Positions 1 to 64,000 of a stretch of 64,000 bases of DNA are shown here, one piece after another. The stretch is from Candidatus Eiseniibacteriota bacterium (GTDB taxonomy: Bacteria > Eisenbacteria > RBG-16-71-46). Position 1 is the stretch's first letter, and the number at the start of each line of letters is the position of its first letter. Below the pieces are notes generated by a model that saw only the letters and a program-made list of their open reading frames with translations, ran no database searches and was not told the origin of the DNA. Where the stretch lies: NCBI GenBank assembly GCA_963717505.1, contig OY970342.1, positions 298,791 to 362,790 of the forward strand, written 5' to 3'. The translations under genes and the position numbers were made by a program.

Positions 1-393
1 GCCGAGCAGAATTTGAAGCTGCCGCGCCACGTCAGCCGGTTCGTGCTGACCATCGGCTCGACCGCAAACCAGAATGGCACCGCGCTGTTCGAAGGCGTGA
101 CCGTGCTGTTCCTCGCCCAGTTCTACGGCATCGACCTGAGCTTCGCCCAGCAGCTGACCGTGGTGTTCATCTGCATCCTGGGCGGCATTGGCACCGCCGG
201 CGTGCCGGCCGGATCGATCCCGGTCGTCATCATGATCCTCGGCATGGTCGGCGTTCCGGCCGAAGGCATCGGCATGATCCTCGGCGTCGACCGGTTCCTC
301 GACATGTGTCGGACGACGCTCAACGTCACCGGCGACCTGGCGGCGGCGGTGGTGGTGTCGCGCGGCGAGGCGATCGAGCCCGAAGGGCTGTAA
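1..393 (+). CDS. Dicarboxylate/amino-acid:cation symporter (DAACS/GltP family), C-terminal fragment; gene begins upstream of window
   Basis: Open frame from nt 1 (frame of ORF 13..393). Hydrophobic C-terminal segments carry the DAACS-type motif ...NVTGDLAAAVVVSRGE.... Stop at 391-393. Confidence 0.7.
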   Translation, partial: AEQNLKLPRHVSRFVLTIGSTANQNGTALFEGVTVLFLAQFYGIDLSFAQQLTVVFICILGGIGTAGVPAGSIPVVIMILGMVGVPAEGIGMILGVDRFLDMCRTTLNVTGDLAAAVVVSRGEAIEPEGL

Positions 394-396
394 CTG

Positions 397-2040
397 CTAC
401 CGCGTCGTATCCGGCGTGGCCGTCAGGTTGCGCAGGTCGTAGACCGAGTACTTCTTCGCTGCGTACAGGAAGTACGGCGCCAGGTCCGGCCGCTCGCCCT
501 TCATCATGTAGTGCGTCGCGCCGTACTTTTCACGCAATGCGATCAGTTCCGGGATCGATAGGCTGTCGACGTTGGCCTCGAGCTGCTTGCCGATCCGGAA
601 GCCTTTCTCGGTGAACGCCTCGCCCCGGTTCAAGTCCATCAGGCGTTCGCGCCATTCGATCAATCGGCGATCGAGCGGCGGGTGGCGCATCGACGCGATC
701 TGCGCGCGCTCGGCGACCGGCCAGAATCCGTAGATGGTCGAGGTCACGAACACGGCGTCCTTCGGCGTGTTGTCGCGGATCCAGTCGAGCAGCTCCTCTT
801 TCTCCTGGGGTCGCGGCCAGTCGCCGCGCATCACTTCGCCCAGGAATGTGTCGGGGGCATCGAGCGCCTTCTTGAGCACGTCGCGCTTGTACACCATCCA
901 GCCGCCACCAGCGAGCACCAGGATCCACACCACCCACCCGAATCGCTTGATCGCCTCGCCGCTCGCCATCCACCCGAACAGGAAGATGAAGAAGAATAGC
1001 GGCGGCAAGGCACTCCCCAACTGGCCGGGATAGACCTTGAGCACGGTATCGAGCGCCAGTCGCTGCGCCACCACCGCGATCATGAAAAACCCGATCATCG
1101 CCAACACCCACGCGCCGACGAATCGCGCCTCGCGCCGCTGCGGCCAGGCGAGGATCAGCAACGGCGCGAGCACGAACACGATGCCGGCGCCGGTCCACCG
1201 GTCCTGGCGCAACATGTAGTAGTCGACGTCGCAGCAGTGCGGCATCGCGAAGCGCACATAGATGTGGTCCATGAGCGCGCGTTCCTGGCTGGTGGCGCCC
1301 GAGGAGTGGAACAGGACGACCGCGCCGACCAGCGGCACGATGAACGGGGCCGCGGCCGCCAGGAACACGAGGACCTGCCGCAGCGTGTATTCCTTGCGGC
1401 GCACCAGCAACGTGATTGCCATCGCCAGCAAGGCCCACCCGCCGACGATGATGTGAAACGCTGTACCGAGTCCGGCCGCAGCACCGGCCCATGCCATTCG
1501 GCCGCGCAGCAGCAGCCAGACGGCGAAGAACATCAACGGGTACGAGAACGACTTGGGCTGGAAGCCCTCGAGCATCGAGCCGCACCAAGCCAGGGTCTGC
1601 CCCCATACCAGCCAGACCGCGAAGCCGGCGACCATCGCCCAGGGCCGGATGCGCAGCTCCTTGCAGACCAAGGCGATCGACCACGCGAGCAGCCCCCAGC
1701 ACAGGAGCCGGCCGAGGATCACGATCAGGAAGCCGTCGCGGCTCAGTGCCCACAGTGGCGCCAACAGGTAGTCGTAGAGCGCGGTGGTCGCCGGCAGCTT
1801 GGCCCAGGTGAAGTCGTTGGCCAGGAACGACGGGTCGTGCACTCGGCGCGAGCCGATCAGATAGAGCTGCTCGTGGAACGCGACCCGGGTCTCCCAGCAG
1901 AAGACCAGCATGAACAGGAAGATGAACCCGGCGGCGATCGTGTAGGGGTCGCGCAGAAGACGGAGCACGCCGCCCCCGGGGGGCCTGGCGTCGGTCGAGC
2001 GGTCGGTGGGTGTGTTCGAGGGCTGGGGGTGGACGAGCAT
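397..2040 (-). CDS. Polytopic membrane protein (~10 predicted TM helices) with a ~170-aa C-terminal soluble domain; function unknown (possible GT-C/ligase-like)
   Basis: 547-aa ORF with ATG at 2040 (cat 2038-2040). Long hydrophobic N-terminal two-thirds, then a hydrophilic C-terminal domain (…WIRDNTPKDAVFVTSTIYGFWPVAERAQ…). No family recognised by eye. Confidence 0.55.
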   Translation of the reverse strand: MLVHPQPSNTPTDRSTDARPPGGGVLRLLRDPYTIAAGFIFLFMLVFCWETRVAFHEQLYLIGSRRVHDPSFLANDFTWAKLPATTALYDYLLAPLWALSRDGFLIVILGRLLCWGLLAWSIALVCKELRIRPWAMVAGFAVWLVWGQTLAWCGSMLEGFQPKSFSYPLMFFAVWLLLRGRMAWAGAAAGLGTAFHIIVGGWALLAMAITLLVRRKEYTLRQVLVFLAAAAPFIVPLVGAVVLFHSSGATSQERALMDHIYVRFAMPHCCDVDYYMLRQDRWTGAGIVFVLAPLLILAWPQRREARFVGAWVLAMIGFFMIAVVAQRLALDTVLKVYPGQLGSALPPLFFFIFLFGWMASGEAIKRFGWVVWILVLAGGGWMVYKRDVLKKALDAPDTFLGEVMRGDWPRPQEKEELLDWIRDNTPKDAVFVTSTIYGFWPVAERAQIASMRHPPLDRRLIEWRERLMDLNRGEAFTEKGFRIGKQLEANVDSLSIPELIALREKYGATHYMMKGERPDLAPYFLYAAKKYSVYDLRNLTATPDTTR

Positions 2041-2097
2041 CGGCGAGCAACCATAACACCAGCCTGGAGAAACGGATCGGGCTACCGGGAATGATTT

Positions 2098-2123
2098 GGG
2101 GGTGGCGTAGGGGCGCCACCCCC
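2098..2123 (-). terminator. Perfect 10-bp GC hairpin (gggggtggcg-tagggg-cgccaccccc) between the PEP-CTERM-like gene and the membrane-protein gene; putative terminator/attenuator
   Basis: Inverted repeat read directly from the sequence. No clean U-tract, so an intrinsic-terminator call is tentative. Confidence 0.3.
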
Positions 2124-2145
2124 GGGTGCGGCCTGGAGGACCAGT

Positions 2146-2991
2146 CTAGGCCGCGATACGCGCGCGCTTCTTCCGGAGCACGACCAACCCGACGCCGGCC
2201 AGCGCGAAACCGAGGAGTGCGATGCTCACCGGCGACTGACCGGGCACGTTGACGGCCCCCTCGGTGTGGCTGGACGACCCGACCGCCGCCGTCGCCGACG
2301 AAGGGACATTCACGATCTTCGTGACATTGTTGGCGCGAATGTTCAGCGTATTTCCGGCCGATTGGTCGATCACGAAATTGCCGGAAGTGAAACCACCCGC
2401 GAACGACGCCGTGGGCACCAGCCCTGGTCTCGACTCGACCCGGATCGTGCCGACGAACACCGCGCCGGCGCCGTTCCCGTCGACATCGGCCTGGGCGGTG
2501 GCCGCGTCCGGATAGACGCGCAGGTTGCTGCTCGTGCCGGTCGAGCGGTTGGACGGGCTCTGAACCCGAAGCAGACCGTTCATGACCACCTGGACCTGAG
2601 TCGCGTTGACCGGAGTCATGACGATGTCCATCGAGTCGATGACCGTGGTGTCGCCGACGGCCGCCACGCCCGGACCCGCCGTGGCGAGTCCCTTGATGAA
2701 GGTGCGGCGAAAGATGTCCCCATCGGCTGCGCCTGCGCGCGCACTGCCATAGCCAACATTGGCGCCGGCGTTCCCTGAACGGAAGCACACGCGGGCCAGC
2801 ACACCGCCACCCGCGACAGCGAAATCACTACACGGTCCAATGCCACCCGCCGCATCGGCTCCGACGCTGACGTAGCGGAACCCCGGGGCCGAGATGGCCA
2901 CAGCGTGCGCTCCGGCCAGGGCGGCAAAGCCCGCCAAGCCTACGGCGGTGAGGAGTGCGACGGCGGCCTGCTTGTGAACGTTTCGAATCAT
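2146..2991 (-). CDS. Secreted Gly/Ala-rich protein with PEP-CTERM-like C-terminal anchor (TM helix plus basic tail)
   Basis: Start chosen at ATG 2991 (MIRNVHKQAAVALLTAVGLAGFAALAGAHA is a signal peptide), preceded by GGAGGA. C-terminus ...VPGQSPVSIALLGFALAGVGLVVLRKKRARIAA resembles a PEP-CTERM/exosortase sorting signal with a non-canonical PEP. Confidence 0.6.
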   Translation of the reverse strand: MIRNVHKQAAVALLTAVGLAGFAALAGAHAVAISAPGFRYVSVGADAAGGIGPCSDFAVAGGGVLARVCFRSGNAGANVGYGSARAGAADGDIFRRTFIKGLATAGPGVAAVGDTTVIDSMDIVMTPVNATQVQVVMNGLLRVQSPSNRSTGTSSNLRVYPDAATAQADVDGNGAGAVFVGTIRVESRPGLVPTASFAGGFTSGNFVIDQSAGNTLNIRANNVTKIVNVPSSATAAVGSSSHTEGAVNVPGQSPVSIALLGFALAGVGLVVLRKKRARIAA

Positions 2992-3061
2992 CGTGTTTCC
3001 TCCTGTCCCGTCGACCAAACCGGCCGGCGGCACGTATGGGATGGGAGGCTGCGAGCCCATG

Positions 3062-3120
3062 AACAAAAAGAAACGAGCCGGCCCCTCAATGGTGAACTTC
3101 GACCGAGAGGGGCTCGGCTC
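3062..3120 (-). terminator. Rho-independent terminator for the minus-strand ATP-grasp operon
   Basis: Imperfect GC stem gagccggcccctc / gagaggggctcggctc (3075-3120). On the minus strand it is followed by GTTTCTTTTTGTT (plus-strand 3062-3074 aacaaaaagaaac). Confidence 0.5.
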
Positions 3121-3192
3121 GATGCGCGGAATTATGCGCCCGACGATCGGAAAGTCAACGACTTGTTTCGGGGTCGGGTTTCGCCGCGAATT

Positions 3193-4230
3193 CTAGGGTG
3201 TTTGCGGCCGGTTCCCGTTGCCGTAGCGGGTCATCGCCAGCTCGACGATTCCGTTGATCAGCCCGGGGTAGTCGCGGCCTGACTCCTGGGCCGCCATCGC
3301 GAACTCGGCGCCGGGCAACAGGTGCGGGTTGGGGTTGACCTCGAGCACGTGCACCGTGCCGTCGCTCGCCACGCGAAAGTCGATGCGGCCGTAGTCGCGC
3401 AGCTCGAGCGCCTGGAACGCCTGGACCGCGGTCTGCTGGAGCTTGGCGGTCAGCTCCTCATCGAGATCCTTGGGGAAGAACGGCTGCGTGATCTTGTACG
3501 CCTCGGTGTCTTCCTCCCACTTCACTTCAGTGCCCGCGATCTTGGGCGTGCCCTTCGGCAGCTTGGACAGATCCAGCTCGACCACGGGTAGCGCCTCGGC
3601 GCGCTCGTTGCCGATCACCGCGACGTAGAACTCGCGGCCCTCGATGTACTCCTCGATCAGCGCCGGCGTATCGAAGTGCGCGTGGATGTAGTCGATGCGC
3701 TCCATCAGCTCCTTGATCGACCCACACACGGCACCAAACTGGATGCCGATCGAGCCGTCCTCGCGCGCCGGCTTGACGATCACCGGGAACGAGATGTCGT
3801 GCGCGTGCTCGGTGCGGCCGCGGAACACCAGGGCGAAGGTCGGCGTGTGGATACCGTGGAACTGGAAGATCTTCTTGGCCAGGGCCTTGTCCTGCGCCAG
3901 GTAGAGACCGTGGGACCCGGCGCCGGTGAAACGCCGGCCGAGCAGCTCGAGATACGCGGCGACGTTGGTGTCGTAGCCGTCGTTGCCGCCGAACGACTCG
4001 ACCAGGTTGAAGATCAGGTCGGTCTCGGTCTCGGCCAGCTCCTTGAGGCAATCCGGCGTGCCGTCGAGCCGCAGGAAGATGGGGCTGTGCCCGACTTCCT
4101 TGAGCGTCTCGTAGATCTTCTGGATGTCGTCGTCGGGCGACTGGCGCTTGGGGCGCGGACGTTCGCCGTCACGCGCCTCGTCTTCGTCCCACCAGTAGTC
4201 GTAGAGCACGCCGATGCGGAGCTTGGCCAA
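3193..4230 (-). CDS. ATP-grasp enzyme of the D-alanine--D-alanine ligase family (Ddl-like paralog)
   Basis: 345 aa. Ddl-like N-terminus (AKLRIGVLYD…) and ATP-grasp C-terminal region (…EYIEGREFYVAVIGN…GRIDFRV…LEVNPNP). TTG start at 4230 with GGGAGG 7 nt upstream. Confidence 0.75.
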   Translation of the reverse strand: MAKLRIGVLYDYWWDEDEARDGERPRPKRQSPDDDIQKIYETLKEVGHSPIFLRLDGTPDCLKELAETETDLIFNLVESFGGNDGYDTNVAAYLELLGRRFTGAGSHGLYLAQDKALAKKIFQFHGIHTPTFALVFRGRTEHAHDISFPVIVKPAREDGSIGIQFGAVCGSIKELMERIDYIHAHFDTPALIEEYIEGREFYVAVIGNERAEALPVVELDLSKLPKGTPKIAGTEVKWEEDTEAYKITQPFFPKDLDEELTAKLQQTAVQAFQALELRDYGRIDFRVASDGTVHVLEVNPNPHLLPGAEFAMAAQESGRDYPGLINGIVELAMTRYGNGNRPQTP

Positions 4231-4282
4231 TGGATGCCTCCCGCCCCTGGGAACTCGGGGACCCCTTCCGTGGGTTCCGGGC

Positions 4283-5296
4283 TCAGCTCAGGACGAATCT
4301 CCCCCGCGTCAGGTAGTTCATCGCCATCGTGGTGCCGTACGCGGTCAGCTCCACGAGATATTCGCCCTCCCGGGTGGTCGCGGCCTGGAGCCCGAGTTCC
4401 CGGCAGGTGCGGATGATGCGCTCGACCAGCGCGCGCACGACCGGGCGCTTGACCCCGGTCCAGTAGGTGATCTTGTCGGTCAGCGTCTCGCGGTGCGCCT
4501 GTAGAAGATCGGCCGCCGGGCGCACGTTCTTGCGCCGGCGTCCGGCCGGAATGAACAGATCGGCAAGGTCGCTTTCCAGCGCCACGTTCACGCCTGCCCC
4601 GTTCTGGCGAATCAGCCGCCGGTAGAACTGCGCCACCGTGAGCTTCATGTCCTCGACCGTGATGTCGAAATCTCCAGTCGACACCGCCGGATCCTGATCG
4701 CGGACCGAACGTACGACGCGGTCAACATACCGCAGCTTGATGAGCGCTGGCCAGAGCTTGTACTTGTGCCGCCAGTTGGAACGCGGCGTCAACCACACCG
4801 CAAACGTTTCGGCGAAGTCTTCGTCGGGGTGCTTCTGCGCGTACCAGCCCGCAATGTGCCGCACGTACTTGCGGCTGAACGGCACCGGACGGTAGTGGTC
4901 GCGATAGCGTCGGTTGTAGGGGCCGAACAGCTTGCGCCACTCGGGCGTCGCATACAGACGATACGCGTAGTTGAACGCGTGGCCGGCCTCGTGACGCAGG
5001 TACATCATGATCTCCTGCGCGTCTTCGAGGTCGTTCATCTGGCGTTCGAGTCGGGCGAGCTTGGGATCGGCGAGATAGAACGGAATCCCGATTACCGGCT
5101 GTCCGTCGGGACAGCCCCACTCGTCGGTCAAGTAGCACACCGGCCGAAATTTCTTGAGCCCCTTGCGCTCCAGCTCGCGATAGAGCTGATGGACGAAGTG
5201 CTCGACCGGCGAACCCTCGAGCCGCAGTCCGAGCTGGCTGATGCGCTTGCCGAGCAGCTCCTGAACGTCGGGCGGGGTTTTCTCGAAGTCGGTCAT
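4283..5296 (-). CDS. Putative zinc metallopeptidase (HExxH; 'putative zinc-binding metallopeptidase' family), upstream of and co-oriented with the ATP-grasp gene
   Basis: Start taken at ATG 5296 (MTDFEKTPPD…); the Arg/Pro-rich N-terminal extension of the track ORF looks like wrong-frame read-in. HEAGH motif (…MMYLRHEAGHAFNYAYR…). Confidence 0.65.
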   Translation of the reverse strand: MTDFEKTPPDVQELLGKRISQLGLRLEGSPVEHFVHQLYRELERKGLKKFRPVCYLTDEWGCPDGQPVIGIPFYLADPKLARLERQMNDLEDAQEIMMYLRHEAGHAFNYAYRLYATPEWRKLFGPYNRRYRDHYRPVPFSRKYVRHIAGWYAQKHPDEDFAETFAVWLTPRSNWRHKYKLWPALIKLRYVDRVVRSVRDQDPAVSTGDFDITVEDMKLTVAQFYRRLIRQNGAGVNVALESDLADLFIPAGRRRKNVRPAADLLQAHRETLTDKITYWTGVKRPVVRALVERIIRTCRELGLQAATTREGEYLVELTAYGTTMAMNYLTRGRFVLS

Positions 5297-5616
5297 GGTT
5301 CCGGATGAGGGTCGAGGGGCTGAGGCAGCCGCTGATGCTATCCGGCCCCTCGGGGGGCGACAAGCGCTGCGCGGTTCCGCTAGATTGGGCGGGAATGTCG
5401 GCAAAGACGCGACCTCGCGAACCACGTCACTGGGTGTGGCGCATTTTGACGATGCTGGCTCTGCTCGCGGGGCTCTACGATCCGGCGTGGGCGCAGTCCG
5501 ACCCGGCGCCGGCGCCGCCCAAGCTCGCACGGCCACGCTCGGTGGTCCCCACCTGAAGTGGTTGACCCGGCGAGGGGGCGCCGCTCCGGGGGAGCGGACT
5601 TCATACTCCGTGGACC

Positions 5617-6099
5617 ATGTCGTTGCGCTGGGTGGACTTCGAGGTCGAGCGCGCGCGCTGGCGGGCGACTGCGGCTTATCGGATCCTGCACACCGTTCAG
5701 CTCGGCGTTGAGTACAATATCGCCGCCAACGAGTTGGCGCCGCTCGCGACCTGGTTCCTGATGACCGAGGACGATCGCCGGCCGGCGGTGTTCCTGGGGA
5801 CCAGCTCCGATCGGATCGGTTCGCCGGAAGGCACGCAGTCGTACTACCTGACCGCAGCCAAGGCGTTCCCGGTCGTGCGCACGGCGCCCTACGTGACCAT
5901 CAACTACTCCGAATGGGATTCCGGATGGAACATCCCCTTCGGGGCCAACGTCGACCTAGGTGGCGGGTTCTCGGTGCTGCCGATGTACGATGGCGAGCGC
6001 GGGCATCTCACCGGCAGCTGGTCGAACGACCGAATGAGCGTCACGGCGCTTTGGGTGTGGTTCGAACATTTCGGCGTGGCCGCGGCCGTGGGATTCTGA
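5617..6099 (+). CDS. Outer-membrane beta-barrel-like domain protein ending in C-terminal Phe; apparently disrupted 5' end (see finding)
   Basis: 160-aa ORF with alternating amphipathic strands and a terminal ...AAAVGF. It lacks a signal peptide. A signal-peptide ORF (ATG 5395…AWAQ) in the same frame upstream is cut off by TGA codons at 5557 and 5566. Confidence 0.4.
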   Translation: MSLRWVDFEVERARWRATAAYRILHTVQLGVEYNIAANELAPLATWFLMTEDDRRPAVFLGTSSDRIGSPEGTQSYYLTAAKAFPVVRTAPYVTINYSEWDSGWNIPFGANVDLGGGFSVLPMYDGERGHLTGSWSNDRMSVTALWVWFEHFGVAAAVGF

Positions 6100-6121
6100 A
6101 CTCTCGAAGGAGATCGATGTC

Positions 6122-6814
6122 ATGAGATTCGCGATGATCGCGTTGCTCCTGTGCCTGGGGGTGTCGACGGCGTCGGCCGGCGAGCCCGCGGCCGCGGCGA
6201 GCGACAAGGCCTCCAGCGATGCGCCGGCGCTGCAGACTGCGGTCTGCCCGGTGTGCCGGCTCAACGGCGAAACCGAGCCCGAAGCGGTGAAGGCGACGCG
6301 CATCTGGAACGGAACCACCTACGGGTTCTGCTCCGACAAGTGCGCGCAGACCTTCGACGCCAATCCCGCCGCCTACGTGCTCGGCGAACTGCCGTACACC
6401 GCACCCGCGCTCGCGGCCAAGGGGCTGGACGGCAAGCCGGTCACCCTCGAGAAGCATGCCGGCCAGATCGTGCTGGTCGACTTCTGGGCGACCTGGTGTG
6501 CGCCCTGCATCAAGACCATGCCCGAGCTGCAGAAGCTGCACGATCGCTACGCGTCGCAAGGTGTGGTGATCCTCGGACTGTCGGTCGACGAGGATCCCAA
6601 GAAGGTCACCAAGTTCCTCAAGGGCAAGAAACTCACCTACCCGATCGCCCTCGATGCCGGCGAAACGCCGGCGTTCCAGACCTGGGGTGTTCAGGCCGTC
6701 CCGGCCGCGTTCCTGGTCGACCGTAGCGGCAAGGTGGTGGCGCGCTGGCTGGGTCGCACGGACCCGCGCGCCGTCGAGGAGGAAATCGAACTCCTTTTGA
6801 AAGCCGGCTCCTGA
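6122..6814 (+). CDS. Secreted YHS-domain / TlpA-like thioredoxin (thiol:disulfide oxidoreductase) fusion protein
   Basis: RBS GAAGGAGA 9 nt upstream of ATG 6122. Signal peptide. YHS/TRASH-like motif (CPVCRLNG…TYGFCSDKCAQTFDANPAAY). Thioredoxin-fold WCAPC active site with TlpA/ResA-like flanks. Confidence 0.85.
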   Translation: MRFAMIALLLCLGVSTASAGEPAAAASDKASSDAPALQTAVCPVCRLNGETEPEAVKATRIWNGTTYGFCSDKCAQTFDANPAAYVLGELPYTAPALAAKGLDGKPVTLEKHAGQIVLVDFWATWCAPCIKTMPELQKLHDRYASQGVVILGLSVDEDPKKVTKFLKGKKLTYPIALDAGETPAFQTWGVQAVPAAFLVDRSGKVVARWLGRTDPRAVEEEIELLLKAGS

Positions 6815-6963
6815 CCGAATTGCCGAATACCGGGCTTTGGCCCGGCTTCGGTCAAGGTCCGGACAAGATTACGCGACCTCCTGCAATTCCGTGGGACAAC
6901 ACACATCTCAACCGGTAGCCTGTCGACTCTGGTTCCCGTCCTCCCTCTGAAAGGAGCAACTTC

Positions 6964-7617
6964 ATGAAGCGCGTACTCATGCTGGCGGCAATGGCCCTGG
7001 CCGCGACGGCGTCGCTGGTCGGCGCCGAGCCCGCCCCCTACAAGATCGACGTGACCCACTCGGAAGTCGGCTTCCGGATCCGCCACTTCTTCTCGAAGAC
7101 GCCAGGCCGGTTCAACGACTACGCCGGCACGATCATGTTCGACGACAAGAACCTCGCGAACTCGTCGGTGGACGTGACCATCCAGACCGCGAGCATCTAC
7201 ACCAACAACGAGAAGCGCGACGGCCACCTGAAGAGCGCGGACTTCTTCGACGCCGAGAAACACCCGACGCTCACCTTCAAGAGCACCAAGATCGAGCCGG
7301 GCGAAGGCGGCAAGTTCAAGATCCACGGCGACCTGACCATGCGTGGCGTGACCAAGCCGGTGGTGCTCGATGCCGAGCTGGTCGGCAGTGGCAATCTAGG
7401 CCAGATGGGCACGCGCGCCGGGTTCGCCGCCTCGACCATGGTCAATCGCAAGGACTACGGCATCCTCTGGAACCGGACGCTCGACCAGGGCGGCACCATG
7501 CTCGACGACAATGTCACGATCGAGATCCAGATCGAGGCGATCAAGGTGGATCCGGCCAAGGAAGCAGCCGCAAAGGAAGCGGCGAAGCCGGCGGCGCCGG
7601 CCACGACTTCGAAGTAA
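6964..7617 (+). CDS. YceI-family periplasmic protein
   Basis: RBS AAAGGAGC upstream. Signal peptide MKRVLMLAAMALAATASLVGA. YceI-like core (…YKIDVTHSEVGFRIRHF…TLTFKSTKI…GDLTMRGVTKPV…). Confidence 0.85.
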   Translation: MKRVLMLAAMALAATASLVGAEPAPYKIDVTHSEVGFRIRHFFSKTPGRFNDYAGTIMFDDKNLANSSVDVTIQTASIYTNNEKRDGHLKSADFFDAEKHPTLTFKSTKIEPGEGGKFKIHGDLTMRGVTKPVVLDAELVGSGNLGQMGTRAGFAASTMVNRKDYGILWNRTLDQGGTMLDDNVTIEIQIEAIKVDPAKEAAAKEAAKPAAPATTSK

Positions 7618-7643
7618 CCCTTCGCCGTCTCGGCAAAGCAAAC

Positions 7644-7675
7644 GGCCTCCCGTCACCGGGAGGCCGTTCTGTTTT
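7644..7675 (+). terminator. Rho-independent terminator after the yceI-like gene
   Basis: Stem ggcctcccg (7644-7652), loop tcac, stem cgggaggcc (7657-7665), followed by gttctgtttt. Confidence 0.7.
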
Positions 7676-7725
7676 CGCTACGGTAGGCCGCCGCCGCTTC
7701 CTCGCTCGACGCGGGGCGGGTGCGA

Positions 7726-8340
7726 CTAGGGCTTGGTCTGGCTGGTTTCCGATGCCGAGCCTTCGACTGCCTTCGCACCAGTGCCGGCTTCCGCATCGGG
7801 GTGCGCGGCGACCCACGTGTCGATCGCGGTCTTGAGTGCCGCGTGCTCTTCGGTGGCGCGCAGGCGCTCGAGTTGCGCGAGCTGCTCGCGAGCGCCCACC
7901 AGGTTGCCCATCGCCAGGTGGGTTTCGCCCAGGTACTCGCGCGCCGGCGCATAGTCGAACTTGATTTCGAGGCACTTCTCGTACGCGGCCAGCGAGCGTT
8001 TGTAGTCGTTCAAGTTGCGCGCGGCGTAGCCGACCAGGTTCCAGGCTTCGAAGTACTTCTCGTCGAACTGGGTCGCGCGCTCGGCGCGGTCGAGTGCTTT
8101 GCGGAACTTCTTCTCGGCGTTCTTGGTCTTGCCCTTGGCCAGATCCTGCTTGGCCTTGCCGATCTCCTCGTAGGCCCCGGCGTAACTCAGCTCGGCTTCC
8201 TGCCGCGGGGTCTTGGCCTCGTTCGAACTCTCGGGCAGCGAAGAGGGCGTCGAGGGCGGTGAGGGCGGCGGCGAACCCCCATTGGCGTACGCGCTGCCAG
8301 CCACCAGCAGCAATGCGGGAATCAGCTTTCGAACGTTCAT
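7726..8340 (-). CDS. Secreted TPR-repeat protein
   Basis: Start at ATG 8340 (MNVRKLIPALLLVAGSAYA signal peptide); the track's GTG at 8352 is less likely. TPR-like helical repeats (…YFEAWNLVGYAARNLNDYKRSLAAYEKCLEIKFDYAPAREYLGETHLAMGN…). Confidence 0.7.
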   Translation of the reverse strand: MNVRKLIPALLLVAGSAYANGGSPPPSPPSTPSSLPESSNEAKTPRQEAELSYAGAYEEIGKAKQDLAKGKTKNAEKKFRKALDRAERATQFDEKYFEAWNLVGYAARNLNDYKRSLAAYEKCLEIKFDYAPAREYLGETHLAMGNLVGAREQLAQLERLRATEEHAALKTAIDTWVAAHPDAEAGTGAKAVEGSASETSQTKP

Positions 8341-8618
8341 GACGGACCTCACGGTTACGGCCGGGACATCGCCCGTCTACCCGCTCGCAGGTTCGACGCG
8401 GCTGGGCGCTCGTCCGAATTCTGCCACGGTTCCCACCGCGGTGGTAGTCTGCACCCATGCCGACCCGACGAGGATCACGGCCGAGTCCGCGACGGTCCGC
8501 GACAAAACGACGCAAGACGGTGCGTCCCAAGTCCATCGCCGCTCGTTCGAGAGCGACCGCCGCCGGGCCGGCACGCCGCAAGGCCGTCGCCGCACGCCCC
8601 ACCCCCGCCCAGGACTCG

Positions 8619-9098
8619 ATGTACCGATTGCGCATCGTCGAGATGCTGTCGGGAGGCAACGCTCACGTCACGTTCGCCGGCGCGATCGCCGAGTTCCCCG
8701 TGGAGTTGCGCGGCCAGCTGCCTCCGGGTGCAGCGCACACCCCATGGCAGGTGCTCGAGCACATGCGCATTACCCAATGGGACATCCTGGAATTCAGCCG
8801 CGACCCGGCTCATGTGTCGCCCAAGTTTCCGGATGGCTACTGGCCGGTCGAGGGCACACCCCCCGACGCCCGCGCGTGGGACCGTTGCATCGCCAAGTTC
8901 AACGCGGACCTCGATGCCATGAAGAAGTTGGTCGCTGACCCGCGGCGCGACCTGCACGCGCGCCTGATCCATCCGGACGCCAAGCCGCATCACACGCTGG
9001 CGCGCGAGGCCCTGGTGCTCGCGGATCACAACTCCTATCACCTTGGCGAGCTGATCCTAATCCGCCGCCTGCTCGGCGCGTGGCCCCGGACCCGGTAG
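8619..9098 (+). CDS. DinB/YfiT-like (DinB_2) four-helix-bundle metal-dependent protein
   Basis: 159 aa from ATG 8619 (MYRLRIVEML…), a typical DinB_2 size. The upstream ATG 8457 would add a 54-aa Arg/Lys/Pro-rich extension that looks like wrong-frame translation. The family call rests on weak motif recollection. Confidence 0.45.
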   Translation: MYRLRIVEMLSGGNAHVTFAGAIAEFPVELRGQLPPGAAHTPWQVLEHMRITQWDILEFSRDPAHVSPKFPDGYWPVEGTPPDARAWDRCIAKFNADLDAMKKLVADPRRDLHARLIHPDAKPHHTLAREALVLADHNSYHLGELILIRRLLGAWPRTR

Positions 9099-9148
9099 CC
9101 GCACACTCGCCCCGCGGCGTTCGCGGCTGCCTGGGTCGGTAGCCGACC

Positions 9149-10507
9149 ATGCGCCTGCCCAACCTGCTCGCGACGCGCAAAGGTCGTCTCGCTGCGTTCT
9201 TCGCGCTCTACCTGACCGAGGGTATCCCACTCGGCTTCACCGCGACCGCGATCGCCACCCAGATGCGCCGGCAGGGCCTGGGGCCGGCCGAGATCGGCGC
9301 CTTCGTCGGCTCGCTCTATCTGCCGTGGGCCATGAAGTGGGCGGTCGGGCCGTTCGTCGACGTCTTCTCGTCGGAGCGCTTCGGCCGGCGCCGGCTGTGG
9401 ATCCTGCTCATGCAGTTCGCGATGGTCGGGTCGTTGATGGCGACGCTGCCGGTCAACTTCACCACCGAGCTCAAGCTGTTCACGCTGCTCATCCTGATCC
9501 ACAACGCGTTCGGAGCGACGCAGGACGTGGCGATCGACGCGCTCGCGGTCAACTCGTTGCACGAGAACGAGCGCGGACTCGCGAACGGACTGATGTTCGG
9601 CGGCGCCTACCTGGGTCAGGCGATCGGCGGCGCCGGTGTTCTGTTCCTGACGCCCTACGTCGGCTTCCAGAACACCTATTGGTTCGTGGCCGCGTGGATC
9701 CTGGCGGTCACGTTCTTCGTAGCGCTGCCGATGCGCGAAGCGGCGAGCCCTCCCCAACCGCCGCGAACCAAGGGCGCGCTGGTCACGGCGATGCTCCAGG
9801 TCTGGCAGTTCATGAAGGACACGTTCATCGCCTTCGTCGGGCAGCGCGGCGCCCTGCTCGGCCTGCTGCTCGCTCTGCTACCGGCCGGGGCTTATGCCCT
9901 CGGACTCGCGCTCCAGTCCAACCTCGCGGTCGAGCTGGGCCTGGACGACACCCGGGTTGGGGCGCTCAACTTGTGGTCGACCGTGATCTCGGCGATTGGC
10001 TGCGTGGTCGGCGGCTGGCTGTCGGATCGCTTCGGCCGGCGCCGCACACTCGCGCTCTACTTGATTGGCACAGCGATTCCCACGGCCTACCTCGCCTGGG
10101 TCATGCAGCAAGTGGGGTGGATCATGCCGATCGATCCCCAGGCGGCCAATCGCCCGGTGCCACCCGAGGCATTGGTCGGCACGTTCTGGGCGATGGTGCT
10201 CGTCTACTCCGTGTTCCAGGGGCTGATGTACGGCACGCGCTCCGCGTTGTTCATGGACGTGACCACGCCCAAGGTCGCGGCCACCCAGTTCACCGCGTAC
10301 ATGGCGCTGCTCAACTTCGCGATCGCCTACTCGGCGCGCTGGCAGGGCCTGGCGGTCGAGCGGTGGGGCTACCCGATCACGTTGCTGCTCGATTCGGTCG
10401 CCGGAATCGTGTGTATCGCCGTGTTGCCGTTCATGGGTCGGCTGACCACACGCGATTCGCGCACGGTGCCGGTCGGAAGTGCAGTGCCCGAAGCGATCGG
10501 GCCGTGA
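9149..10507 (+). CDS. MFS transporter, AmpG/PAT-family-like permease
   Basis: 452 aa and ~12 TM segments. N-terminal LYLTEGIPLGF motif typical of AmpG/acetyl-CoA-transporter-like MFS proteins. ATG at 9149. Confidence 0.8.
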   Translation: MRLPNLLATRKGRLAAFFALYLTEGIPLGFTATAIATQMRRQGLGPAEIGAFVGSLYLPWAMKWAVGPFVDVFSSERFGRRRLWILLMQFAMVGSLMATLPVNFTTELKLFTLLILIHNAFGATQDVAIDALAVNSLHENERGLANGLMFGGAYLGQAIGGAGVLFLTPYVGFQNTYWFVAAWILAVTFFVALPMREAASPPQPPRTKGALVTAMLQVWQFMKDTFIAFVGQRGALLGLLLALLPAGAYALGLALQSNLAVELGLDDTRVGALNLWSTVISAIGCVVGGWLSDRFGRRRTLALYLIGTAIPTAYLAWVMQQVGWIMPIDPQAANRPVPPEALVGTFWAMVLVYSVFQGLMYGTRSALFMDVTTPKVAATQFTAYMALLNFAIAYSARWQGLAVERWGYPITLLLDSVAGIVCIAVLPFMGRLTTRDSRTVPVGSAVPEAIGP

Positions 10508-12261
10508 AGCTGGCGTCGCCAGCCCTGAGCACATTGGCGCGCCGGTGTTGGATGGCGACGTTGGCGCTGGCCGCACCGGCGTTGGCGGCCGATCGATCGC
10601 CCAACTTCCTCAACATCAACCCCGCCTGGTCGCCCGACGGCACGCGTATCGCGTTCGAATCGCGCCGCGACGGGCAGGCCGAGATCTACGTCATGAACGC
10701 CGATGGCTCGGGGCAATGTCGTCTGACCTGGACGCCGGCCGACGACACGCATCCCTCGTGGTCGCCCGACGGTCGCCGCATCGTGTTCGACTCGAATCGC
10801 GACGGCGTCTGGAACCTCTACGTGTTCGACCCCGACGGCACGAACATCCGGCGGATCACCCACCAAGGAACCGCCACCGGCGAGGAGTTCGGACGCCATC
10901 CGTCGTGGTCGCCCGATGGCCGACACATCGCGTTCGACTCCGATCGCAACGGCAACCACGAGATCTACGTTTGCGAGCCGGACGGCTCGGACCCGGTGCG
11001 GGTGACGCGCGATCCGGGGTCGGACAACCACGCGTCGTGGTTTCCCGACGGCAGCCTGGTGTTCAACTCGAACCGCAGCGGCGACCAGGAGATCTACCGC
11101 GTCGGCGTTGATGGTTCGCGCCTCACACGTCTGACCACGAGCCCGGGCGACGATGCCGGCGCCAAGGTCTCCCCCGACGGACAGCGCATCGGCTTCTTCT
11201 CGGCGCGCACCGGTGGCCAGACCGACCTCTACGTGATGAACGCCGACGGCTCGGCACCGGTTCCGCTGGTCCCCGGGCCCGACACGGTCTACGAGCTGAG
11301 CTGGTCGCCCGATGGCAAGCAGATCGCGTTCTACTCCGACCGCGACCAGCGCTTCGAGATCTTTGTGATGAATGCGGTGATGGACGCCGAAGCCCGTGCG
11401 ATCACGAACTCCGGCTTCGACAGCGTGTGGCCGGCCTGGTCGCCCGACGGCGAGTATCTGACGTTCTGCTCGAACCGCACCGGCGACATGGAAGTGTGGA
11501 CCATGCGCCCCGACGGCTCGAGCGCCGAACGTTTGACCCACACGCCCGGGCGCGACGCTCACCCGGCGTGGTCGCCCGACGGCAAGCGCATCGCCTTCCA
11601 GTCGCCCCGCGACTTCGCCGTGCCGGAGCAGGTCGAGCTGTACGTGATGAACGCCGACGGCACGAGTCAGACGCGACTCACTCGGCTGCCGGGCTTCACC
11701 GGGGTTCCCGCGTGGTCGCCCGACGGCATGCGCATCGCGTTCCAGTCGCACGACGCCAAGCTCGACCGCTGGCGGATCTGCGTGATGAACGCTGACGGCA
11801 CAGGCATAGGGACGATCACTCCGGGCCGGGCCAACGACCAGGTGCCGCACTGGTCGCCCGACGGGCGGCGGCTGCTCTTCTTCTCGGACCGTGCGGGCAA
11901 GAATCAGCTGTTCGTCATGGACTCGAGCGGCGCCAACGTGCGACCGTTGACCCGAGATACCACCGAGGCCTTCGCGGGTTCCTGGTCGCCCGAGGGCTCC
12001 CGGGTCGCGTTCATCTCGGGTCGCGGAGACTCGACCGAAGTCTTTATCATGAACGCCGACGGCACCGGCCGCGTGCCCCTGACTTCGGGGGCCCGCGCTA
12101 CGGGGCAGCCGGCGTGGTCGCCCGACGGGAAGCGGTTGGCATTCCACTCGGCGGCCGCCGGCCGGAACGACATCATCATCATGCATGCCGACGGCTCGGA
12201 GTCGGTGCGGATCACGCGCGGCGCCGAAGGCTGGCGTCACTGGAGTCCGGCAGCACCCTGA
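10504..12261 (+). CDS. TolB-like periplasmic protein made of ~13 PD40 (WD40-like) beta-propeller repeats
   Basis: GTG 10504 overlaps the MFS stop (GTGA); the alternative start is ATG 10552. Signal peptide, then iterated …WSPDG(R/K)xIAF.S.R.G…EIY… units. Confidence 0.8.
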   Translation: MKLASPALSTLARRCWMATLALAAPALAADRSPNFLNINPAWSPDGTRIAFESRRDGQAEIYVMNADGSGQCRLTWTPADDTHPSWSPDGRRIVFDSNRDGVWNLYVFDPDGTNIRRITHQGTATGEEFGRHPSWSPDGRHIAFDSDRNGNHEIYVCEPDGSDPVRVTRDPGSDNHASWFPDGSLVFNSNRSGDQEIYRVGVDGSRLTRLTTSPGDDAGAKVSPDGQRIGFFSARTGGQTDLYVMNADGSAPVPLVPGPDTVYELSWSPDGKQIAFYSDRDQRFEIFVMNAVMDAEARAITNSGFDSVWPAWSPDGEYLTFCSNRTGDMEVWTMRPDGSSAERLTHTPGRDAHPAWSPDGKRIAFQSPRDFAVPEQVELYVMNADGTSQTRLTRLPGFTGVPAWSPDGMRIAFQSHDAKLDRWRICVMNADGTGIGTITPGRANDQVPHWSPDGRRLLFFSDRAGKNQLFVMDSSGANVRPLTRDTTEAFAGSWSPEGSRVAFISGRGDSTEVFIMNADGTGRVPLTSGARATGQPAWSPDGKRLAFHSAAAGRNDIIIMHADGSESVRITRGAEGWRHWSPAAP

Positions 12262-12291
12262 GTCGACGTTCGAGGAAGAGGAGTCACACCC

Positions 12292-12531
12292 ATGGAATTC
12301 TTGCTTGCCCCGATCGTGGCGGTGATCGTCGTAGCCGCCATCTCCTGGTTCGCAGTGACCCTTCACCGCCGGACGCGACTGCAGGCGCCCCAACGCCAGC
12401 TCGAGCGCATGGTGGGCCCCGAAGCGGCGGAACGGCTGACCCGCTTCGAACGCGAGCGCGACCCGAACCTGCCGGCGGCTGAGGCGGCGCGCCGAGCGCT
12501 CGAGCGCGCGGAGTACGACCGGGGTCGCTGA
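12292..12531 (+). CDS. Small membrane-anchored protein (one N-terminal TM helix, charged coiled C-terminus); hypothetical
   Basis: GGAAGAGGAG RBS upstream of ATG 12292. MEFLLAPIVAVIVVAAISWFAVTL TM segment. Confidence 0.5.
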   Translation: MEFLLAPIVAVIVVAAISWFAVTLHRRTRLQAPQRQLERMVGPEAAERLTRFERERDPNLPAAEAARRALERAEYDRGR

Positions 12532-12761
12532 ACGCAGCTCGGCGCGCGAGGGCGCCGGGCAACCTCAGTAGTGTCCCTGAGGTGAGTCGCTACGCGAAGC
12601 CATTCGGCAGCAACAGGATCAGTCCGTAGATGATTTTCTTGTTGACCCGTTCCAGTGGCGGCGTATTGTCGGCTGTGCTCTAGCAGTTCCCCTTCCGCCG
12701 GAGATTCCCCCGCGTCAACCATGGACCGGGAAGGTCTATCGGGCCGCGCAGGGAGAATCCC

Positions 12762-14972
12762 ATGTCGAATCCAGTGTTGTCCCGCGTTGACTTGTTCATC
12801 ACCAGGGACAAGTCCGCAGCCGATCGATCGCAGATCCCGCTCCCCAGTGCTCGGGTCGAGTTCTACGGTCAGGGAGCGACAGTGGCGGACGATGTCACCG
12901 TTCCGGGTTCCGGTTCGGAAGATGTCGACGTCTACGATCCCGGCGATCTCGAAGTCGGAAGCACACTTCGAGCGAACGGTTCGGGACCCGAACTCACCGT
13001 CACGGCCATTACGACAGTACCTGCGTTTCCGGGGGTAACGCAGGTCACCCTCTCCAACGGCGGAGCCTCGGACCTCGATCTGACCACGGGAATGCGTCTG
13101 ATCATTACCTCCAACCGGCCGACGCTCTACAGCGATCCGCTTGGGACGGTCGACCTCGGCAACCCATACGTAACCGCCGACAACGACAGTCGAGTCCTCG
13201 CCTACATCAATCGTCGTCGGTACGACTACACGATTCCCGGCAAGGTCTACGCTCAGGTGACCTCGAACGGCACCTTGGCGGGTGGGAACGTGCTGTCGTG
13301 GAACCACAACGACACCAACATCACGGCTCCCAACCGAATGGTCCTGGTCGGAATTTCGTGGCAGGGCTCGGTCGGCGGTGAGACCATCGACTCCGTCACG
13401 TACGGTGGAGTCGCTATGTCGTTGGTGGGCCAAACTAGCCTGACATCGGTCTACAAGCTTGCGAACCCACCGACCGGGCTGCAGACGGTGGTCGCGAACT
13501 TTGGAGCGTCGTCGCCGCCGGCGGTAGTTTACGCCGTCGGAGGAGCGGTCACCTATTCCGGCGTAGACGCCCTCTTGCCACTCGGCTCGGCATCAACGGC
13601 AACCGGGACCTCGACGGCACCCAGCGTTGGTGTCGGGACGACGTACGCAGATGGCCTAGTGTTCGACACAATGAGCGCGGGTGGCACCACCACGGCCAGC
13701 GCCGGCAGCGGGCAGACGCCGCAATGGAATCAAGCCTCGGGTGGAATCACCGTCCGCGGATGCGGCTCCCTGGAAGACGGAACGGGCTCCTCGGTGACCA
13801 TGAGCTGGACGTTGGGCACGAGCCGACCCTGGGGGATCCTGGGCGTAGGGCTCAAACCTGCGCTGCGAATTCATGTCGACGCGTTGGGAGGCACCCAGCG
13901 GTCACCATCATGGCTCAACGCGAGGGATTTCGAGAGCATTCAAGTCGCGATCGACACCCTCCCGCCAGCAGGCGGAGTTGTCTACATCCCAGGCGGCGAG
14001 TACGAAGTCTTCGGCGAGGTTGACACCGTTCCAGGCCTCTTGATTCCGCCGGGGAAGGCAGTACATCTGCTGGGCGATGGGGCGGATCGAACGATCATCT
14101 TCTGCAGCGACAAGAACGTCGACGTGATCTGGGTCCAGGGCTCCTACTCGACAATCGAGAACCTCACAATCCGTGGCGTTCCGGAAGTGCCAGATGGGGC
14201 GACGGAGGAGATTCGGAGGCGAAGAGGACGCGGGATCGTCGTGGGTCAGGTCGGTGGGGCGGCCGAAGTAATGCGCCGGATCTCCATTCTCGGCTGCCGC
14301 ATCATCGACACCGCAAGTTGGTGCCTCTTCTTCTTGGACGAGGACGAACCGAATGGAGAGGCGGAGAAGACCCTGACGATTTGGGTCCACGTCGAGCGAT
14401 GCGAGTTTCGCAATAACATTGTCGCCGGCGTACTGGGCCTTGGCAAAGGCTGCTTTCAGCACCTCTACGTAAGTTGTGGGTGGGAGTTCTTCAGAGGCTT
14501 CGCGGTGAGCGCCATAGGAGCCGAGGGAGTTACATTCCAGACCTGCACACTCGAGGATCGGCGAAGCGTGCCTGAGACGGTTATTGCGCCAGAGGACGAG
14601 TTTCCATATGTCGCATTCGATGGATGCAAGAATATTCGCGTCTTGTGCTGCTGGTTCGAGTCACATGCGACCAGCGCGGGTGACAACGAACACGACACCA
14701 AGTGGAGGTTCATCAACGTCGGCCCGACGTTAGCGTGTGAGGACGTGACAGTGGATAGTTGCCGGTTCGTCAGGCACGCAGGCAACTTTCCTAGGCTCAT
14801 GAAGGTCAAGAACGCTTCCAAGGCCATCTCTCTGATCAACCCAACCTGCACACTCCTTGATACTTTGACGACAATAGGTTCACATCAACAGACCCTAATG
14901 ACCTCGATGTCGTGGCAGAGGAAGGTAGCGAAGGCGAGATCGGGAGCGAGGTCTACCTCTCCGGAGGCATAG
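12762..14972 (+). CDS. Phage tailspike / pectate-lyase-fold (right-handed parallel beta-helix) protein, no signal peptide
   Basis: RBS AGGGAGA upstream of ATG 12762. Central region …GGVVYIPGGEYEVFGEVDTVPGLLIPPGKAVHLLGDGADRTIIFCSDKNVDVIWVQGSYSTIENLTIRG… is typical of beta-helix depolymerases and tail fibers. The C-terminal 30-40 aa look non-native (possible frameshift into the next ORF). Confidence 0.65.
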   Translation: MSNPVLSRVDLFITRDKSAADRSQIPLPSARVEFYGQGATVADDVTVPGSGSEDVDVYDPGDLEVGSTLRANGSGPELTVTAITTVPAFPGVTQVTLSNGGASDLDLTTGMRLIITSNRPTLYSDPLGTVDLGNPYVTADNDSRVLAYINRRRYDYTIPGKVYAQVTSNGTLAGGNVLSWNHNDTNITAPNRMVLVGISWQGSVGGETIDSVTYGGVAMSLVGQTSLTSVYKLANPPTGLQTVVANFGASSPPAVVYAVGGAVTYSGVDALLPLGSASTATGTSTAPSVGVGTTYADGLVFDTMSAGGTTTASAGSGQTPQWNQASGGITVRGCGSLEDGTGSSVTMSWTLGTSRPWGILGVGLKPALRIHVDALGGTQRSPSWLNARDFESIQVAIDTLPPAGGVVYIPGGEYEVFGEVDTVPGLLIPPGKAVHLLGDGADRTIIFCSDKNVDVIWVQGSYSTIENLTIRGVPEVPDGATEEIRRRRGRGIVVGQVGGAAEVMRRISILGCRIIDTASWCLFFLDEDEPNGEAEKTLTIWVHVERCEFRNNIVAGVLGLGKGCFQHLYVSCGWEFFRGFAVSAIGAEGVTFQTCTLEDRRSVPETVIAPEDEFPYVAFDGCKNIRVLCCWFESHATSAGDNEHDTKWRFINVGPTLACEDVTVDSCRFVRHAGNFPRLMKVKNASKAISLINPTCTLLDTLTTIGSHQQTLMTSMSWQRKVAKARSGARSTSPEA

Positions 14973-15526
14973 CTCACGCAGCGTCTGGAGAGATCAATTC
15001 CGTTGCCCTCTTCCTACCGAGCGTGAAGGGTCTCTCCATCTTCGCGTCGGGCCCCAGGGTAACGCCGCCTAGCGTGTCATCGGACGATCGGGACAGTACC
15101 CAAAGCCTGGCTCTAGACGCGAAGCAGGGAGACATGATTTTCAACACCACGACCGACCGTCCGGAGGTCCGCATCGGTGCCAGCTGGCAGCAGATTCCAA
15201 GTCGAGCAGCGTCGGCGGAGTTTGTGGACGACACCAGCATGTCGACTCCAGAAGACCTAATTTCGGATGGAGTTGCCGGTTTCTACCGGATCTCAGTGTA
15301 CCTCGAGAAAGTGACAAGCGGCGCCGGCACTGTTCAGGCCGATGTAACGTGGACCGACGACGCAACGCAACGCACTCGTTCAGTGTCGGTGACCGACTCG
15401 GGGGCGAACGTGCTCGCCAGCGACGAATTCCCGATCTACCTCGCCGCTGGCGAGTCCATCGCATACCAGATTCTGACCCCCCAGAGTCATCAGGCGAGGG
15501 TACGATTGCAGGTAGAGGTAGCATAG
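14912..15526 (+). CDS. Hypothetical acidic protein; may be the frameshifted C-terminal continuation of the tailspike-like gene
   Basis: The frame is open from 14861 and overlaps the previous ORF by ~110 nt. GTG start at 14912. No recognised domain. Confidence 0.4.
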   Translation: MAEEGSEGEIGSEVYLSGGIAHAASGEINSVALFLPSVKGLSIFASGPRVTPPSVSSDDRDSTQSLALDAKQGDMIFNTTTDRPEVRIGASWQQIPSRAASAEFVDDTSMSTPEDLISDGVAGFYRISVYLEKVTSGAGTVQADVTWTDDATQRTRSVSVTDSGANVLASDEFPIYLAAGESIAYQILTPQSHQARVRLQVEVA

Positions 15527-15528
15527 CA

Positions 15529-16926
15529 ATGAATTCTCCTTGGGGCTGTGGTCTGTTCCGTCATACGAGCTTGGCCATGGCCCTGGGGGTCACATGTCTT
15601 GTGCGTCCGGTGGCCGCCCAGCTGACGTTTGATTCACCTCTTCGGTATCCTGCGAACGACGCTTATGTTGTTACCTTCCTTCATTTCGACGGCGACCAAG
15701 CGCTCGATCTAGCAGTTCTTCAGGACGGTGAGGGTACTTTCGACGACTCTCTACTGGTCTTCTTGAACGACCGGGCAGGCAGCTTCGTCGCCGGCCCGGC
15801 GTTTCCCTGTAGCGCAGGCGTCGGGCGCATTGCGGCTGCTGACCTAGACCATGAAGGGCAGGATGATCTCGTAGTTACGTGCGTCTATGGAGATGTGATG
15901 GTCTTCTTGAACAAGCCATCCGGCATCATGGTGACCACTTACCAGGTGCTCTCGAATCCAGGCTACGTCGATGTCGTCGACATCGATCATGATAGTGACA
16001 TGGACTTGGCGATTGCCATCAATGGGTCGAACGGCATTCAATTGCTGACGAACAGTGGCAACGGCCAGTTTACATTTGGTCAACGACTAACTGGGATAGG
16101 GGTAATTGGTCAGATTGATTCTGCAGACTTCAACGAAGATGGCCACGTCGACATCGTTGTCGGCGTCGAAAATTCATCACGGTTAAACATCCTCTACGGG
16201 GATGGCGCGGGCAACTTCACACGAACGTGGTTCTCTTGGAACCCGCAATTTGCAGTGGCATCGGCGGACTTCGATGATGACGGCCATGCAGATATTGCCG
16301 CACGGGATGGGTCCCTGCGGTTCTTCTGGGGTGATGGTCAGGGTGGGTTCAGCGGGCCGACGTCAGTGTCGACTTTTGGGGCCGGGCTGTTGACGGTTGA
16401 CGATTGGAATCGGGATGGCCTTCCGGACTTAGCCGTGTCGTCCTACCTGAACCAATCGTACCAGACGTTTGTTGAGAATTTGGGCGCCCGCGGCTTTTCT
16501 GCCCAACCCTACGACCTTGGTGGCTTCGGCACTGCGAGACTCGCGTCTGGAGATGTCGATGGGGATGGCTGGCCGGATCTTGCGGGAGGCAGCAAGTCCG
16601 CTTCGATCGTGTCGGTTCTTCGGAATGCCAATGCCCCAGCTACAGGGGTAGAGAGGTCACCACCAGCGGTCCGTCTGACCATCGCTCCGAATCCCGCGCA
16701 GCGTAGATTCACCGCGGCGTTCGATCTGTCCGGAGCAGCCACCGCGACCCTGGAGCTCTGGGACGTGCAGGGTAGACGCCTGGACCGGCGTGACGTCGGC
16801 TCGTTCGGTCCCGGCCGCCACCAGATTGCATTCGGGAACAGCCGCCGACTGGCGCCTGGGATCTATCTCGTCCGACTGATCCAGGGAGATCGAGTGACCA
16901 CCGCACGCGCCTGCCTGATTGAGTAG
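15529..16926 (+). CDS. Secreted FG-GAP/VCBS-repeat (integrin-alpha-like beta-propeller) protein with T9SS-type C-terminal sorting domain
   Basis: ATG 15529 lies 2 nt after the previous stop. Signal peptide MNSPWGCGLFRHTSLAMALGVTCLVRPVAAQ. Repeated …D.D.DG..D…G-x-G-x-F motifs. C-terminus …APNPAQRRFTAAFDLSGAATATLELWDVQGRRL…APGIYLVRLIQGDRVTTARACLIE matches the CTD shared by five other genes here. Confidence 0.8.
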   Translation: MNSPWGCGLFRHTSLAMALGVTCLVRPVAAQLTFDSPLRYPANDAYVVTFLHFDGDQALDLAVLQDGEGTFDDSLLVFLNDRAGSFVAGPAFPCSAGVGRIAAADLDHEGQDDLVVTCVYGDVMVFLNKPSGIMVTTYQVLSNPGYVDVVDIDHDSDMDLAIAINGSNGIQLLTNSGNGQFTFGQRLTGIGVIGQIDSADFNEDGHVDIVVGVENSSRLNILYGDGAGNFTRTWFSWNPQFAVASADFDDDGHADIAARDGSLRFFWGDGQGGFSGPTSVSTFGAGLLTVDDWNRDGLPDLAVSSYLNQSYQTFVENLGARGFSAQPYDLGGFGTARLASGDVDGDGWPDLAGGSKSASIVSVLRNANAPATGVERSPPAVRLTIAPNPAQRRFTAAFDLSGAATATLELWDVQGRRLDRRDVGSFGPGRHQIAFGNSRRLAPGIYLVRLIQGDRVTTARACLIE

Positions 16927-17031
16927 CAGACTAACAGCGGCCCGAGCGCCTGCCCGGCGAAGTTGCCGGCTACCAGCCGCTGGTCGCACGCCTCGGAAGG
17001 CCTCGAGCGGGTGCTTCGGTAGCGTTCAGAA

Positions 17032-19800
17032 TCACGGCACGAACGCGACACGCGCGGTCGCAGACTCGGCGCCCTGCGACACGCGCAGCCAGTAGATTCC
17101 CGGGCGCTCCGGGCGGTCGCGCAGCGTCACCACGTGACTCCCGGCGCCGAGTGAGCCGACGTTTTCGGTGGCGATCCGCCGCCCGGTGACGTCGTAGAGC
17201 GAGATCGTCGCCTGCCCATCGCCCGGAAGCGTGAACGAGACTCGGATCTCTTCTCGCGCTGGGTTCGGCAGAACCATGTGGATCGTGATCCCGTTGGCGG
17301 CGGCCGACGTCCCGCCTCCCACCGCCGGACCGCTCACCCGCACTGTCATGCCTTCCGACGGCACGCCCTGGTCGTCGACCACGAACAGCATGTAGTGGCC
17401 CGGCAGGCAGCGGGCGGAGTCGACCGGCACGGCGACGTTGAGCCCGCCCGGCACCAGGGTGAACTCGACCGGCACGATGCGTTGGTTGGCGTCCCACGCG
17501 TGGGTCACTGAGCCGTGGCGCATGAGGCGAACCGCGGTGATGTTGGCGGGATCGTGGACTTGGACGTGGAACGTCTCGCCAAACCTTACTGCTGCCGGCG
17601 CCGCGTGGATCATGGGTCGCGTCCCGCGAAACAGGTAAGGCGGCGAGAACAACTCGGCATCGCGACGGTTCAGGTGGCCGCGCGGCGACGGCGCGCCGCC
17701 GCCGGCGCTCATCACGCGCCCGTCGGGAAGCAGCAGCGCAAGCGAATGGTAGAGCCGGGGCACGGTCATCGATGAGAGGGTCGTCCAGCTCCCGGTCGCG
17801 GGGTTCAGCAGCTCGGCGGCGAGCACGGCGCCGACCGGGTTGTTGCTTCCGAGACCGCTGGTGCCGCCGGTCGCGAGCACAGTGCCGTCGGGCAGAAGCG
17901 TCGTGTTTAGGTGCCGGCGCGGATAGGCCATGGGCGCACCGGCGATCCACTGCAGAGCGGGATCGTCGAGATCGATCCCCTCGGTGGATGCGGTCGGCGT
18001 GATGGTCGGCGGAACGGCGGTGTCGTAGGAGCTGCCACCGATCACCAGGATCTTCCCGTGCTCGAACATCACGGACGAGCCGTACTCGCGATACCCGAAG
18101 CTCGTGGCCGTTGGGTTCGTCCACGCGCCGGTGCCGCGAGGATCGAGGTACCACGATTCCCCCTGCCAGCCGGCACAGAAGACGCTGTCCTCCCCGATCA
18201 CATACATCCACGGGTAATAGCGCCAGAGCAGCGGTTCACCGAGCCGCGCGTCGGTCAGATCGCGCCAGGCGTGCGCTCGCACGTCCCAGACCTGCGGCAA
18301 GTCGTTCATGAGGGTCTGTGAGATCGACCCCGCGGTCACCAATAGATCGCCGTTCGGCAGGACGGTGTTGGTCGGATACCAGCGGCCGCCGTTCATGTCG
18401 GGCAGGTGTTCCCACGTGTTGGTCACCGGATCGTAGAACGCGGCGTTCGGCAGGCCCTCGGCCTCGGCGATGTGCCCGCCAGTGACGAACACGCGGCCGT
18501 CGGCGGCCAGCGTGTGGCCCGAACAGAAGAGATCGAAGCCGGCCTGGGCGATGCCGTGGACCATGCCGCCCATCGGATCCCAGCGGACCGGATGGTCGCC
18601 GCCGTTGCCGCCGATGTGCTGTTCCTCGCCCGGCCACATCATGACTTCGCCGCTCGGCAGCAGCGTTGCGTGGATCGCGACGATGGGCAGGCACACGGGA
18701 TCGCTCCAGTGGCCGAGCGCCCGCGCCTGCTCGTCGTCGACGATCGTCACCAACGCTTCCGCCGGTCCGGCGATCGCAACCGGGCCGCCCACATCGAGCA
18801 ACTGGACGCTGAACGCGTCGTCGCCTTCGGTGACGGCGTCGTCGTGGATCGGAATCGGTACGACCTTGGCGGTCTCTCCGGGACCGAATGCGATGAGCGT
18901 CGAGGTTGTGTCGTAGTCGGCCAGAGTCGCGGACCCGGGCGTGGTTCTGACGCGCACCTGAACCGAGCTCTGCAGACCGCCGACGCGATCAATCCGGACC
19001 CCCGCGGCGCCGTCGGTCTCGACCGGCGAGTACTTGGCCGCGGAGAAGCTCAGCACGCTGGTCAGCGAATCGACGAACTGAACCCGCACGTTGTCGAGAT
19101 CGTGAAGTGCCGTCTGGCCGCCCGAGCGTGCCATGAAGTGGACGCGCGACTCGTAGGGCGCGAGCCCGGGAACGGCGAAGCGATCGACCACGGTGATCGG
19201 CGGTCCGCTGCATGGCGTCAGGATCACCGTGACGTCGGGCGGGTTGTGCGCCGGCCGGGCAATCACGCGCGCGTGGTTGAAGTAGCCATTCGCGAGGTCG
19301 ATCTCATGCGACAGGTCGAACTCCGCGAGCTTGGTGGTGTTCCAGTGAACCGAGACGTGGTCGGCGCTGATTTCCCCCGCGCCCTGATTGATGTCGAAGC
19401 CGATGCCCAGCGAGGCGTCGAGGTCGGCCTCCTCGGACTCGCCGCCGATCGCGCCGGTAGTGTCGAACAGTGCCGTGCTCGCCAAGGTGAAGCCAAAGCC
19501 GTCGGCGCGGCTGACCGCCGACTGCGGCGTCATGCGGAAGTCGAAGTCGGCGACGATGACGTCGTGCGCCCCGGGGTCACTCAAATCGAACGCGATCGAG
19601 TTGACGTTGGCGAGCGTGGTGTCGGCGAGGCGCAGGAAGTTGCCGCTCGGCCCGGCGAGGCACCCCGGCGCGGGCGGAACGCCGAACGATCCAAACGTGA
19701 AGGGCGTTCCAGGCGTGTCGCAGTCGTGCACGGTGGCCGCGCCGGCGGGCGATCGCCACGCCAGAGCGATGAGTGCGGCCAGGATCAACCGGTGACGCAT
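17032..19800 (-). CDS. Secreted multidomain protein: L-type lectin-like domain + Calx-beta + galactose/glyoxal-oxidase-like Kelch beta-propeller + DUF1929/E-set domain + T9SS C-terminal sorting domain
   Basis: Start at ATG 19800 (MRHRLILAALIALAWRSPAGAA signal). Lectin-like …ADGFGFTL… region. Calx-beta-like …KVVPIPIHDDAVTEGDDAFSVQLL…. Kelch propeller with GAOX-type C-terminal domain (…FSPPYLFRGTRP…AVRLMRHGSVTHAWDANQRIVPVEF…LPGHYMLFVVDDQGVPSEG…). CTD …LPNPAREEIRVSFTLPGDGQATISLYDVTGRRI…GIYWLRV…. Confidence 0.8.
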   Translation of the reverse strand: MRHRLILAALIALAWRSPAGAATVHDCDTPGTPFTFGSFGVPPAPGCLAGPSGNFLRLADTTLANVNSIAFDLSDPGAHDVIVADFDFRMTPQSAVSRADGFGFTLASTALFDTTGAIGGESEEADLDASLGIGFDINQGAGEISADHVSVHWNTTKLAEFDLSHEIDLANGYFNHARVIARPAHNPPDVTVILTPCSGPPITVVDRFAVPGLAPYESRVHFMARSGGQTALHDLDNVRVQFVDSLTSVLSFSAAKYSPVETDGAAGVRIDRVGGLQSSVQVRVRTTPGSATLADYDTTSTLIAFGPGETAKVVPIPIHDDAVTEGDDAFSVQLLDVGGPVAIAGPAEALVTIVDDEQARALGHWSDPVCLPIVAIHATLLPSGEVMMWPGEEQHIGGNGGDHPVRWDPMGGMVHGIAQAGFDLFCSGHTLAADGRVFVTGGHIAEAEGLPNAAFYDPVTNTWEHLPDMNGGRWYPTNTVLPNGDLLVTAGSISQTLMNDLPQVWDVRAHAWRDLTDARLGEPLLWRYYPWMYVIGEDSVFCAGWQGESWYLDPRGTGAWTNPTATSFGYREYGSSVMFEHGKILVIGGSSYDTAVPPTITPTASTEGIDLDDPALQWIAGAPMAYPRRHLNTTLLPDGTVLATGGTSGLGSNNPVGAVLAAELLNPATGSWTTLSSMTVPRLYHSLALLLPDGRVMSAGGGAPSPRGHLNRRDAELFSPPYLFRGTRPMIHAAPAAVRFGETFHVQVHDPANITAVRLMRHGSVTHAWDANQRIVPVEFTLVPGGLNVAVPVDSARCLPGHYMLFVVDDQGVPSEGMTVRVSGPAVGGGTSAAANGITIHMVLPNPAREEIRVSFTLPGDGQATISLYDVTGRRIATENVGSLGAGSHVVTLRDRPERPGIYWLRVSQGAESATARVAFVP

Positions 19801-19852
19801 TCGGCACTTCCCTGTGTCGGCCTTCGAACTGCGAGAATCCGAAGCTCGGCCG

Positions 19853-21877
19853 CTAGACTCCGAACTTCTCCGGCTCCCACTCGAGCCCGAGGTCGCCGGG
19901 CGGCCCCATGTAGCCGAGCAGTGCGCTTGCCGCCACCACCGCCGGGCTCGCCAGGTAGCCTTCCCCACCCACACCCATGCGGTTCGTCCAGTTTCGGTTG
20001 AACGACGTGATCGCGCGCTGTCCCGCGGTCAGGGCATCCGGGCCCTGGCCGAAGCACGGCCCGCACCACGACTCTCGGATCTCGCCGCCGACCGAGCGGA
20101 AGACGTCAGCGATCGAAGCACCGCCCAGACGAGGATCGGCGCTTTCGATCTGGCGCTTCACGCCGCCCGATCCCGGGAAAATGATGAACGGCTTGGCGAC
20201 CTCGCCGCGCCGCGCGGCGTGGATCACCAGTGCCGCCGACAGCAAGTCGTCGTAGCCGCCGTTGGTGCAGGAGCCAATCATGGCTTTGTCGAAGGTGAGT
20301 CGCTCCTTGGCGATCTCCTCGGCCGGGAACGCGTTCCCCGGGCTGAACGGCCGGGCGATCATCGGCACGACCTCGGGCAGATCGAGCGCCTCGTCGATCT
20401 CGTAGCGGGCGTTTGCGCCGGGCGCGATCCGCGGGTAGGGCAGCTCGTTCATGCCCTTCTTGCGATACCACTCATAGGTGATGTCGTCGGCCGCGAAGAT
20501 GCCGTTCATCGCCTCGCCTTCGGCCATCATGTTGCAGATGGTGTTGCGGAAGGCGACCGGAAGTTGTTTGCCGGCGTCGATGAATTCGACCGACATGCCC
20601 TGCGATTGCTTGGCGCCCCAGCGCTTGAGCAACGCGAGCACGATGTCCTTGCCTGTGACCCACGGCTGGAGCTTGCCGGCGAACACCACGCGCCGCTGCT
20701 TGGGCACCGTGAAGTAGATGTAGCCGGTCGACCAGCCGAAGCCGAGCGTGGTCGAGCCGACCCCGATGCCGATCGCACCGTAGGCGCCGTAGGCGCGGCT
20801 GTGCGAATCGGCCCCGGGGATGAACTGCCCCGGCATCACCAGGCCCTGCTCGGGAAAATAGAAGTGGAAGATGCCGTCGCCCGGTGTGGCGTAGTAGGGC
20901 TTCTCGATTCCGTGGTGCTTCGCGAACGCGCGGCCGATCGCGGTCTGGCGATCGTCGTCGGCCTTGCCGGTGAACACGAAGTGATCGTTGGCGACCGCGA
21001 TCTGGCGCGGGAAGATGGCGTCGCCGCCCGTGATCTGGTTGAACGTGTGGATCGAGAACGGTGCGGTGCCGTCAGAAGCCGGAAGTAAGTCTGCAAATAC
21101 CCGCAGCGTCGCCCCCGGCTCGACCCGCGCGTCCTTGTCGACTCGATGCGCCCACACGATCTGCTCGGTTGTGGTCAGGTTGCGCGCGACGTCGGCGCCG
21201 GCCCAGACGACCTCCGGCTTGCGCCGCACCGCCTCGGGAAATTCGCGGCGGCCGACGGCGAAGATGCCGCCGGTGCGCCGGATCTCGTCTTCCTTTGGCG
21301 TCAGCGCCACCGGCTCGTAGGTCTTGCCGCGCGTCGTGTTGGTCAGCCGCCGGCTCACCGGATCGAACTCGAACGCGTCGCCCTCTTGCGCGTCGGCCAC
21401 GGCCTCGGGGCTCTGAACGACCTGGAGCCCGAGATTGAGCGCGTTGCGTCGAAAAATGTCGCCCATGTTGTTGCCGCACACCACGACCATCTCGAGGCCG
21501 GCCTCTTCGGCGACACCTTTAAGCCCGGCCGGGCTCATCTCGCGCGAGCTGCCGATCGCGAACCGGTCGCCCGCGATCAGGAACGACTCGCCGCGGTGGA
21601 CGCGGGCGCGAAAGTCGGGCATCAGGTGGCGGAACGAGCCGGCTTTCCAGCGTTCGTCCAACGTTTCCAGGCTCTCGGACACGCAGTCGGAGGCTGGCGT
21701 GATCTGGTCGGTGTCGATCGCGTCGAGTTTGTGGCCGGGGCGCTTGGGGTCCCAGAAGATCAGAGCCTTGCCGCGCAGGATGCGCGTCGAACCTGCGGCA
21801 GCGGGTCCGGCGGACTGCGCGGAGGGGGCGTCGAGAACGGCACCGGGCTTCACGCGGGCGGGCTGGATGGTGTGCAT
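19853..21877 (-). CDS. Aconitase-superfamily hydratase with N-terminal swivel (LeuD-like) domain fused to a LeuC-like catalytic domain
   Basis: 674 aa, ATG 21877. Swivel-like N-terminus (…ILRGKALIFWDPKRPGHKLDAIDTDQITPA…). Catalytic motifs GADSHSRAYGAYGAIGIGVGST, IGSCTNG and CGPCFGQG (Fe-S ligands). Confidence 0.8.
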   Translation of the reverse strand: MHTIQPARVKPGAVLDAPSAQSAGPAAAGSTRILRGKALIFWDPKRPGHKLDAIDTDQITPASDCVSESLETLDERWKAGSFRHLMPDFRARVHRGESFLIAGDRFAIGSSREMSPAGLKGVAEEAGLEMVVVCGNNMGDIFRRNALNLGLQVVQSPEAVADAQEGDAFEFDPVSRRLTNTTRGKTYEPVALTPKEDEIRRTGGIFAVGRREFPEAVRRKPEVVWAGADVARNLTTTEQIVWAHRVDKDARVEPGATLRVFADLLPASDGTAPFSIHTFNQITGGDAIFPRQIAVANDHFVFTGKADDDRQTAIGRAFAKHHGIEKPYYATPGDGIFHFYFPEQGLVMPGQFIPGADSHSRAYGAYGAIGIGVGSTTLGFGWSTGYIYFTVPKQRRVVFAGKLQPWVTGKDIVLALLKRWGAKQSQGMSVEFIDAGKQLPVAFRNTICNMMAEGEAMNGIFAADDITYEWYRKKGMNELPYPRIAPGANARYEIDEALDLPEVVPMIARPFSPGNAFPAEEIAKERLTFDKAMIGSCTNGGYDDLLSAALVIHAARRGEVAKPFIIFPGSGGVKRQIESADPRLGGASIADVFRSVGGEIRESWCGPCFGQGPDALTAGQRAITSFNRNWTNRMGVGGEGYLASPAVVAASALLGYMGPPGDLGLEWEPEKFGV

Positions 21878-21958
21878 GGGCCCCGCGATCCTACGCGTTC
21901 CCGCACGCTCGGCAAACTCGGGAGGACGGGGCCGTAACGGCGCCCGCCCCGCGGGAAT

Positions 21959-22471
21959 CTAGTTCCGGGGTAGGTCCCGGACCGCGACCGGCTGCGGCGA
22001 GGGCGCGAGCAGACGCACCGCGCGCACCTGGGACTTGTTCACCAGCGCCGCGCCCTGGGTGGCGCGCATCGGGAAGAAGTCGTCGGGCAGGTTCAGGAAG
22101 TCCGAGACCCGGTTCATGCCTTCGGGCTGCTCCATCTGCACCAGGCCGACCATGGTGCGGCCGTCCCGGAACGTGATGTGCACGGTTTCCTCGTTAGTCA
22201 CCAAGTAGTTCGGCGGACAGACCAGCTCGGGTTTGACCTCGCGCGTGGCCATGACCCAGTTGACGTCGAGGCGGTTGAGCAGCACCACCTCGGATCGCTC
22301 GGGCACCACCAGCGGCACGATCCGGCTGCCGGAGTTCAACAGCTCGAACAGGGTCTCCGGGCCGAGATGATCGCGCGACTGGGGCAGCAGCCAGCAGTGG
22401 CCGGGCTGCGATTCCTCGCCTGACATGCAGACGCTGATCTCGACCGCGATCTTCTCGATGTACTCGAACAT
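21959..22471 (-). CDS. Hypothetical 170-aa protein, divergent from pilT
   Basis: ATG 22471 (MFEYIEKIAVEISV…) with GGAGG 8 nt upstream. The rest of track ORF 21959..23587 is antisense to pilT and rejected. Confidence 0.5.
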   Translation of the reverse strand: MFEYIEKIAVEISVCMSGEESQPGHCWLLPQSRDHLGPETLFELLNSGSRIVPLVVPERSEVVLLNRLDVNWVMATREVKPELVCPPNYLVTNEETVHITFRDGRTMVGLVQMEQPEGMNRVSDFLNLPDDFFPMRATQGAALVNKSQVRAVRLLAPSPQPVAVRDLPRN

Positions 22472-22570
22472 GCGCTCGCCTCCGGGTTCGGTCCGGGTAT
22501 CGGTCCTCGAGGGCGGCGTCTTGAGCGGACTCCAGATTTCGCCGAGTCCGGCCGAAAACTCAGGCACGCC

Positions 22571-23647
22571 ATGGCACGCATCGACGCGATCCTCAAGCTG
22601 GTCAAGGACCAGGGTGCTTCGGATCTCCATCTGAGCGCCGGGGCTCCGCCCATGGTCCGGATCCACGGCGAGATCACTCCGATCCCGTACGAGCAGCTGA
22701 CCGCCGAGGTCTGCGAGCTGCTGATGTTCGAGATCATGGACGCGCAGGTGCGAGCGCGTTACGAGCAGAATCGCGACGTGGACTTCTCGTACGAAGTCCC
22801 CGGCGTGATCCGGGTGCGTTGCAACGTGTACGAGCAGCACAAGGGGGTTTCGGGCGCATTCCGTTTGCTCCCCGGAGCGGTCCCGACCTTCGAGGACCTG
22901 GGCCTGCCGACTTCGCTCGCGCGCCTGACCGAGTTGCCGCGCGGCCTGGTGATCGTCACCGGCCCCCCCGGCACCGGAAAGTCGAGCACGCTCGCGGCGA
23001 TGATCGACCACATCAACCGCACGCACCGGAAGCACATCCTGACCATCGAGGACCCGATCGAGTTCCGCCACATCAACCACCAGTCGCTGGTCACCCAGCG
23101 CGAGATCGGGCGCAACACGCCGAGCTTCGTCCAGGCGCTGCATGGCGCCCTGCGCGAGGACCCGGACGTGATCATGGTCGGCGAGATGCGGGACGCCGAG
23201 ACCATGTCGCTGGCGCTGACCGCGGCGGCCACCGGCCAGCTCGTGTTCGGCACGCTGCACACGATGAGCGCGATGCAGACGGTCGACCGCATCCTCGACT
23301 CGTTCGACGGCGAACGGCAGATGCAGGTGCGTCTGATGCTCTCCGAGTCGCTGCGCTGCGTGCTCGCCCAGCGCCTGCTCAAGCGGCGCGACGGCAGCGG
23401 CCGTGCGCTGGCGCTCGAGATCCTCATGGGCACCCAAGCGGTGTCGGCGCTGATTCGCGAGCGGAAGACGTTCCAGCTCTCGTCGGTGGTTCAAACCGGG
23501 CGCAAGGAAGGCATGCAGACCATGGACGAATCGGTCATGAACCTGGTCCGCACCGGAGTCGTGTCGCCCGAGATGGCGGCGGCGCACGTGACCAACCGCG
23601 ACTTGCTGCGCGCCGCGCCCGGCGACGCTGGCCTGATGGCCGCATGA
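22571..23647 (+). CDS. pilT: Type IV pilus retraction (twitching motility) ATPase PilT
   Basis: 358 aa. Walker A GPPGTGKSST, Asp box and His box. Overall PilT/PilU signature (…LRCVLAQRLL…ALEILMGT…). Confidence 0.9.
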   Translation: MARIDAILKLVKDQGASDLHLSAGAPPMVRIHGEITPIPYEQLTAEVCELLMFEIMDAQVRARYEQNRDVDFSYEVPGVIRVRCNVYEQHKGVSGAFRLLPGAVPTFEDLGLPTSLARLTELPRGLVIVTGPPGTGKSSTLAAMIDHINRTHRKHILTIEDPIEFRHINHQSLVTQREIGRNTPSFVQALHGALREDPDVIMVGEMRDAETMSLALTAAATGQLVFGTLHTMSAMQTVDRILDSFDGERQMQVRLMLSESLRCVLAQRLLKRRDGSGRALALEILMGTQAVSALIRERKTFQLSSVVQTGRKEGMQTMDESVMNLVRTGVVSPEMAAAHVTNRDLLRAAPGDAGLMAA

Positions 23648-24942
23648 CCTCGATGGCCACGCGCGCGGGCTCTTTCAGCGGCGAGCTGGGCGTCGTCGGC
23701 CTGTTCGACCTGGGCCACCTGCTGATGCTCAATCGCGCGAGCGGCACACTGACCGTCACCGCGGAGGGCCGCCGCTCGACGCTTTCGATTCGCGAGGGCA
23801 AGCTGGTGAACGCGGTCGACGACCGGCGCAAGCAGGGTCTGGACGCCGCCTATCGGGTGTTCATGATCCGCGCCGGAATGTTCGAATTCCGCCCGGGCAA
23901 GCCCGCGGGCGAAGAAGCGATCGACGCAAGCATCGAGGCCATCATGCTCGAGGCTGCGCGCCGCATGGACGAGGAATCTGGCGACACCGGCGCGACGCGC
24001 CTGCTGCTGGTGCGCCAGACCCAGTTCGACGCCCTGCGCGACGAGTTCCATCGCGTGACCAGCGAGGCCGTCTCCGAAGCGCGCCGCGCGCCGTCGTGGA
24101 GCGATCCCTGGCTCGATTCGCTGCAGGTGATGGAGGATCGTCTGCTGTTCCGGCCCGAGGCGGAGCCACGGCTGTTCCGTCAAGGCCGTTGGGATCCACC
24201 GCAGGCGGAGGAAGCACCGCTCGATGTTCAGGCCTACGAAGAGCTACGCGTCAGCCTGATGTCCGGCGTCGCGCTCGAAAATCTGGCGGAGGACGTGAGG
24301 CGCCGCGTGGTCAGTCATCGCGGCAGGCGCTACGGCATCACCTGGATCAGCGGCCTGAACGAAGCCATGTGGGTGAGCCTCGCCGACGTCGATGCCGGCG
24401 TGGTGGCCGGCAAGTGGGAAGCGTTGGACGCGGTGCTCGACGAACCATCGGCAACCATCTTTGCCGCCGCGCCGACGCTGGACGAAGCCAATCGGCTGCT
24501 GCGGATGCTGGTCGCGCGCGTCGCTTCGCGTCGCGGCACGACGCTGGTGGTGATCACCGAGGATGCCTCGATGGCCGACGACAAGGGCACCGGCCTCGTG
24601 CTCGCCGTGAGCGCCGCCGAATCGGAGCGTGTGATTCGCGCCGCGCGCCCGGGAATCGTGGCGTTGGATGCCGCGTGCCCGCTGGGTGCGGTGATCCTGC
24701 CGGCACTGTCGGCAGCACCGTTCGTGCTCGCGGGTGTCGTGGCCCCGACCCCTGAAGCCGTGATTGCCCGCTGGCTCGTGCGCTTTCCGTCGGCCGAGCT
24801 GCCGCGTGCGACGACGCTTGTGTCGTCGGCGCCCGCGGCCGTGATGATGGCCAGCCGAGCGGCCGGCACCAGTGCGCTGTCGTTCACCGTGCACCGCGTG
24901 ACGCCGCCGACCGGGGCGCTGTCGATCGATCTCGTTCGATAG
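23644..24942 (+). CDS. DUF4388 (PATAN-like) domain protein, translationally coupled to pilT
   Basis: ATG 23644 overlaps the pilT stop (ATGA). N-terminal …[46 protein letters not shown]… is the DUF4388 signature. Ala-rich C-terminal region. Confidence 0.65.
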
Positions 24943-25064
24943 GAACCAACTTTCGCCGCATCGGAGTGCGGCAATCGGTCGCGTGTTCGTGCCGCCCTGA
25001 CGATCTCCTGACGTTGGACGAGCCGCGAAGCCTTTTGCGGGCACTCTGCATCCAATGCGGCGCC

Positions 25065-26081
25065 ATGCCCGATCAGGAACGTGTACCAGAAGGGCTGAAC
25101 TCCGACGCCCACAGCACTGACGCCGAGCTGCTCGACGCTTACTCGCGCGCCGTGACCTCGGCGGTGGACCTTGTCGGACCCGCGGTGGTCCGGATCGAGG
25201 TCGAGCACGGCTCTTCCCCCGGCCAGATTTCCCTACCTGGGCGCCGTCGCGGCGGCAGCGGCTCCGGGTTCGTGTTCACCCACGACGGCCTGGTGCTGAC
25301 CAACAGCCACGTGGTCCATGGCGCAACCGCGATCCGGGTGATCCTGCAGGACGGCCGCGAGTTGGCGGCCGACCTTGTGGGTGACGATCCCGACACTGAC
25401 CTCGCGATCGTGCGGGTCACGGCACCGGACCTGGTGCCCGCGACACTCGGCGACTCGAGCGCCTTGAAGCCCGGCCAGCTGGTGATCGCGATCGGCAATC
25501 CCTTTGGCTTCCAGACCTCGGTGACCGCCGGCGTGGTCAGCGCGCTCGGGCGCACGCTGCGCTCGCGCTCGGGCCGGCTGATGGACAACATCATCCAGAC
25601 CGACGCGGCGCTGAACCCCGGCAACTCGGGCGGGCCGCTGGTCAGCTCGCGCGGCGAGGTGATCGGCGTCAACACCGCGGTGATCCTGCCGGCGCAGAAC
25701 CTGTGCTTCGCGATTCCCTCGAACACCGCGATCCAGGTGGCGACGCTGCTGATTCGCTCGGGGCGCATCCGCCGCGCGTACCTCGGAATCGGCGGTCAGC
25801 ACGTGCATCTCCATCCGCGCATCCTGCGCGCCTACGGCATCGGATCGCAGGACGCGCTCATGGTGGTCCAGGTCGAGCCCGGCAGCCCGGCTCAGGCAGC
25901 GGGCTTGAGGGACGGCGACATCGTCGTGGCCTTCGAGGACCAGCCGATCGAGTCGGTCGACGACATGCACCGCCTGCTCTCCGAGGAGCGGATCGGCGCG
26001 CGGTCGCGCCTGACGGTGCTCCGGCGCGGGCAGAAGCTCGATATCGAGGTCGTGCCGGCCGAGTCGTCGCCGCGCGACTAG
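25065..26081 (+). CDS. HtrA/DegP-family trypsin-like serine protease with C-terminal PDZ domain (no obvious signal peptide)
   Basis: Catalytic triad context …TNSHVV (His)…DTDLAIV (Asp)…GNSGGPLV (Ser). PDZ: …[29 protein letters not shown]…. ATG 25065; an alternative upstream ATG 24966 adds 33 aa. Confidence 0.8.
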
Positions 26082-26181
26082 GGCGAAATCGCGCAGCCGC
26101 CCCCGCCGTGCACCAAGGCCGGGTCCAGTGCTCGACCGACGCGGCCGATAACTCTCGGAACGCCAACCCCGGGAGACCATC

Positions 26182-26565
26182 GTGCCTGATTGGATCTGGA
26201 TCGCCATCGCTGCCACCGTCATCATCGACGTCGTGGTGATCACGCTGGTCCTGCGGCAGAAACTCGGGAACTCCGGGGTCGACTTTGCGCGCCTCGCCCA
26301 GCTCACCAAGCTGATCCACGAGGCGGTCGGCGAGCACATGCGGGCCAATTACAGCGGCAACGTCAGCCAGCTGCCGTCAGCGCTCGAGGGCCTGATGCCG
26401 GTGGTCGAGAGTGTCATCCACCACGGCGGCCACAAGCTCGACGACGACACGCTGCGGCTCCTGGTGGTGACCTCGGTGACCTCGCACCGGCTCGCCCCGC
26501 GGACCGACGTCCAGCGGGCGATGGAGCAGGTGCCGCGGCGCAACTCGCTCGAGCGAGCGGCATAG
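26182..26565 (+). CDS. Small membrane-anchored hypothetical protein
   Basis: GTG 26182 with GGGAGA upstream. N-terminal TM IWIAIAATVIIDVVVITLVL. Confidence 0.4.
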   Translation: MPDWIWIAIAATVIIDVVVITLVLRQKLGNSGVDFARLAQLTKLIHEAVGEHMRANYSGNVSQLPSALEGLMPVVESVIHHGGHKLDDDTLRLLVVTSVTSHRLAPRTDVQRAMEQVPRRNSLERAA

Positions 26566-26692
26566 CTCCGACCCGTGGCCAACTGTCCGCACGGACAGTA
26601 GGTGTCCCCGGGGACACCTAGTTCGTTGATCCCACTGCCGGCGGCTCCCCTCCTTTGTCGGACCTGGGCGCGAGTGCGATTGTTCAGGGGCG

Positions 26693-27847
26693 ATGAGCCC
26701 CGCCAAGATCGACTCCGCCGCCACGACGCGCAGCACGCCCAGCGCGCCCGCCGATCGCCTGCTCGCCGCTGAACAGATCGTCACCAGCCCCGAGACCCGG
26801 CTCAGCTACCGGATCGAGCGTTTCCTCGGCCAGGGCGGGTTCGGCCAGGTCTACCTGGCGCGCCGCCTCGGCCGATCTTCCAAGATCGCCGAAACCGTGT
26901 GCATCAAGATCAGCGTGCACATCGACGGCTGGCTGCGCGAAGCCTACTTCGGACAGCTCCTCGACGATCACCCGCGGGCGATCCGCGTGTTCGACACGTT
27001 CCCCCTGCTGACCGCCGACGGCCAGGTGCGCTATTGCCTGGCGCTCGAGTACGCGCGCCATGGCGACCTGCGCATGTACCTGCGCCGCGCCGGCAAGGGC
27101 TGGCCCGAGCGCACCGTGCGCCGCGAGATCGCTGGCATTCTCGAAGTGCTGGGCAAGCTGCATCGAGGCCAGATGCTCCACCGCGACCTCACACCGCTCA
27201 ACGTGTTCGTGTGCGAGGGGCCGACCCTCAAGCTCGGGGACTTCGGTATCGTCCGCCAGCAGAGCGACCGCCGCGGAATCACCGCGCGCACGCTGAATCC
27301 GTTCACCGCGCCGAGCGACATCCTGGCGGGTGCGGTGCCCAAGTGGCAGGCGCGCGACGACGTCTATCAAGTCGGGCAGTTGCTGGGCATGCTGGTCAAA
27401 GGCGATGCCGACGCCCGGATTCGCCAAGGCGAGATCCGCCGCCTCGCGTGCACCGACCACCTGAAGGAGATCGTCTACCGGTGCATCGGCGAGCGGCGCA
27501 AGCGCTACGAGAGCGCCGACGAGCTGATCGATGCCCTGCGCAATCCGCCGGCGCCGCTCAAGATCGGCGTGCTCCGGTCGCTCAAGGGCGTCCACCTGGC
27601 GTTCACCGGTACGCTCAGCAAACCCCGCATCGTGGCGGCGCGCGCCGCGCGCCGGGCGGGCGCCATCGTTCACGGCGCGCCGTCCGCGCAGACGACGGTG
27701 GTGGTGCGCGGGCGGCCGAACGCGCTCCAGGCCGCCGGCAAGGACGCGGGGCTCAAGCTGATGGAGATCAAGCGCCTGCGCGAGAAAGGGCACAAGATTA
27801 CGCTGCTCAACGACGCCCAGTTCTGGCGGCTGGTGCGCAAACGCTGA
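26693..27847 (+). CDS. Hanks-type Ser/Thr protein kinase fused to a C-terminal BRCT domain
   Basis: Kinase motifs LGQGGFGQVY (G-loop), HRDLTPLNVF (catalytic loop) and DFG. C-terminal …LKGVHLAFTGTLSKPRIVAARAARRAGAIVHGAPSAQTTVVVRGRPNA…GLKLMEIKRL…ITLLNDAQFWRLV has the BRCT pattern, as in the LigA C-terminus. Confidence 0.85.
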   Translation: MSPAKIDSAATTRSTPSAPADRLLAAEQIVTSPETRLSYRIERFLGQGGFGQVYLARRLGRSSKIAETVCIKISVHIDGWLREAYFGQLLDDHPRAIRVFDTFPLLTADGQVRYCLALEYARHGDLRMYLRRAGKGWPERTVRREIAGILEVLGKLHRGQMLHRDLTPLNVFVCEGPTLKLGDFGIVRQQSDRRGITARTLNPFTAPSDILAGAVPKWQARDDVYQVGQLLGMLVKGDADARIRQGEIRRLACTDHLKEIVYRCIGERRKRYESADELIDALRNPPAPLKIGVLRSLKGVHLAFTGTLSKPRIVAARAARRAGAIVHGAPSAQTTVVVRGRPNALQAAGKDAGLKLMEIKRLREKGHKITLLNDAQFWRLVRKR

Positions 27848-27866
27848 AAGCTGTTTGGCGAGCGAC

Positions 27867-28226
27867 CTAGCTCCGAGTTCGGGCCGACCTCGGATTACGC
27901 GCCGCGATTGCATACGCGTCGAAATATCTTTGCAGGGAGATCTCAGTTGAGCCGTACTCGTTCGAGCCATGAAGAAAGTCCACGACGACTTCCCGAGCCC
28001 GGGCGATTTCGCGGAGGCGGGCGACGGAGCCGCGAAGCCGCGGATCCGTAAGTGTCAGATCCAGGAGCTCCAAAGCTCGTTCCAGCGCGCCCTCGGCCAG
28101 ACGCTCATTCCGCCCTTTCCACCGCGATGCCCGGCTCACTTCGCTGCCGATGTTGCCAAGCTGCTCGAAGAGCGTCAGTTCATGCCACCGACCCGCGGCC
28201 AGATCACGATGACGAGCGCCGCTCAT
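27867..28226 (-). CDS. Hypothetical ~119-aa helical protein (second gene of overlapping pair); family not recognised
   Basis: Start ATG 28226 (MSGARHRDLAAG…) forms an ATGA overlap with the upstream gene's stop. The longer track ORF (to 28346) overlaps its partner by 124 nt and is rejected. Confidence 0.5.
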   Translation of the reverse strand: MSGARHRDLAAGRWHELTLFEQLGNIGSEVSRASRWKGRNERLAEGALERALELLDLTLTDPRLRGSVARLREIARAREVVVDFLHGSNEYGSTEISLQRYFDAYAIAARNPRSARTRS

Positions 28227-28570
28227 CGCTGCACGAGGCGCCGGACCAGTTCTACAATGCGGTTCCGAGTCGCCGCATCGTCTACGGCTCGAGAGCGATT
28301 CCCGAGCGATGGCCGCAGGTTGATCATCGAGTCGAACTCGAGCCACTCCTCCTCGGGAAGGTCGGGATACAGGTTGATGCCCCAGAGATCCTGCTGACGA
28401 GACCCGTCCGCGAGGAACATCGCTTCCTCGTCAGAATGCATTTCGGCATCTACCAGCATGATCCCCTGCTCCACGTCGACCACGGCCTTCACGAGTTCCC
28501 CGAAACCAGCGACTGCCATCTCTCTGAGTTCCGCCAGGGATATCGGGGTCTGCAAAGTCACTTTTTTCAT
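28223..28570 (-). CDS. Hypothetical 115-aa protein (first gene of overlapping pair; …DLWGINLYPDLPEEEWLEFDSMINLRP…); family not recognised
   Basis: ATG at 28570. The local AT-richer patch (27850-28600) contrasts with the 69% GC flanks. Confidence 0.5.
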   Translation of the reverse strand: MKKVTLQTPISLAELREMAVAGFGELVKAVVDVEQGIMLVDAEMHSDEEAMFLADGSRQQDLWGINLYPDLPEEEWLEFDSMINLRPSLGNRSRAVDDAATRNRIVELVRRLVQR

Positions 28571-28635
28571 TGGCAGTCTCGTTCAGGGGCGGGTCCGGAG
28601 AGCTGGAGCGGCAACAGGTAGGGACGTTGTGGCCC

Positions 28636-30078
28636 TTACGCCCCCGGCGGCACCTTGGTGTGCCAGTCGGTCCGCTCCTGGTAGATCCGTCCGAGGTCGA
28701 CCAGATCGCGCTCCGAGAGTGCCGCGCCCATGAACGTGATCGACGTCGGCAGGTCGTTCTCACCGAAGCCGTTGGGCATACACAGCGCCGGCAGGCCGCA
28801 CAGGTTTGCGGCCGGAATCAGCGGCGGCCCGCCCATGATGCCCGGGTAGGAGTCCTCGAAGTTCTTGTCGATCGGGTAGGCGACCGTGGCGCGTGTCGGT
28901 GACGCGATGACGTCGAAACGATCGAACAACGCCGACACCGCGCGCTTCATCGGCGCGCGCAGACGCATGGCCTGCAGGTAGTCCACGGCCGGAATCAGCG
29001 TCGCGGCGTAGCCGCCGTGCCGGTCGCGCGGGCAGCGCAGCTCTTTCACCTTGCCGGCCTCGATCAGGTCAATGAACGCGGCCGCACCCTCGGCGCCGAC
29101 GATCGCGCCGATCGACGGGCCCCACGGGAACTCGGGCCACTCGACGTCGCGGGTCACGACTACCCGATCGCCCAGCACTTCGAGCGACTTCTCGAAGTTG
29201 TCGCGCACCTCGGGCTGCACCTTCTCGGTCACGCCCTTGGGGACGCCGACTCGGAACTTGCGCCCAGACGACATCGGGTCGGCGTGCTGGTAGGTGCCCT
29301 CGAGGCTGCTGGCGTCGTGCGGGTCCCTGCCCGCGATCGCGCCGAGCACAATGCTGCAGCAGTCGGCGCTACGCGCCATCGGCCCCAACTTGTCGAGCGT
29401 CCAGGAGAGCGCCATCGCACCGTGACGGCTGACCAGCCCGTAGGTCGGCCGCAGCCCGGTGACGCCCGAGTAGGCGCACGGTGTCAGGATCGAGCCCGAC
29501 GTCTCGGAGCCGATCGCAAACGGCACGAGCCCCGCGGCCACCGCCGAGCCGGGACCACTCGACGAGCCGCCACTCCAGAACTTGTCGTTCCACGGCGTGA
29601 TTCCAGGGCCGGTGAACGAGGCGTCGGCGTGGTTGTAGCCCATGCCGCCCGCCAGCTCGACCATCGCCAGTTTGGCGACCAGCACCGCGCCGGCCTCGCG
29701 CAGGCGGGTGACCACCGTCGCGTCGTAGTCGAATACCTGCTTGCGATAGGGCGTCGCGCCCCACGTGGTCGGCACGCCCTTGGTCGCCACCAAATCCTTC
29801 GCGCCGTAGGGAATCCCGTGCAACGGACCCCGCCAGCGACCGGCCTTGATCTCCTTGGCAGCGGCGTTGGCCTCGCGACGCGCCGAGTCGGCCATCATGG
29901 TGACCACCGCGTTGTAGCGATCGCCGAGTCGGCGCAGGCGCTCGAGCGACAGCTCGGTGAGCGCGACCGGCGAGAGCTTCTGGTCGCGGATCTGCTGCGA
30001 CAACTCGCGCAGCGTGAGGAACGTGTTCGCCGAGGCGGAAGCCTTGGCGGCGCCGGTCGCGGCCTTGGCCGGGCTCAT
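28636..30078 (-). CDS. Amidase-signature (AS) family amidase (GatA-like), no signal peptide
   Basis: AS motif GGSSSGPGSAVAAGLVPFAIGSETSGSIL; Ser-cisSer-Lys triad context. ATG 30078 overlaps the upstream gene's stop (ATGA). Confidence 0.85.
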   Translation of the reverse strand: MSPAKAATGAAKASASANTFLTLRELSQQIRDQKLSPVALTELSLERLRRLGDRYNAVVTMMADSARREANAAAKEIKAGRWRGPLHGIPYGAKDLVATKGVPTTWGATPYRKQVFDYDATVVTRLREAGAVLVAKLAMVELAGGMGYNHADASFTGPGITPWNDKFWSGGSSSGPGSAVAAGLVPFAIGSETSGSILTPCAYSGVTGLRPTYGLVSRHGAMALSWTLDKLGPMARSADCCSIVLGAIAGRDPHDASSLEGTYQHADPMSSGRKFRVGVPKGVTEKVQPEVRDNFEKSLEVLGDRVVVTRDVEWPEFPWGPSIGAIVGAEGAAAFIDLIEAGKVKELRCPRDRHGGYAATLIPAVDYLQAMRLRAPMKRAVSALFDRFDVIASPTRATVAYPIDKNFEDSYPGIMGGPPLIPAANLCGLPALCMPNGFGENDLPTSITFMGAALSERDLVDLGRIYQERTDWHTKVPPGA

Positions 30079-30464
30079 GCGCGGAACACCGTGTCCGGCT
30101 CGTCGCTGTTCAGAAGCTTGGCCTCGCGCAGCGCCTTCCCGGCGCGCAGCCGGCCCTGCAGGTCACGCTCGAGGGTGGCGAGCTGCTCGGCGCTCAGGTG
30201 CTTGCCGTAGCGTCGCTCGAGGATTCCCACAAGCGCCTTGGCGTCAGCCGCGATCTCGGGCGGAACTTCCGGTTGGGCCGGAGCCGCCGGTGCCGGCGGG
30301 GTGACCTTCGCGGTGTCGGGCTTTGCCGCGGTCTGGGCCAGGGCGATCTGGACTCCGCCCATCGCGGTCGTTGCGCTGGCCAGGGCGGCGAGCTTCAAGA
30401 ATCGGCGACGCTCACGCGAGAGCGTTGTGCGCTGGGCGCCGGTGCGGCTGCGGGAACGCGGCAT
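30075..30464 (-). CDS. Small Tat-signal periplasmic protein translationally coupled to the amidase
   Basis: Start ATG 30464: MPRSRSRTGAQRTTLSRERRRFLKLAALASATTAMGGVQIALAQTA contains the twin-arginine motif RRRFLK. ~85-aa mature helical/Ala-rich domain. Confidence 0.6.
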   Translation of the reverse strand: MPRSRSRTGAQRTTLSRERRRFLKLAALASATTAMGGVQIALAQTAAKPDTAKVTPPAPAAPAQPEVPPEIAADAKALVGILERRYGKHLSAEQLATLERDLQGRLRAGKALREAKLLNSDEPDTVFRA

Positions 30465-30629
30465 GGCGGGAAATGTCGCGCAATCGCGACCCGCCGGCAA
30501 ATGACAGCGCCGCGGGTTCCCCGCGGCGCGTCGTCTCGGCGTTCGGTTTATGGGGGGCCGGGTGGCTCCCACCCCCAGCGGGTGGCGCGTCACGCGCGTC
30601 GCTCGCGGGCGGTTCGGCGTCCGGTGACG

Positions 30630-30833
30630 TCAGGCCTTGTTCGTGCGAATCCGGCAGGCGCCGTAGATCGGGCAGAATCCTACTATGCCCGTGATCAAGG
30701 ACACGAAACCAAGCACCTTGAGTATCGTCGCCAACGCTCCGGAAACCACCCCTCCCCATCCGAGGTACAACAGGACCACACCCAATAACCCCCTAAGGAT
30801 GCGATCCCAACCGGCTTCGTTCAGCCGGAACAT
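30630..30833 (-). CDS. DUF2892 (YgaP C-terminal-like) small inner-membrane protein
   Basis: ATG 30833 with GGAGG 9 nt upstream. 67 aa: MFRLNEAGWDRILRGLLGVVLLYLGW…GFCPIYGACRI. Confidence 0.6.
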   Translation of the reverse strand: MFRLNEAGWDRILRGLLGVVLLYLGWGGVVSGALATILKVLGFVSLITGIVGFCPIYGACRIRTNKA

Positions 30834-31077
30834 GGCACCACCTCCGTTCCAGCTATCGCGGCCCCTCGACCCGGTTATTTCAGCATCGGTCGTGCCAGGG
30901 CGGAGATGCCGGCAAGTCGTTGGAACGACAAGGTCCGGAATCCCGATCGCCGGCGGCGGATATGCCCCGGTGTCATGGGCAGCGCCAGGTTGGCAGGAAG
31001 CCGAGGAAGCCATGCGCTCGGTCGGAGTCCAGTCTTGGGCGGTTGCGCCCCGGCCGTGCCCGCCCCAGAGTGCCGCC

Positions 31078-31536
31078 ATGCGCGACCGCACGGCACCGGC
31101 CGATCCCGACTACGCCGATCGGGTGCATGCGAGCTTTGCGCGCCAGACCGTCATGGCCACCCTCGGCGTCCGGCTCGACCGGGTGGAGCCGGGCGTGGTC
31201 GATCTGTCGTTTCCGTTCCGGGCCGACTTCACCCAGCAGCACGGTTTCATCCACGCCGGCATCCTGGCTACGGTGCTCGACAGCGCCTGCGGCTACGCCG
31301 CCTTCTCGTTGATGCCTGCCGACTCGGCCGTGCTGTCGGTCGAGGTCCGCATCCACTTGCTGGCCCCCGCCGACGGCGAGCGCTTCGTGGCGCGCGGTCG
31401 GGTGATTCGCGCCGGCCGCAACCTGACGGTCACGCAGGCCGACGGGTTCGCGATTCGCGACGGCGCCGAGCACCACGTCGCGATGATGACCGGAACCATG
31501 ATGTGCGTCCGGGATCGACCCGGCCTCAAAGGATAA
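31078..31536 (+). CDS. Hotdog-fold acyl-CoA thioesterase (PaaI/YigI-like, 4HBT family)
   Basis: 152 aa from ATG 31078. …QQHGFIHAGILATVLDSACGYAAFSLMP… core. Confidence 0.7.
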   Translation: MRDRTAPADPDYADRVHASFARQTVMATLGVRLDRVEPGVVDLSFPFRADFTQQHGFIHAGILATVLDSACGYAAFSLMPADSAVLSVEVRIHLLAPADGERFVARGRVIRAGRNLTVTQADGFAIRDGAEHHVAMMTGTMMCVRDRPGLKG

Positions 31537-31609
31537 GATGGTCGCGCGCATCACCCGGCGTGTCGGCCCGAGTTTGGACCGTATGGCCTTTCCCAGGAGG
31601 GAACTTTCG

Positions 31610-32392
31610 ATGAAGCGCCTGCTACCCGCCGTTCTGTTGGCCGCGTTGCCCCTGATTACCGGCTGTGCCGCGGTGCCCGCCGAGCACATCGGGGTGATCG
31701 AAGTGTTCGGCGCCGTCCAGCCCAACACCTGGCCACCCGGACTCCACGCATGGGGTCCGTGGTTCGGTGTCCACCGCATCAACTGCCGCACCCAGCAGTT
31801 CGAGGAGAAGACTCAGACCCCGACCAACGAGGGTCTGGTGGTGGGTCTCGATGTCAGCGTGGTGTTCCACATCGACCCCAAGTTCGCGAAGGACGTCTAC
31901 GCACGCTACGGCGGGATGGACGGGCTGATCGAGAACGTTCTGATGCCCGAGTTCCGGTCGTCCATCCGCGACGTCACTGCAGGGTTCAACGCCTCGGACC
32001 TCTATTCCAGCCGCCGCAACGAAGTCACTACGAAGATGCAGGATGAGCTGAGCACTCGACTCGAGGGCCGGGGTGTTGTCCTCGAGGCTCTCCTGCTGCG
32101 CGGGATTACGCTGCCCGAGCAGGTCGCCAACGCGGTGCAGGCCAAGCTGGCCGCCGACCAGCAGGCGCAACAAATGGAGTTCGTGCTCAAGAAGGAGCAG
32201 CGCGAGGCCGAGCGCAAGCGGATCGAGGCGCAGGGCATCGCCGACTACCAGCGCATCGTCAGCTCGGGCCTCACCGAATCGCTGTTGCGCTGGAAGGGGA
32301 TCGAGGCGACGGCCAAGCTGGCCGAATCGCAGAACGCGAAGGTGGTGGTCGTGGGAGGCAAGGACGGCCTGCCGTTGATCCTGAATCCGTAG
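31610..32392 (+). CDS. SPFH/band-7 (prohibitin-like) lipoprotein
   Basis: Strong RBS AGGAGGG 8 nt upstream of ATG 31610. Lipobox LITGC. Band-7 core and C-terminal Gln/Glu/Arg-rich coiled coil. Confidence 0.8.
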   Translation: MKRLLPAVLLAALPLITGCAAVPAEHIGVIEVFGAVQPNTWPPGLHAWGPWFGVHRINCRTQQFEEKTQTPTNEGLVVGLDVSVVFHIDPKFAKDVYARYGGMDGLIENVLMPEFRSSIRDVTAGFNASDLYSSRRNEVTTKMQDELSTRLEGRGVVLEALLLRGITLPEQVANAVQAKLAADQQAQQMEFVLKKEQREAERKRIEAQGIADYQRIVSSGLTESLLRWKGIEATAKLAESQNAKVVVVGGKDGLPLILNP

Positions 32393-32436
32393 AGGCCCTG
32401 GCCAACGCACCGCACGCAGCGGCGCAAGCGTCGCGA

Positions 32437-33126
32437 TCAGCGCCAGCGGCGCTTGACGCTGCCCCACGTCGCCGCCTGAACCGGCGTCAGGAAGTCGGCG
32501 ACGCTGTCGAGCGTCGTGTAGATGAAGTCCTTGCCCGGGTCGAACGTGCCGTCTGCGGCGTTGGCAGCGGCCGCGAAATACACGGTTCCCGCTCCCACGG
32601 TTGGCGCCTGCCACTGGAACTGCCAGGTGACCGGGCCGGCGACGCCGGTCTGGGTGCCGAGGAACTGGTGTTCGACGTAGCTCCGGGATTCCCAGGGCCC
32701 TGGCTCTCCCTCGACGACCTGCAGCTCGTTCAGGTTCGTGACGCTGAACGCGCCCGCGCCTTGGCCATTCGAGGCCAGGAACGCCGTCATCTGGAAACCC
32801 CATTTGCGGCCCGGTATGAATGCCGTCGAGTCGCTCCACACCCGCACCTCGATGGGATAGGTCTGCCCGCCCACGTAGGTGCCGGGCAATACCAACTCGA
32901 TCGCGCCACCCGGAAGATTCACGTTGGGCACGCGGTTTCCGAGGTCGTCGTAGGTCTGGTGGCACTGCCCGCAGATGCTCTCCGCGGGCACGCTGCCTAC
33001 CGCCGGGGCGCCGGTCATCGACGGCGGCGGGCCGGTAGAAAAGCGGCTCGAGGCGACCGCGACCCCGGCGGCAAGGGTCAGGAAGCTCAGGAGGTAGGGG
33101 ATCGAGGGCTTCATCGAGCGATTCAT
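32437..33126 (-). CDS. Secreted hypothetical protein with basic C-terminal tail (…TWGSVKRRWR)
   Basis: Start ATG 33126 (MNRSMKPSIPYLLSFLTLAAGVAVA signal); an alternative start is ATG 33114. No recognised domain. Confidence 0.55.
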   Translation of the reverse strand: MNRSMKPSIPYLLSFLTLAAGVAVASSRFSTGPPPSMTGAPAVGSVPAESICGQCHQTYDDLGNRVPNVNLPGGAIELVLPGTYVGGQTYPIEVRVWSDSTAFIPGRKWGFQMTAFLASNGQGAGAFSVTNLNELQVVEGEPGPWESRSYVEHQFLGTQTGVAGPVTWQFQWQAPTVGAGTVYFAAAANAADGTFDPGKDFIYTTLDSVADFLTPVQAATWGSVKRRWR

Positions 33127-33217
33127 GGGTCGGGTTCGCCGAATGGCGAAACAGAATTGTATCGGACGAAACCGTGTCCGAGGAGTAGAATGTCGGGTCT
33201 TGTACGGAGCTACCCCC

Positions 33218-35389
33218 ATGGTCCGTGTGTTCTCCATTGCTCTCCCATCCCGGGGCCTACTCCTGAAGGTGCTGCCGGTGGCCTGGGCCCTGGTCCTCAT
33301 TGGGCCCGCGGCCGGCGCCGACGTACCGCCCGGGTACCTCTACGTCTCGCCCACGCCTGGGTCCCGCTACGTCTCTCCGCACAACAACGTGGCGATTCGC
33401 GGCGACCGGCTGCTGGATCGCGGGTCGTTGGGCGCCCGGACGATCGTGGTCGTCGGGTCGGCCAGCGGCGAACACACCGGAGCTCTTGACCTCTCGGATG
33501 ACGGCCGAACACTCGTGTTCGTTCCCGACCGGCCCTATCGCCTGGGGGAACGGATCTCGGTGACCGTCGCGCCCGGCGTGCGAGCGACGGATGGTTCGCC
33601 GCTGCCACCCCTCGATTTCGAGTTCTTCGTCGGGTCGGTGGACCCACGGGCCCAGCCGTGGCGAAACCGAGTGTTGGACCCGTTCGATGCACGCGCCTCG
33701 CGCGGGTTCGAATGGCCGCTGGCGGCGACTCCGGTTGCAGTCGCGGTCGGCGACAGCCTGCCCGCCTCCTATCCGCCGATCTACGTGATCTACTCCCGGG
33801 ATCCCGAGCCCGGGCATCTGTTCATGACCCCCAACCCCCCGGGACAGCCGGTCCAGGGGAACCTGGTCATCATGGACAACTTCGGTCAGCCGCTCTTCTA
33901 CCGGCGCATGCCAGGGCGCACGACCGACTTCAACAAGCACGCCAACGGCCGGCTGAGCTTTTTTCACGACGAGACCTTTCGCTACTACTTGCTCGATGCC
34001 AACTACTCGGTGGTCGACAGCTTCGAGACCGGCAACGGCTACCAGACCGACAACCACGAACTGCAACTCCTGCCCAACGGCCACGCGCTCATGATGGCCT
34101 ACGACGACCAGCCGGTCGGCATGGACACGGTGATCGCCGGCGGCAACCCGAACGCGCTGGTGACCGGCCTGATCATCCAGGAAGTCGATGCGGCCAAGAA
34201 CGTGGTGTTCCAGTGGCGGAGCTGGGACCACTTCGGCATCCTCGACGAGAACTCCTGCACGGTCGACCCGCTGGCCGCGACCGTGGACTACGTGCACGCC
34301 AACTCGATCGAGCTGGACCACGACGGCAACCTGTTGATCTCCTCGCGCCACCTGAACGAGATCACCAAGATCGACCGCCAGACCGGCGAGGTCCTCTGGC
34401 GCATGGGGCAAAACGCGCTCAGGAACCAGTTCACCTTTGTCGGCGACACGCGCGGATTCTCGCACCAGCACGACGCGCGGCGCCTGCCAAACGGAAACCT
34501 GATCCTGTTCGACAACGGCAATTGCATGGACACGCTGTATTCGCGGGCGATCGAGTACCAGCTCGACGAGGTGAACAAGGTGGCGACCCGGGTGTGGCAG
34601 TACCGGGACTCCCCGGACGTTTACGGGCGGGCGACCGGCGGCGTGCAGCGTCGAGCGACCGCCAGCACGCTGGTCGACTGGGGCTTCGGCTGCAAGGTAA
34701 CCGACCTGCACCCGGACGGCACCAAAGCTTTCGAGGTGTTGTTTGGGGTCCTGAACATGCAGACCTACCGCGCCTACCGATACCCCTGGACCACGACCCA
34801 GTTTGCGCTGGATGCCGAGCTCATCGACTTCGGCCAAGTCGCGGTGGGCGACTCGATGACCTGGCCGCTGCGAGTGACCAACACCTGGAATCAGCCGATC
34901 GAGATCGGTGCCTTCGTCAGCACCGAGCCGAGGTTCCGTGTGCTGAATCCCGTCCCGGTGACCATTCCGGTCGCGGGATTCGCGACCGTGGACGTCGTGT
35001 TCACGCCGGTGGCTTCGGGTCCGGTTCGTGCCATGCTGTACGCTCGCGCGGTGAACGACACTGAACTGGTCGCGCAATCCGTCGAGCTGCGCGGCACCGG
35101 TCCGACCGCGTCGGTCGAGCGTCCCGATCACGATCTTGCGTTGTCGGTCTGGCCCAGTCCCAGTCGCGGCGCGACGCGCTTGGCTTTCACCCTGCCGCGC
35201 ACGGATCACGCGCGGATTCGCGTCCTCGACGTTCAAGGCCGGGTGCGCGCGGTGCTGGCCGACCGCTCCTTCCCGGCCGGCCGTCACGAGCTGGCGTGGA
35301 GCGCCGGGTCCTCGCCCGCGGGGCTCTATCTCGTTCAGTTCGAGAGTGGCGGGCGGAGCACGATCCGGAAGCTGGCCATCATTCCATGA
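33218..35389 (+). CDS. Secreted arylsulfotransferase (ASST)-like beta-propeller protein with N-terminal Ig-like domain, PapD-like Ig domain and T9SS C-terminal sorting domain (paralog 1)
   Basis: ATG 33218 (MVRVFSIALPSRGLLLKVLPVAWALVLIGPAAGA signal). ASST-like block …DYVHANSIELDHDGNLLISSRHLNEITKIDRQTGEVLWRMG…HQHDARRLPNGNLILFDNGNC…. CTD …VWPSPSRGATRLAFTLP…IRVLDVQGRVRAVL…AGLYLVQF…. Confidence 0.7.
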   Translation: MVRVFSIALPSRGLLLKVLPVAWALVLIGPAAGADVPPGYLYVSPTPGSRYVSPHNNVAIRGDRLLDRGSLGARTIVVVGSASGEHTGALDLSDDGRTLVFVPDRPYRLGERISVTVAPGVRATDGSPLPPLDFEFFVGSVDPRAQPWRNRVLDPFDARASRGFEWPLAATPVAVAVGDSLPASYPPIYVIYSRDPEPGHLFMTPNPPGQPVQGNLVIMDNFGQPLFYRRMPGRTTDFNKHANGRLSFFHDETFRYYLLDANYSVVDSFETGNGYQTDNHELQLLPNGHALMMAYDDQPVGMDTVIAGGNPNALVTGLIIQEVDAAKNVVFQWRSWDHFGILDENSCTVDPLAATVDYVHANSIELDHDGNLLISSRHLNEITKIDRQTGEVLWRMGQNALRNQFTFVGDTRGFSHQHDARRLPNGNLILFDNGNCMDTLYSRAIEYQLDEVNKVATRVWQYRDSPDVYGRATGGVQRRATASTLVDWGFGCKVTDLHPDGTKAFEVLFGVLNMQTYRAYRYPWTTTQFALDAELIDFGQVAVGDSMTWPLRVTNTWNQPIEIGAFVSTEPRFRVLNPVPVTIPVAGFATVDVVFTPVASGPVRAMLYARAVNDTELVAQSVELRGTGPTASVERPDHDLALSVWPSPSRGATRLAFTLPRTDHARIRVLDVQGRVRAVLADRSFPAGRHELAWSAGSSPAGLYLVQFESGGRSTIRKLAIIP

Positions 35390-37533
35390 GTCACAAAGCC
35401 TGGGCGTGGTCGATCGTCCTAGGCGCGGCGGTCGGAATCGCGAGCGCGGCCCAAGGCTCGATTCCTCCCGGGTATACGTACGTCTCACCGGCGCCCGGGT
35501 CTCGGTACGTTTCCCCTGGCAACAACGTTGCGCTGCGCAGTGCGCGGGCCCTCGATCCGTCCTCGCTCGACACTCGGCTCTTCTCGGTCGTCGGATCGCT
35601 GAGCGGACCGCACGACGGGCGGCTCACGCTCGCAGACGATGGGCGCACCCTGATGTTCGTGCCGAGCCATCGCTTCGCCTTCGGCGAGCGGGTCACCGTG
35701 ACCCTGAGCTCCGGCCTGCGCACGGCGTCGGGCGAGACCCTGCCGCCTCTCGATTTCGACTTCGCGATCGCCGTAGAGCGCCCGACCACCGGGTCGCGAA
35801 CGTCGATCGAATCGGACGAGAGCCCCGGCGATGCACTCCTGTCTTCGATCCCATCGCTGCCGTCGTCGCCGACCGCGGTCGGCCCGGTGCCTCCGAGCTA
35901 TCCCCCGATCATCATCCAGAGTCTGAACGACCCCGAGCCCGGCCACCTGTTCATGACCCCGAACCCGCTGCCGCCCACGGTCCACGGCAATCTGGTGATC
36001 GTCGACAACGAGGGCGAGCCGATGTTCTACCGCCGGAACCCGCAGCGCGTTCAGGACTTCAAGATGCAGCCGAGCGGACTCCTCACCTACTTCGACAACA
36101 CCCCGAGCAGGTTCAAGTTCTACGGGCTCGACAGCACCTACACCGTGGTCGACAGCTTCGACGTCGGCAACGGCTACGACCTGCCGGATTTCCACGAGCT
36201 GCAGGTCCTGCCCAACGGGCACGCGCTGATGATGATCTACGACCCGCAGCCGGTGCGCATGGACTCCGTGGTCGCCGGCGGCAATCCGAACGCAGTGGTC
36301 ACCGGCCTGGTCCTGCAGGAGATCGACGCGTCGAAGAACGTGGTGTTCCAGTGGCGGAGCTGGGACCACTTCGAGATCACCGACGCCGATGCCTGCACGG
36401 TCAATCTGACCAGCGCGACAATCGACTACGTGCACGGCAACGCCATCGAGCTGGACCACGACGGCAACTGGCTGATCTCGTCACGCCACATGAACGAGAT
36501 CACCAAGATCGATCGCGAGACCGGGAACATCATTTGGCGCTTCGGTTTCAACGCCCGCAACAACCAGTTCTCGTTCTTCGGCGACACGCGCGGCTTCTCG
36601 CATCAGCACGACATCCGGCGGCTGCCCAGCGGCAACATCACGCTCTACGACAATGGCAACTGCCTCGACCCCGAGTACTCGCGCGGGCTCGAGTACGTGC
36701 TGGACGAGACCAAGAAGGTCGCGACCCTGGTCTGGGAGTACCGGGACTCGCCCGACACGTACGGGCGCGCCACCGGAAACGTGCAACGCCGCCCGAGCGG
36801 CGGCACGCTGATCAACTGGGGGTTTGGCCGCAAGGTGACCGACCTCCACCCCGACGACACCAAGGCCATCGAGGTGGTGTTCGGCGTCACCAACATGTCG
36901 ACCTACCGCGCGTTTCGGTTTCCCTGGAGCACGAGCCAGTTCGCGCTCGACGCCACGGAGTTGGATTTCGGTCAGGTCGAGCTCGGCGACTCGACTACCT
37001 TACCGCTCACCGTGCGCAACCGATGGAACCGCCCGATCGAGATCGACGCGTTCGCGAGCACCAGCGATTGGTTTCGCGTCTGGGATCCGCTGCCGTTGAC
37101 CGTGGCCCCGGGCGCCACCGCGACCGTGAACGTCGTGTTCAAACCGCTGGGCACGGGTGCGGTCGAGGGCACCCTCTACGCGCGAGCGATCAACGACACC
37201 GAGTTGGTCGCACAGCGAGTCGCGGTGCGCGGTCGTGGACCGACGGCATCGACCCCGAGCCCACCCCTGGGCGCGATCGCGTTCGCCGTCCACCCGAGCC
37301 CGAGCCACGGACCGACGCGCGTGACCTTCGACCTGACCACCGCCGACCAGGTCCGCATCCAGGTGCTGGACGTCCAGGGGCGCGTGCGCTCGACGCTCGC
37401 GGATCGCGAGTTCCCGGCCGGACGTCACGAGCTTCCGTGGAACGCCGGTTCGCTGCCAGCCGGGCTCTACTTCGTGCGCCTCGAGCGCCCGGAAGCGACT
37501 CATCTCGTGCGCCGGGTCGCAATGGTCCCCTAG
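35386..37533 (+). CDS. ASST-like beta-propeller protein with T9SS C-terminal domain (paralog 2, tandem duplicate)
   Basis: ATG 35386 overlaps the paralog-1 stop (ATGA). Same domain order as paralog 1 and visually >50% identical (…DYVHGNAIELDHDGNWLISSRHMNEITKIDRETGNIIWRFG…). Confidence 0.7.
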   Translation: MSHKAWAWSIVLGAAVGIASAAQGSIPPGYTYVSPAPGSRYVSPGNNVALRSARALDPSSLDTRLFSVVGSLSGPHDGRLTLADDGRTLMFVPSHRFAFGERVTVTLSSGLRTASGETLPPLDFDFAIAVERPTTGSRTSIESDESPGDALLSSIPSLPSSPTAVGPVPPSYPPIIIQSLNDPEPGHLFMTPNPLPPTVHGNLVIVDNEGEPMFYRRNPQRVQDFKMQPSGLLTYFDNTPSRFKFYGLDSTYTVVDSFDVGNGYDLPDFHELQVLPNGHALMMIYDPQPVRMDSVVAGGNPNAVVTGLVLQEIDASKNVVFQWRSWDHFEITDADACTVNLTSATIDYVHGNAIELDHDGNWLISSRHMNEITKIDRETGNIIWRFGFNARNNQFSFFGDTRGFSHQHDIRRLPSGNITLYDNGNCLDPEYSRGLEYVLDETKKVATLVWEYRDSPDTYGRATGNVQRRPSGGTLINWGFGRKVTDLHPDDTKAIEVVFGVTNMSTYRAFRFPWSTSQFALDATELDFGQVELGDSTTLPLTVRNRWNRPIEIDAFASTSDWFRVWDPLPLTVAPGATATVNVVFKPLGTGAVEGTLYARAINDTELVAQRVAVRGRGPTASTPSPPLGAIAFAVHPSPSHGPTRVTFDLTTADQVRIQVLDVQGRVRSTLADREFPAGRHELPWNAGSLPAGLYFVRLERPEATHLVRRVAMVP

Positions 37534-37574
37534 CGCACGCGCCGTCCGGCGGAGATCGCCTTCGACTTCGACCG

Positions 37575-41879
<4,305 letters not shown>

Positions 41880-42037
41880 GTCGCGTCCTTTCCGGTGCGA
41901 AGGCACACAGGGCCTTCGGGGAGAACGGGGGACACACAGGGTCCCTGGAACGGTTTCTACTCTACTCCTATCGGCACCCCCGGCGAAAGATCCAAAGGTG
42001 GGCTAGAATGTCAGCCCACTCCGGAGTCGGAGGCCGA

Positions 42038-43696
42038 ATGGTGATCCGGGTTTTCCTCGCGCTGCAAACGGTCGTCGCGCTCCTCGCCTGGCCCGTTTCG
42101 AGCGCCGCCCAGCCAGTCCACCGCGGTGGTCGAGTGCCGGCTCCGGCGCCGGGGGTCAACTGCATTCCCGCCGATCCCGCGCCCCCTCCCGGCACCGAAG
42201 CGCATCGCCCGCCGCCCGAAGGCGCCGGACTCATTCTCTACGCCGACCCGATGGGCAACGGCGGGATCAACAGCTTCGGCCAGACGCTGGTGAATTACGT
42301 CGACCTGTCGCCGACCACCTCGATCCAGGACTGGAGCTGCGGCAGCACGGCGTACGACGGACACGGCGGCTGGGACATCGAGATCCCGAGCTTCTATCAC
42401 ATGGACGAGATGAACACGGCCGTGCTCGCCGCGGCGCCGGGCACCGTGATCCAGGCGCACGACGGCGAATTCGACCGGCGCGCCGCGTGGCAGAGCGGTG
42501 CGGCTGCCAACTACGCGATCGTCGCCCACGCCGACGGATCCCAAGCGTGGTATTGGCACTTCAAGAACGGTTCGGTCCGCGTGTCGCCCGGCCAGCCTGT
42601 CGCGACCGGCGACACGCTCGGCTTCGTCGGCAGCTCGGGCTTCTCGAGCGGACCGCACCTGCACTTCGAGACGCGCGACCCCGGAGTGGTCGACCCGTCG
42701 ACTGGAACATGCAACGCCGTGTCTTCGCGCTGGATCTCGCAGGCGCCCTACGTGTGGAATCTGCCGTTCCAGTTGTTCGGCCACGGCCTGACCACACTGC
42801 CGATCACCTGGCCGACGCTGCTCGAATGGCCACCGTCGTCGACCCACGTCACCGCCAGCAGCACGATCTATTCGTGGATCCGCCCGCGCAATCTGACAAC
42901 CGCCAATCTGATGACGTTGAATCTCTACGCCAACGGGGCGCTGTGGGGCACGTACAACTGGAATGCGAGCGGGAGTTATTCGTCGAGCTGGTGGTACGTC
43001 ACCTGGACGCTGCCGGTGAACCCGTCGCTCTACGGAAACTGGCGCGCCGACGTGCTGCGCGACGGCGTGGTCGTCTCGCAAGATTTCTTCACCTACGACG
43101 CGGCGGCGAACCAGGCGCCGATGATGGCGCGTAATAACTTCGTGCTCGAGACCAACAGCAGCCTGACCGCCGATTTCCCGTCGTCCGATCCGGACGGCTC
43201 GGTGTTCTGGAACGAGGTCACCATCCCGCCGACGCACGGCACGATCCAGTTGTTGGGTGGTCGCAAGCGCAAATTCAAGTACACGCCCCCGCCGGGCTTC
43301 GTCGGGATCGACTCCATCTATGCGCGGGCCCAGGACAACCAGGGTCTCTTTGGGGGCCCGGTGCGGCTCAAGTTCGCGGTCGGCCTGCCGCTCGACGTGC
43401 CCATGACTGACGCAGCACCGCGCATCGCGCTCTCGCGTCCGGCGCCCAATCCGGTGTCGTCCCGGACCGAGATCAGCTACTCGCTGCCCAGGGCCACCAC
43501 CGTCTCGCTCGAAGTCTTCGACGTGACCGGCGAGCGCGTGGCGATCCTCGATTCGGGGGAACGCCCGGCCGGCGACCGACACGTCACCTGGACGGTTCGG
43601 CGCTACGACGGGGGCCGGCTCCCGGCCGGCATCTACTTCCTCACCCTGATCGCCGATGCCGAACGCGTGACCCGCAGGATCGTCGTCACGCACTGA
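42038..43696 (+). CDS. Secreted M23-family (LytM/lysostaphin-like) metallopeptidase domain protein with T9SS C-terminal sorting domain
   Basis: GGAGG 6 nt upstream of ATG 42038 (MVIRVFLALQTVVALLAWPVSSAAQ signal). M23 motifs HGGWD (HxxxD)… and SGPHLHFE (HxH). CTD …PAPNPVSSRTEISYSLPRATTVSLEVFDVTGERV…AGIYFLTLI…. Confidence 0.8.
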   Translation: MVIRVFLALQTVVALLAWPVSSAAQPVHRGGRVPAPAPGVNCIPADPAPPPGTEAHRPPPEGAGLILYADPMGNGGINSFGQTLVNYVDLSPTTSIQDWSCGSTAYDGHGGWDIEIPSFYHMDEMNTAVLAAAPGTVIQAHDGEFDRRAAWQSGAAANYAIVAHADGSQAWYWHFKNGSVRVSPGQPVATGDTLGFVGSSGFSSGPHLHFETRDPGVVDPSTGTCNAVSSRWISQAPYVWNLPFQLFGHGLTTLPITWPTLLEWPPSSTHVTASSTIYSWIRPRNLTTANLMTLNLYANGALWGTYNWNASGSYSSSWWYVTWTLPVNPSLYGNWRADVLRDGVVVSQDFFTYDAAANQAPMMARNNFVLETNSSLTADFPSSDPDGSVFWNEVTIPPTHGTIQLLGGRKRKFKYTPPPGFVGIDSIYARAQDNQGLFGGPVRLKFAVGLPLDVPMTDAAPRIALSRPAPNPVSSRTEISYSLPRATTVSLEVFDVTGERVAILDSGERPAGDRHVTWTVRRYDGGRLPAGIYFLTLIADAERVTRRIVVTH

Positions 43697-43816
43697 CCGT
43701 CGAGCCTTTGCGGTTCGCCAAAATTTCGCAAAGAAAAACGGCCCGGTCCTTGCGCATGGTTGCGGCAGATCCCGCAGCGTGGTCTGACCCTGCAACCGGA
43801 AAACGCACCCAAAGCC

Positions 43817-45112
43817 ATGCGCACCGTAACGATAGGCCTCTCGGCCGCAATCCTGCTGACTTCCACCCAACTTGCGTTCGGCCAGACGCTCGACGCAAGA
43901 CGCATGGGAATGGGTGGCGTGGTCCTTGCGGGGCAGCCCGACAACGTCGCCTACCGCGCGGTGCCGCCGGCCCCCGGACGCTCCACCGGGTTCACGCTGC
44001 CACTCGGTCTGATGACTCTGGTCGACGATCCGCCCGAGTTCGACCCCGACAGCCCGGGCTTCAACGTCTTCGAGATCGCCGAGCTGGCGCTCAACCCACC
44101 CTGGCACCTTCAGCTCAACGAGCCCGATCCGCCCTCGACCGATATCGTGGTGTCGCTCGGCCGTGACTATCTGTCGGTCGACTTGGGCGAAGTCGGGGAC
44201 TACTTCGAGCAAGGCAGCCGCATCGCGTCCTCGTACGCGCTGACGCCGGGCGCGGTCAAGATTGGCCCGGTGTTCGGCAGCATGTCGCTGCTCACCACAT
44301 ACGAGAACCGGTTCGAGCTGGGACCCGAGCTGAAGCAGGCTCTGGATAGCGGCGAGTTCCAGCCCAACACCCAATACACGCTGACCGACGTCGGCGAGGG
44401 CCACGTGATGGCGACGGCGGATCTCGGCTGCGCCATGCCGCTGCTCCCGGGTTCGGGCGAGCAAGCTACCCGGGTGTTCGGCGGCGCCCGCATCCGTCTG
44501 TTCCGGGGCCTGGGCTACGGCGACATGCGCACCGACGCCGGATTCGCGACCGACGACACGATGTTCGCGAGCATCCCGGCCGAGTTCGACGTGGTCGGCA
44601 CCTTCCGCGACGCCGGGCTCTCGGGCGGCGGCTGGGGCGCGGGTCTCGATCTCGGCACCGTCGTCCAGTGGCGCGGGTTCGAATTCGGCGCCAGCGTCCA
44701 GAACCTGGGCGCCACCATGACCTGGCGCGTGCGCGAGCAGATCGTGACCAGCGACTCGACCGGCAACTACGAAATGACCACGGTCGCGGACAACGTCGAG
44801 TACACGTCGCGCGTGCCGATCAACGTCACCGCCCACGTCGGCCGCGCCATGGGCCCTTGGCTGCTGGCTGCCGACGTCACCCACTCGATGGACGCGACGC
44901 AGACCCACGTCGGCGTCGAGCGCTGGATCGGTTGGTTCGCGCTGCGCGGCGGCGTGCGGCTCGACGAACAAGTGAACATCCAGGGCGGCACCGGCCTGGG
45001 TGCTCGCTTCGGTCCGGTCGGCGCCGATCTGGCGCTCGCGACCCACAACCGCCACCTGAACGGTGAACGCGGCCTCGAGCTGGCCGCGGGCATCTCGTGG
45101 TATCCGAAATGA
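43817..45112 (+). CDS. Outer-membrane beta-barrel protein, uncharacterised (possibly T9SS-associated)
   Basis: Signal peptide MRTVTIGLSAAILLTSTQLAFGQT. Alternating beta-strand pattern with Gly/aromatic-rich terminal strands. Located immediately downstream of a T9SS cargo gene. Confidence 0.55.
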   Translation: MRTVTIGLSAAILLTSTQLAFGQTLDARRMGMGGVVLAGQPDNVAYRAVPPAPGRSTGFTLPLGLMTLVDDPPEFDPDSPGFNVFEIAELALNPPWHLQLNEPDPPSTDIVVSLGRDYLSVDLGEVGDYFEQGSRIASSYALTPGAVKIGPVFGSMSLLTTYENRFELGPELKQALDSGEFQPNTQYTLTDVGEGHVMATADLGCAMPLLPGSGEQATRVFGGARIRLFRGLGYGDMRTDAGFATDDTMFASIPAEFDVVGTFRDAGLSGGGWGAGLDLGTVVQWRGFEFGASVQNLGATMTWRVREQIVTSDSTGNYEMTTVADNVEYTSRVPINVTAHVGRAMGPWLLAADVTHSMDATQTHVGVERWIGWFALRGGVRLDEQVNIQGGTGLGARFGPVGADLALATHNRHLNGERGLELAAGISWYPK

Positions 45113-45717
45113 GATCCTTTGACCTGCGAGCCTTCGTCCTGCGCGTCGCCTTCGTCGTGATCGCGCTGATCACCGCGGTCACCGTCGCGCTGGCGCTCGC
45201 CGGCTGCGGCGACCGCAACCTGATCCTGAACGTGGACGTGCTCAGCTACCTGAGTCCGACCCAGTCTGAAGCGGGCTTCGGTCCGATGCCCGCCGCACCC
45301 GGTGGACTCGCGACCGGCGAGCAGCCCCTGGTCGACAACATGACCATCAACCTGGTCGACAATCTGGGCAACGTGCTCGAGGTGCGCTCGGTAAGGCTTC
45401 TGGTCACTGCCGAGTGCGACGCTTGGACCGGCGACGGCAGCGATACGCTGCGCATGTACCTGGGTGGACCGGGTAGCGATCCGCGCACCACGACCCCCGC
45501 GTTTGAGATGGCGCTGCCACTGACCGGCGGCGTGATCAATACAACAAGTGGCGACTTCCAGGGCGACACGCGAGTGCTCGACCTGTTCGACCAGCGCCAG
45601 GTGCAGCTCAGCATCACCAACGCCTTCCGCGGCCCCAGCTCGGGCCCGCCCCTCGAAGGCGAAGTTCGACTGACCAAGATCCAGGCGATCGTGGTCGCTG
45701 GACGCTCGGGGCTCTAG
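45109..45717 (+). CDS. Lipoprotein (lipobox LAGC), hypothetical
   Basis: ATG 45109 overlaps the previous stop (ATGA). MRSFDLRAFVLRVAFVVIALITAVTVALALAGC. Confidence 0.55.
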   Translation: MRSFDLRAFVLRVAFVVIALITAVTVALALAGCGDRNLILNVDVLSYLSPTQSEAGFGPMPAAPGGLATGEQPLVDNMTINLVDNLGNVLEVRSVRLLVTAECDAWTGDGSDTLRMYLGGPGSDPRTTTPAFEMALPLTGGVINTTSGDFQGDTRVLDLFDQRQVQLSITNAFRGPSSGPPLEGEVRLTKIQAIVVAGRSGL

Positions 45718-46613
45718 GCCCCCAGATACGCCAGCAGCGGCGTCAGCGTCAGCGGGCTCAAGAGCGTCGTCACCACCACCACCGACGTGACGAACTCGGG
45801 CTCCAGGTCGTACTCGGTCGCGAGGATGGTGCAGATCACGGCCGACGGCATCGCCGCCTGAAGGATTCCGGCCTGGCGCGCGGGACCGACCAGCCCGAAC
45901 AGGGGCGCCAGCGCAATCCCCGCGGCGGCGCCACCCAACAAGCGCAGGGCCGAGACCCCGAGCACCGGTCGCCACGGTGCGCGCACGCCACGCCCGTAGA
46001 GCTGGATGCCCAGGATCGCGATGAAGGTCGGCACGCACGCGCTCGACAGCAGGTCGACGGCACGCTGCGCGGGCAACGGCAGCGACCACCCTGTCGTGTT
46101 CACGATCAACGCTGCAACCACCGCCCAGACCGACGACACTCGGATCAATCCGCGGGCCGCGACCAGGGGGTGCGTGTTCCCGCTCGAGGCGATCAAGACA
46201 CCGACCGTGAACGTCAGCACCGACGAGGACGCGAAGAACAATCCCGCGTTAGCGACTCCGGGCTCGCCGAAGGCGAACAAGTTTGCCGAGAGTCCGAAGT
46301 TGCCGGCGTTCGGCAGCATCACCACTAGGGCCGCCGCGGCAACGGTCTTGCGTGGCCAGCCGAGTGCGCGGCCGATGAGTGCAGTGATCGCGGCGAGGAT
46401 CAGCAGCGTGGCGAACGCGAAGCCCATCATGCGCAAGAGCGCAACCGAGTCGCCGTTGCGCGTGATCACGTCGAACACGAAGCACGGCGCCAGCAGGTTG
46501 AACGCCAGTGAGGTGACTGGCTTGGCGTCGAGCCGCGTGCGCCACGCGAGCAGCCAGCCAGCGCCGGCCACCAGGAGGACCGGCAGCAGGTTGTCGGCGA
46601 AGAGCCGGAGCAC
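45714..46613 (-). CDS. AEC-family (auxin efflux carrier / MdcF-like) transporter
   Basis: 299 aa and ~10 TM. N-terminal MLRLFADNLLPVLLVAGAGWLL typical of the family. GTG start at 46613. Confidence 0.75.
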   Translation of the reverse strand: MLRLFADNLLPVLLVAGAGWLLAWRTRLDAKPVTSLAFNLLAPCFVFDVITRNGDSVALLRMMGFAFATLLILAAITALIGRALGWPRKTVAAAALVVMLPNAGNFGLSANLFAFGEPGVANAGLFFASSSVLTFTVGVLIASSGNTHPLVAARGLIRVSSVWAVVAALIVNTTGWSLPLPAQRAVDLLSSACVPTFIAILGIQLYGRGVRAPWRPVLGVSALRLLGGAAAGIALAPLFGLVGPARQAGILQAAMPSAVICTILATEYDLEPEFVTSVVVVTTLLSPLTLTPLLAYLGA

Positions 46614-46629
46614 GTTAGGGCGAGGTTCG

Positions 46630-48463
46630 CTAGGGTCGGGTCGCGCCGGCGCCCTGCTCTTCGGACGCCATCCAGATCTCGATCTGCTGCCTCAACACCG
46701 GCAGCGCCACCGCCCCGTTGCTTGAGCACGGCGTCGTGGAAGCGGCGGATGTCGAACTTGTCGCCCAGCCGCTTCTTCGCCTCCTCGCGCAACGCCAGGA
46801 TCTCGAGCTGGCCGCACTTGTAGGCCAGAGCCTGCGCCGGCCAGGCGATGTAGCGATCGACCTCGTTCTCGATGTTGTTCCTCGCCAGCACCGAGTTCTC
46901 GAACATGTAATCGATCGCTTGCTGGCGACTCCAGCCCATCTGATGGATTCCGGTGTCGACCACCAGGCGGCACGCACGCCACGCGTCGTAGGACAGCATG
47001 CCGATCCGGTCGATGTCGCTCGAATAGAGACCCATCTCGTCCGACAACCGCTCGGTGTACAGCGCCCAGCCTTCGACGTAGGCGGTCACGCCCGAGTACT
47101 TGCGGAACTCGGGGATGTCCTGCAGCTCCCCGGCGATCGCGATCTGCAGGTGGTGCCCCGGAATCGCCTCGTGGAACGCCAGGGCTTCGGCTTCGTAGCG
47201 CGGCCGGGTCTCGGGCTTGTAGGTGTTGATCATGTAGTAGCCGGGCCGCGTGCCGTCGGCTGCGGGTTCCCGGTAGTAGGCGATCGTCGACTGGGGCGCT
47301 TCGTGCATGCCCATCACCTTCACTTCGCAGTCGGCCTTGGGCAGGATGCCGAACCATTCGGGGATCGCCTTGCGCGCCCGTTCCAGGGACTCGCTCGCCT
47401 TGTGCTCGACTTCCTCGGCTGTGGCGAACTGCATCTTCGGGTCTTCGCGCAGCATTTTCTGGATGGTCGCGACGTCGCTGGTGCCGAGCGCTTTCTGGCC
47501 GAGCGCGCTCAGGTCGCGCCGAAACTTCGCGACCTCCTCGAGACCCAGCTGGTGCAGCTCCTCGGGCGTGCGATCGAGCGAGGTCTGCGCCCGGATGCGC
47601 ACCTGGTAGCACTCATTGCCGTCGGGAATCCACGAGAGCCCCGGCTGCTCGGTGGAGCGCGCGACCGGCAGCACCTCCTTCTCGAGGAATTCCCGGTAGC
47701 GCTTGAACGACGGCGCCACCACCTGGGTCACCGCTTGCGTCAGCTTCTCCGTGAAGCGGTCGCGATCGCGCAACGACCACGCATCGCGGCGAACCTTGGC
47801 CGGCGACATCAACGCCCAGTCGGCGATCGGCGTGGCTTCGATCGACTTCAGTTGATCGATCGACTTCTGCACGCCGGCGATGCTCGAGGTGCGCTTCGAG
47901 GCCAAGCCGCGCTTCAGGTTCGCGATGTGCTGGTCGACGTACGGACCCATGGCGCGACAACGGGTCACGTACTTGTCGGCGTCCTTGGGCGTCTCGATCC
48001 GCGTCAGATCGGGCAGGTTGAAGAACTCGAGGTGGGGTCCGTTCATCGGGTCGACGGTCCATTCCTCGAAATGACACTTCATGCTCGACAGTTCGCTCTC
48101 GACTTCCTCGATCAGTACCGCGCGCGTCAGCCGGTCGACGCTCGACAGCGCGTCCACCGGAACGGCCTTCACCCGCTTGAGGATCGTTTCGAGACGGCGT
48201 TGGTCGTCGAGCAGCCCCTGGGGCGAGTTGTTCTCCAGCCGGTCGTCGTAGCGTCGATCGCCCAGCGTGGTCGCCATGGTCGGGCGGGCGCGCAACACGC
48301 CTTCCCAATAGTCGCGGCAGACCGCAGACATCTCCTGCGCGGCGCGCGTGGCCGTCTGTGCGCTCACTTGCGAATGAGTGGAGGCGTCATCGGCGGACGA
48401 GCCTTCCGGCGCCAAGGCGATCAGCATCGCGATCGCGACCCAAAACCGTTCGACGGCGACCAT
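46630..48463 (-). CDS. Secreted DUF885-family protein (metallopeptidase-like fold); apparent frameshift ~46720 near 3' end
   Basis: ATG 48463 (MVAVERFWVAIAMLIALAPEGSSA signal). DUF885 core with …HEAIPGHHLQ…. After …RRFHDAVL the conserved C-terminus (NGAVALPVLRQQIEIWMASEEQ…) continues in another frame and ends at 46630. The track ORF's readthrough to 46466 is judged artefactual. Confidence 0.65.
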
Positions 48464-48490
48464 CGAATTTCCCCCGGTTGTGAAATGCAC

Positions 48491-49234
48491 TCATGTGTTC
48501 GGGGGTCGATTGCGGGCGCTCCCCCGGCCCCAGCGCGTCCAGGCGAACCACGTCGATCCAGCTACCAGAATGACAGCGATCGCGAACCATTGCACGGCGT
48601 ATCCGAGGTGCAGGCCCTCGTTCAGGGGTGCTTCGAGGGTGCGCTTCGGAAGCGCAGGCACGCCGGGGCCGGCATGCTGGTGAATGAAGAACCCGGCGAC
48701 CGGATACGGGAACACCCGGGTGAGCGAGTCGCGATTGAGCCGGGCCGCGGAAAACACTTGGGGACCGTCGCCGGGAAGCCGGTACGGCGCGCGTCCCTGG
48801 GTCTCCAAAGCTCGGGCCATTCCCTCGACTTCGACCGGCCCCGGCTCGGGATACTCCTGAGGCCGTGCAGTCAGGGCGTCCTCGGCTGGCAGCCAGCCGC
48901 GTTCGATCAGCACCCACTCGCCGGTGAGCGTCTGGAGCGGCGTGACGACGCCCACGCCGGGCTCGCCCTCGTGCATCCGCCCACGCAGAAGGATCTGGCG
49001 GGTTTCGTCGTAGGTGCCGCGGACCCTCACCCGCCGGCCGATTACGGCCGCATCGCCCGTACCGGCGGCGGGCCATTCGACCGGGGGCGCCGACAGCGAT
49101 GCCGCGCTGGTCGCGTTGAGAGTGTGTTTCGCTTCGAGGCGGGCGAGCTGCCAAAAGCCGAGGCGCACGCACACGGCCGCGGCCGCGAGCACCGCGACCG
49201 CCGCGAGCGCGCCGAGTACTTTCCCGCGCGTCAC
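48491..49234 (-). CDS. SURF1-family cytochrome oxidase assembly protein
   Basis: GTG 49234 overlaps the CDGSH stop (GTGA). TM + …LGFWQLARLEAK… and …GTYDETRQILLRGRMHEGEPGVGVVTPL… SURF1 signature. The upstream part of track ORF (to 49345) overlaps the CDGSH gene. Confidence 0.7.
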   Translation of the reverse strand: MTRGKVLGALAAVAVLAAAAVCVRLGFWQLARLEAKHTLNATSAASLSAPPVEWPAAGTGDAAVIGRRVRVRGTYDETRQILLRGRMHEGEPGVGVVTPLQTLTGEWVLIERGWLPAEDALTARPQEYPEPGPVEVEGMARALETQGRAPYRLPGDGPQVFSAARLNRDSLTRVFPYPVAGFFIHQHAGPGVPALPKRTLEAPLNEGLHLGYAVQWFAIAVILVAGSTWFAWTRWGRGSARNRPPNT

Positions 49235-49464
49235 GGCGCCGGCTTGGGCGCCGGCAGGTCGAACGCGATCAACTGCGATTGGAAGCCGCAGGTTTTGTGG
49301 GTGCCGTCGCAGAACGGTTTGTTGGACGACTGCCCGCAACGACACAGGGTGACGCGCTGGCGACCGGCGAGCCCGAAGGACCTGCCCTCCTGGTCGACGA
49401 TCTCGAAGTCACCCTCGACGCGCAGCGAGCCGTTGTTCATGACGGTGATCTTGGTGACAGCCAT
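49231..49464 (-). CDS. CDGSH iron-sulfur domain protein (78 aa)
   Basis: Strong RBS AGGAGGA upstream of ATG 49464. Motif CRCGQSSNKPFCDGTH. Confidence 0.8.
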   Translation of the reverse strand: MAVTKITVMNNGSLRVEGDFEIVDQEGRSFGLAGRQRVTLCRCGQSSNKPFCDGTHKTCGFQSQLIAFDLPAPKPAP

Positions 49465-49513
49465 GTTCGTTCCTCCTGGTCGCGTATGCCGGCCCGGCGT
49501 CGGGTCGGAAAAG

Positions 49514-50596
49514 CTAAGGCGCGGTGCGCATGTAGGGCGGGCGCGTCGCGCGCAGCTCGTAACAGGTGCGCCCGATGCCGTGACTCCAGAAGCGCGGCGG
49601 ATCGCCGGAGCGCGGATCGGGCATCGAGTCGGCGCCGGCAAATACCGCGCACAGCACGAAGCGCACGGAATCGATGGTTCGGTATTCGTAGGGCACCCCG
49701 GTGACCGGGTCGGTGATCGAGGTCAGACCGGTGCGCGGCTCTCGGATCAGCGCATCGAGCGAAGCCGGCAGCGTCGAGTGCTCGCCCCAGTGGACGTCCA
49801 CCGCGTCGGCGATCGCGCGCAGCTCGCTCACCCGGCGCGTATCGAGCTGGCGGTCGCGCTCGCGCCCGGGCGAGCCCACGAACCAGAGTCCGACCGCCAT
49901 GCTGACCACGGCGCCGGCAATGCCGAGCCGCCCGAGGACCTGGCGCCGGGCTCGTGCGGTCGTGCCTTCGGTTTCGTCGCGGCGCAGGTCGGCCAGGTAG
50001 TGGCCGAACACCACACCGGCGATCGCGAACACCACCGCGACCTTGAGAACAAATCTCGGCGCGACCTCGCCGCCGAGCACCGCGGTGACGAGCACGATCA
50101 GGTCCCCGATCATCACCAGGGCGGCGAGGAACAGCGTCAGGTAGGTGAGCCACTTGCGAATCCGCGAGCTGCGCTTTTCCGGGTCGCCGGCCATCGTGCG
50201 GCCGATCACTCGCCCGACGAACAGGAACACCGGCAGCCCGATCACCAGCGACGCGACCGCACTCCGGGCGGCGTTCGCAAGCGGGATGCGCGTGGAATAC
50301 ATCTGCGTCGGGTCGTGCAGGCTCCAGTTGATCAGCGCGAACCAGATGGCGCCGACGTTGAACGCGATGACGTACAGAGTCGCGAACAAGACCAGGTGGA
50401 GAAACGCCTCCCGGGCCGACAGGTAGGGCCGGCGCCGGGGCACCGGGACCGGGAAGTCGACCTCGGCCCAGGAGCCGAGGGCCGAGTCGGCCTCCTCGGG
50501 CGGCCAGCCGGCCTTGAGCAGGGCCTCTCGAATGGCGGCTCGCGGAACCCCGCGGGCGAGCGAATCTCGAACAAACGTATGGAGTTCGGCGTTCAT
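49514..50596 (-). CDS. Membrane protein with N-terminal cytoplasmic domain and ~6 TM helices; hypothetical
   Basis: 360-aa ORF, ATG 50596. Hydrophobic core segments. No family assigned with confidence. Confidence 0.55.
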   Translation of the reverse strand: MNAELHTFVRDSLARGVPRAAIREALLKAGWPPEEADSALGSWAEVDFPVPVPRRRPYLSAREAFLHLVLFATLYVIAFNVGAIWFALINWSLHDPTQMYSTRIPLANAARSAVASLVIGLPVFLFVGRVIGRTMAGDPEKRSSRIRKWLTYLTLFLAALVMIGDLIVLVTAVLGGEVAPRFVLKVAVVFAIAGVVFGHYLADLRRDETEGTTARARRQVLGRLGIAGAVVSMAVGLWFVGSPGRERDRQLDTRRVSELRAIADAVDVHWGEHSTLPASLDALIREPRTGLTSITDPVTGVPYEYRTIDSVRFVLCAVFAGADSMPDPRSGDPPRFWSHGIGRTCYELRATRPPYMRTAP

Positions 50597-50784
50597 GGCC
50601 TGGGGACGCTAGCCGCCGGCCGCCCCCGGGTCCAGTCCGGCGCCCAGGCGCCAGCTACCGCCGTGCAACAGCGGGCCAGGCCATACGTAGAATGGTTCGT
50701 GCCTGGCCCGTTTTCGAGGTCCGCGCGACGGGCGCCGGAGCGGCTCCTGTCGCGTCGCGGGTCGGTTCGAAAGGAGCGGTACAG

Positions 50785-51087
50785 ATGCTCGAAGGTTTCT
50801 GGGGTGTTCTCGCGCTCGTGGCGATTGCCTGCCTGGTCGCGCTGGGGCTGCTCTGGTGGATCTTCACGTTGCCGTTCCACTTCCTCGGCTTCCTGTTGAC
50901 CGGGCTCGGCGTCGCCCTGGTGGTCACGTTCCTGGTCGTCGCGGGAATCGTGGCGCTCGCCGGGCTGGCCCTGGCCGGCGTCCTGATCCTGGTGCCGATG
51001 ATCGTGATTCCCCTCCTTCCGGCAGTCATGGCCATGATGCTTCTCTGGTGGCTGTTCTTCCGGAAGCCCCACGCGAAGACCGCATGA
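50785..51087 (+). CDS. Small very hydrophobic membrane protein (3 TM), hypothetical
   Basis: RBS AAAGGAGC upstream of ATG 50785. Stop overlaps the lepB start. Confidence 0.5.
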   Translation: MLEGFWGVLALVAIACLVALGLLWWIFTLPFHFLGFLLTGLGVALVVTFLVVAGIVALAGLALAGVLILVPMIVIPLLPAVMAMMLLWWLFFRKPHAKTA

Positions 51088-51677
51088 CCCGGCCCTGGTC
51101 CCAGCGCATTCGCGAGTATTTCCCGGGTGCGCTGGTCATTCTGTTGCTGCTGGCGGCGCGCTCGTCGCTGGCGGACCACTACGTGGTTCCGACCGGATCG
51201 ATGGAGTGGACGCTCGAGCCCGGCGATCGCGTGGTCGCGGACAAGCGGGCCTTCGGCCTGCGGGTTCCGTTCACGTCGTTCGAGCTGATTCCCGGAGAGT
51301 CTCCGGCGCGCGGCGATCTCGTGGTGTTCGATGCGCCCGACAACGGCATGCGACTCATCAAGCGCGTGGTCGCCGTCTCGGGCGACCACGTCGCGGTGCG
51401 CGACGGCCACGTCTGGATCAACGGCGCGCCGCTCGAGGCCGGAGCCGAATTCGAACGCTACGGCTCGCGTGTCGCGCACCTGAATCTGGGATTCGGGGGC
51501 GGACCCGACGTCCCTCCGACCGAGGTCCCGCGCGGGCAGGTTCTGGTCCTGGGGGATGCTCGGGGCAACAGCCGAGACGGCCGCTTCTTCGGGTTCGTGC
51601 GCGAGGATGAGATCTACGCGCGAGGCGTGGGCGTCTACTATCGAGCTTCCCGCGGGCTGGTCTGGCTCCCGCTTTAG
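51084..51677 (+). CDS. lepB: Signal peptidase I (S26 family)
   Basis: ATG 51084 (ATGA overlap). Motifs GSMEWTL (catalytic Ser box), LIKRVVAVSGD (Lys box), GDARGNSRDGRFFG. Confidence 0.85.
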   Translation: MTRPWSQRIREYFPGALVILLLLAARSSLADHYVVPTGSMEWTLEPGDRVVADKRAFGLRVPFTSFELIPGESPARGDLVVFDAPDNGMRLIKRVVAVSGDHVAVRDGHVWINGAPLEAGAEFERYGSRVAHLNLGFGGGPDVPPTEVPRGQVLVLGDARGNSRDGRFFGFVREDEIYARGVGVYYRASRGLVWLPL

Positions 51678-51746
51678 CGGGGGAAATCTCCTCTTCCGTG
51701 CAGTAGACTCGGGGCGCCAACCCAAACCCGCGCCGCGGGAGGGAAT

Positions 51747-52145
51747 ATGCGTTCCGTGCCGAGACTGCTCTTGCTCGCCCCGCTCCTGCTGTTCGTGGCC
51801 GGCTGCACGTCGGGGCTCAAGAAACCGATCACCACCGCCGAGATCCAGCCCGACAGCCAGGGGATTCAGCGCGTCGAGCTGAACATGCACAGCTACTACT
51901 TCGAACCCAGCCGGATCGTGGTCCACACCGGGCTTCCGGTGGAGCTGGTGCTCAAGAACCGGGCGAAACTCGTGCCCCACAACGTGACCTTCGTCGACAC
52001 CTCGTTCGCCAAGAGCGAGGGCGCGTGGCTCGGAACCGGTCACCTGAAGTTCACTCCGCAACGGCAGGGTGAGTTCGAGTTCTATTGCAAGGTCGACGCC
52101 CACGCGAAAAAGGGAATGACTGGCGTGCTCGTCGTGGTGCCATGA
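51747..52145 (+). CDS. Cupredoxin (plastocyanin/azurin-like type-1 copper) lipoprotein
   Basis: RBS GGGAGGG upstream. Lipobox FVAGC. Cu ligands His (VPHNV), Cys (FYCKVDAH), His, Met (KKGM). Confidence 0.8.
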   Translation: MRSVPRLLLLAPLLLFVAGCTSGLKKPITTAEIQPDSQGIQRVELNMHSYYFEPSRIVVHTGLPVELVLKNRAKLVPHNVTFVDTSFAKSEGAWLGTGHLKFTPQRQGEFEFYCKVDAHAKKGMTGVLVVVP

Positions 52146-53221
52146 TCCCGCGGCTGGTGGCGCTGGCCACCGCCGTTCCCCCCCACGTCGTCGGCCAGGA
52201 CGAAGCGCGCGAGTTCTCGCGCAACCTCTTCCGCGAGGTGCTGACCGAGGACAAGGACCGCCTGCTCGCGATCTTCGACAACGCTGGAATCAAGAACCGA
52301 AACGTGTGCGCGCCGCTCGAGTGGTACGCGCACGACCACAGCTTCGCCGAGAAGAACGACCTCTACATCGAGAACGCCGTTCGCCTCGGCGCCCAGGTCG
52401 CCCGGGACGTGATGGCGAAGGCCGGGCTCGGCCCCGGCGACGTCGACCATCTGGTGTTCGTGTCGTCGACCGGAATCGCCGCGCCCAGCGTCGACGCGCG
52501 GCTGGCCAACGAGCTGGGATTCCGCAGCGACTTCAAGCGCACGCCAATCTGGGGACTCGGGTGCGCGGGCGGCGCGGCCGGGCTGGCGCGGGCGCGCGAG
52601 TTCGCGCTCGCTGATCCCGGGTCGCGAGTTCTCCTGATCGCGCTCGAGCTGTGCAGCATCACCTTCCAGCGCAACGATCTCTCCAAACGCAACCTGGTCG
52701 CGGCGTCCTTGTTCGGCGACGGCGCGGCGGCGGCTTTAGTGGTGGCCGACGACGGCGCCCCGCACAACGGCCACCGGCCGCTCGATCTGGTCGCGACCTC
52801 GAGCACGTTCTGGTCGGACACGCTCGACGTCATGGGCTGGGACGTGGACGGCACCGGGCTGCACGTGATCTTCGCCCGCGACATTCCGACCATCGTCCAC
52901 GAGCGCGTGCGGCCGGGGCTGGAAGAGTTTCTGGCCCGTCACGACCTGACCCTCGCGAAACTCGACCATCTCGTCGCGCATCCGGGCGGCACTAAGGTGC
53001 TGGCCGCGTATCAGGAGGCTCTGGGCTTGCAGCCCGATGCGCTCGACCACGCGCGCGAGGTGCTGCGCGACCACGGGAACATGTCGTCGCCCACCTGCTT
53101 GTTCGTGCTCGAACGCTTCATGCGGTCGGAGTCGATACGGGCGGGCGAAACCGCGGTCCTCTCCGCGCTCGGCCCCGGCTTCTGCGCCGAGTACGTCCTG
53201 CTGCGCGGGGCCTCTGCATGA
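52142..53221 (+). CDS. Type III polyketide synthase (chalcone/stilbene-synthase family; alkylresorcinol/alkylpyrone-synthase-like)
   Basis: ATG 52142 overlaps the cupredoxin stop (ATGA). Active-site Cys context WGLGCAGGAAGL, HPGGTKVL, GNMSSPTCLFVL. Confidence 0.9.
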   Translation: MIPRLVALATAVPPHVVGQDEAREFSRNLFREVLTEDKDRLLAIFDNAGIKNRNVCAPLEWYAHDHSFAEKNDLYIENAVRLGAQVARDVMAKAGLGPGDVDHLVFVSSTGIAAPSVDARLANELGFRSDFKRTPIWGLGCAGGAAGLARAREFALADPGSRVLLIALELCSITFQRNDLSKRNLVAASLFGDGAAAALVVADDGAPHNGHRPLDLVATSSTFWSDTLDVMGWDVDGTGLHVIFARDIPTIVHERVRPGLEEFLARHDLTLAKLDHLVAHPGGTKVLAAYQEALGLQPDALDHAREVLRDHGNMSSPTCLFVLERFMRSESIRAGETAVLSALGPGFCAEYVLLRGASA

Positions 53222-53751
53222 GCGACACGGGCGCCGCAGGCGTTCCGGTCGTTACGCTGCTCGCCGGCTTCCTGATCTGCCACGTCGTCCAGCGGCTCTC
53301 CGAGCTCTACATTTCTTCGAGAAACACGCGGGCGTTGCTGGCCCGCGGTGCGGTCGAACACGGGCAGAGGCACTATCCCTGGATCGTCGTGATGCATGTG
53401 TTGTTCCCGATCGCGCTGACCGCCGAGGTGCTCCTGCTTCGGACGGGCCCCGGTGCGCTCGGGCTCCTTTGGCTGGCACTCTGGCTCGCGGCGCAATTGC
53501 TGCGTTGGTCCACCATGCAGGCTTTAGGAGAACGTTGGACCACTCGCGTGCTCGTGCTCCCCGGGGTGCCCCTCGTGACCTCCGGCCCCTATCGGTGGCT
53601 GCGGCATCCCAACTACGTCGCGGTCGTGATCGAGCTGCTGGCCGCGCCGCTCATGTTCGGAGCCTGGCGTACGGCGCTCCTGTTCTCGGCGGCCAACGCG
53701 CTGGCGTTGACAGTGCGAATTCGTTGCGAGGAGCGGGCGCTCCAGGGCTAG
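53218..53751 (+). CDS. Isoprenylcysteine-carboxyl-methyltransferase (ICMT)-family membrane methyltransferase (SrsB-like)
   Basis: ATG 53218 overlaps the PKS stop (ATGA). 4-5 TM. Motif RHPNYVAVVIE (RHPxY) and C-terminal EERAL. Confidence 0.8.
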   Translation: MSDTGAAGVPVVTLLAGFLICHVVQRLSELYISSRNTRALLARGAVEHGQRHYPWIVVMHVLFPIALTAEVLLLRTGPGALGLLWLALWLAAQLLRWSTMQALGERWTTRVLVLPGVPLVTSGPYRWLRHPNYVAVVIELLAAPLMFGAWRTALLFSAANALALTVRIRCEERALQG

Positions 53752-53756
53752 AATGC

Positions 53757-53789
53757 CCCTCGTTCGGGCCCGTCAGCGGCCCGAACGAG
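53757..53789 (+). promoter_or_regulatory. Perfect 13-bp hairpin (cctcgttcgggcc-cgtcagc-ggcccgaacgagg) between ICMT stop and NHL-gene start; 3' arm abuts the RBS GAGGAGG
   Basis: Read directly from the sequence. Candidate terminator/attenuator or RBS-occluding structure. Confidence 0.4.
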
Positions 53790-53797
53790 GAGGTCGC

Positions 53798-56575
53798 ATG
53801 CACCGCATCTCGAGATTCCTTTCTGCCCTCGGATTCCTGGTCGTCCTCACCCACGTGGCGACCGCCGCCACCGCGCCGACCACTCCGACGTTCGTCCTGT
53901 CGTGGGGCAACGTTGGTTCCGCGCTCACGCAGTTCATCTATCCGTTCGATGTGGCAACCGACGCACTCGGCAACCTCTACGTCGCGGACCAGCTCAACCA
54001 CCGCATACAGAAGTTCGATCGCCTCGGGAACTACCTGGGTCACTGGGGCTCGTTCGGTACCGGTGACGGCGAGTTCGACAACCCGTTCGGCGTGGCCATC
54101 GATGCTGCCGGCAACGTGTACGTCTCGGACAATGGCAACCACCGAATGCAGAAGTTCAGCAGCACGGGCGCCTACCTCGCCCAGTGGGGTTCGTTCGGGA
54201 CCGGCAACGGACAATTGCGCTACCCCATGGCCCAGGTCATCGACGCCGCTGGCAATGTCTATGTCGTGGACCAATACAATCAACGCATCCAGAAGTTCAC
54301 GGCTGCGGGGGTCTACGTCACGCAGTGGGGCACGCTGGGCAGTGGGAACGGCCAGTTCTGGAATCCGGTCGGCATCGCCCTCGACCCGGCGGGCAACGTC
54401 TACGTCGCCGATCAGAACAACCACCGCATCCAGAAGTTCAGCCCCGCCGGCGCCTATCTCTCGCAATGGGGCTCGTTCGGCAGCGGCAACGGACAGCTCT
54501 ACTTCCCGACCGGCGTGGACATCGACGCGACCGGCAACGTCTACGTCGCCGATCGATACAACCACCGGATCCAGAAGTTCAGCGGTGCGGGCGACTACCT
54601 CACTCAGTGGGGTTCGAACGGAAGCGGCCCTGGGCAGTTCGTCGAACCCACCGGCGTGGCCGTCGACGCCGCCGCCAACGTGTACGTCGCGGACTACTAC
54701 AATCATCGCATCCAGAAGTTCAACGGCGCCGGCGCGGCCCTCTCCGAGCCGGCGGGCGCGTACCTGCTCAAGTGGGGCACGTTCGGCAGCGGCGCCGGGC
54801 AGTTCAACTATCCCTGGGACGTGGTCCTCGACGCTGCCGACAACATCTACGTCGCCGACTACAGCAACAACCGGATCCAGAAGTTCAGCCGCACGGGCGC
54901 CTACCTCTCCCAGTGGGGCTCGCCCGGCAACGGCAACGGACAGTTCAACGCTCCCGCGCGCCTGGCCATCGACGCGGCGGGGAACATCTATGTAGCCGAT
55001 CAGTACAACAACCGCATCCAGAAGTTCAGTAGCGCCGGCACCTACATCACCCAGTGGGGCTCCTTGGGCGCCGGTGACGGACAGTTCAGCTACCCCATTG
55101 GGCTGGCCGTGGACGCCGCTGGCAACGTGTACGTTGCCGATACGTACAACAGCCGCATCCAGAAGTTCAGCGACTCCGGCACCTACCTCACCCAGTGGGG
55201 CTCGCTCGGCAGCGGCAACGGGCAGTTCAATTATCCGATCGCCATCGCGACCGACGCCGCCGGCAACGTCTACGTGGCGGACTACTTCAACCGTCGCATG
55301 CAGAAGTTCAGCAGCACAGGCGCCTACATCACACAGTGGGGCACGCCCGGCAGCGGCAACGGCGAGTTCGGCTTCCCCCGAGGTGTGACCGTCGATGCGG
55401 CCGGGAACGTCTACGTGAACGACGTCGGCAACTCCCGCATCCAGAAGTTCACCGGCGCGGGGACCTACCTCACCCAATGGGGCTCGCTCGGCAGTGGTGA
55501 TGGCCAATTCAACTTTTTCACCGGCGTGAGCACCGATGCGTCGGGCAACGTCTACGTTTGCGATACCGAAAACCAACGCATCCAGAAGTTCGTGATGCCT
55601 CCAGCCATCGCCCTGGTCTCGGACGTCGGGAACGATCAGGGCCGCCAGGTTCAAGTTCGATTCTTGCGTTCCTCGGCGGACGCGCCCGGCACCGGAGTTC
55701 TGGTGACCGGATACGAGGTCTACCGGCGTAACGATCCGCTCCCGGGAGTCGCGGCGGACGGGAAATCAGCCGAGAGTGTCGGCGCCTCGCGGCCGAACGA
55801 TCCGCCGGATGGGCTCCTGCTCGCCGGCTGGACCTATCTCATGACCGCGCCGGCCCACGGTGAGAGCGAGTACAACGTCGTGGTGCCGACGCTGGTCGAC
55901 GCCACCGCCGGATCGCTCGAATACTCCGCGTTCATGGTCCGGGCTGCGTCCGGCGACCCGTTCACTTTCTATGACTCGGGCGTCGACAACGGCTTCTCGG
56001 TGGACAATCTGTCGCCGCCCGCTCCAACGCCGTTCACGGCGGCCTACGCCGCAGGCGCCACCAACCTGCATTGGGGTGTGAGCACGGCTTCCGACTTCGC
56101 CACGTTCCGGCTCTACCGCGGCGAAAGTGCCGACTTCGTTCCGGGAGCCGGCAACCTCGTTGCTGCCTCTCCCGACACGGGCTACATGGATGAGGGGCCT
56201 GCTGGGCGCTATTACAAGCTGTCCGCCGTGGATTGGAATGGAAACGAAAGCCCGCACGTGCTGGTTGGCCCGAACACGACATTGGACGCGCCGGCCGCTC
56301 CCGCGGTGGCGTTCGCCCTCGAGGGGGCGCACCCGAACCCCGCGGTCGGCGGCCGAATGATGGTGGCGTTCGCGTTGCCATCGGACGCGCCGGCCACGAT
56401 CGAGCTGATCGACCTCGCGGGCCGGCGGGTGCTGGCGCGCTCCGTGGGTTCCCTGGGTGCAGGGCGCCACACCTTGGACCTCGCAGCGGGACATAGGTTG
56501 GCGCCCGGTGTGTATCTCGTGAGGCTCACCCAGCGCCAAAACACGCGGGTCGTTCGGGTGGCGGCGATCAACTAG
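53798..56575 (+). CDS. Secreted NHL-repeat beta-propeller protein (~14 NHL repeats) with T9SS C-terminal sorting domain
   Basis: Strong RBS GAGGAGG upstream of ATG 53798. Signal MHRISRFLSALGFLVVLTHVATAA. Repeats …G.GNGQF..P.GVA.D..GNVYVAD..N.RIQKF…. CTD …HPNPAVGGRMMVAFALPSDAPATIELIDLAGRRV…GVYLVRLT…. Confidence 0.85.
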   Translation: MHRISRFLSALGFLVVLTHVATAATAPTTPTFVLSWGNVGSALTQFIYPFDVATDALGNLYVADQLNHRIQKFDRLGNYLGHWGSFGTGDGEFDNPFGVAIDAAGNVYVSDNGNHRMQKFSSTGAYLAQWGSFGTGNGQLRYPMAQVIDAAGNVYVVDQYNQRIQKFTAAGVYVTQWGTLGSGNGQFWNPVGIALDPAGNVYVADQNNHRIQKFSPAGAYLSQWGSFGSGNGQLYFPTGVDIDATGNVYVADRYNHRIQKFSGAGDYLTQWGSNGSGPGQFVEPTGVAVDAAANVYVADYYNHRIQKFNGAGAALSEPAGAYLLKWGTFGSGAGQFNYPWDVVLDAADNIYVADYSNNRIQKFSRTGAYLSQWGSPGNGNGQFNAPARLAIDAAGNIYVADQYNNRIQKFSSAGTYITQWGSLGAGDGQFSYPIGLAVDAAGNVYVADTYNSRIQKFSDSGTYLTQWGSLGSGNGQFNYPIAIATDAAGNVYVADYFNRRMQKFSSTGAYITQWGTPGSGNGEFGFPRGVTVDAAGNVYVNDVGNSRIQKFTGAGTYLTQWGSLGSGDGQFNFFTGVSTDASGNVYVCDTENQRIQKFVMPPAIALVSDVGNDQGRQVQVRFLRSSADAPGTGVLVTGYEVYRRNDPLPGVAADGKSAESVGASRPNDPPDGLLLAGWTYLMTAPAHGESEYNVVVPTLVDATAGSLEYSAFMVRAASGDPFTFYDSGVDNGFSVDNLSPPAPTPFTAAYAAGATNLHWGVSTASDFATFRLYRGESADFVPGAGNLVAASPDTGYMDEGPAGRYYKLSAVDWNGNESPHVLVGPNTTLDAPAAPAVAFALEGAHPNPAVGGRMMVAFALPSDAPATIELIDLAGRRVLARSVGSLGAGRHTLDLAAGHRLAPGVYLVRLTQRQNTRVVRVAAIN

Positions 56576-56602
56576 GCGAGAGTCCAGCCTCTCGGGAACG
56601 GC

Positions 56603-56640
56603 GGGGCGCTGCGATCGATCGCGCTTGCGCGTGGCGCCCC
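56603..56640 (+). terminator. GC-rich inverted repeat (ggggcgc…gcgatcgatcgc…gcgcccc) after the NHL gene; putative terminator/operator
   Basis: Contains the perfect 12-bp palindrome gcgatcgatcgc nested between complementary 7-mers. Confidence 0.35.
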
Positions 56641-56698
56641 GCTTGTCGCATCTTCCAGTGTTCGCTACCACACCCACGCCCCTCTAAAGGCTGAAATC

Positions 56699-58349
<1,651 letters not shown>

Positions 58350-58378
<29 letters not shown>

Positions 58379-58913
58379 CCGCGCGTCGCATGCGCACGAA
58401 GCGCAGGGTCACGCCGTCCGGAAGCGTGTCGAGAACTTCCTCCTCGGCGGCGAACCCGAGCGCGGCGTAGAACGGGACCCCAGGCAGCGTCGCCATCAGC
58501 TCGAGGGTCGAGAAGCCGGCCGCGCGGGCGGCGTCCTCGCAGGCCGCCAGCAGCTTGCGACCGATGCCTCGGCGCACGGCCTCGGGAGCGACGAAGAAGG
58601 CACGAATCCGCGCGGCGTCCTTCTGGGGATCCAGTTGCTCGGCAGTGCCGGTAGGTCGCTGGTCCCCGCCATACAGGTTCCGGCGGAAGCTCCACCCGCC
58701 GCAGGCGACCGGAACGTCGTTCATCTCCACGACGAAGTAGGTTCCGTCGGCGATCAAGGTCGAGTCGACGCCAAACACGTGCCGCAGCGCCGATTCGATC
58801 TCGGTGTCCGAGTAGAACCCCCGGCTCAGGCCGCGTGCCGAGCGCTCGATCAAGTCGCGCAGGACCGGAATGTCCGCGGCTAGAGCCAACCGGATCACGA
58901 TCTCGTCTTTCAA
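58350..58913 (-). CDS. GNAT-family N-acetyltransferase
   Basis: …AFFVAPEAVRRGIGRKLLAACEDAARAAGFSTLEL… (acetyl-CoA binding motif A). Start uncertain: TTG 58913 with GAGGA upstream, GTG 58895, or GTG 58940. Confidence 0.7.
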
Positions 58914-58967
58914 AATGCGTCCTCGAGGGCTGAGAGCCACGCCTGGCTTCCGTTGCCTCCCCGAATC

Positions 58968-59651
58968 CTATGCGAAGCTGTCCGACTGGGGATCCCAGAA
59001 GTCGCCGACGAGCCCAATGCCCGCGAAGATCCGGCGGATCTCGTCGGGCTGGGGACGGCGGGAGTTCTCGTCGAGCCTGGTCGAGTACCAGGTGGTCGCG
59101 AGCTGCCAGAGCTGGCCCATGCCGACGATCGGGCGCACCGGATGTCCGTTCGCTGCGCACCACTGACGCACCCGCTCTTCCGACCGGAAGAAGAGCATGT
59201 TCCTTCAGGTGAAGACCAAGTCGTTCCACCACTGGGCGGCGGGAACCAGGCAGTGGAACAGCCAATCCGAAGGACCTGGGCCGTCGACGCCGACTTCCAT
59301 CTCCAGAGGCTCGAGCGACTGCTCGCATCGCGAGCGGACGGTGCCCGCTCGACGCAGCGCCGCTGGAATGCCGAGGGCGTCCCAGGCGCAATTCGCGAAG
59401 TAGTCGACCCCGCCCGACGTGATTTTGTGCTGCGTGGGCACGCCGGAGAACGGTGGCGCCATCCGGATCGAGACGCCATCCGGCTCGAGCAGCAGCACGC
59501 GCAGCGCACGCAGCCTTCCGTAGGCTTCGACCACGGCGTCGCGAGTCGAGCCGACGCGCTCGGCGACCACCTCGGGCGTCGGCCTACGGCCGGTTTCGGC
59601 AAAGTACCGGTAGACCGCCATCTTCACCCGGACGTCGAAGTCGGCGGTCAT
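58968..59651 (-). CDS. Organomercurial lyase MerB-like protein with a single in-frame TGA (59205-59207) aligned to the catalytic Cys159 position
   Basis: ATG 59651 (ATGA overlap with the HAD gene). …DYFANCAWDALGIP… matches MerB YAWCALDTLIFP (Cys96/Asp99). …WWNDLVFT-TGA-RNMLFFRSEERVRQW… aligns with MerB …[20 protein letters not shown]…. Track ORFs 59205..59762 and 58968..59198 are in the same frame. Confidence 0.6.
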
Positions 59652-60343
59652 GGCACGAGCTGACGAGCCAGAGTCGCGAGGTCGGGAACCTCGAGGTCCG
59701 GCGCGGCGTCGGAGAGCGGTGTCGCTCCTTCGCCCGGTTTTCCTTGACGCCGGTTGACCCACACGGTCGACAGACCCAGACGCTTGGCGGGAGCGATGTC
59801 GTGATAGCGACTCTGCGCGACATGAAGGATTCGGCTTCGCGGCACCGTGATGCGCTCGAAGGCACGCAGGAAATTCTTCTCGGAAGGCTTGTACGACCGC
59901 GCCTGCTGCGCAGTGACGATCCAGTCGAACTTCACACCCAGTTTGCTTGCCGAATGCTGGAACAGGTCGTCGTCGATGTTCGAGATGACCGCGAGCTTGT
60001 ACCGCTTCGCGAGCGCGCGCAGCGCTTCAGCGGAGTCCGGAAACGCCGGCCAGTCGGCGACCGATTGCGCGAAGGTCTCGCGCTCGGCGCGGGTCGGCTT
60101 GAACCCGAACTTGGCGCCCAGCCCTTCCAACACTCGGGTCAGGACCACGCGATACTCGACATAGGGCCCGGCTTCGACTTGGCTCTCGAGCCGGCCAAAG
60201 AGAACGAGCGCGGCTTCCGGCTCGACGGTGGCGCCGCAGGCGGCGGCGATCGGCAGCAGGGCGTTCAGAATCCCCTGCTCCCAGTCGATCAAGGTTCCGT
60301 AGCAGTCGAAGGTCAAGACTTCGTAGGCTGCGGGGTCGATCAT
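59648..60343 (-). CDS. HAD-superfamily hydrolase, L-2-haloacid-dehalogenase-like (subfamily IA)
   Basis: ATG 60343 (MIDPAAYEVLTFDCYGTLIDWE: DxYGTL nucleophile motif). …ISNIDDD…, …SYKPSEKNF… (Lys). The alternative upstream ATG 60415 adds 24 aa. Confidence 0.75.
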   Translation of the reverse strand: MIDPAAYEVLTFDCYGTLIDWEQGILNALLPIAAACGATVEPEAALVLFGRLESQVEAGPYVEYRVVLTRVLEGLGAKFGFKPTRAERETFAQSVADWPAFPDSAEALRALAKRYKLAVISNIDDDLFQHSASKLGVKFDWIVTAQQARSYKPSEKNFLRAFERITVPRSRILHVAQSRYHDIAPAKRLGLSTVWVNRRQGKPGEGATPLSDAAPDLEVPDLATLARQLVP

Positions 60344-60413
60344 GCGAATGCACTGTGGTGACTTTTCCCGCCGCTGACAACCACCAGTAGAACCAGGAGC
60401 AATCTTTTCCGTC

Positions 60414-60887
60414 ATGCGCCGCCGAGTCCGCAGGATTTCGCAGAGTCTCTCGTGGATGCTCGTGCTGGCGGCCGTCGTTCCCGACGTCCGTTGGTGCGAA
60501 GCCGCCTGGGCCGATCTCCCGGTCGAATGCCTGTTGGCGAGCGAGAGCTCTGCGGCCTGCGCGGCGGCGCCGAGCGAATCCCCACCCGATGACGGCGAAA
60601 CCGAGTCGAGCTGCCCGCTCGACGAGCCGATCGGTTGCGGCGGCAGCTGTCCAATCGCTCCGTTCGCCGATCGAGCCTGGTGCCCCTCGGATGCGCTGGG
60701 CGCCGAAGCTTTGCCCGGCCAGGCGCCGACCATGCCCACGCTCGATCTCGCGAGTGGCGTTCTTCCCGATGAAACGGCGCACGAGACTCCAGCGCCGGCG
60801 CGAGCACCGGATCCAGACGGCATCCCACCGCCGCTGGACCGGCAGCCGCGCGCCCGTCCCCCGGTTCGCGCTCCTCCTCAGGTCTGA
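60414..60887 (+). CDS. Hypothetical Cys/Pro-rich secreted protein (doubtful)
   Basis: Fills part of a 900-nt gap; low-complexity composition. Only a weak hydrophobic N-terminal segment (MLVLAAVV…). Could be non-coding. Confidence 0.2.
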   Translation: MRRRVRRISQSLSWMLVLAAVVPDVRWCEAAWADLPVECLLASESSAACAAAPSESPPDDGETESSCPLDEPIGCGGSCPIAPFADRAWCPSDALGAEALPGQAPTMPTLDLASGVLPDETAHETPAPARAPDPDGIPPPLDRQPRARPPVRAPPQV

Positions 60888-60966
60888 AGCAGGCGCGTCG
60901 CTTGTGACCCGCGAGGCATACCGTCTCGTCGGGCGAGTGCGTCACTTCAACCGTAGGAGCTTTCCC

Positions 60967-61113
60967 ATGAAGCTGATCCTGACCTACCTCGGCCTGGTCA
61001 CGGCGCTCGCGTTCGCGGCCGCCGCGACCTCGGGCAGCGCGACTGCCGGAAACACGTCGGCGGAGTCGTGTTCCGTCGCGTGCAGGCCGTGCCCGCTCCC
61101 GTGTGCGCCGTAA
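60967..61113 (+). CDS. Small (48 aa) secreted Ser/Thr/Cys-rich peptide
   Basis: RBS TAGGAGC 8 nt upstream of ATG 60967. MKLILTYLGLVTALAFAAAA signal-like N-terminus, then …TSGSATAGNTSAESCSVACRPCPLPCAP. Confidence 0.4.
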   Translation: MKLILTYLGLVTALAFAAAATSGSATAGNTSAESCSVACRPCPLPCAP

Positions 61114-61243
61114 CGGCGGGCGAGGCAAATCTGTAGTCAGTCGCTGAGCAACAGATCGGCGCGGGGGCAGCTCGCCTCCGCGCCGTTTGGTTTGCCGCAC
61201 AACGCTGCCACTGGCTCTAGATCTGGCGTGTGTATTCCCGAGC

Positions 61244-62617
61244 TCAGACCGCCGCGAAGGCCTCGAGAATGCGCGCAACGTGCCGCGCGTGCTTCAAGTA
61301 CAAGTCGATCCGGATGTTCTCGTCGGGCGCGTGCGCGCGCGTGTCGGGGTGGCCGAGCCCGGCGCAGGCCACCGGCACGCCGAGGTCGTGGATGAAGCAG
61401 TGGTTGGGTCCCGAGCCGCCGATCATCGGCACGATCTGCATGGGTTGGCCGTAGATCGGGGTCGCGGTCTCGCACACCAACTTGAGGAACGGATCGTCGG
61501 GGTCGGTGCGCCCTGCAGGATTGCCGCCCAGGAACTTGATCTCGACGTCAGGGAAACCCTGCGCATCGAGATGCGCACGCAGGTTCTTCAACACTTCGGC
61601 CGGCGTCTGATCGGGCACCAACCGGAAGTCGACCTTGGCCGACGCGCGCGCCGGCAGCACCGTCTTGGATCCTGCGCCCTGATATCCCGACGTCAATCCG
61701 CAAATTGTGCACGTAGGCTCGAAGACTTCTGCAACGCGCAGGTCGACGCCACCGGTCAGCCCGCGCAGGAACTCCTTCACTCCATAGCGCTCGCGGTACT
61801 CGCCGGCGACCTCCGGCAGCGCCGCCAGCAGTTCGCGGTCGCGCGCGGTCGGCGGCTTCACGGAGTCGTAGTGGCCGGGAATCCGAATGCGTTCGTCGGG
61901 TCCCTTGAGCGTGCCGAGTGCCCAGGTCAGACGCCAGGCCGCGTTCGGGAAGATCGAGCCACCGATCCCGGAGTGGACGTCGATTTTTTCGGTCACGACC
62001 GAAAGTTCGACGTAGCAGATGCCGCGCAGCCCCGCGTACTGCATGGGCAGGTCGCGGTGGTCGACGCTGCCGAATTCCCACAAGCACGCGTCGCCCTTCA
62101 ATCGCTCGCGGTTGGCGCGCACGAAATCGGGCAAGTGAACGCTGCCGACTTCCTCCTCACCCTCGACCACGAACTTGATCCGGCACGGCAGCTCGCCGCT
62201 GGTGGCGAGCAGGGCGTCGAGCGCGTGCAGGCGCGACACGAAGTGGCCCTTGTCGTCGCTGATGCCGCGGCCGAATAGCTTGCCGTCGCGGCGCGCGGGC
62301 TCGAACGGCGGCGAGGTCCATAGCTCCAAGGGCTCGGGCGGCTGAACGTCGTAGTGGTTGTAGATGAGCAGCGTGCGATCGCTCGCGCCCGCTCGTTCGG
62401 CGACCACCACCGGATGGCCCCCGGTCGGCAGGATCTCGACCCTGAAGCCGCGCTTCTCGAGCATCGCGCCGACCAGTTTGGCGCAGGCTTCCATCCCCAG
62501 GTTCTGTGCGGCAACGCTGGGCTGCGCGACCAGGCGCGTCAGCTCGGTCAGGCTGTCCTCGAGGTGAGACTCGAGCCAGCGGTCGACGGCGGCGAGATCG
62601 ATGCTCTGCGTTTTCAT
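61244..62617 (-). CDS. M20-family metallopeptidase (ArgE/DapE/dipeptidase-like)
   Basis: 457 aa, ATG 62617. …LLIYNHYDVQPPEP…, …GRGISDDKG…, …EEVGS… metal-binding motifs. Confidence 0.85.
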   Translation of the reverse strand: MKTQSIDLAAVDRWLESHLEDSLTELTRLVAQPSVAAQNLGMEACAKLVGAMLEKRGFRVEILPTGGHPVVVAERAGASDRTLLIYNHYDVQPPEPLELWTSPPFEPARRDGKLFGRGISDDKGHFVSRLHALDALLATSGELPCRIKFVVEGEEEVGSVHLPDFVRANRERLKGDACLWEFGSVDHRDLPMQYAGLRGICYVELSVVTEKIDVHSGIGGSIFPNAAWRLTWALGTLKGPDERIRIPGHYDSVKPPTARDRELLAALPEVAGEYRERYGVKEFLRGLTGGVDLRVAEVFEPTCTICGLTSGYQGAGSKTVLPARASAKVDFRLVPDQTPAEVLKNLRAHLDAQGFPDVEIKFLGGNPAGRTDPDDPFLKLVCETATPIYGQPMQIVPMIGGSGPNHCFIHDLGVPVACAGLGHPDTRAHAPDENIRIDLYLKHARHVARILEAFAAV

Positions 62618-62625
62618 GATCGTTC

Positions 62626-63213
62626 CTAGCGCGGGTAGCCGAACATGCCTTGCACCCGCAGGGTGAGGAGGTTGGAGGCCTCGTCCGAAGTCGCGATGTA
62701 CTGGTACAGCAGCTCGGCGCCCCAGGCCACGTTCGGCGCGGTCAGATACTCGACGCCAACACCCGCCAGGAAACCGAGGTCGGTGGCGGACTCGTCACGC
62801 CGGCCGGCGTTCCACTCCTGGCGCGACCGGATGTTGTAGAGACCCAGGCCGCCGCGTACGAAGGGCACCACCGGATCGTCGGTCGCAATCCGGTAGCGGG
62901 CGTGAGCGACGATCGGGATCATCTGGACCGAGAAATCCACGGGCGCGCCCTGGACCGCCGTCAGGTCTTTCTCGAAGTCGTCGTTGCCGCCGAAGCCGTG
63001 CCACGACAGCTCGCCGCCGAATCCCCACGGTCCGCGGACCACCAAGTCGGTCACGAAACCCACGTTGAAACCGGTGCTGGCGTGGTCGGCGAACGAGCCA
63101 ATCGGCATGCCGACGCCGCCGTTGAAACCCATCCACATGGTGGGCTGCGACCGGGCGGCACCGGCCAGCAGGGTCGTGAGCAATAGCGTCGCGATCGCAA
63201 TCCGTTTGCGCAT
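62626..63213 (-). CDS. Small outer-membrane beta-barrel protein (OmpW/OmpA-like, PF13505-type)
   Basis: ATG 63213 with GAGGAG upstream. Signal MRKRIAIATLLLTTLLAGAARSQ. Ends …LRVQGMFGYPR with an aromatic-rich terminal strand. Confidence 0.65.
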   Translation of the reverse strand: MRKRIAIATLLLTTLLAGAARSQPTMWMGFNGGVGMPIGSFADHASTGFNVGFVTDLVVRGPWGFGGELSWHGFGGNDDFEKDLTAVQGAPVDFSVQMIPIVAHARYRIATDDPVVPFVRGGLGLYNIRSRQEWNAGRRDESATDLGFLAGVGVEYLTAPNVAWGAELLYQYIATSDEASNLLTLRVQGMFGYPR

Positions 63214-63316
63214 TCCATCTCCTCGAATCGTGTGGCGAAGTCGGTCGGCCGCCGCAGGTGTCGGACCGGCAGTGCCGGACCGAGGTTCTCCGGGAACTGG
63301 TACCATACCCGCCCTC

Positions 63317-64000
63317 ATGCCGCGATCCGCCGCAGCTTCATCTCGCGCGCCGCAGCCCAGCGTGTCCCAGCGCGTGCTCGCCGACTGGACGGCCGCCGCT
63401 GCGGGCTGGGAACGCTGGGAGCCGATGATCCAGCACTCGCTGGCGGCGATCGATCCCGTGCTGCTGCGGGCCGCCGACCTTCGGCCCGGTCAGCGGGTCC
63501 TCGACGTCGCCTGCGGCATCGGTGACCCGGCACTGGCCATCGCGCGCTGGATCGGCCCGCGCGGAACGGTGCTCGGAGTCGACGTCGCGCCGCCGATGAT
63601 CGAGGTGGCGCGCCGGCGCGCGAAAGGGCTCGACATCCGGAACGCACGGTTTCGCGCCGGGGACATGAGCCGGATGAAGTTCCCGCGAGGGCGCTTCCAC
63701 CGGATCGTGTCGCGCTTCGGGATCATGTTCGTCGAAGACCTCTCGAGGGCGCTTGAGAATCTGCACAGCGCCCTGGCTCCCGGCGGGCGCATCGCGTTCG
63801 CGGTCTGGGCTCAGGCCCATCGCAATTCCATGCTCTCGATCGCAACCATGGTGATGAAGCCCTACATGAAGGAGCCGCCGCCCGATCCCGAGGCCGGCCC
63901 GCATCCGATGCGACTCGGCCGGCCGACGTTGTTCCCGCGCTTGTTGAGGTCGGCGGGCTTCCACGGCATCCGCGCCGAGGAAGTCACGATGGCGTTCGTC
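63317..64000 (+). CDS. Class I SAM-dependent methyltransferase, N-terminal 228 aa (runs off window end)
   Basis: ATG 63317; frame is open to nt 64000. Motif I VLDVACGIGDPALAIA; post-I …VLGVDVAPPMIEVARRRA…. Confidence 0.7.
   Translation, partial: MPRSAAASSRAPQPSVSQRVLADWTAAAAGWERWEPMIQHSLAAIDPVLLRAADLRPGQRVLDVACGIGDPALAIARWIGPRGTVLGVDVAPPMIEVARRRAKGLDIRNARFRAGDMSRMKFPRGRFHRIVSRFGIMFVEDLSRALENLHSALAPGGRIAFAVWAQAHRNSMLSIATMVMKPYMKEPPPDPEAGPHPMRLGRPTLFPRLLRSAGFHGIRAEEVTMAFV

Follow-up and report, generated by a model that had tools for sequence, protein, structure and literature searches.

Phage tailspikes such as those of HK620, CBA120 (TSP2) and Det7, together with the lateral fibre of SU10-like phages, combine an anchor-type N-terminal domain with a right-handed beta-helix and a distal knob, and carry no signal peptide. 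The AlgE4 and AlgE6 mannuronan C5-epimerases and the Vibrio polysaccharide lyase RbmB are secreted enzymes, and the AlgE A-module has the catalytic motif YG(F/I)DPH(D/E). Cargo proteins of the type A T9SS class may carry propellers of the FG-GAP/VCBS kind. In SU10, the gene for the fibre that docks on the adaptor directly follows that of the adaptor itself (PMC9509320). The MAT (mosaic adhesive trimer) fibres of Bdellovibrio, as described in PMC10769870, are encoded by several paralogs per genome and have a beta-rich N-terminal domain of ~130 aa, beta-helical shafts and swappable tips, TNF-like ones included, with a signal peptide ahead of the conserved domain.

The islet described here lies in a window of 64 kb, the whole stretch of DNA that was analysed, on a 4.16-Mb contig. 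Its first gene encodes a spike with the tailspike arrangement listed above, but the islet copy and most sampled members of its family lie in chromosomes where no further phage gene accompanies them, and an exported propeller is encoded next to them. A phage structural module accompanies the gene only in the relatives on contigs L010, L012, L016 and L017, and not at the islet locus. The spike resembles the MAT fibres in general layout and in having several tailspike-like paralogs, and Foldseek matched its modeled knob to the Bd2734 tip, among others. Unlike the MAT fibres, spikes of this family start without a signal peptide, and no S74 domain was detected. No propeller partner is mentioned in the passages of PMC10769870 that were consulted. 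AlgE4/AlgE6 and RbmB gave the best sequence-profile and structural matches to the islet beta-helix, but the match is local with 12-15% identity, the DPH motif is absent throughout the repaired spike protein, and the enzymes lack both the N-terminal domain and the knob. The second gene, gene C, resembles T9SS type A cargo in its signal peptide, its FG-GAP repeats and a TIGR04183 match above the cut-off, whereas its fixed place directly after a phage-type spike gene is not a known cargo feature.

Composition and gene content of the islet

The earlier note had proposed a stretch of lowered GC content of about 4.4 kb, and both sliding-window and codon-level calculations agreed with it. The GC fraction of positions 12550-16950 is 0.597, compared to 0.672 ± 0.010 for 508 other 4.4-kb windows (minimum 0.650; z = -7.4), and the islet is the deepest GC dip and the sole extended one within the 64 kb. 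The lowest 500-nt value in the window, 0.536, falls at 15750-16249. GC at third codon positions is 0.72 in the 736-aa ORF (ORF A), 0.68 in the following ORF (ORF B, 14912-15526) and 0.63 in gene C, against 0.84-0.90 in the flanking genes. Spike and partner genes lie 5-9 points below their flanks in GC at every chromosomal locus, and the spikes in phage contigs likewise have a GC content below that of their own genomes.

The note had counted three independent ORFs in the islet. This was wrong, as the first two are one frameshifted gene, and the islet holds exactly two genes, for the spike and the propeller (Table 1). It had also placed the islet beside a single PD40 gene; the PD40 gene is there, but the left neighbor is really two genes, for an MFS transporter and a PD40 protein. 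A promoter-like site, TTGACC-16-TATTGT, precedes the spike gene where GC begins to drop; the consensus scan returned 2 sites against 1.0 expected, and hence the site is weak evidence for a promoter.

Table 1. Positions of features in and beside the islet, numbered from the first letter of the window
Feature	Position	Strand	Basis
MFS transporter gene, left flank	9149-10507		
PD40 protein gene, left flank	start ~10510		
Promoter-like site 5' of spike gene	12642..12669	+	consensus scan
Spike gene, upstream frame (aa 1-702 of the repaired 921-aa protein)	12762..14867	+	alignments A1, A2; tblastn of paralogs
Spike N-terminal domain (aa 1-155)	12762-13226	+	limits from profile search
Inserted beta domain of spike (aa ~157-363)	13230-13850	+	limits from profile search
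Right-handed beta-helix of spike (aa ~380-700)	13899-14861	+	profile, family-level Pfam, PDB and Foldseek support
Frameshift site, one base missing (...ACT TT(G) GAC GAC...), reading moved to the -1 frame	14865..14870	+	frame comparison with L007 and paralogs
Displaced C-terminal domain of spike (219 codons and stop)	14867..15526	+	tblastn, alignment A6, AF2, Foldseek
Out-of-frame tail of the annotated 736-aa ORF (34 codons without homology, then TAG)	14868..14972	+	translation, alignment
Predicted TNF/C1q-like jelly-roll knob of spike	about 15194-15523	+	AF2 model, Foldseek
Gene C, 465 aa: signal peptide, FG-GAP beta-propeller, T9SS type A sorting domain	15529..16926	+	Pfam, TIGR04183, gene call
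Sec-type signal peptide of gene C, predicted cleavage after VAA	15529-15618	+	inspection, N-terminal hydrophobicity
T9SS type A C-terminal sorting domain of gene C (aa 385-458)	16681-16902	+	TIGR04183

The second gene encodes the FG-GAP protein with T9SS cargo features that had been read from the sequence, although with its start at 15529 and not at 15349. FG-GAP_3 (PF13517) matched over six stretches with an E value of 6e-34, and FG-GAP (PF01839) matched with 1.7e-15. The sorting domain scored 24.2 bits with TIGR04183 (cut-off 23), while PF18962 remained under its threshold (17.6 versus 27 bits). A neighboring GlxA-like gene also bears a TIGR04183 domain, at 35 bits, which suggests that a T9SS is in use in this organism.

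A single-base deletion in the spike gene

The 736-aa ORF and its "acidic companion" together make up one gene of ~921 codons, 12762-15526, which is split by the loss of one base at ~14865-14868. ORF B is indeed acidic (pI 4.3), but it is not a separate gene, being the out-of-frame C-terminal domain of the beta-helix gene. Homology of the 736-aa ORF stops in the alignment at ...NPTCTLLDTL. Frame B has a stop at 14858-60 and from 14867 reads DDNRFTSTDPNDLDVV, which matches TLDNDRFISTDP of the L007 spike, found in another assembly, and the paralogs. The repaired reading can be aligned codon for codon with L007 and the paralogs, and a tblastn search of the window with aa 669-877 of paralog P0002 located the displaced domain with an E value of 6e-19. 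Upstream of the break, ORF A retains 33 of the 34 residues conserved in the family. The 219-codon frame downstream has stayed open, which means that the break is very young or that the frame continues to be used.

Two features of the spike read earlier from the sequence, its beta-helix fold and its lack of a signal peptide, held up. The window protein alone falls under the Pfam threshold for PF12708 (14.2 versus 27 bits), but at the family level PF12708 was found in five of six members and PF13229 in four of six. A profile search of the PDB with the spike family returned AlgE4 (4.9e-6) and 7chu (1.4e-5), and Foldseek searches of the PDB and viral structures with the beta-helix model gave AlgE4/AlgE6, RbmB and phage tailspikes as the nearest structures. 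A match to phrog_553 spans aa 127-368 (E 3e-20). Just 26 in-frame codons, non-hydrophobic, separate the ATG from the upstream stop, leaving no room for a signal peptide; the N-terminus can be aligned with all homologs, that of phage included, and there is no alternative start. No catalytic residues were identified, and the conserved acidic residues E598 and E633 (CWFE motif) are only candidate functional residues.

The linker before the knob contains the motifs SEVYLSGG, GPRxTPP and GDMIFNT...W. The AF2 model of the 219-codon frame had a pLDDT of 70-83 for aa 110-219, and its Foldseek matches were C1q, the TNF family, the Sf6 needle knob and PRD1 P5, in addition to Bd2734. A profile of the C-terminal domain gave no significant match to PDB sequences. 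The TNF/C1q-like fold of the knob is only moderately supported, because mean pLDDT was about 60 in each of the two AF2 models, which drew on 4-6 sequences.

Phage relatives and the recurrent pairing with a propeller

The N-terminal domain and beta-helix of the spike are both present in a 567-aa protein of the IMG/VR contig L010, with E values against the family profile of 8e-39 for the N-terminal domain and 3.5e-49 for the beta-helix and C-terminal motif. The L010 gene follows the terminase, portal and major head genes, and the same gene order was seen in L016, L017 and L012, all four being contigs of uncultivated podophages. The tailspike-like reading of the earlier note therefore holds, because homologs sit in podophage structural blocks, and from the gene position we infer that the L010-type protein is part of the virion. 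The portals and MCPs of these relatives fall into SU10 families, and more distant phages with SU10-type portals (L063 and L064) are without the N-terminal domain. In L010-type phages, a protein of ~240 aa is encoded immediately ahead of the spike. A first viral scan with alignment A1 returned nothing, and tblastn searches of 50,697 records of cultured phages with ORF A and with the L010 spike gave no match; the L010 portal had just a 20% match, to a Microcystis phage, among cultured phages.

The contig bearing the islet also encodes two intact spike paralogs of 878 and 879 aa (P0002 and P0004). In all nine chromosomal loci with an identifiable neighbor, the spike gene adjoins a gene for an exported protein. 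This is a propeller of the FG-GAP type with a T9SS domain or of the NHL type, except at one locus, where a small exported protein takes its place. Besides its occurrence in other bacteria, the pairing has at least one further instance in this genome. A gene for an FG-GAP protein with a CTD lies downstream of P0004 in this genome, of P0006 in L008 and of the L007 spike, the last neighbor (P0024) being an ortholog of gene C with 51% identity. The spikes of L001, L006, L061 and L062 adjoin NHL propellers with signal peptides, and that of L009 adjoins a gene for an exported 232-aa protein. Spike and partner genes overlap by 17 nt in the paralogous and L008 loci. No other phage genes were found at the recurrent chromosomal loci. 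A scan of the genome collection with an alignment yielded one locus, L001; the same scan with a single protein yielded nothing, and a metagenome scan nothing new. The PADLOC defence models did not match A, B, C or P0002. The NHL partners gave weak PD-T4-6 matches in PADLOC, most likely through shared repeats.

A proposed module and the alternatives to it

We consider it probable that the islet is a compact, horizontally exchanged module of two genes, a phage-type spike, frameshifted here, and an exported surface propeller. The first gene is a homolog of the gene for a presumed virion spike or fibre in uncultivated podophages whose portals are of the SU10 type, its product running from an N-terminal domain of ~155 aa, in phages presumably the tail-docking part, through an inserted beta domain, a beta-helix and a linker to a TNF/C1q-like distal knob. 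By its resemblance to AlgE4, RbmB and tailspikes, the beta-helix may be of a glycan-binding or glycan-cleaving kind. The deletion in the linker puts the knob out of frame, allowing at most a 736-aa knob-less product and making ORF B the stranded knob-coding part, and the function would presumably be carried by the two intact paralogs elsewhere in the genome. The second product, an FG-GAP propeller, would be exported by Sec, handed over to the type IX secretion system as its type A sorting domain implies, and displayed at the cell surface. The structure of the genes, their homologies, the frameshift, the base composition and the recurring pair are observations, and what follows goes beyond them. 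An intact spike would act as a trimer on surface or matrix polysaccharide and work together with the propeller, which might either dock the spike or bind the glycan that the spike acts on. Exchange of genes with phages, and not prophage decay, may have brought the module into the chromosome, although most sampled family members are chromosomal. We know of no route by which a signal-less spike reaches a surface propeller.

A further possibility, which we hold only tentatively, is that cells have built a system, so far undescribed, from a phage receptor-binding protein. As a surface fibre, the T9SS-anchored (or WGxIKxxYR-tagged) propeller would be the docking site for the phage-type spike; a literature search on the WGxIKxxYR motif found nothing relevant. 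As a virion decoy, the host spike would keep its tail-docking N-terminal domain, enter the virions of infecting SU10-like phages and misdirect them. In either form, diversification of specificity could account for there being three paralogs per genome and for the breaks within the linker to the knob.

It is unlikely that the organism has an intact gene and that the break is an error of the assembly consensus. Only one base is deleted, the 219-codon frame after it is fully open and conserved, and the L007 spike, from a separate assembly, has its own 1-nt deletion in the same linker, 27-30 nt from the site in the window, all as such an error might look; but the site is not a homopolymer, and an independent Logan assembly of run ERR12036786 has the same split into 736 and 204. 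No break interrupts the other long genes of the window. The sole second suspect, a frameshift in the PD40 gene taken as a sign of poor assembly, was rejected as two real genes.

The earlier note's other suggestion, the edge of a degraded prophage, is not supported: the islet holds just two genes, the pairing recurs without phage genes, and no portal gene turned up when the 4.16-Mb contig was searched with a portal profile. The note's own observation that integrase and phage structural genes are missing was confirmed within ±10 kb of the islet, no tRNA genes occur in the 64 kb, and the search for att-like direct repeats at the islet borders, which it had advised, found none that was convincing. 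Decay of a prophage or of another integrated element, leaving the islet as a remnant without present function, is likewise quite doubtful. Low GC, a frameshifted spike gene and kinship to phage proteins would fit a remnant; against this, the pair is found again at chromosomal loci unrelated to this one, and in this genome together with intact paralogs, all 58 portal relatives found are on contigs of ≤47 kb with none integrated, and A and B retain their conserved residues apart from the single indel.

The best structural matches, the exported propeller partner and the chromosomal locus would also suit an ordinary cellular pair for polysaccharide remodeling, a beta-helix lyase or epimerase with a matrix-binding propeller and no functional link to phages, much as Vibrio RbmB acts alongside propeller matrix proteins. 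We give this little credence, since the spike has neither a signal peptide nor an alternative start and is missing the AlgE catalytic motif, its N-terminal domain and overall architecture are shared with a gene of phage structural modules, and its knob resembles those at the tips of virus fibres. A programmed -1 ribosomal frameshift, giving short (736 aa) and long (921 aa) spikes, was rejected as highly improbable: although the window and L007 both pass to the -1 frame in the same linker with open frames downstream, neither site has an X_XXY_YYZ slippery heptamer or a stimulatory RNA structure downstream (z +0.46 and -1.42), the two sites are not homologous positions, and P0002, P0004, P0006 and P0144 are continuous over the junction.

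For the two-gene module that we favor, the immediate consequences are that three gene calls are corrected to two and that uncultivated podophages with SU10-type portals are linked to likely hosts. It also raises the question of how a signal-less spike meets a surface propeller. Tailspike-like genes stranded in chromosomes are usually dismissed as prophage debris; here, the module recurs without phage genes in several uncultured bacteria. If the pairing is functional, cells would be putting phage receptor-binding proteins to a use of their own, comparable to the MAT fibres but with another anchoring logic.

The spike gene and its reading frames

The islet is a two-gene, low-GC module, in which a phage-type spike gene carrying a 1-nt deletion is followed by the gene for an exported, T9SS-tagged FG-GAP propeller. 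A homolog search with the 736-aa beta-helix protein (ORF A) returned only six full-length relatives, including P0002 (879 aa, 50% identical) and P0004 (878 aa, 38% identical), both encoded on the query's own 4.16-Mb contig. Alignment with these paralogs revealed a C-terminal extension of approximately 200 aa, absent from ORF A and matching ORF B, which the earlier note had considered an acidic companion ORF. By tblastn, P0002 was divided between the frames of A and B, the latter match having an E value of 6e-19. Frame B has a stop codon immediately upstream and reads DDNRFTSTDPNDLDVV... from 14867; the homolog in locus L007 crosses the same stretch in a single frame (...TLSETLDNDRFISTDP...), so one base is missing from the window in ACT TT(G) GAC GAC. 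ORF B is thus the displaced C-terminal part of the gene of ORF A, and the repaired spike product is 921 aa.

Positions of features in the window and in related loci
Feature	Sequence	Positions	Basis
Low-GC islet	window	12550-16950	
ORF A	window	12762-14972	
ORF B	window	14912-15526	
Gene C, FG-GAP/T9SS protein, 465 aa	window	15529-16926	
Match to P0002 residues 1-670, frame of A	window	12762-14843	tblastn
Match to P0002 residues 669-877, frame of B	window	14837-15517	tblastn
Stop codon in frame B	window	14858-60	
Lost base	window	14865-14868	
Spike deletion	L007	1547-1553	
MFS transporter	window	9149-10507	
Over-extended PD40 ORF	window	9325-12261	
GC-rich 79-aa ORF	window	12292-12531	
Inverted repeat, 29 nt	window	16793-16821 / 17134-17162	
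N-terminal domain	family profile	1-154	profile search
Central domain	family profile	157-363	profile search
Central domain, aa 157-363	window	13230-13850	
Beta-helix	family profile	363-789	profile search
Distant N-domain protein	L012	9437-12166	
[ST]WG[QR][IL]K..YR protein	L001	6279-7274	
[ST]WG[QR][IL]K..YR protein	L006	1208-2221	
[ST]WG[QR][IL]K..YR protein	L061	5721-6695	
[ST]WG[QR][IL]K..YR protein	L009	2064-2762	

Logan's separate assembly of run ERR12036786 has the same 736 + 204 split, the other long genes of the window are unbroken, and a second suspected frameshift, near the PD40 gene, proved instead to be two genuine genes, those of the MFS transporter and of a PD40 protein that starts near 10510 and has a signal-peptide-like N-terminus of its own. 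The deletion is therefore probably real. Upstream of the break ORF A keeps 33 of 34 family-conserved residues, and the downstream 219-codon frame is still open with every motif kept, indicating that the break is recent or that the parts are still in use.

Programmed frameshifting was rejected, since no slippery heptamer was found at the window break, folding of the downstream RNA did not surpass that of shuffled sequence (z +0.46), and the paralogs are continuous. The L007 spike, from a different sample, also shifts to the -1 frame in the linker between beta-helix and knob (the predicted TNF/C1q-like C-terminal domain), by a 1-nt deletion in GAT CCG GCC that sits 27-30 nt downstream of the window's shift position. 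Its 205-codon knob frame remains open; no slippery site was found there, and downstream RNA structure was unremarkable (z -1.42). We read the two breaks as independent knob truncations, tolerated or even favoured in the linker.

Composition and borders of the islet

The fall in GC described in the earlier note was borne out, as the islet has a GC of 0.597 versus 0.672 ± 0.010 in other 4.4-kb windows (minimum 0.650; z = -7.4). This dip, reaching 0.536 in its lowest 500 nt, is the deepest and sole extended one in the 64 kb scanned, with none comparable elsewhere. Third-position GC was 0.72, 0.68, and 0.63 for ORFs A, B, and C, versus 0.84-0.90 in neighbouring genes. The low-GC stretch begins at approximately 12,560 and ends with the stop codon of gene C.

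The flanks are ordinary chromosomal genes, encoding the MFS transporter, PD40 protein, a GlxA-like copper oxidase, aconitase, a T2SS-type ATPase, an HtrA-type protease, and a kinase. The long PD40 ORF is an over-extension, GC3 indicating that frame 2 codes, for the MFS transporter, to ~10,400 and frame 1 from ~10,450. The 79-aa ORF that separates the PD40 gene from the islet, also called in the Logan assembly, encodes a protein with a charged tail and a single predicted membrane helix. The imperfect inverted repeat (76% complementary) arises because similar T9SS sorting domains are encoded at the ends of the convergent gene C and GlxA-like oxidase gene. Neither a tRNA gene nor att-like flanking direct repeats, proposed as a check at the islet edges, were found at the borders.

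Relationship to phage spikes

Searching 1.84 billion representatives with the family profile gave 12,002 matches at E ≤ 0.001 and 319 at E ≤ 1e-30, many relatives of 560-620 aa consisting of the N-domain (~155 aa) and beta-helix. The central domain, poorly modelled (pLDDT below 50 for aa 264-383), matched phrog_553 "minor tail protein" (E 3e-20) and is also present, at times in several copies, in giant proteins reaching 5,721 aa. The beta-helix has Pfam support at the family level and profile matches to AlgE4 (4.9e-6) and the pectin-lyase-like entry 7chu (1.4e-5). The beta-helix and knob models were built on 4-6 sequences only, and both call for caution. With the AF2 spike model (mean pLDDT 60, 70-85 within the helix), the best Foldseek matches were AlgE4/AlgE6, RbmB, and an alginate epimerase/lyase, ahead of the HK620, CBA120, and Det7 tailspikes, and many phage tail proteins in BFVD matched. 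The repaired spike lacks DPH, the catalytic motif of AlgE. Modelling of the displaced frame (pLDDT 70-83) showed the C-terminal 110 residues to resemble a TNF/C1q-type jelly roll, with matches including the Sf6 and HS1 tail-needle knobs, PRD1 P5, the lambda tail tip complex, and the Bdellovibrio MAT tip Bd2734. The reported lack of a signal peptide holds, as the in-frame stretch ahead of the ATG has just 26 codons and is non-hydrophobic, and all homologs begin at the same N-terminus.

A 567-aa protein of L010, a 47-kb IMG/VR contig, matches the family profile end to end (E 8e-39 for the N-domain and 3.5e-49 for the beta-helix with the C-terminal motif). Its gene lies downstream of the terminase, portal, and major head genes, flanked by a ~240-aa gene on one side and a conserved ~805-aa gene on the other, an order shared by L016 and L017; in the more distant L012, an N-domain protein directly follows the equivalent ~250-aa gene. 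These contigs, with L063 and L064, which lack the N-domain, are uncultivated podophages with portals of the SU10 family and no close cultured relative; no cultured phage matched the spike family. More distant relatives carry the MCP family of SU10 and match its adaptor weakly. In SU10, the adaptor supplies docking sites for long tail fibres, and fibre protein gp12 is numbered next after adaptor gp11 (PMC9509320). By analogy with this gene position, following the ~240-aa gene, we infer that in these phages the family member would be a laterally docked spike. A gene lying between those for the major head protein and the ~240-aa product encodes a ~460-aa protein whose PHROG match is glycosyltransferase-like. 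The L012 protein opens with a signal-peptide-like hydrophobic stretch (MRVASTAILSALLLAPAAWA), which may reflect either a wrongly called start or a real difference.

The longest portal-bearing contigs of the group are 40-47 kb, and since all 58 portal relatives are on contigs ≤47 kb, the group is probably virulent. The earlier note had weighed a degraded prophage edge against an orphan tailspike. The former is disfavoured by the islet's borders and chromosomal flanks, where prophage hallmarks are absent, by the lack of portal relatives on the 4.16-Mb contig (0 of the 58), and by recurrence of the spike-partner pair. The orphan tailspike is supported by the beta-helix fold matches, the L010 spike, and a chromosomal setting, no phage neighbours being found at the chromosomal loci examined.

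The exported partner and the proposed module

For gene C, described in the earlier note as FG-GAP/T9SS cargo, the T9SS sorting domain scored 24.2 bits with TIGR04183, above the curated cut-off of 23. An FG-GAP gene with a T9SS sorting domain lies downstream of the spike in the window and L007, and follows P0004 and P0006 (locus L008) with a 17-nt overlap. Signal-peptide-bearing NHL propellers adjoin spikes in L001, L006 (63% identical to each other), L061, and L062, and the L009 partner is a 232-aa exported protein. An exported neighbour thus accompanies the spike at 9/9 informative loci, leaving out two, one with P0003 contigs that stop at the gene and one in which the gene behind P0002 is truncated. 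At the P0003 locus (L002-L005), four separate assemblies all break ≤17 nt past the spike stop codon, which suggests repeated or strain-variable DNA downstream. Three NHL partners, like the L009 protein, terminate in [ST]WG[QR][IL]K..YR, a motif resembling a sorting signal, with no match in NCBIfam or in a literature search.

Gene C and its L007 ortholog P0024 share 51% identity, and the spikes beside them 55-57%, so spike and partner are inherited as a pair. At every chromosomal locus the pair is 5-9 GC points under its flanks, and the spikes of phage contigs L010 and L016 are GC-poor within them too, which fits an often-exchanged module. Among cellular systems, the nearest known analogue is the Bdellovibrio MAT fibre family (PMC10769870), whose members have signal peptides, whereas the window spike family has none. 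Intact spike copies would be trimeric glycan-binding or glycan-cleaving fibres acting with the surface propeller, and the window spike would be a recently disabled or truncated paralog.

Follow-up and report, generated by a model that had tools for sequence, protein, structure and literature searches.

A translationally coupled operon of a cupredoxin lipoprotein, a type III polyketide synthase and an ICMT-family methyltransferase in an Eisenbacteria-like soil bacterium

The present study analyzes a three-gene block on the plus strand of a 64,000-nucleotide stretch of DNA (hereafter the window) from an uncultured Eisenbacteria-like soil bacterium, a member of a diderm lineage with a genome of 67% GC. 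The block spans positions 51747-53751 of the window and is a translationally coupled operon encoding, in order, a cupredoxin lipoprotein (51747..52145, 132 aa), a type III polyketide synthase (PKS; 52142..53221, 359 aa from its ATG), and an ICMT-family integral-membrane methyltransferase (53218..53751, 177 aa), all three open reading frames lying where the first-pass annotation had placed them. That annotation had also reported ATGA coupling at both junctions, and both overlaps can be read directly in the sequence: the cupredoxin stop TGA and the PKS start ATG share 52142..52145, read as gtgccATGAtcc, and the PKS stop and methyltransferase start share 53218..53221, in the context ctgcATGAgcg. 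Because the cupredoxin stop overlaps the PKS start, the two proteins are expected to be co-translated from one mRNA. A Shine-Dalgarno-like GGGAGGG read in the sequence at 51737..51743 (plus strand) lies 3 nt 5′ of the cupredoxin ATG, and GGAGG-type motifs occupy the equivalent position in relatives. The upstream neighbor, a lepB-like gene for signal peptidase I (50856..51677, plus strand; Pfam Peptidase_S26, 8.6e-35), ends 69 nt before the cupredoxin gene and falls outside the conserved module; the previously noted proximity of lepB to the operon is real in the window but specific to the host genome, recurring in none of the relatives examined, which have SurA-S4, serC-serA, hisS-VanZ, or nar/ECF contexts. 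A gene for the oxidase assembly factor SURF1 also lies in the window, 2.4 kb upstream.

The 3′ boundary of the operon is likely marked by a GC-rich hairpin (53755..53794, plus strand) directly 3′ of the methyltransferase stop, which has no U-tract and overlaps the ribosome-binding site of the next gene. Its predicted folding energy is -37.2 kcal/mol (z-score -4.1), with none of 200 shuffles folding as well. This hairpin was spotted by eye and by folding and was not called by the consensus terminator scan; scanning of 50700-54000 returned neither a sigma-70-like promoter nor a plus-strand terminator. No tRNAs were found, and Rfam yielded no matches in the whole window or in three relatives. Highly conserved DNA upstream in some relatives was considered as a known RNA family and rejected, being a conserved neighboring region together with its terminator.

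The first gene is predicted to encode a blue copper protein that is exported and held to the membrane by a lipid anchor, its type-1 site being of the classical His-Cys-His-Met kind, and the earlier identification of a type-1 copper cupredoxin lipoprotein with this ligand set is confirmed by Pfam matches, ligands, and lipobox alike. Matches to Cupredoxin_1 (PF13473, 1.8e-9) and Copper-bind (PF00127, 5e-5) were each above cut-off. Signal peptide and lipobox are encoded by 51747-51806, giving the N-terminus MRSVPRLLLLAPLLLFVAG-C20 with the Cys20 codon at 51804-51806; the lipobox L-F-V-A-G-C20 agrees with the lipoprotein pattern [LVI][ASTVI][GAS]C, at least 90% of aligned homologues (n = 30) have Gly19-Cys20, and of 130 family-sized proteins, among which some are truncated, 108 carry a relaxed form of the pattern. 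The copper ligands located by alignment are His78 (51978-51980), Cys114 (52086-52088), His119 (52101-52103), and Met124 (52116-52118), all invariant across the 30 aligned homologues, while the C-terminal Cys-x4-His-x4-Met loop pattern is found in 125 of the 130 family-sized proteins. An AlphaFold2 model (pLDDT 85) is a beta-sandwich, and comparison of this model with cupredoxins by Foldseek gave a probability of 1.00 and target-normalised TM-scores up to 0.90. The best matches were B. anthracis Cupredoxin_1 (4hcf), AcoP, auracyanin, and plastocyanin, with the N-terminal domain of a nitrite reductase also among the closest structures. Three of these, auracyanin (from Chloroflexus and Roseiflexus), AcoP (from Acidithiobacillus ferrooxidans), and 4hcf, are the top neighbors in both structure and sequence and share with the operon protein a small cupredoxin fold with a His-Cys-His-Met site, as well as a membrane anchor with a flexible linker, but sequence identity is only 20–25%. 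The genes or activities of all three are tied to respiratory complexes (alternative complex III, the cox operon), and none of them is known to be associated with a polyketide synthase. A single type-1 copper site makes an electron carrier, not an oxygenase.

CupA was also among the structural neighbors, and this, with a weak NCBIfam match to CopI, could be taken to indicate copper handling, i.e. a cupredoxin that acts like CopI or CupA in periplasmic copper binding or detoxification while a phenolic lipid made by the downstream enzymes shields the membrane from copper-driven oxidation. We regard this as very unlikely. The CopI match (NF051440) scored 31.5 bits against a cut-off of 280 and covered the N-terminal 47 residues only, and membership was rejected; the ligands are those of electron-transfer His-Cys-His-Met sites rather than the Cys/Met Cu(I) sites of CupA; and no copper exporter, CopA, CusF, or copper sensor lies beside any copy examined.

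The second gene encodes a type III PKS of the long-chain alkylresorcinol/alkylpyrone synthase kind, with both Chal_sti_synt_N (PF00195, 1.5e-31) and Chal_sti_synt_C (PF02797, 2.2e-18) above their gathering cut-offs in Pfam. Aligned with the triad of PKS11, its catalytic residues are Cys141 (52562-52564, in GLGCAGG), His280 (52979-52981, in HPGG), and Asn313 (53078-53080, in GNMSS), and these are invariant among aligned close homologues. The nearest solved structure is M. tuberculosis PKS11, a long-chain alkylpyrone synthase (1.4e-63, 35% identity), which ranks ahead of THNS (2e-49) and plant CHS (~1e-40), and close homologues carry the JGI name “alkylresorcinol/alkylpyrone synthase”. Judged from these sequence relationships, the closest characterized relatives would be lipid-forming rather than aromatic-starter enzymes. 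The position of ArsB Trp281 and ArsC Gly284 is Leu277 in the operon PKS and Leu or Val in its clade; this cyclisation-position residue does not predict product (PMC9827899), and therefore pyrone versus resorcinol is not predictable from it.

The third gene product, a BpsB/SrsB-like protein with hydrophobic segments, matches ICMT (PF04140, 3.5e-30) and PEMT (PF04191, 4e-10). A function as a true protein-prenylcysteine methyltransferase was considered and rejected, the NCBIfam isoprenylcysteine methyltransferase model giving 36 bits against a cut-off of 160. Nearly all of some 80 related loci, spread over several phyla and including Brevibacillus and Tumebacillus at about 50% identity, carry an ICMT-family gene directly 3′ of the PKS. 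The first-pass annotation had recognized a pair of the SrsA/SrsB type, and JGI names together with the PKS11 structure match uphold a pair of the BpsA-BpsB or SrsA-SrsB kind. The two-gene loci BpsA/BpsB of Bacillus subtilis and DquA/DquB of Sporomusaceae likewise consist of a type III PKS followed by an ICMT-family membrane methyltransferase (PMC9827899), with the PKS belonging, as here, to the long-chain alkylpyrone/alkylresorcinol group. Unlike them, the operon begins with an additional gene that overlaps the PKS and codes for an exported blue copper lipoprotein.

Conservation of the cupredoxin-PKS overlap had been chosen beforehand as the point on which the association could be refuted, and a 4-bp NTGA overlap (ATGA, GTGA, or TTGA) was found in 33 of 33 distinct junctions on the contigs of relatives. 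Because gene order and the 4-bp overlap repeat in every one of these junctions, the arrangement of the triad is far beyond chance. At the second junction, between PKS and methyltransferase, the -4 overlap was present in 13 of 20 relatives, with gaps of 1–13 nt in the others. For cupredoxin homologues that were looked up (50–69% identity), the PKS was the next gene in 8 of 8, and an ICMT gene followed it wherever the contig reached, with the exception of one degenerate copy (L156). The triad was found in at least five flanking contexts (lepB, SurA-S4/FtsEX, serC-serA, hisS-VanZ, and nar/ECF sigma), and hence it is transferred as one block. An additional module copy adjoins narHJI and an ECF sigma/anti-sigma pair. 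Distances between cupredoxins co-vary with those between the corresponding PKSs (Mantel r = 0.74; 0 of 2000 permutations as high), and in the family tree the cupredoxins linked to a PKS fall together in a single inner clade. For cupredoxin and PKS, median dN/dS (NG86) was 0.43 and 0.38, respectively, values that, with synonymous sites near saturation at 67% GC, support only purifying selection on both genes. The cupredoxin had been proposed as a true member of the operon, and it is indeed conserved and translationally coupled in relatives. These patterns indicate that the cupredoxin, from a family otherwise free-standing, joined the PKS once, in an Eisenbacteria-like ancestor, and then travelled with it as a unit.

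The idea of the cupredoxin as a fixed part of the cluster was not borne out. Among the 41 closest species-level PKS-ICMT loci, only 9 had an intact cupredoxin; 3 had pseudogene remnants and 29, or about 70%, had none. The decayed remnants keep only the overlap-bearing 3′ end of the gene, one of them (L010) holding just ...HAKKGMTGTLVVVP and the stop, and in two sister loci (L031 and L034) the cupredoxin has been cleanly excised, with the PKS taking over its leader and ribosome-binding site. Loss of the cupredoxin has occurred repeatedly. Frequent clean loss, and remnants such as L010 that retain only the overlap-carrying 3′ end, could reflect a historical accident in which a free-standing cupredoxin landed 5′ of the PKS once and was kept by constraint on PKS expression with no shared function, the arrangement persisting because the PKS start lay inside the cupredoxin 3′ end; that each of the two genes occurs independently in many genomes agrees with this. 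We consider such an accident unlikely, since far more uniform decay would be expected of a neutral passenger, and in the linked clade there is no variation in the copper ligands and purifying selection maintains the entire open reading frame across about 50% divergence, with the unit having moved intact between contexts.

Members of the cupredoxin family were free-standing in 36 of 61 assessable metagenomic loci. Their neighbors included an M1 aminopeptidase, a PMT_2 glycosyltransferase, IspG, hydrolases, NHL proteins, a FabF-like synthase, and MazG, with no recurring partner and no recurring respiratory complex among the metagenomic neighbors examined. Standing alone with variable neighbors, as these relatives do, is usual for soluble carriers (azurin and pseudoazurin, for example) and would suit an explanation by co-regulation only, under which the cupredoxin is a general periplasmic carrier, for instance one that feeds electrons to a terminal oxidase, a nitrite reductase, or an N2O reductase. 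It would be needed in the same state as phenolic lipids, i.e. stationary phase, hypoxia, or envelope stress, and a shared transcript would put it under common control with no direct contact with the lipid. The closest structures (AcoP, auracyanin, plastocyanin, and the nitrite reductase N-terminal domain) are electron carriers, the extra module copy is beside nar and ECF genes, SURF1 is nearby in the window, and the PKS-ICMT pair stays intact after cupredoxin loss, all of which are compatible with this explanation. Co-regulation alone, however, would rarely maintain an overlap of exactly 4 bp at all 33 junctions together with unit transfer among at least five contexts, and no respiratory complex consistently adjoins the linked or free-standing copies examined; we judge it a somewhat improbable account. 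Our best reading is that the cupredoxin is an optional accessory of a BpsAB/SrsAB-type phenolic-lipid operon, recruited once as a periplasmic one-electron carrier.

No FAD hydroxylase of the SrsC, PkQ, or HidB kind was found in or beside the operon, either in the window or in the contexts of relatives examined, in agreement with the first-pass remark that a flavin hydroxylase was missing. The first-pass annotation had suggested a copper-dependent oxidation or an alkylquinone-like product, but no other component of the operon could make a quinone; with no such hydroxylase accompanying the pair, a quinone product is not supported and was rejected for the operon as encoded. One relative carries a menaquinone-synthesis gene, so that the PKS lipid would not be needed as sole quinone. 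SrsABC of Streptomyces griseus, the PkQ operon of mycobacteria and Streptomyces, and hidABC or the planctomycetal mtr-fdo-T3PKS operons likewise make membrane phenolic lipids, some of them respiratory, and there the quinone is built by the product of the third gene, a cytoplasmic FAD-dependent hydroxylase or oxidoreductase (PMC9927152, PMC10896814), whereas the third gene of the Eisenbacteria-like operon encodes a periplasmic type-1 copper electron carrier without oxygenase chemistry. In other bacteria, PKS-derived polyketide quinones act as electron carriers with an established redox role (PMC9927152).

By homology, the cytoplasmic PKS would extend a long-chain acyl starter with malonyl units to an alkylresorcinol or alkylpyrone, which the ICMT-like membrane enzyme would O-methylate to a methylated phenolic lipid of the inner membrane, as in BpsAB/SrsAB chemistry. 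The cupredoxin could then act on the periplasmic side, at the membrane's outer face, as an optional one-electron partner for the head group of the lipid. We tentatively favor this account as a whole, while giving it somewhat less than an even chance of being right. Direct redox chemistry of the cupredoxin on the lipid is a plausible hypothesis, but no type-1 cupredoxin is known to have a lipid or small-phenol substrate. The likelier direction, because of ordinary type-1 potentials, would be re-reduction of phenoxyl radicals to recycle a membrane antioxidant; alternatively, the cupredoxin may accept electrons from a further-oxidized quinol form, and oxidation of the resorcinol itself seems less likely. 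As it cannot hydroxylate, it would be no substitute for SrsC. A stronger version, in which the cupredoxin is a dedicated redox partner exchanging single electrons directly with the phenolic or quinol head group at the periplasmic face, and so regenerates a membrane antioxidant or drains polyketide quinol towards a terminal acceptor, seems to us doubtful.

A literature search found no paper in which a cupredoxin is linked to a type III PKS or to alkylresorcinol, and the titles and abstracts of surveys of biosynthetic gene clusters in Eisenbacteria mention no such arrangement. The PKS-ICMT pair is well known; for the cupredoxin as its overlapping first gene we found no description. The role of phenolic lipids from bacterial type III PKSs is debated, with membrane stiffening, cyst and spore envelopes, antibiotic tolerance, and alternative respiratory quinones all proposed, and in every described cluster that we know of the PKS is paired with cytoplasmic tailoring enzymes. 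That the gene of an exported electron carrier overlaps the PKS gene and has stayed with it through about 50% divergence is an independent genomic hint that, in this uncultured diderm lineage, the lipids engage in redox chemistry on the outward-facing side of the membrane. The system is simple and testable, since it has only three genes, all small, its copper domain is soluble and has 112 residues, and alkylresorcinols can be supplied as synthetic compounds; the repeated clean losses of the cupredoxin provide natural controls while limiting the claim to an accessory, condition-dependent function. If the cupredoxin did prove to be a dedicated partner, it would be the first with a lipid substrate, and lipid and copper protein together would form a minimal two-component electron path outside Actinobacteria.

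The three open reading frames at 51747-53751 on the plus strand were described as an operon in the first-pass annotation, and on the evidence of sequence and Pfam the gene identities, the coordinates and the ATGA at both junctions were correct in every particular. The first gene, with a Shine-Dalgarno-like GGGAGGG 3 nt 5′ of its ATG, encodes a cupredoxin lipoprotein of 132 aa (51747-52145, +; Cupredoxin_1 1.8e-9, Copper-bind 5e-5), the second a type III polyketide synthase (PKS) of 359 aa from the ATG at 52142 (52142-53221, +; Chal_sti_synt_N 1.5e-31, Chal_sti_synt_C 2.2e-18), and the third an ICMT-family methyltransferase of 177 aa (53218-53751, +; ICMT 3.5e-30, also PEMT), with each stop codon overlapping the next start codon. 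Directly 3′ of the methyltransferase stop codon is a GC-rich hairpin of 40 nt (53755-53794; predicted -37 kcal/mol, z = -4.1 vs shuffles) with a perfect 13-bp GC-rich stem, CCTCGTTCGGGCC / GGCCCGAACGAGG, and no U-tract. It overlaps the GGAGG ribosome-binding site of the next gene, whose product is a protein of 925 aa carrying at least 9 NHL repeats (53798-56575, +, ATG at 53798), and this predicted hairpin may at once terminate the operon mRNA and mask the NHL-repeat gene from translation. A longer call of that ORF has a weak match to a Por/T9SS-type C-terminal sorting domain, and NHL and FlgD-Ig proteins like its product turn up repeatedly near related loci. The adjacency to lepB, also in the first-pass annotation, holds in the window, where the gene for signal peptidase I stops 69 nt short of the cupredoxin gene, and in none of the 8 homologues looked up. 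Just upstream of lepB, the minus strand carries a group of genes for SURF1, a CDGSH iron-sulfur protein and a DUF5671 membrane protein (48491-50596); SURF1 is a cytochrome oxidase assembly factor, and there were no oxidase subunit genes near this group. Elsewhere, 14001-16000 has a GC content of 0.577 against about 0.67 in the rest of the window and encodes an FG-GAP repeat protein as well as a 736-aa ORF that matched nothing in Pfam; this segment might be foreign DNA.

The N-terminus of the cupredoxin is a typical lipoprotein signal, MRSVPRLLLLAPLLLFVAG-C20. Across 30 aligned homologues His78, Cys114, His119 and Met124 were invariant with the spacing Cys-x4-His-x4-Met, while the lipobox Gly-Cys was retained in at least 90%. 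The copper-ligand pattern was found in 125/130 family-sized proteins of a large family (more than 100 clusters above 200 bits in a profile search). The AlphaFold2 model was confident (pLDDT 85), with a flexible stretch of about 20 residues leading into a beta-sandwich; the closest solved structures were an uncharacterised B. anthracis Cupredoxin_1 protein, AcoP, CupA, auracyanin and plastocyanins, and the top sequence-profile match was the N-terminal cupredoxin domain of the Hyphomicrobium-type nitrite reductase. Because of this ligand set, lipobox, fold and set of structural matches, the protein is predicted to be a small membrane-tethered type-1 copper electron carrier. Cupredoxins with His-Cys-His-Met ligands perform single-electron transfer, and neither the ligands nor the model nor the structural or profile matches hinted at oxygenase function. 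CopI-like copper handling would be another role for such a protein and is very unlikely, as the CopI model failed by a wide margin.

The PKS has the catalytic triad Cys141/His280/Asn313, its nearest solved relative is PKS11 of M. tuberculosis (1.4e-63, 35% identity), a long-chain alkylpyrone synthase, and close homologues carry the JGI annotation alkylresorcinol/alkylpyrone synthase. Leu277 aligns with ArsB Trp281 / ArsC Gly284, so that the PKS sequence does not reveal the cyclisation mode; in one published case this residue was in any case not predictive (PMC9827899). The methyltransferase has several hydrophobic segments, scores far under the cut-off that NCBIfam sets for true protein isoprenylcysteine methyltransferases and is, judged by its sequence, of the BpsB/SrsB kind. 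The enzyme pair is another member of the known BpsAB/SrsAB type, and such pairs (BpsAB, SrsAB, DquAB) produce methylated long-chain phenolic lipids of the cytoplasmic membrane (PMC9827899). In its three-gene form the operon resembles tricistronic PKS-methyltransferase-oxidoreductase operons, but the third component here is an exported electron carrier whereas theirs is a tailoring enzyme. Full-text searches turned up no paper that connects a cupredoxin to alkylresorcinols or to a type III PKS, and on Eisenbacteria nothing of relevance. An alkylquinone-like product, as had been suggested, receives no support from the operon itself, since the quinone-forming clusters SrsABC, the PkQ operon, hidABC and planctomycetal operons all include an FAD-dependent oxidoreductase (PMC9927152, PMC10896814) and there is none here or in the context of any relative. 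One relative, L158, moreover has a menaquinone gene close by.

The first-pass annotation had made the cupredoxin's membership of the cluster depend on its overlap with the PKS gene being kept in relatives, and a 4-bp overlap (ATGA, GTGA or TTGA) was present at 33/33 distinct cupredoxin-PKS junctions among all loci fetched. At these junctions the first base of the start codon is the last base of the conserved terminal Pro codon of the cupredoxin. The PKS-methyltransferase junction is looser, with an overlap in 13/20 and gaps of 1-13 nt in the others. A PKS gene followed the cupredoxin in 8/8 homologues looked up (50-69% identity), and an ICMT gene followed the PKS wherever the contig reached, except in one degenerate copy. 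The flanks varied: one context had SurA and an S4-domain gene on the 5′ side and FtsE/FtsX/M23 on the 3′ side, another serC and a 2-hydroxyacid dehydrogenase on the 5′ side, and others hisS and VanZ or a nitrate-reductase and ECF-sigma neighborhood. The three genes therefore move together as one unit. Pairwise distances of cupredoxin and PKS were correlated across 22 linked loci (Mantel r = 0.74, 0/2000 permutations as high), and in a neighbor-joining tree of the cupredoxin family the PKS-linked copies form one inner clade. The operon is real and its coupling conserved, and these two patterns fit recruitment of the cupredoxin in a single joining event, after which it was inherited with the PKS as a unit. 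One subclade has a GGCATC-N17-19-GGCATC direct repeat some 85-110 nt 5′ of the cupredoxin start codon (L001:5885-5925 and the corresponding positions of L002, L013, L036, L090 and L094-L096), the second copy being invariant in 9 sequences; it may be a regulator binding site and does not occur in the window. In L001-L004, a LytS-type kinase and a LytTR regulator are encoded as a pair 2-5 kb upstream. One complete triad (L042, JBLMXB010000167.1) is on a contig assigned to Hyphomicrobiales; since its PKS and cupredoxin both fall inside the Eisenbacteria-type clade, this is probably misbinning rather than transfer.

Searching from the PKS gave a view of how optional the cupredoxin is. Among the 80 closest PKS loci, scanned with one genome per species, the PKS-ICMT pair was almost universal; the loci come from MAGs that carry the labels Eisenbacteria, Latescibacteria and Krumholzibacteriia and, at about 50% identity, from Brevibacillus, Tumebacillus and others. 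The upstream cupredoxin occurred only in the Eisenbacteria-type clade, and patchily. Of 41 loci in that clade with enough upstream sequence, 9 had an intact cupredoxin, 3 a remnant and 29 none, and in the PKS tree loci with and without it were intermixed to the level of sister pairs. The remnants comprised the last 14 residues plus the overlap and nothing more (L010), a truncated gene without its His ligand (L030) and a frameshifted gene (L028). The clearest case of loss is in L031 and L034, which have no cupredoxin and have about 1.47 kb of upstream DNA, a terminator hairpin and an AGGAGGA ribosome-binding site in common with L058, L059 and L033; because the PKS start codon (in L031:3090-3230 and L034:3660-3800) sits where the cupredoxin start codon does in those three, this indicates clean excision of the cupredoxin ORF. 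The degenerate copy mentioned earlier is a second module (L156:7419-10343) in the same MAG as L001 (GCA_040961615.1), in which an extra plastocyanin-like lipoprotein (YHCNFHVSMGM motif) precedes the family cupredoxin and PKS and the methyltransferase breaks off after about 50 residues, its frame running on into a Ser/Thr-kinase fragment. Next to this module lie narHJI, a group II intron reverse transcriptase and an ECF sigma/anti-sigma pair; the copy may reflect either genuine rearrangement or chimeric assembly.

A metagenome scan seeded with the cupredoxin alone returned 66 loci, 61 of them assessable, with a PKS following in 25/61 and not in 36/61; unlinked copies made up all outer clades and three small clades nested among linked copies. 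Cupredoxin and PKS-ICMT pair can thus each exist alone, and the cupredoxin is readily lost. Neighbors of unlinked copies were heterogeneous, with no recurrent respiratory complex beside them. A common variant, on more than 24 contigs, has a convergent gene for an M1 aminopeptidase of 875-888 aa (L158-L160, L163-L164, L100), and others have a PMT_2 glycosyltransferase, IspG, hydrolases or NHL proteins; in L158 a MqnA/MqnD-type (futalosine-type) menaquinone gene, VitK2_biosynth, lies 5 kb from the cupredoxin. In one outer subclade the cupredoxin start lies 27 nt downstream of a gene for a FabF-like beta-ketoacyl synthase (L124:593-1960; also L128, L134-L137), which independently links the family for a second time to a lipid-synthesis condensing enzyme.

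The reading we judge most likely, tentatively, has the tethered cupredoxin working on the head group of the lipid at the periplasmic face, a functional link that we infer. Co-regulation of the cupredoxin and the PKS-ICMT pair without interaction is somewhat less likely, and a historical accident held in place by translational coupling is improbable. On the favored reading the Cu(I) protein would reduce phenoxyl radicals of the lipid there, a form of antioxidant recycling, or alternatively the cupredoxin would oxidise a further-hydroxylated quinol form of the lipid. Ordinary type-1 copper sites have potentials of about +0.2 to +0.4 V, against well over +0.7 V for resorcinol-type phenoxyl couples, so that phenoxyl reduction by the Cu(I) protein would be strongly favorable and resorcinol oxidation by the Cu(II) protein unfavorable. 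Either antioxidant recycling or quinol oxidation fits better than the copper-dependent oxidation of the resorcinol first suggested. The meaning is bounded by a partner that is optional, a cupredoxin family not dedicated to the PKS and an inferred mechanism; within those bounds the conservation of the coupling stands out and opens a practicable way to test whether phenolic lipids have a redox role.

Follow-up and report, generated by a model that had tools for sequence, protein, structure and literature searches.

A MerB-like gene with a conserved in-frame TGA at the catalytic Cys159 position: a probable selenoprotein distinct from SaoL

Among MerB-like proteins, selenocysteine (Sec) is already known from SaoL (NCBIfam NF040728), described in 2022 by Haft & Gwadz, in which Sec162 aligns to MerB Cys159 (bioRxiv 10.1101/2022.07.06.499078). 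According to the same authors, SaoL marks a nine-gene SAO neighbourhood that includes the ABC transporter SaoB/SaoP, is regularly cut short at its UGA in database entries and has an uncertain substrate (bioRxiv 10.1101/2022.07.06.499078); it is included in the 2022 and 2026 catalogues (PMC9312934, PMC13188914). The statement in an earlier note on the present DNA, made from the sequence alone, that no selenocysteine MerB-family enzyme had been described is thus wrong. Sec at the position of MerB Cys159 is established by SaoL, and the gene reported here extends that work and is not a first. The other points of reference are the mer-operon MerB enzymes, namely E. coli R831b MerB (PDB 3F0P/1S6L) and B. 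megaterium MerB2 (PDB 5C17).

The window (the whole stretch of DNA analysed, 64 kb long) carries on its minus strand two ORFs, 59205..59762 and 58968..59198, which lie in one frame. As the earlier note had read them, they are separated only by a TGA and two sense codons, AGG and AAC. Translation from the ATG at 59651 gives a gene of 227 codons with this single in-frame TGA, which 148 codons precede and 78 follow (Table 1). The identical 148-aa truncated product is called on contigs of two independent sequencing runs (ERR12036786 and ERR15459708), so the TGA is not an assembly error. Nor is TGA a general sense codon, as it terminates the overlapping HAD-family gene of the same genome. A scan of the window brought up one other TGA-split ORF candidate, at 47853-47855 on the plus strand; this candidate runs antisense to a 674-aa ORF and was set aside.

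Table 1. Features of the MerB-like locus, in window coordinates.
Feature	Position	Strand	Remarks
MerB-like selenoprotein CDS (proposed)	58968..59651	-	227 codons including Sec149; ATG 59651-59649; terminator TAG 58970-58968
In-frame TGA, codon 149, proposed selenocysteine	59205..59207	-	column of MerB Cys159
Cys88 codon, equivalent of MerB Cys96, motif FANCAWD	59388..59390	-	invariant in 18-sequence alignment A1; aligned to Cys96
Asp91 codon, equivalent of MerB proton donor Asp99	59379..59381	-	invariant in 18-sequence alignment A1; aligned to Asp99
N-terminal helical (winged-helix-like) region, residues 8-45	59517..59630	-	sub-threshold Pfam Sigma70_r3 and model helices
C-terminal region past Pfam MerB, residues 190-227	58971..59084	-	conserved RRPxPxE...GLxGxFWDP motif
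bSECIS-type hairpin UUCUUCC-GGUC-GGAAGAG	59175..59192	-	stem 59186-59192 with 59175-59181; loop GGUC 59182-59185; codons Phe-Phe-Arg-Ser-Glu-Glu
Upstream HAD-family hydrolase gene	59648..60343	-	Pfam HAD_2/Hydrolase; TGA stop overlaps the MerB-like ATG (ATGA)

The Pfam MerB domain (PF03243) matches residues 68-189, a span that includes the TGA, at 94.6 bits (cutoff 27). The catalytic columns line up when a profile of the family is compared with MerB2 (8e-16) and with E. coli MerB (about 1e-9). Against the E. coli MerB structures, the TGA column falls on Cys159, Cys88 on Cys96 and Asp91 on Asp99; the MerB2 alignment was also used to place the TGA column at Cys159. The earlier note had put the TGA on the catalytic Cys159 and had described the Cys96/Asp99 motif (NCAWD) as intact, and both placements are borne out. 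The catalytic Cys159 expected of a MerB family member is itself replaced, its column being occupied by a TGA whose proposed product, Sec, is functionally analogous but not identical.

The fold was evaluated on P0005, an ortholog 59% identical to the window protein and used in its place. A model built with a shallow C-terminal alignment had a pLDDT of 63.7 and was discarded; once the Cys-form clade described below was added to the alignment, the AlphaFold model reached 95.8. MerB and MerB2 structures are its only significant Foldseek matches (top 11, E <= 0.001), with E-values of 6.5e-11 to 6.7e-8 for the shared fold, TM scores of 0.5-0.7 and about 200 aligned columns, which run on both sides of the Sec position. 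The modelled protein thus has the MerB (organomercurial lyase) fold, in which Cys88, Asp91 and the proposed Sec149 are the equivalents of Cys96, Asp99 and Cys159. The E. coli MerB structures align from about residue 69 onward only. The N-terminal region shows model helices at residues 3-18, 24-30 and 35-47, weak Foldseek matches to wHTH regulators and a Sigma70_r3 match just below threshold (24 bits, cutoff 25.3). The C-terminal region, an extra conserved segment relative to mer-operon MerB, is modelled with pLDDT >90 save for its last five residues and is conserved in both Sec and Cys forms.

Beyond the catalytic pair Cys96/Asp99, the window family shares with mer-operon MerB a match to Cys117 (Cys109), but it differs in that Sec is proposed to replace Cys159 and in that Cys160 is missing. 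Sequence identity to these enzymes is about 20%, and the NCBIfam MerB equivalogs fail to recognise the protein (46.5 vs 193 for NF009710, 38.4 vs 200 for NF033555). The resemblance to SaoL is of another kind: both are PF03243 proteins that keep the equivalents of Cys96 and Asp99 and have Sec, proposed in our case, in the MerB Cys159 column (an alignment computed for the window family and taken for SaoL as stated in its paper). Still, the SaoL profile, with a cutoff of 140 bits, gives the window protein 30.4 bits and matches it over residues 29-120 only, i.e. in its N-terminal part. The motif around the proposed Sec is Thr-Sec (FTU) instead of the Cys-Sec (CU) of SaoL, and 78 residues follow it, versus about 50 in SaoL. 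The nine-gene SAO locus is absent around the window family, judging from neighbour families and the clustering of flanking ORFs. Carriers differ as well, those of the window family belonging mostly to soil and sediment phyla (Acidobacteriota, Verrucomicrobiota, Chloroflexota, Gemmatimonadota and Eisenbacteria), whereas SaoL is carried by the strict anaerobes Clostridioides, Brachyspira and Syntrophobacter (bioRxiv 10.1101/2022.07.06.499078). By its profile score (30 bits against 140), its TU in place of CU and its lack of a conserved neighbourhood, the window gene is not SaoL.

Conservation of the TGA was assessed in a set composed of the window and 80 GTDB species from more than ten phyla (the five just named among them), in which tblastn matches cover residues ~4-226 and locus GC ranges from 43 to 73%. 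The earlier note had proposed comparing TGC/TGT with TGA at this codon among related genes: TGA is found in 80/80 orthologs, and TGC in three distant relatives. With the window included, all 81 copies have TGA in the Sec column, and TAA, TAG or a sense codon occurs in none, while the true terminators are mixed (30 TGA, 29 TAG and 21 TAA). The preceding residue is Thr in 80/80 orthologs, and both the TGA and the hairpin described below persist in L085, a divergent member of the clade. Pairwise divergence at codon positions 1/2/3 is 0.24/0.20/0.56 before the TGA and 0.24/0.19/0.53 after it, and amino-acid identity is 68% on either side. This pattern of substitution shows that the downstream part is translated, and indicates that purifying selection acts equally on its 78 codons and on the 148 upstream. 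Clustering of the flanking ORFs detected no conserved gene overlapping the downstream part on another frame or strand.

Database entries give a different picture, as 115 of the best 120 homologs are 145-160 aa long, and all 16 aligned truncated calls (A1) end at '...VFT'. A few apparently full-length entries were considered as exceptions and rejected. P0005, recorded with Trp at the Sec column, actually has a TGA codon there, and P0002, P0003 and P0011, candidates for Cys forms, look like frameshifted or variant calls.

Genuine Cys forms do exist at greater distance. Cys occupies the Sec column in full-length relatives (P0213, P0262, P0239, P0232, P0259, P0223, P0269 and P0272-P0286); those aligned with the Sec form P0005 are 27-42% identical to it, and a further four share 31-35% of their residues with the window protein. 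In the three relatives whose DNA was read (L086-L088), the Cys codon is TGC in each case and the SECIS-type hairpin is absent. These proteins form an 'alkylmercury lyase family protein' clade, with examples from Planctomycetota (P0262 and P0273), Actinomycetota (P0280) and Pendulispora albinea (P0285). Its members have the same architecture as the Sec clade (220-233 aa), the same F-T-C/U-x-x-(L/M)-L-F-F motif and the same C-terminal W..RL/F....W(R/Q)(R/K)...E...GLxGxFW segment. They differ from it in having Cys (TGC) for Sec (TGA), in lacking the hairpin at the three loci read, and in lacking the additional conserved cysteines Cys109 and Cys134. The Cys clade also seems far rarer in databases (17 matches versus thousands for the Sec clade). 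Exchange of Sec and Cys at one position is a standard selenoprotein pattern.

A hairpin with a 7-bp stem and a GGUC tetraloop starts 12 nt after the TGA. Counted from the U of UGA, the RNAalifold consensus of the 80 orthologs pairs nt 16-22 with nt 27-33 around a loop at nt 23-26; the stem pairs are retained in 76-80 of the 80 sequences and the GGUC loop in 79/80. Third-position identity is 99-100% in codons +5 to +8 and 91% at +9, in contrast to 31-65% in the degenerate codons +11 to +14 and +17 to +22. The codons of the hairpin are accordingly almost frozen (Arg CGG in 79/79, Ser TCG in 79/80, TTC in 79/80). Because the hairpin hardly varies, covariation adds little support, in the form of one compensatory change (C-G to A-U, in L038). 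Moreover, the 76-nt window segment folded alone is no more stable than its shuffles (z = 0.32), so it is sequence comparison, and not thermodynamics, that supports the hairpin. The window has a single instance of the pattern TGA-N12-TTCTTCCGGTCGGAAGA, which appeared in 0/100 shuffles, and a gathering scan of the window returned no Rfam family for the hairpin. Conservation of Phe-Phe...Ser in this segment is partly a matter of the protein too, as HFFAS is a MerB feature.

The published bSECIS model allows a loop of 3-9 nt with G in its first two positions, a stem of 4-16 bp, a spacing of 16-37 nt and an MFE of -7.5 or lower (PMC13188914). A bSECIS prediction had been suggested in the earlier note, and the hairpin falls within all four limits, with a loop of 4 nt, a stem of 7 bp, a spacing of 19 nt and an MFE of -7.8; the last value (-8.2 on average) barely passes the threshold in the window. 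As in the SECIS of E. coli fdhF, the hairpin lies right after the UGA, within the coding sequence, and exposes an apical GGUC, here at nt 23-26 instead of nt 22-25, a shift of one nucleotide. It differs from the fdhF element in its short perfect 7-bp stem, without the bulged U or the extended lower stem. A SECIS-like role is strongly supported by the GGUC loop and the agreement with the bSECIS model, and the earlier wording 'loosely reminiscent' was an understatement.

The exclusive TGA (81/81), the equal constraint on both sides of it, the Cys-containing relatives and the synonymous-site conservation of the hairpin all strongly support the candidate selenocysteine that had been proposed from the letters alone. 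We consider it very probable that this is an intact selenoprotein gene encoding a MerB-like enzyme, in which UGA149 would be decoded as Sec by means of SelB and the hairpin. The hairpin would present its GGUC tetraloop during translation, and SelB carrying Sec-tRNA(Sec) would bind it, so that the UGA is read as Sec and the 227-residue protein is completed. Its chemistry would be cleavage of a carbon-metal bond as in MerB: a thiolate and a selenolate, the latter in place of one thiolate, would bind the metal, and Asp91 would protonate the leaving carbon. Selenolates have a lower pKa than thiolates and a very high affinity for soft metals. Candidate substrates are organomercurials and other organometal(loid)s.

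We found no selA, selB, selC or selD gene in the 64-kb window, which is about 1.5% of a 4.16-Mb contig; E. coli SelA, SelB and SelD gave no tblastn match to the window or the 80 loci. Likewise, ARAGORN and the Rfam gathering scan reported no tRNA gene in the window. Around the 80 orthologs, with ±6 kb of flanking DNA covered for each, the sole sel gene is a tRNA-Sec gene in L039, ~500 nt away from the MerB-like gene (ARAGORN; Rfam RF01852, 58.6 bits). The ATGA overlap suggests that the HAD and MerB-like genes are probably co-transcribed, and the pair is also called on two Logan contigs (ERR12036786 and ERR15459708), but the two genes do not stay together across the 80 other genomes. Pfam assigns window neighbours to HAD hydrolase, GNAT, ABC-F, M20 peptidase and OMP barrel families, and the first four are not linked to the MerB-like gene in orthologs. 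When all flanking ORFs were clustered, no recurrent neighbour emerged among the 80 loci, no family being common to more than 7/80. No merA, merR, merT or merP lies near the gene and there is no mer operon; with no conserved neighbourhood either, a mercury-related role gains no support from context. Megablast of the locus against plasmids returned trivial ABC-F matches only.

Alternative readings have to account for the same observations. Translation could stop at UGA149 and restart at the AUG three codons later (Met152), giving two polypeptides and a MerB-like fold without residue 159. That +3 codon is indeed AUG in 79/80 orthologs and GUG in 1/80, gene callers report a 76-aa ORF, and an AGGA stands just upstream of the AUG in the window. 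However, this AGGA is only 2 nt from the AUG, too short a spacing for a ribosome-binding site, and is not conserved, as most orthologs have AGC, AAC or GCN at codon +1, where AGG is found in only 7/80. A restart would also leave unexplained the exclusive use of TGA, its match with the catalytic Cys column and with Cys in full-length relatives, and the frozen hairpin with its SelB-type GGUC loop. Loss of residue 159 would moreover remove a catalytic metal ligand, and we regard such a split gene as very unlikely. Programmed read-through of the UGA by a near-cognate tRNA, with insertion of a standard amino acid (Trp, Cys or Arg) and the hairpin acting as a stimulator only, strikes us as just as improbable. 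Sec insertion at UGA149 does rest on sequence comparison, which leaves room for this reading, but the hairpin fits the SelB-binding consensus (GGUC, spacing of 19 nt) and no known read-through signal, and the position is that of a catalytic Cys, where Sec/Cys exchange is typical of selenoproteins. Had Cys been wanted, TGC, which the Cys-form clade uses, is one mutation away, and one ortholog adjoins a tRNA-Sec gene. Finally, the nonsense mutation, pseudogene or sequencing error that the earlier note had kept open, which would leave a 148-aa N-terminal fragment or nothing functional, has a negligible probability and is refuted by the comparative data: the 146-148 aa 'organomercurial lyase' of gene callers and GenBank records and the lack of visible Sec machinery in the window speak for it, but 81/81 genomes from many phyla share the TGA in this column, with TAA or TAG in none, purifying selection is equal downstream and upstream, the downstream part is integral to the MerB fold, and two independent runs gave the identical product.

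The clade appears to be uncatalogued. More tentatively, and with slightly less than even confidence, we suggest that it represents a second, independently recruited Sec clade in the MerB superfamily: a stand-alone FTU enzyme of hundreds of soil-phylum species, in which the Sec form far outnumbers the Cys form, with one nearly universally frozen SECIS hairpin, absent from current catalogues and annotated everywhere as a truncated lyase. Its substrate might then be another organometal(loid), or its role a mercury/selenium detoxification that needs a selenolate. For annotation, the 146-148 aa 'organomercurial lyase' and the orphan 70-80 aa ORF called in hundreds of genomes and thousands of metagenome entries would really be one selenoprotein. 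SECIS models often fail in bacteria, and this hairpin would offer them a clean, strongly conserved minimal SECIS within a coding sequence. Production of this protein would create a demand for selenium in Acidobacteriota, Verrucomicrobiota (including Udaeobacter), Chloroflexota, Gemmatimonadota and Eisenbacteria, and so extend what is known of selenium use by soil organisms. With a selenolate at its metal site, a MerB-like enzyme would also bear on mercury-selenium antagonism, and on the microbial turnover of methylmercury and other organometals outside mer operons.

The MerB-like gene is a single frame of 227 codons with one internal stop, and the ORFs 59205..59762 and 58968..59198 are its two halves, parted by the TGA and the sense codons AGG and AAC, just as the earlier note had described. 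The 148-aa truncated product is also called on contigs of two independent sequencing runs. The TGA is thus not an assembly artefact. TGA is an ordinary terminator in the host genome, as it ends the HAD-family hydrolase gene overlapping the start of the MerB-like gene (ATGA). Only one other TGA of the window (47853-47855, plus strand) has stop-free, high-GC3 stretches on both sides. A second selenoprotein at this site was rejected: the TGA is antisense to a 674-aa ORF (46466..48490, minus strand), and the open stretches around it look like the spurious frames typical of high-GC DNA.

A simple nonsense mutation or pseudogene, which the earlier note had kept as an alternative to selenocysteine (Sec), would leave the codons past the TGA untranslated. 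Among the best 120 homologs (63-89% identity), 115 are 145-160 residues long, and all 16 truncated calls that were aligned stop at '...VFT', the same point as the window protein. At the DNA level, we compared the best 80 of 378 relatives, with one genome per GTDB species. These orthologs come from Acidobacteriota (21), Verrucomicrobiota (20), Chloroflexota (10), Gemmatimonadota (9), Eisenbacteria (9), and eleven other lineages. Codon 149 is TGA in all 80 of them and in the window, TGC or TGT never being found; Cys appears in more distant relatives. The true terminators of the ortholog genes are mixed (30 TGA, 29 TAG, and 21 TAA). The frame past the TGA is strongly conserved (x-N-M-L-F-F-R-S-E-E-R-V-R-E-W-C...). 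Pairwise divergence at codon positions 1, 2, and 3 is 0.24, 0.20, and 0.56 before the TGA versus 0.24, 0.19, and 0.53 after it, and amino-acid identity is 68% on either side, so the 78 codons past the TGA are translated in frame, under the same selection as the 148 codons before it. A TGA present in all copies, together with equal constraint on both sides, rules out a nonsense mutation or pseudogene.

Recoding of the TGA as Sec is further supported by the hairpin that follows it, which the earlier note had loosely likened to a bacterial SECIS in its placement. When the 80 orthologs and the window are aligned at the nucleotide level without gaps, TTCTTCCGGTCGGAAGA is almost invariant, in loci whose GC content ranges from 43% to 73%. 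Counting codons from the Sec codon, third positions are 99-100% identical in Phe-Phe-Arg-Ser (+5 to +8) and 91% identical at Glu +9. Codon usage in the hairpin is accordingly frozen (CGG for 79 of 79 Arg, TCG for 79 of 80 Ser, and TTC for 79 of 80 Phe), in contrast to the conserved Arg +13 (28 CGC, 16 CGG, 13 CGT, and 13 CGA) and to the Phe preceding Sec (68 TTC and 11 TTT). Third-position divergence is 0.15 over codons +4 to +10, versus 0.53-0.56 in the rest of the gene. The RNAalifold consensus is a 7-bp stem pairing nt 16-22 with nt 27-33 (from the U of UGA) around a GGUC tetraloop at nt 23-26; in the E. coli fdhF SECIS, GGUC is found at nt 22-25, and the G and U of the loop are the SelB contacts. 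Stem pairs are retained in 76-80 of the 80 sequences; U-A alternates with U-G, and the Calditrichaeota copy has one compensatory change from C-G to A-U. As so little of the element changes, it offers scant covariation. With a 4-nt loop starting with G, a 7-bp stem, a spacing of 19 nt, and an MFE of -7.8 kcal/mol (window; mean of -8.2), the hairpin agrees with four out of four bacterial SECIS criteria as given in a 2026 review (PMC13188914). Folded alone, the window hairpin is no more stable than shuffles; the support for this putative SECIS is comparative. The comparative signature is of textbook quality, and the SECIS is of the minimal GGUC type.

Sec/Cys pairs were obtained by searching the exact 76-aa C-terminal ORF against 1.8 billion cluster representatives. 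Most matches are 70-80 aa fragments starting at the same Met, which are additional split Sec forms. The search also gave full-length proteins (216-233 aa), with 35-41% identity in the matched segment and 31-35% to the whole window protein, carrying Cys in the TGA column (e.g. within FTCGTLL or FACSS). A second search, started from one Cys form, yielded a small clade from Planctomycetota, Actinomycetota, and Pendulispora, annotated as 'organomercurial lyase' or 'alkylmercury lyase family protein', in whose alignment Cys again falls in the Sec column. The three Cys-form genes read at the DNA level have TGC at this codon and no SECIS-type hairpin. A far more divergent relative (~41% identity in the C-terminal part), on a short farmland-metagenome contig (L085:1-610), retains the TGA and a cucuuccggucggaaga hairpin, so the Sec form reaches well past the 63-89% identity group. 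On the contig, the first ~60 codons of its frame include two stops and bear no resemblance to the family; similarity to MerB begins no earlier than the WDALG motif, ~50 codons ahead of the TGA.

Some homologs appear to be full-length across the Sec site. The 59%-identical ortholog P0005 (L084:191-868) was called by JGI as a 'full-length' protein of 225 aa with Trp at the Sec position; its DNA has TGA, and the caller evidently translated with a code that assigns TGA to Trp. Another homolog, P0261 ('FYTWDT'), may be artefactual in the same way. Three 'read-through' homologs (P0002, P0003, and P0011) are irregular near the Sec site at the protein level (ETTCLLFF, TTCFSSGWEE, and FIRSNMLFF), and probably stem from frameshifts or variant assemblies, not from genuine Cys/Arg forms.

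With the stop read as Cys, Pfam MerB (PF03243) matches residues 68-189, spanning the TGA, at 94.6 bits (cutoff 27). The best PDB sequence match is MerB2 (5C17), with the TGA aligned to its active-site Cys. Searched against solved structures, the family profile matches MerB2 (8e-16) and E. coli MerB (~1e-9), and aligns Cys88 with Cys96, Asp91 with Asp99, and the Sec column with Cys159; both the position of the TGA and the intact Cys96/Asp99 motif reported in the earlier note are thereby confirmed. An AlphaFold model of P0005, built from an alignment including the Cys clade, has a pLDDT of 95.8 and a pTM of 0.91. Only MerB and MerB2 match it significantly in the PDB (top 11, E <= 0.001); these matches extend over ~200 columns, with E from 6.5e-11 to 6.7e-8, so the segment past the UGA is predicted to be an integral piece of one MerB fold. 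By analogy with MerB, the substrate would be an organometallic compound, an organomercurial being one candidate; Cys88 and Sec149 would bind its metal, and Asp91 would protonate the leaving carbon. The Sec clade has extra conserved cysteines, of which Cys109 and Cys134 are lacking in the Cys-form clade; these residues may provide the selenolate with a thiol for resolution or metal transfer.

Coordinates of features in the window and in L039, the ortholog locus of a Chloroflexia MAG (A1, 18-sequence alignment)
Feature	Position	Strand	Evidence or remark
MerB-like frame	ATG at 59651 to TAG at 58968-58970	-	sequence, translation
Single internal stop TGA, codon 149	59205-59207	-	sequence
HAD stop TGA / MerB-like ATG overlap (ATGA)	59648-59651	-	sequence
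Cys109 codon	59325-59327	-	invariant in A1; equivalent of MerB Cys117
Cys134 codon	59250-59252	-	invariant in A1; Ser in some of 80 orthologs
Cys165 codon	59157-59159	-	kept in 78/80 orthologs
tRNA-Sec gene	L039:7169-7264	-	ARAGORN, Rfam RF01852
Tyrosine-recombinase-like (integrase-like) ORF	L039:7391-8092	+	directly after tRNA-Sec

No tRNA, Rfam match, or SelA, SelB, or SelD homolog was found in the 64-kb window (~1.5% of the 4.16-Mb contig), nor any sel protein gene in the ±6-kb flanks of the 80 orthologs. In one of the 80 loci (L039), a tRNA-Sec gene lies ~500 nt downstream of the ortholog (58.6 bits with RF01852, cutoff 47). As the integrase-like ORF directly follows it, this arrangement suggests an island integrated at selC.

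In the window, the 4-nt overlap with the upstream HAD gene implies translational coupling of the two genes, a pairing seen again on two Logan contigs and missing from all 80 other genomes. A GNAT acetyltransferase gene comes next after the MerB-like gene, and genes for an ABC-F ATPase, an M20 peptidase, an outer-membrane beta-barrel protein, and a type III polyketide synthase are also near. The latter (chalcone/stilbene synthase-like; 52085-53221, plus strand) is ~6 kb off and unrelated to the MerB-like gene. There are no mer genes among the window neighbours, none of which is conserved beside the orthologs at the 80 loci, and clustering the flanking ORFs of these loci gave no family common to more than seven. 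Lacking a recurrent neighbour, the gene is stand-alone, and its neighbourhood gives no substrate clue.

The earlier note took a MerB-family enzyme with Sec to be undescribed, which is wrong, as SaoL was already on record. This MerB-like selenoprotein has a Cys-Sec dipeptide, and its Sec162 falls on MerB Cys159; its carriers are strict anaerobes, and it is part of a nine-gene SAO locus (Haft and Gwadz, 10.1101/2022.07.06.499078). It is the sole MerB-like entry (motif CU, NF040728) in the 2022 and 2026 prokaryotic selenoprotein catalogues (PMC9312934, PMC13188914). A full-text search for MerB-type lyases with selenoprotein or selenocysteine returned only SaoL in the literature covered, and the deep-Sep and BSepDB papers mention neither MerB nor mercury. 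The window protein is not SaoL (30.4 bits versus a cutoff of 140, in the N-terminal part only). It also falls below the NCBIfam cutoffs for canonical MerB, and it passes the cutoff of no NCBIfam model. Whereas Cys precedes Sec in SaoL, Thr does so in all 80 orthologs of the window gene. The window protein further differs by its 78 residues after Sec, including a conserved C-terminal segment common to the Cys clade, and by the lack of an SAO neighbourhood, and its clade occurs mainly in soil phyla.

Judging from sequence comparison, the window gene is very probably a real selenoprotein gene. Its product is a MerB-fold enzyme carrying Sec in place of Cys159; since SaoL makes the kind a known one, it is not the first. 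It represents a distinct, widespread clade, which appears to be uncatalogued so far and is systematically mis-annotated. Orthologs are still entered as a 146-aa 'organomercurial lyase' in recent GenBank MAG records, and Trp-for-TGA calls conceal selenoproteins as apparent Trp variants.
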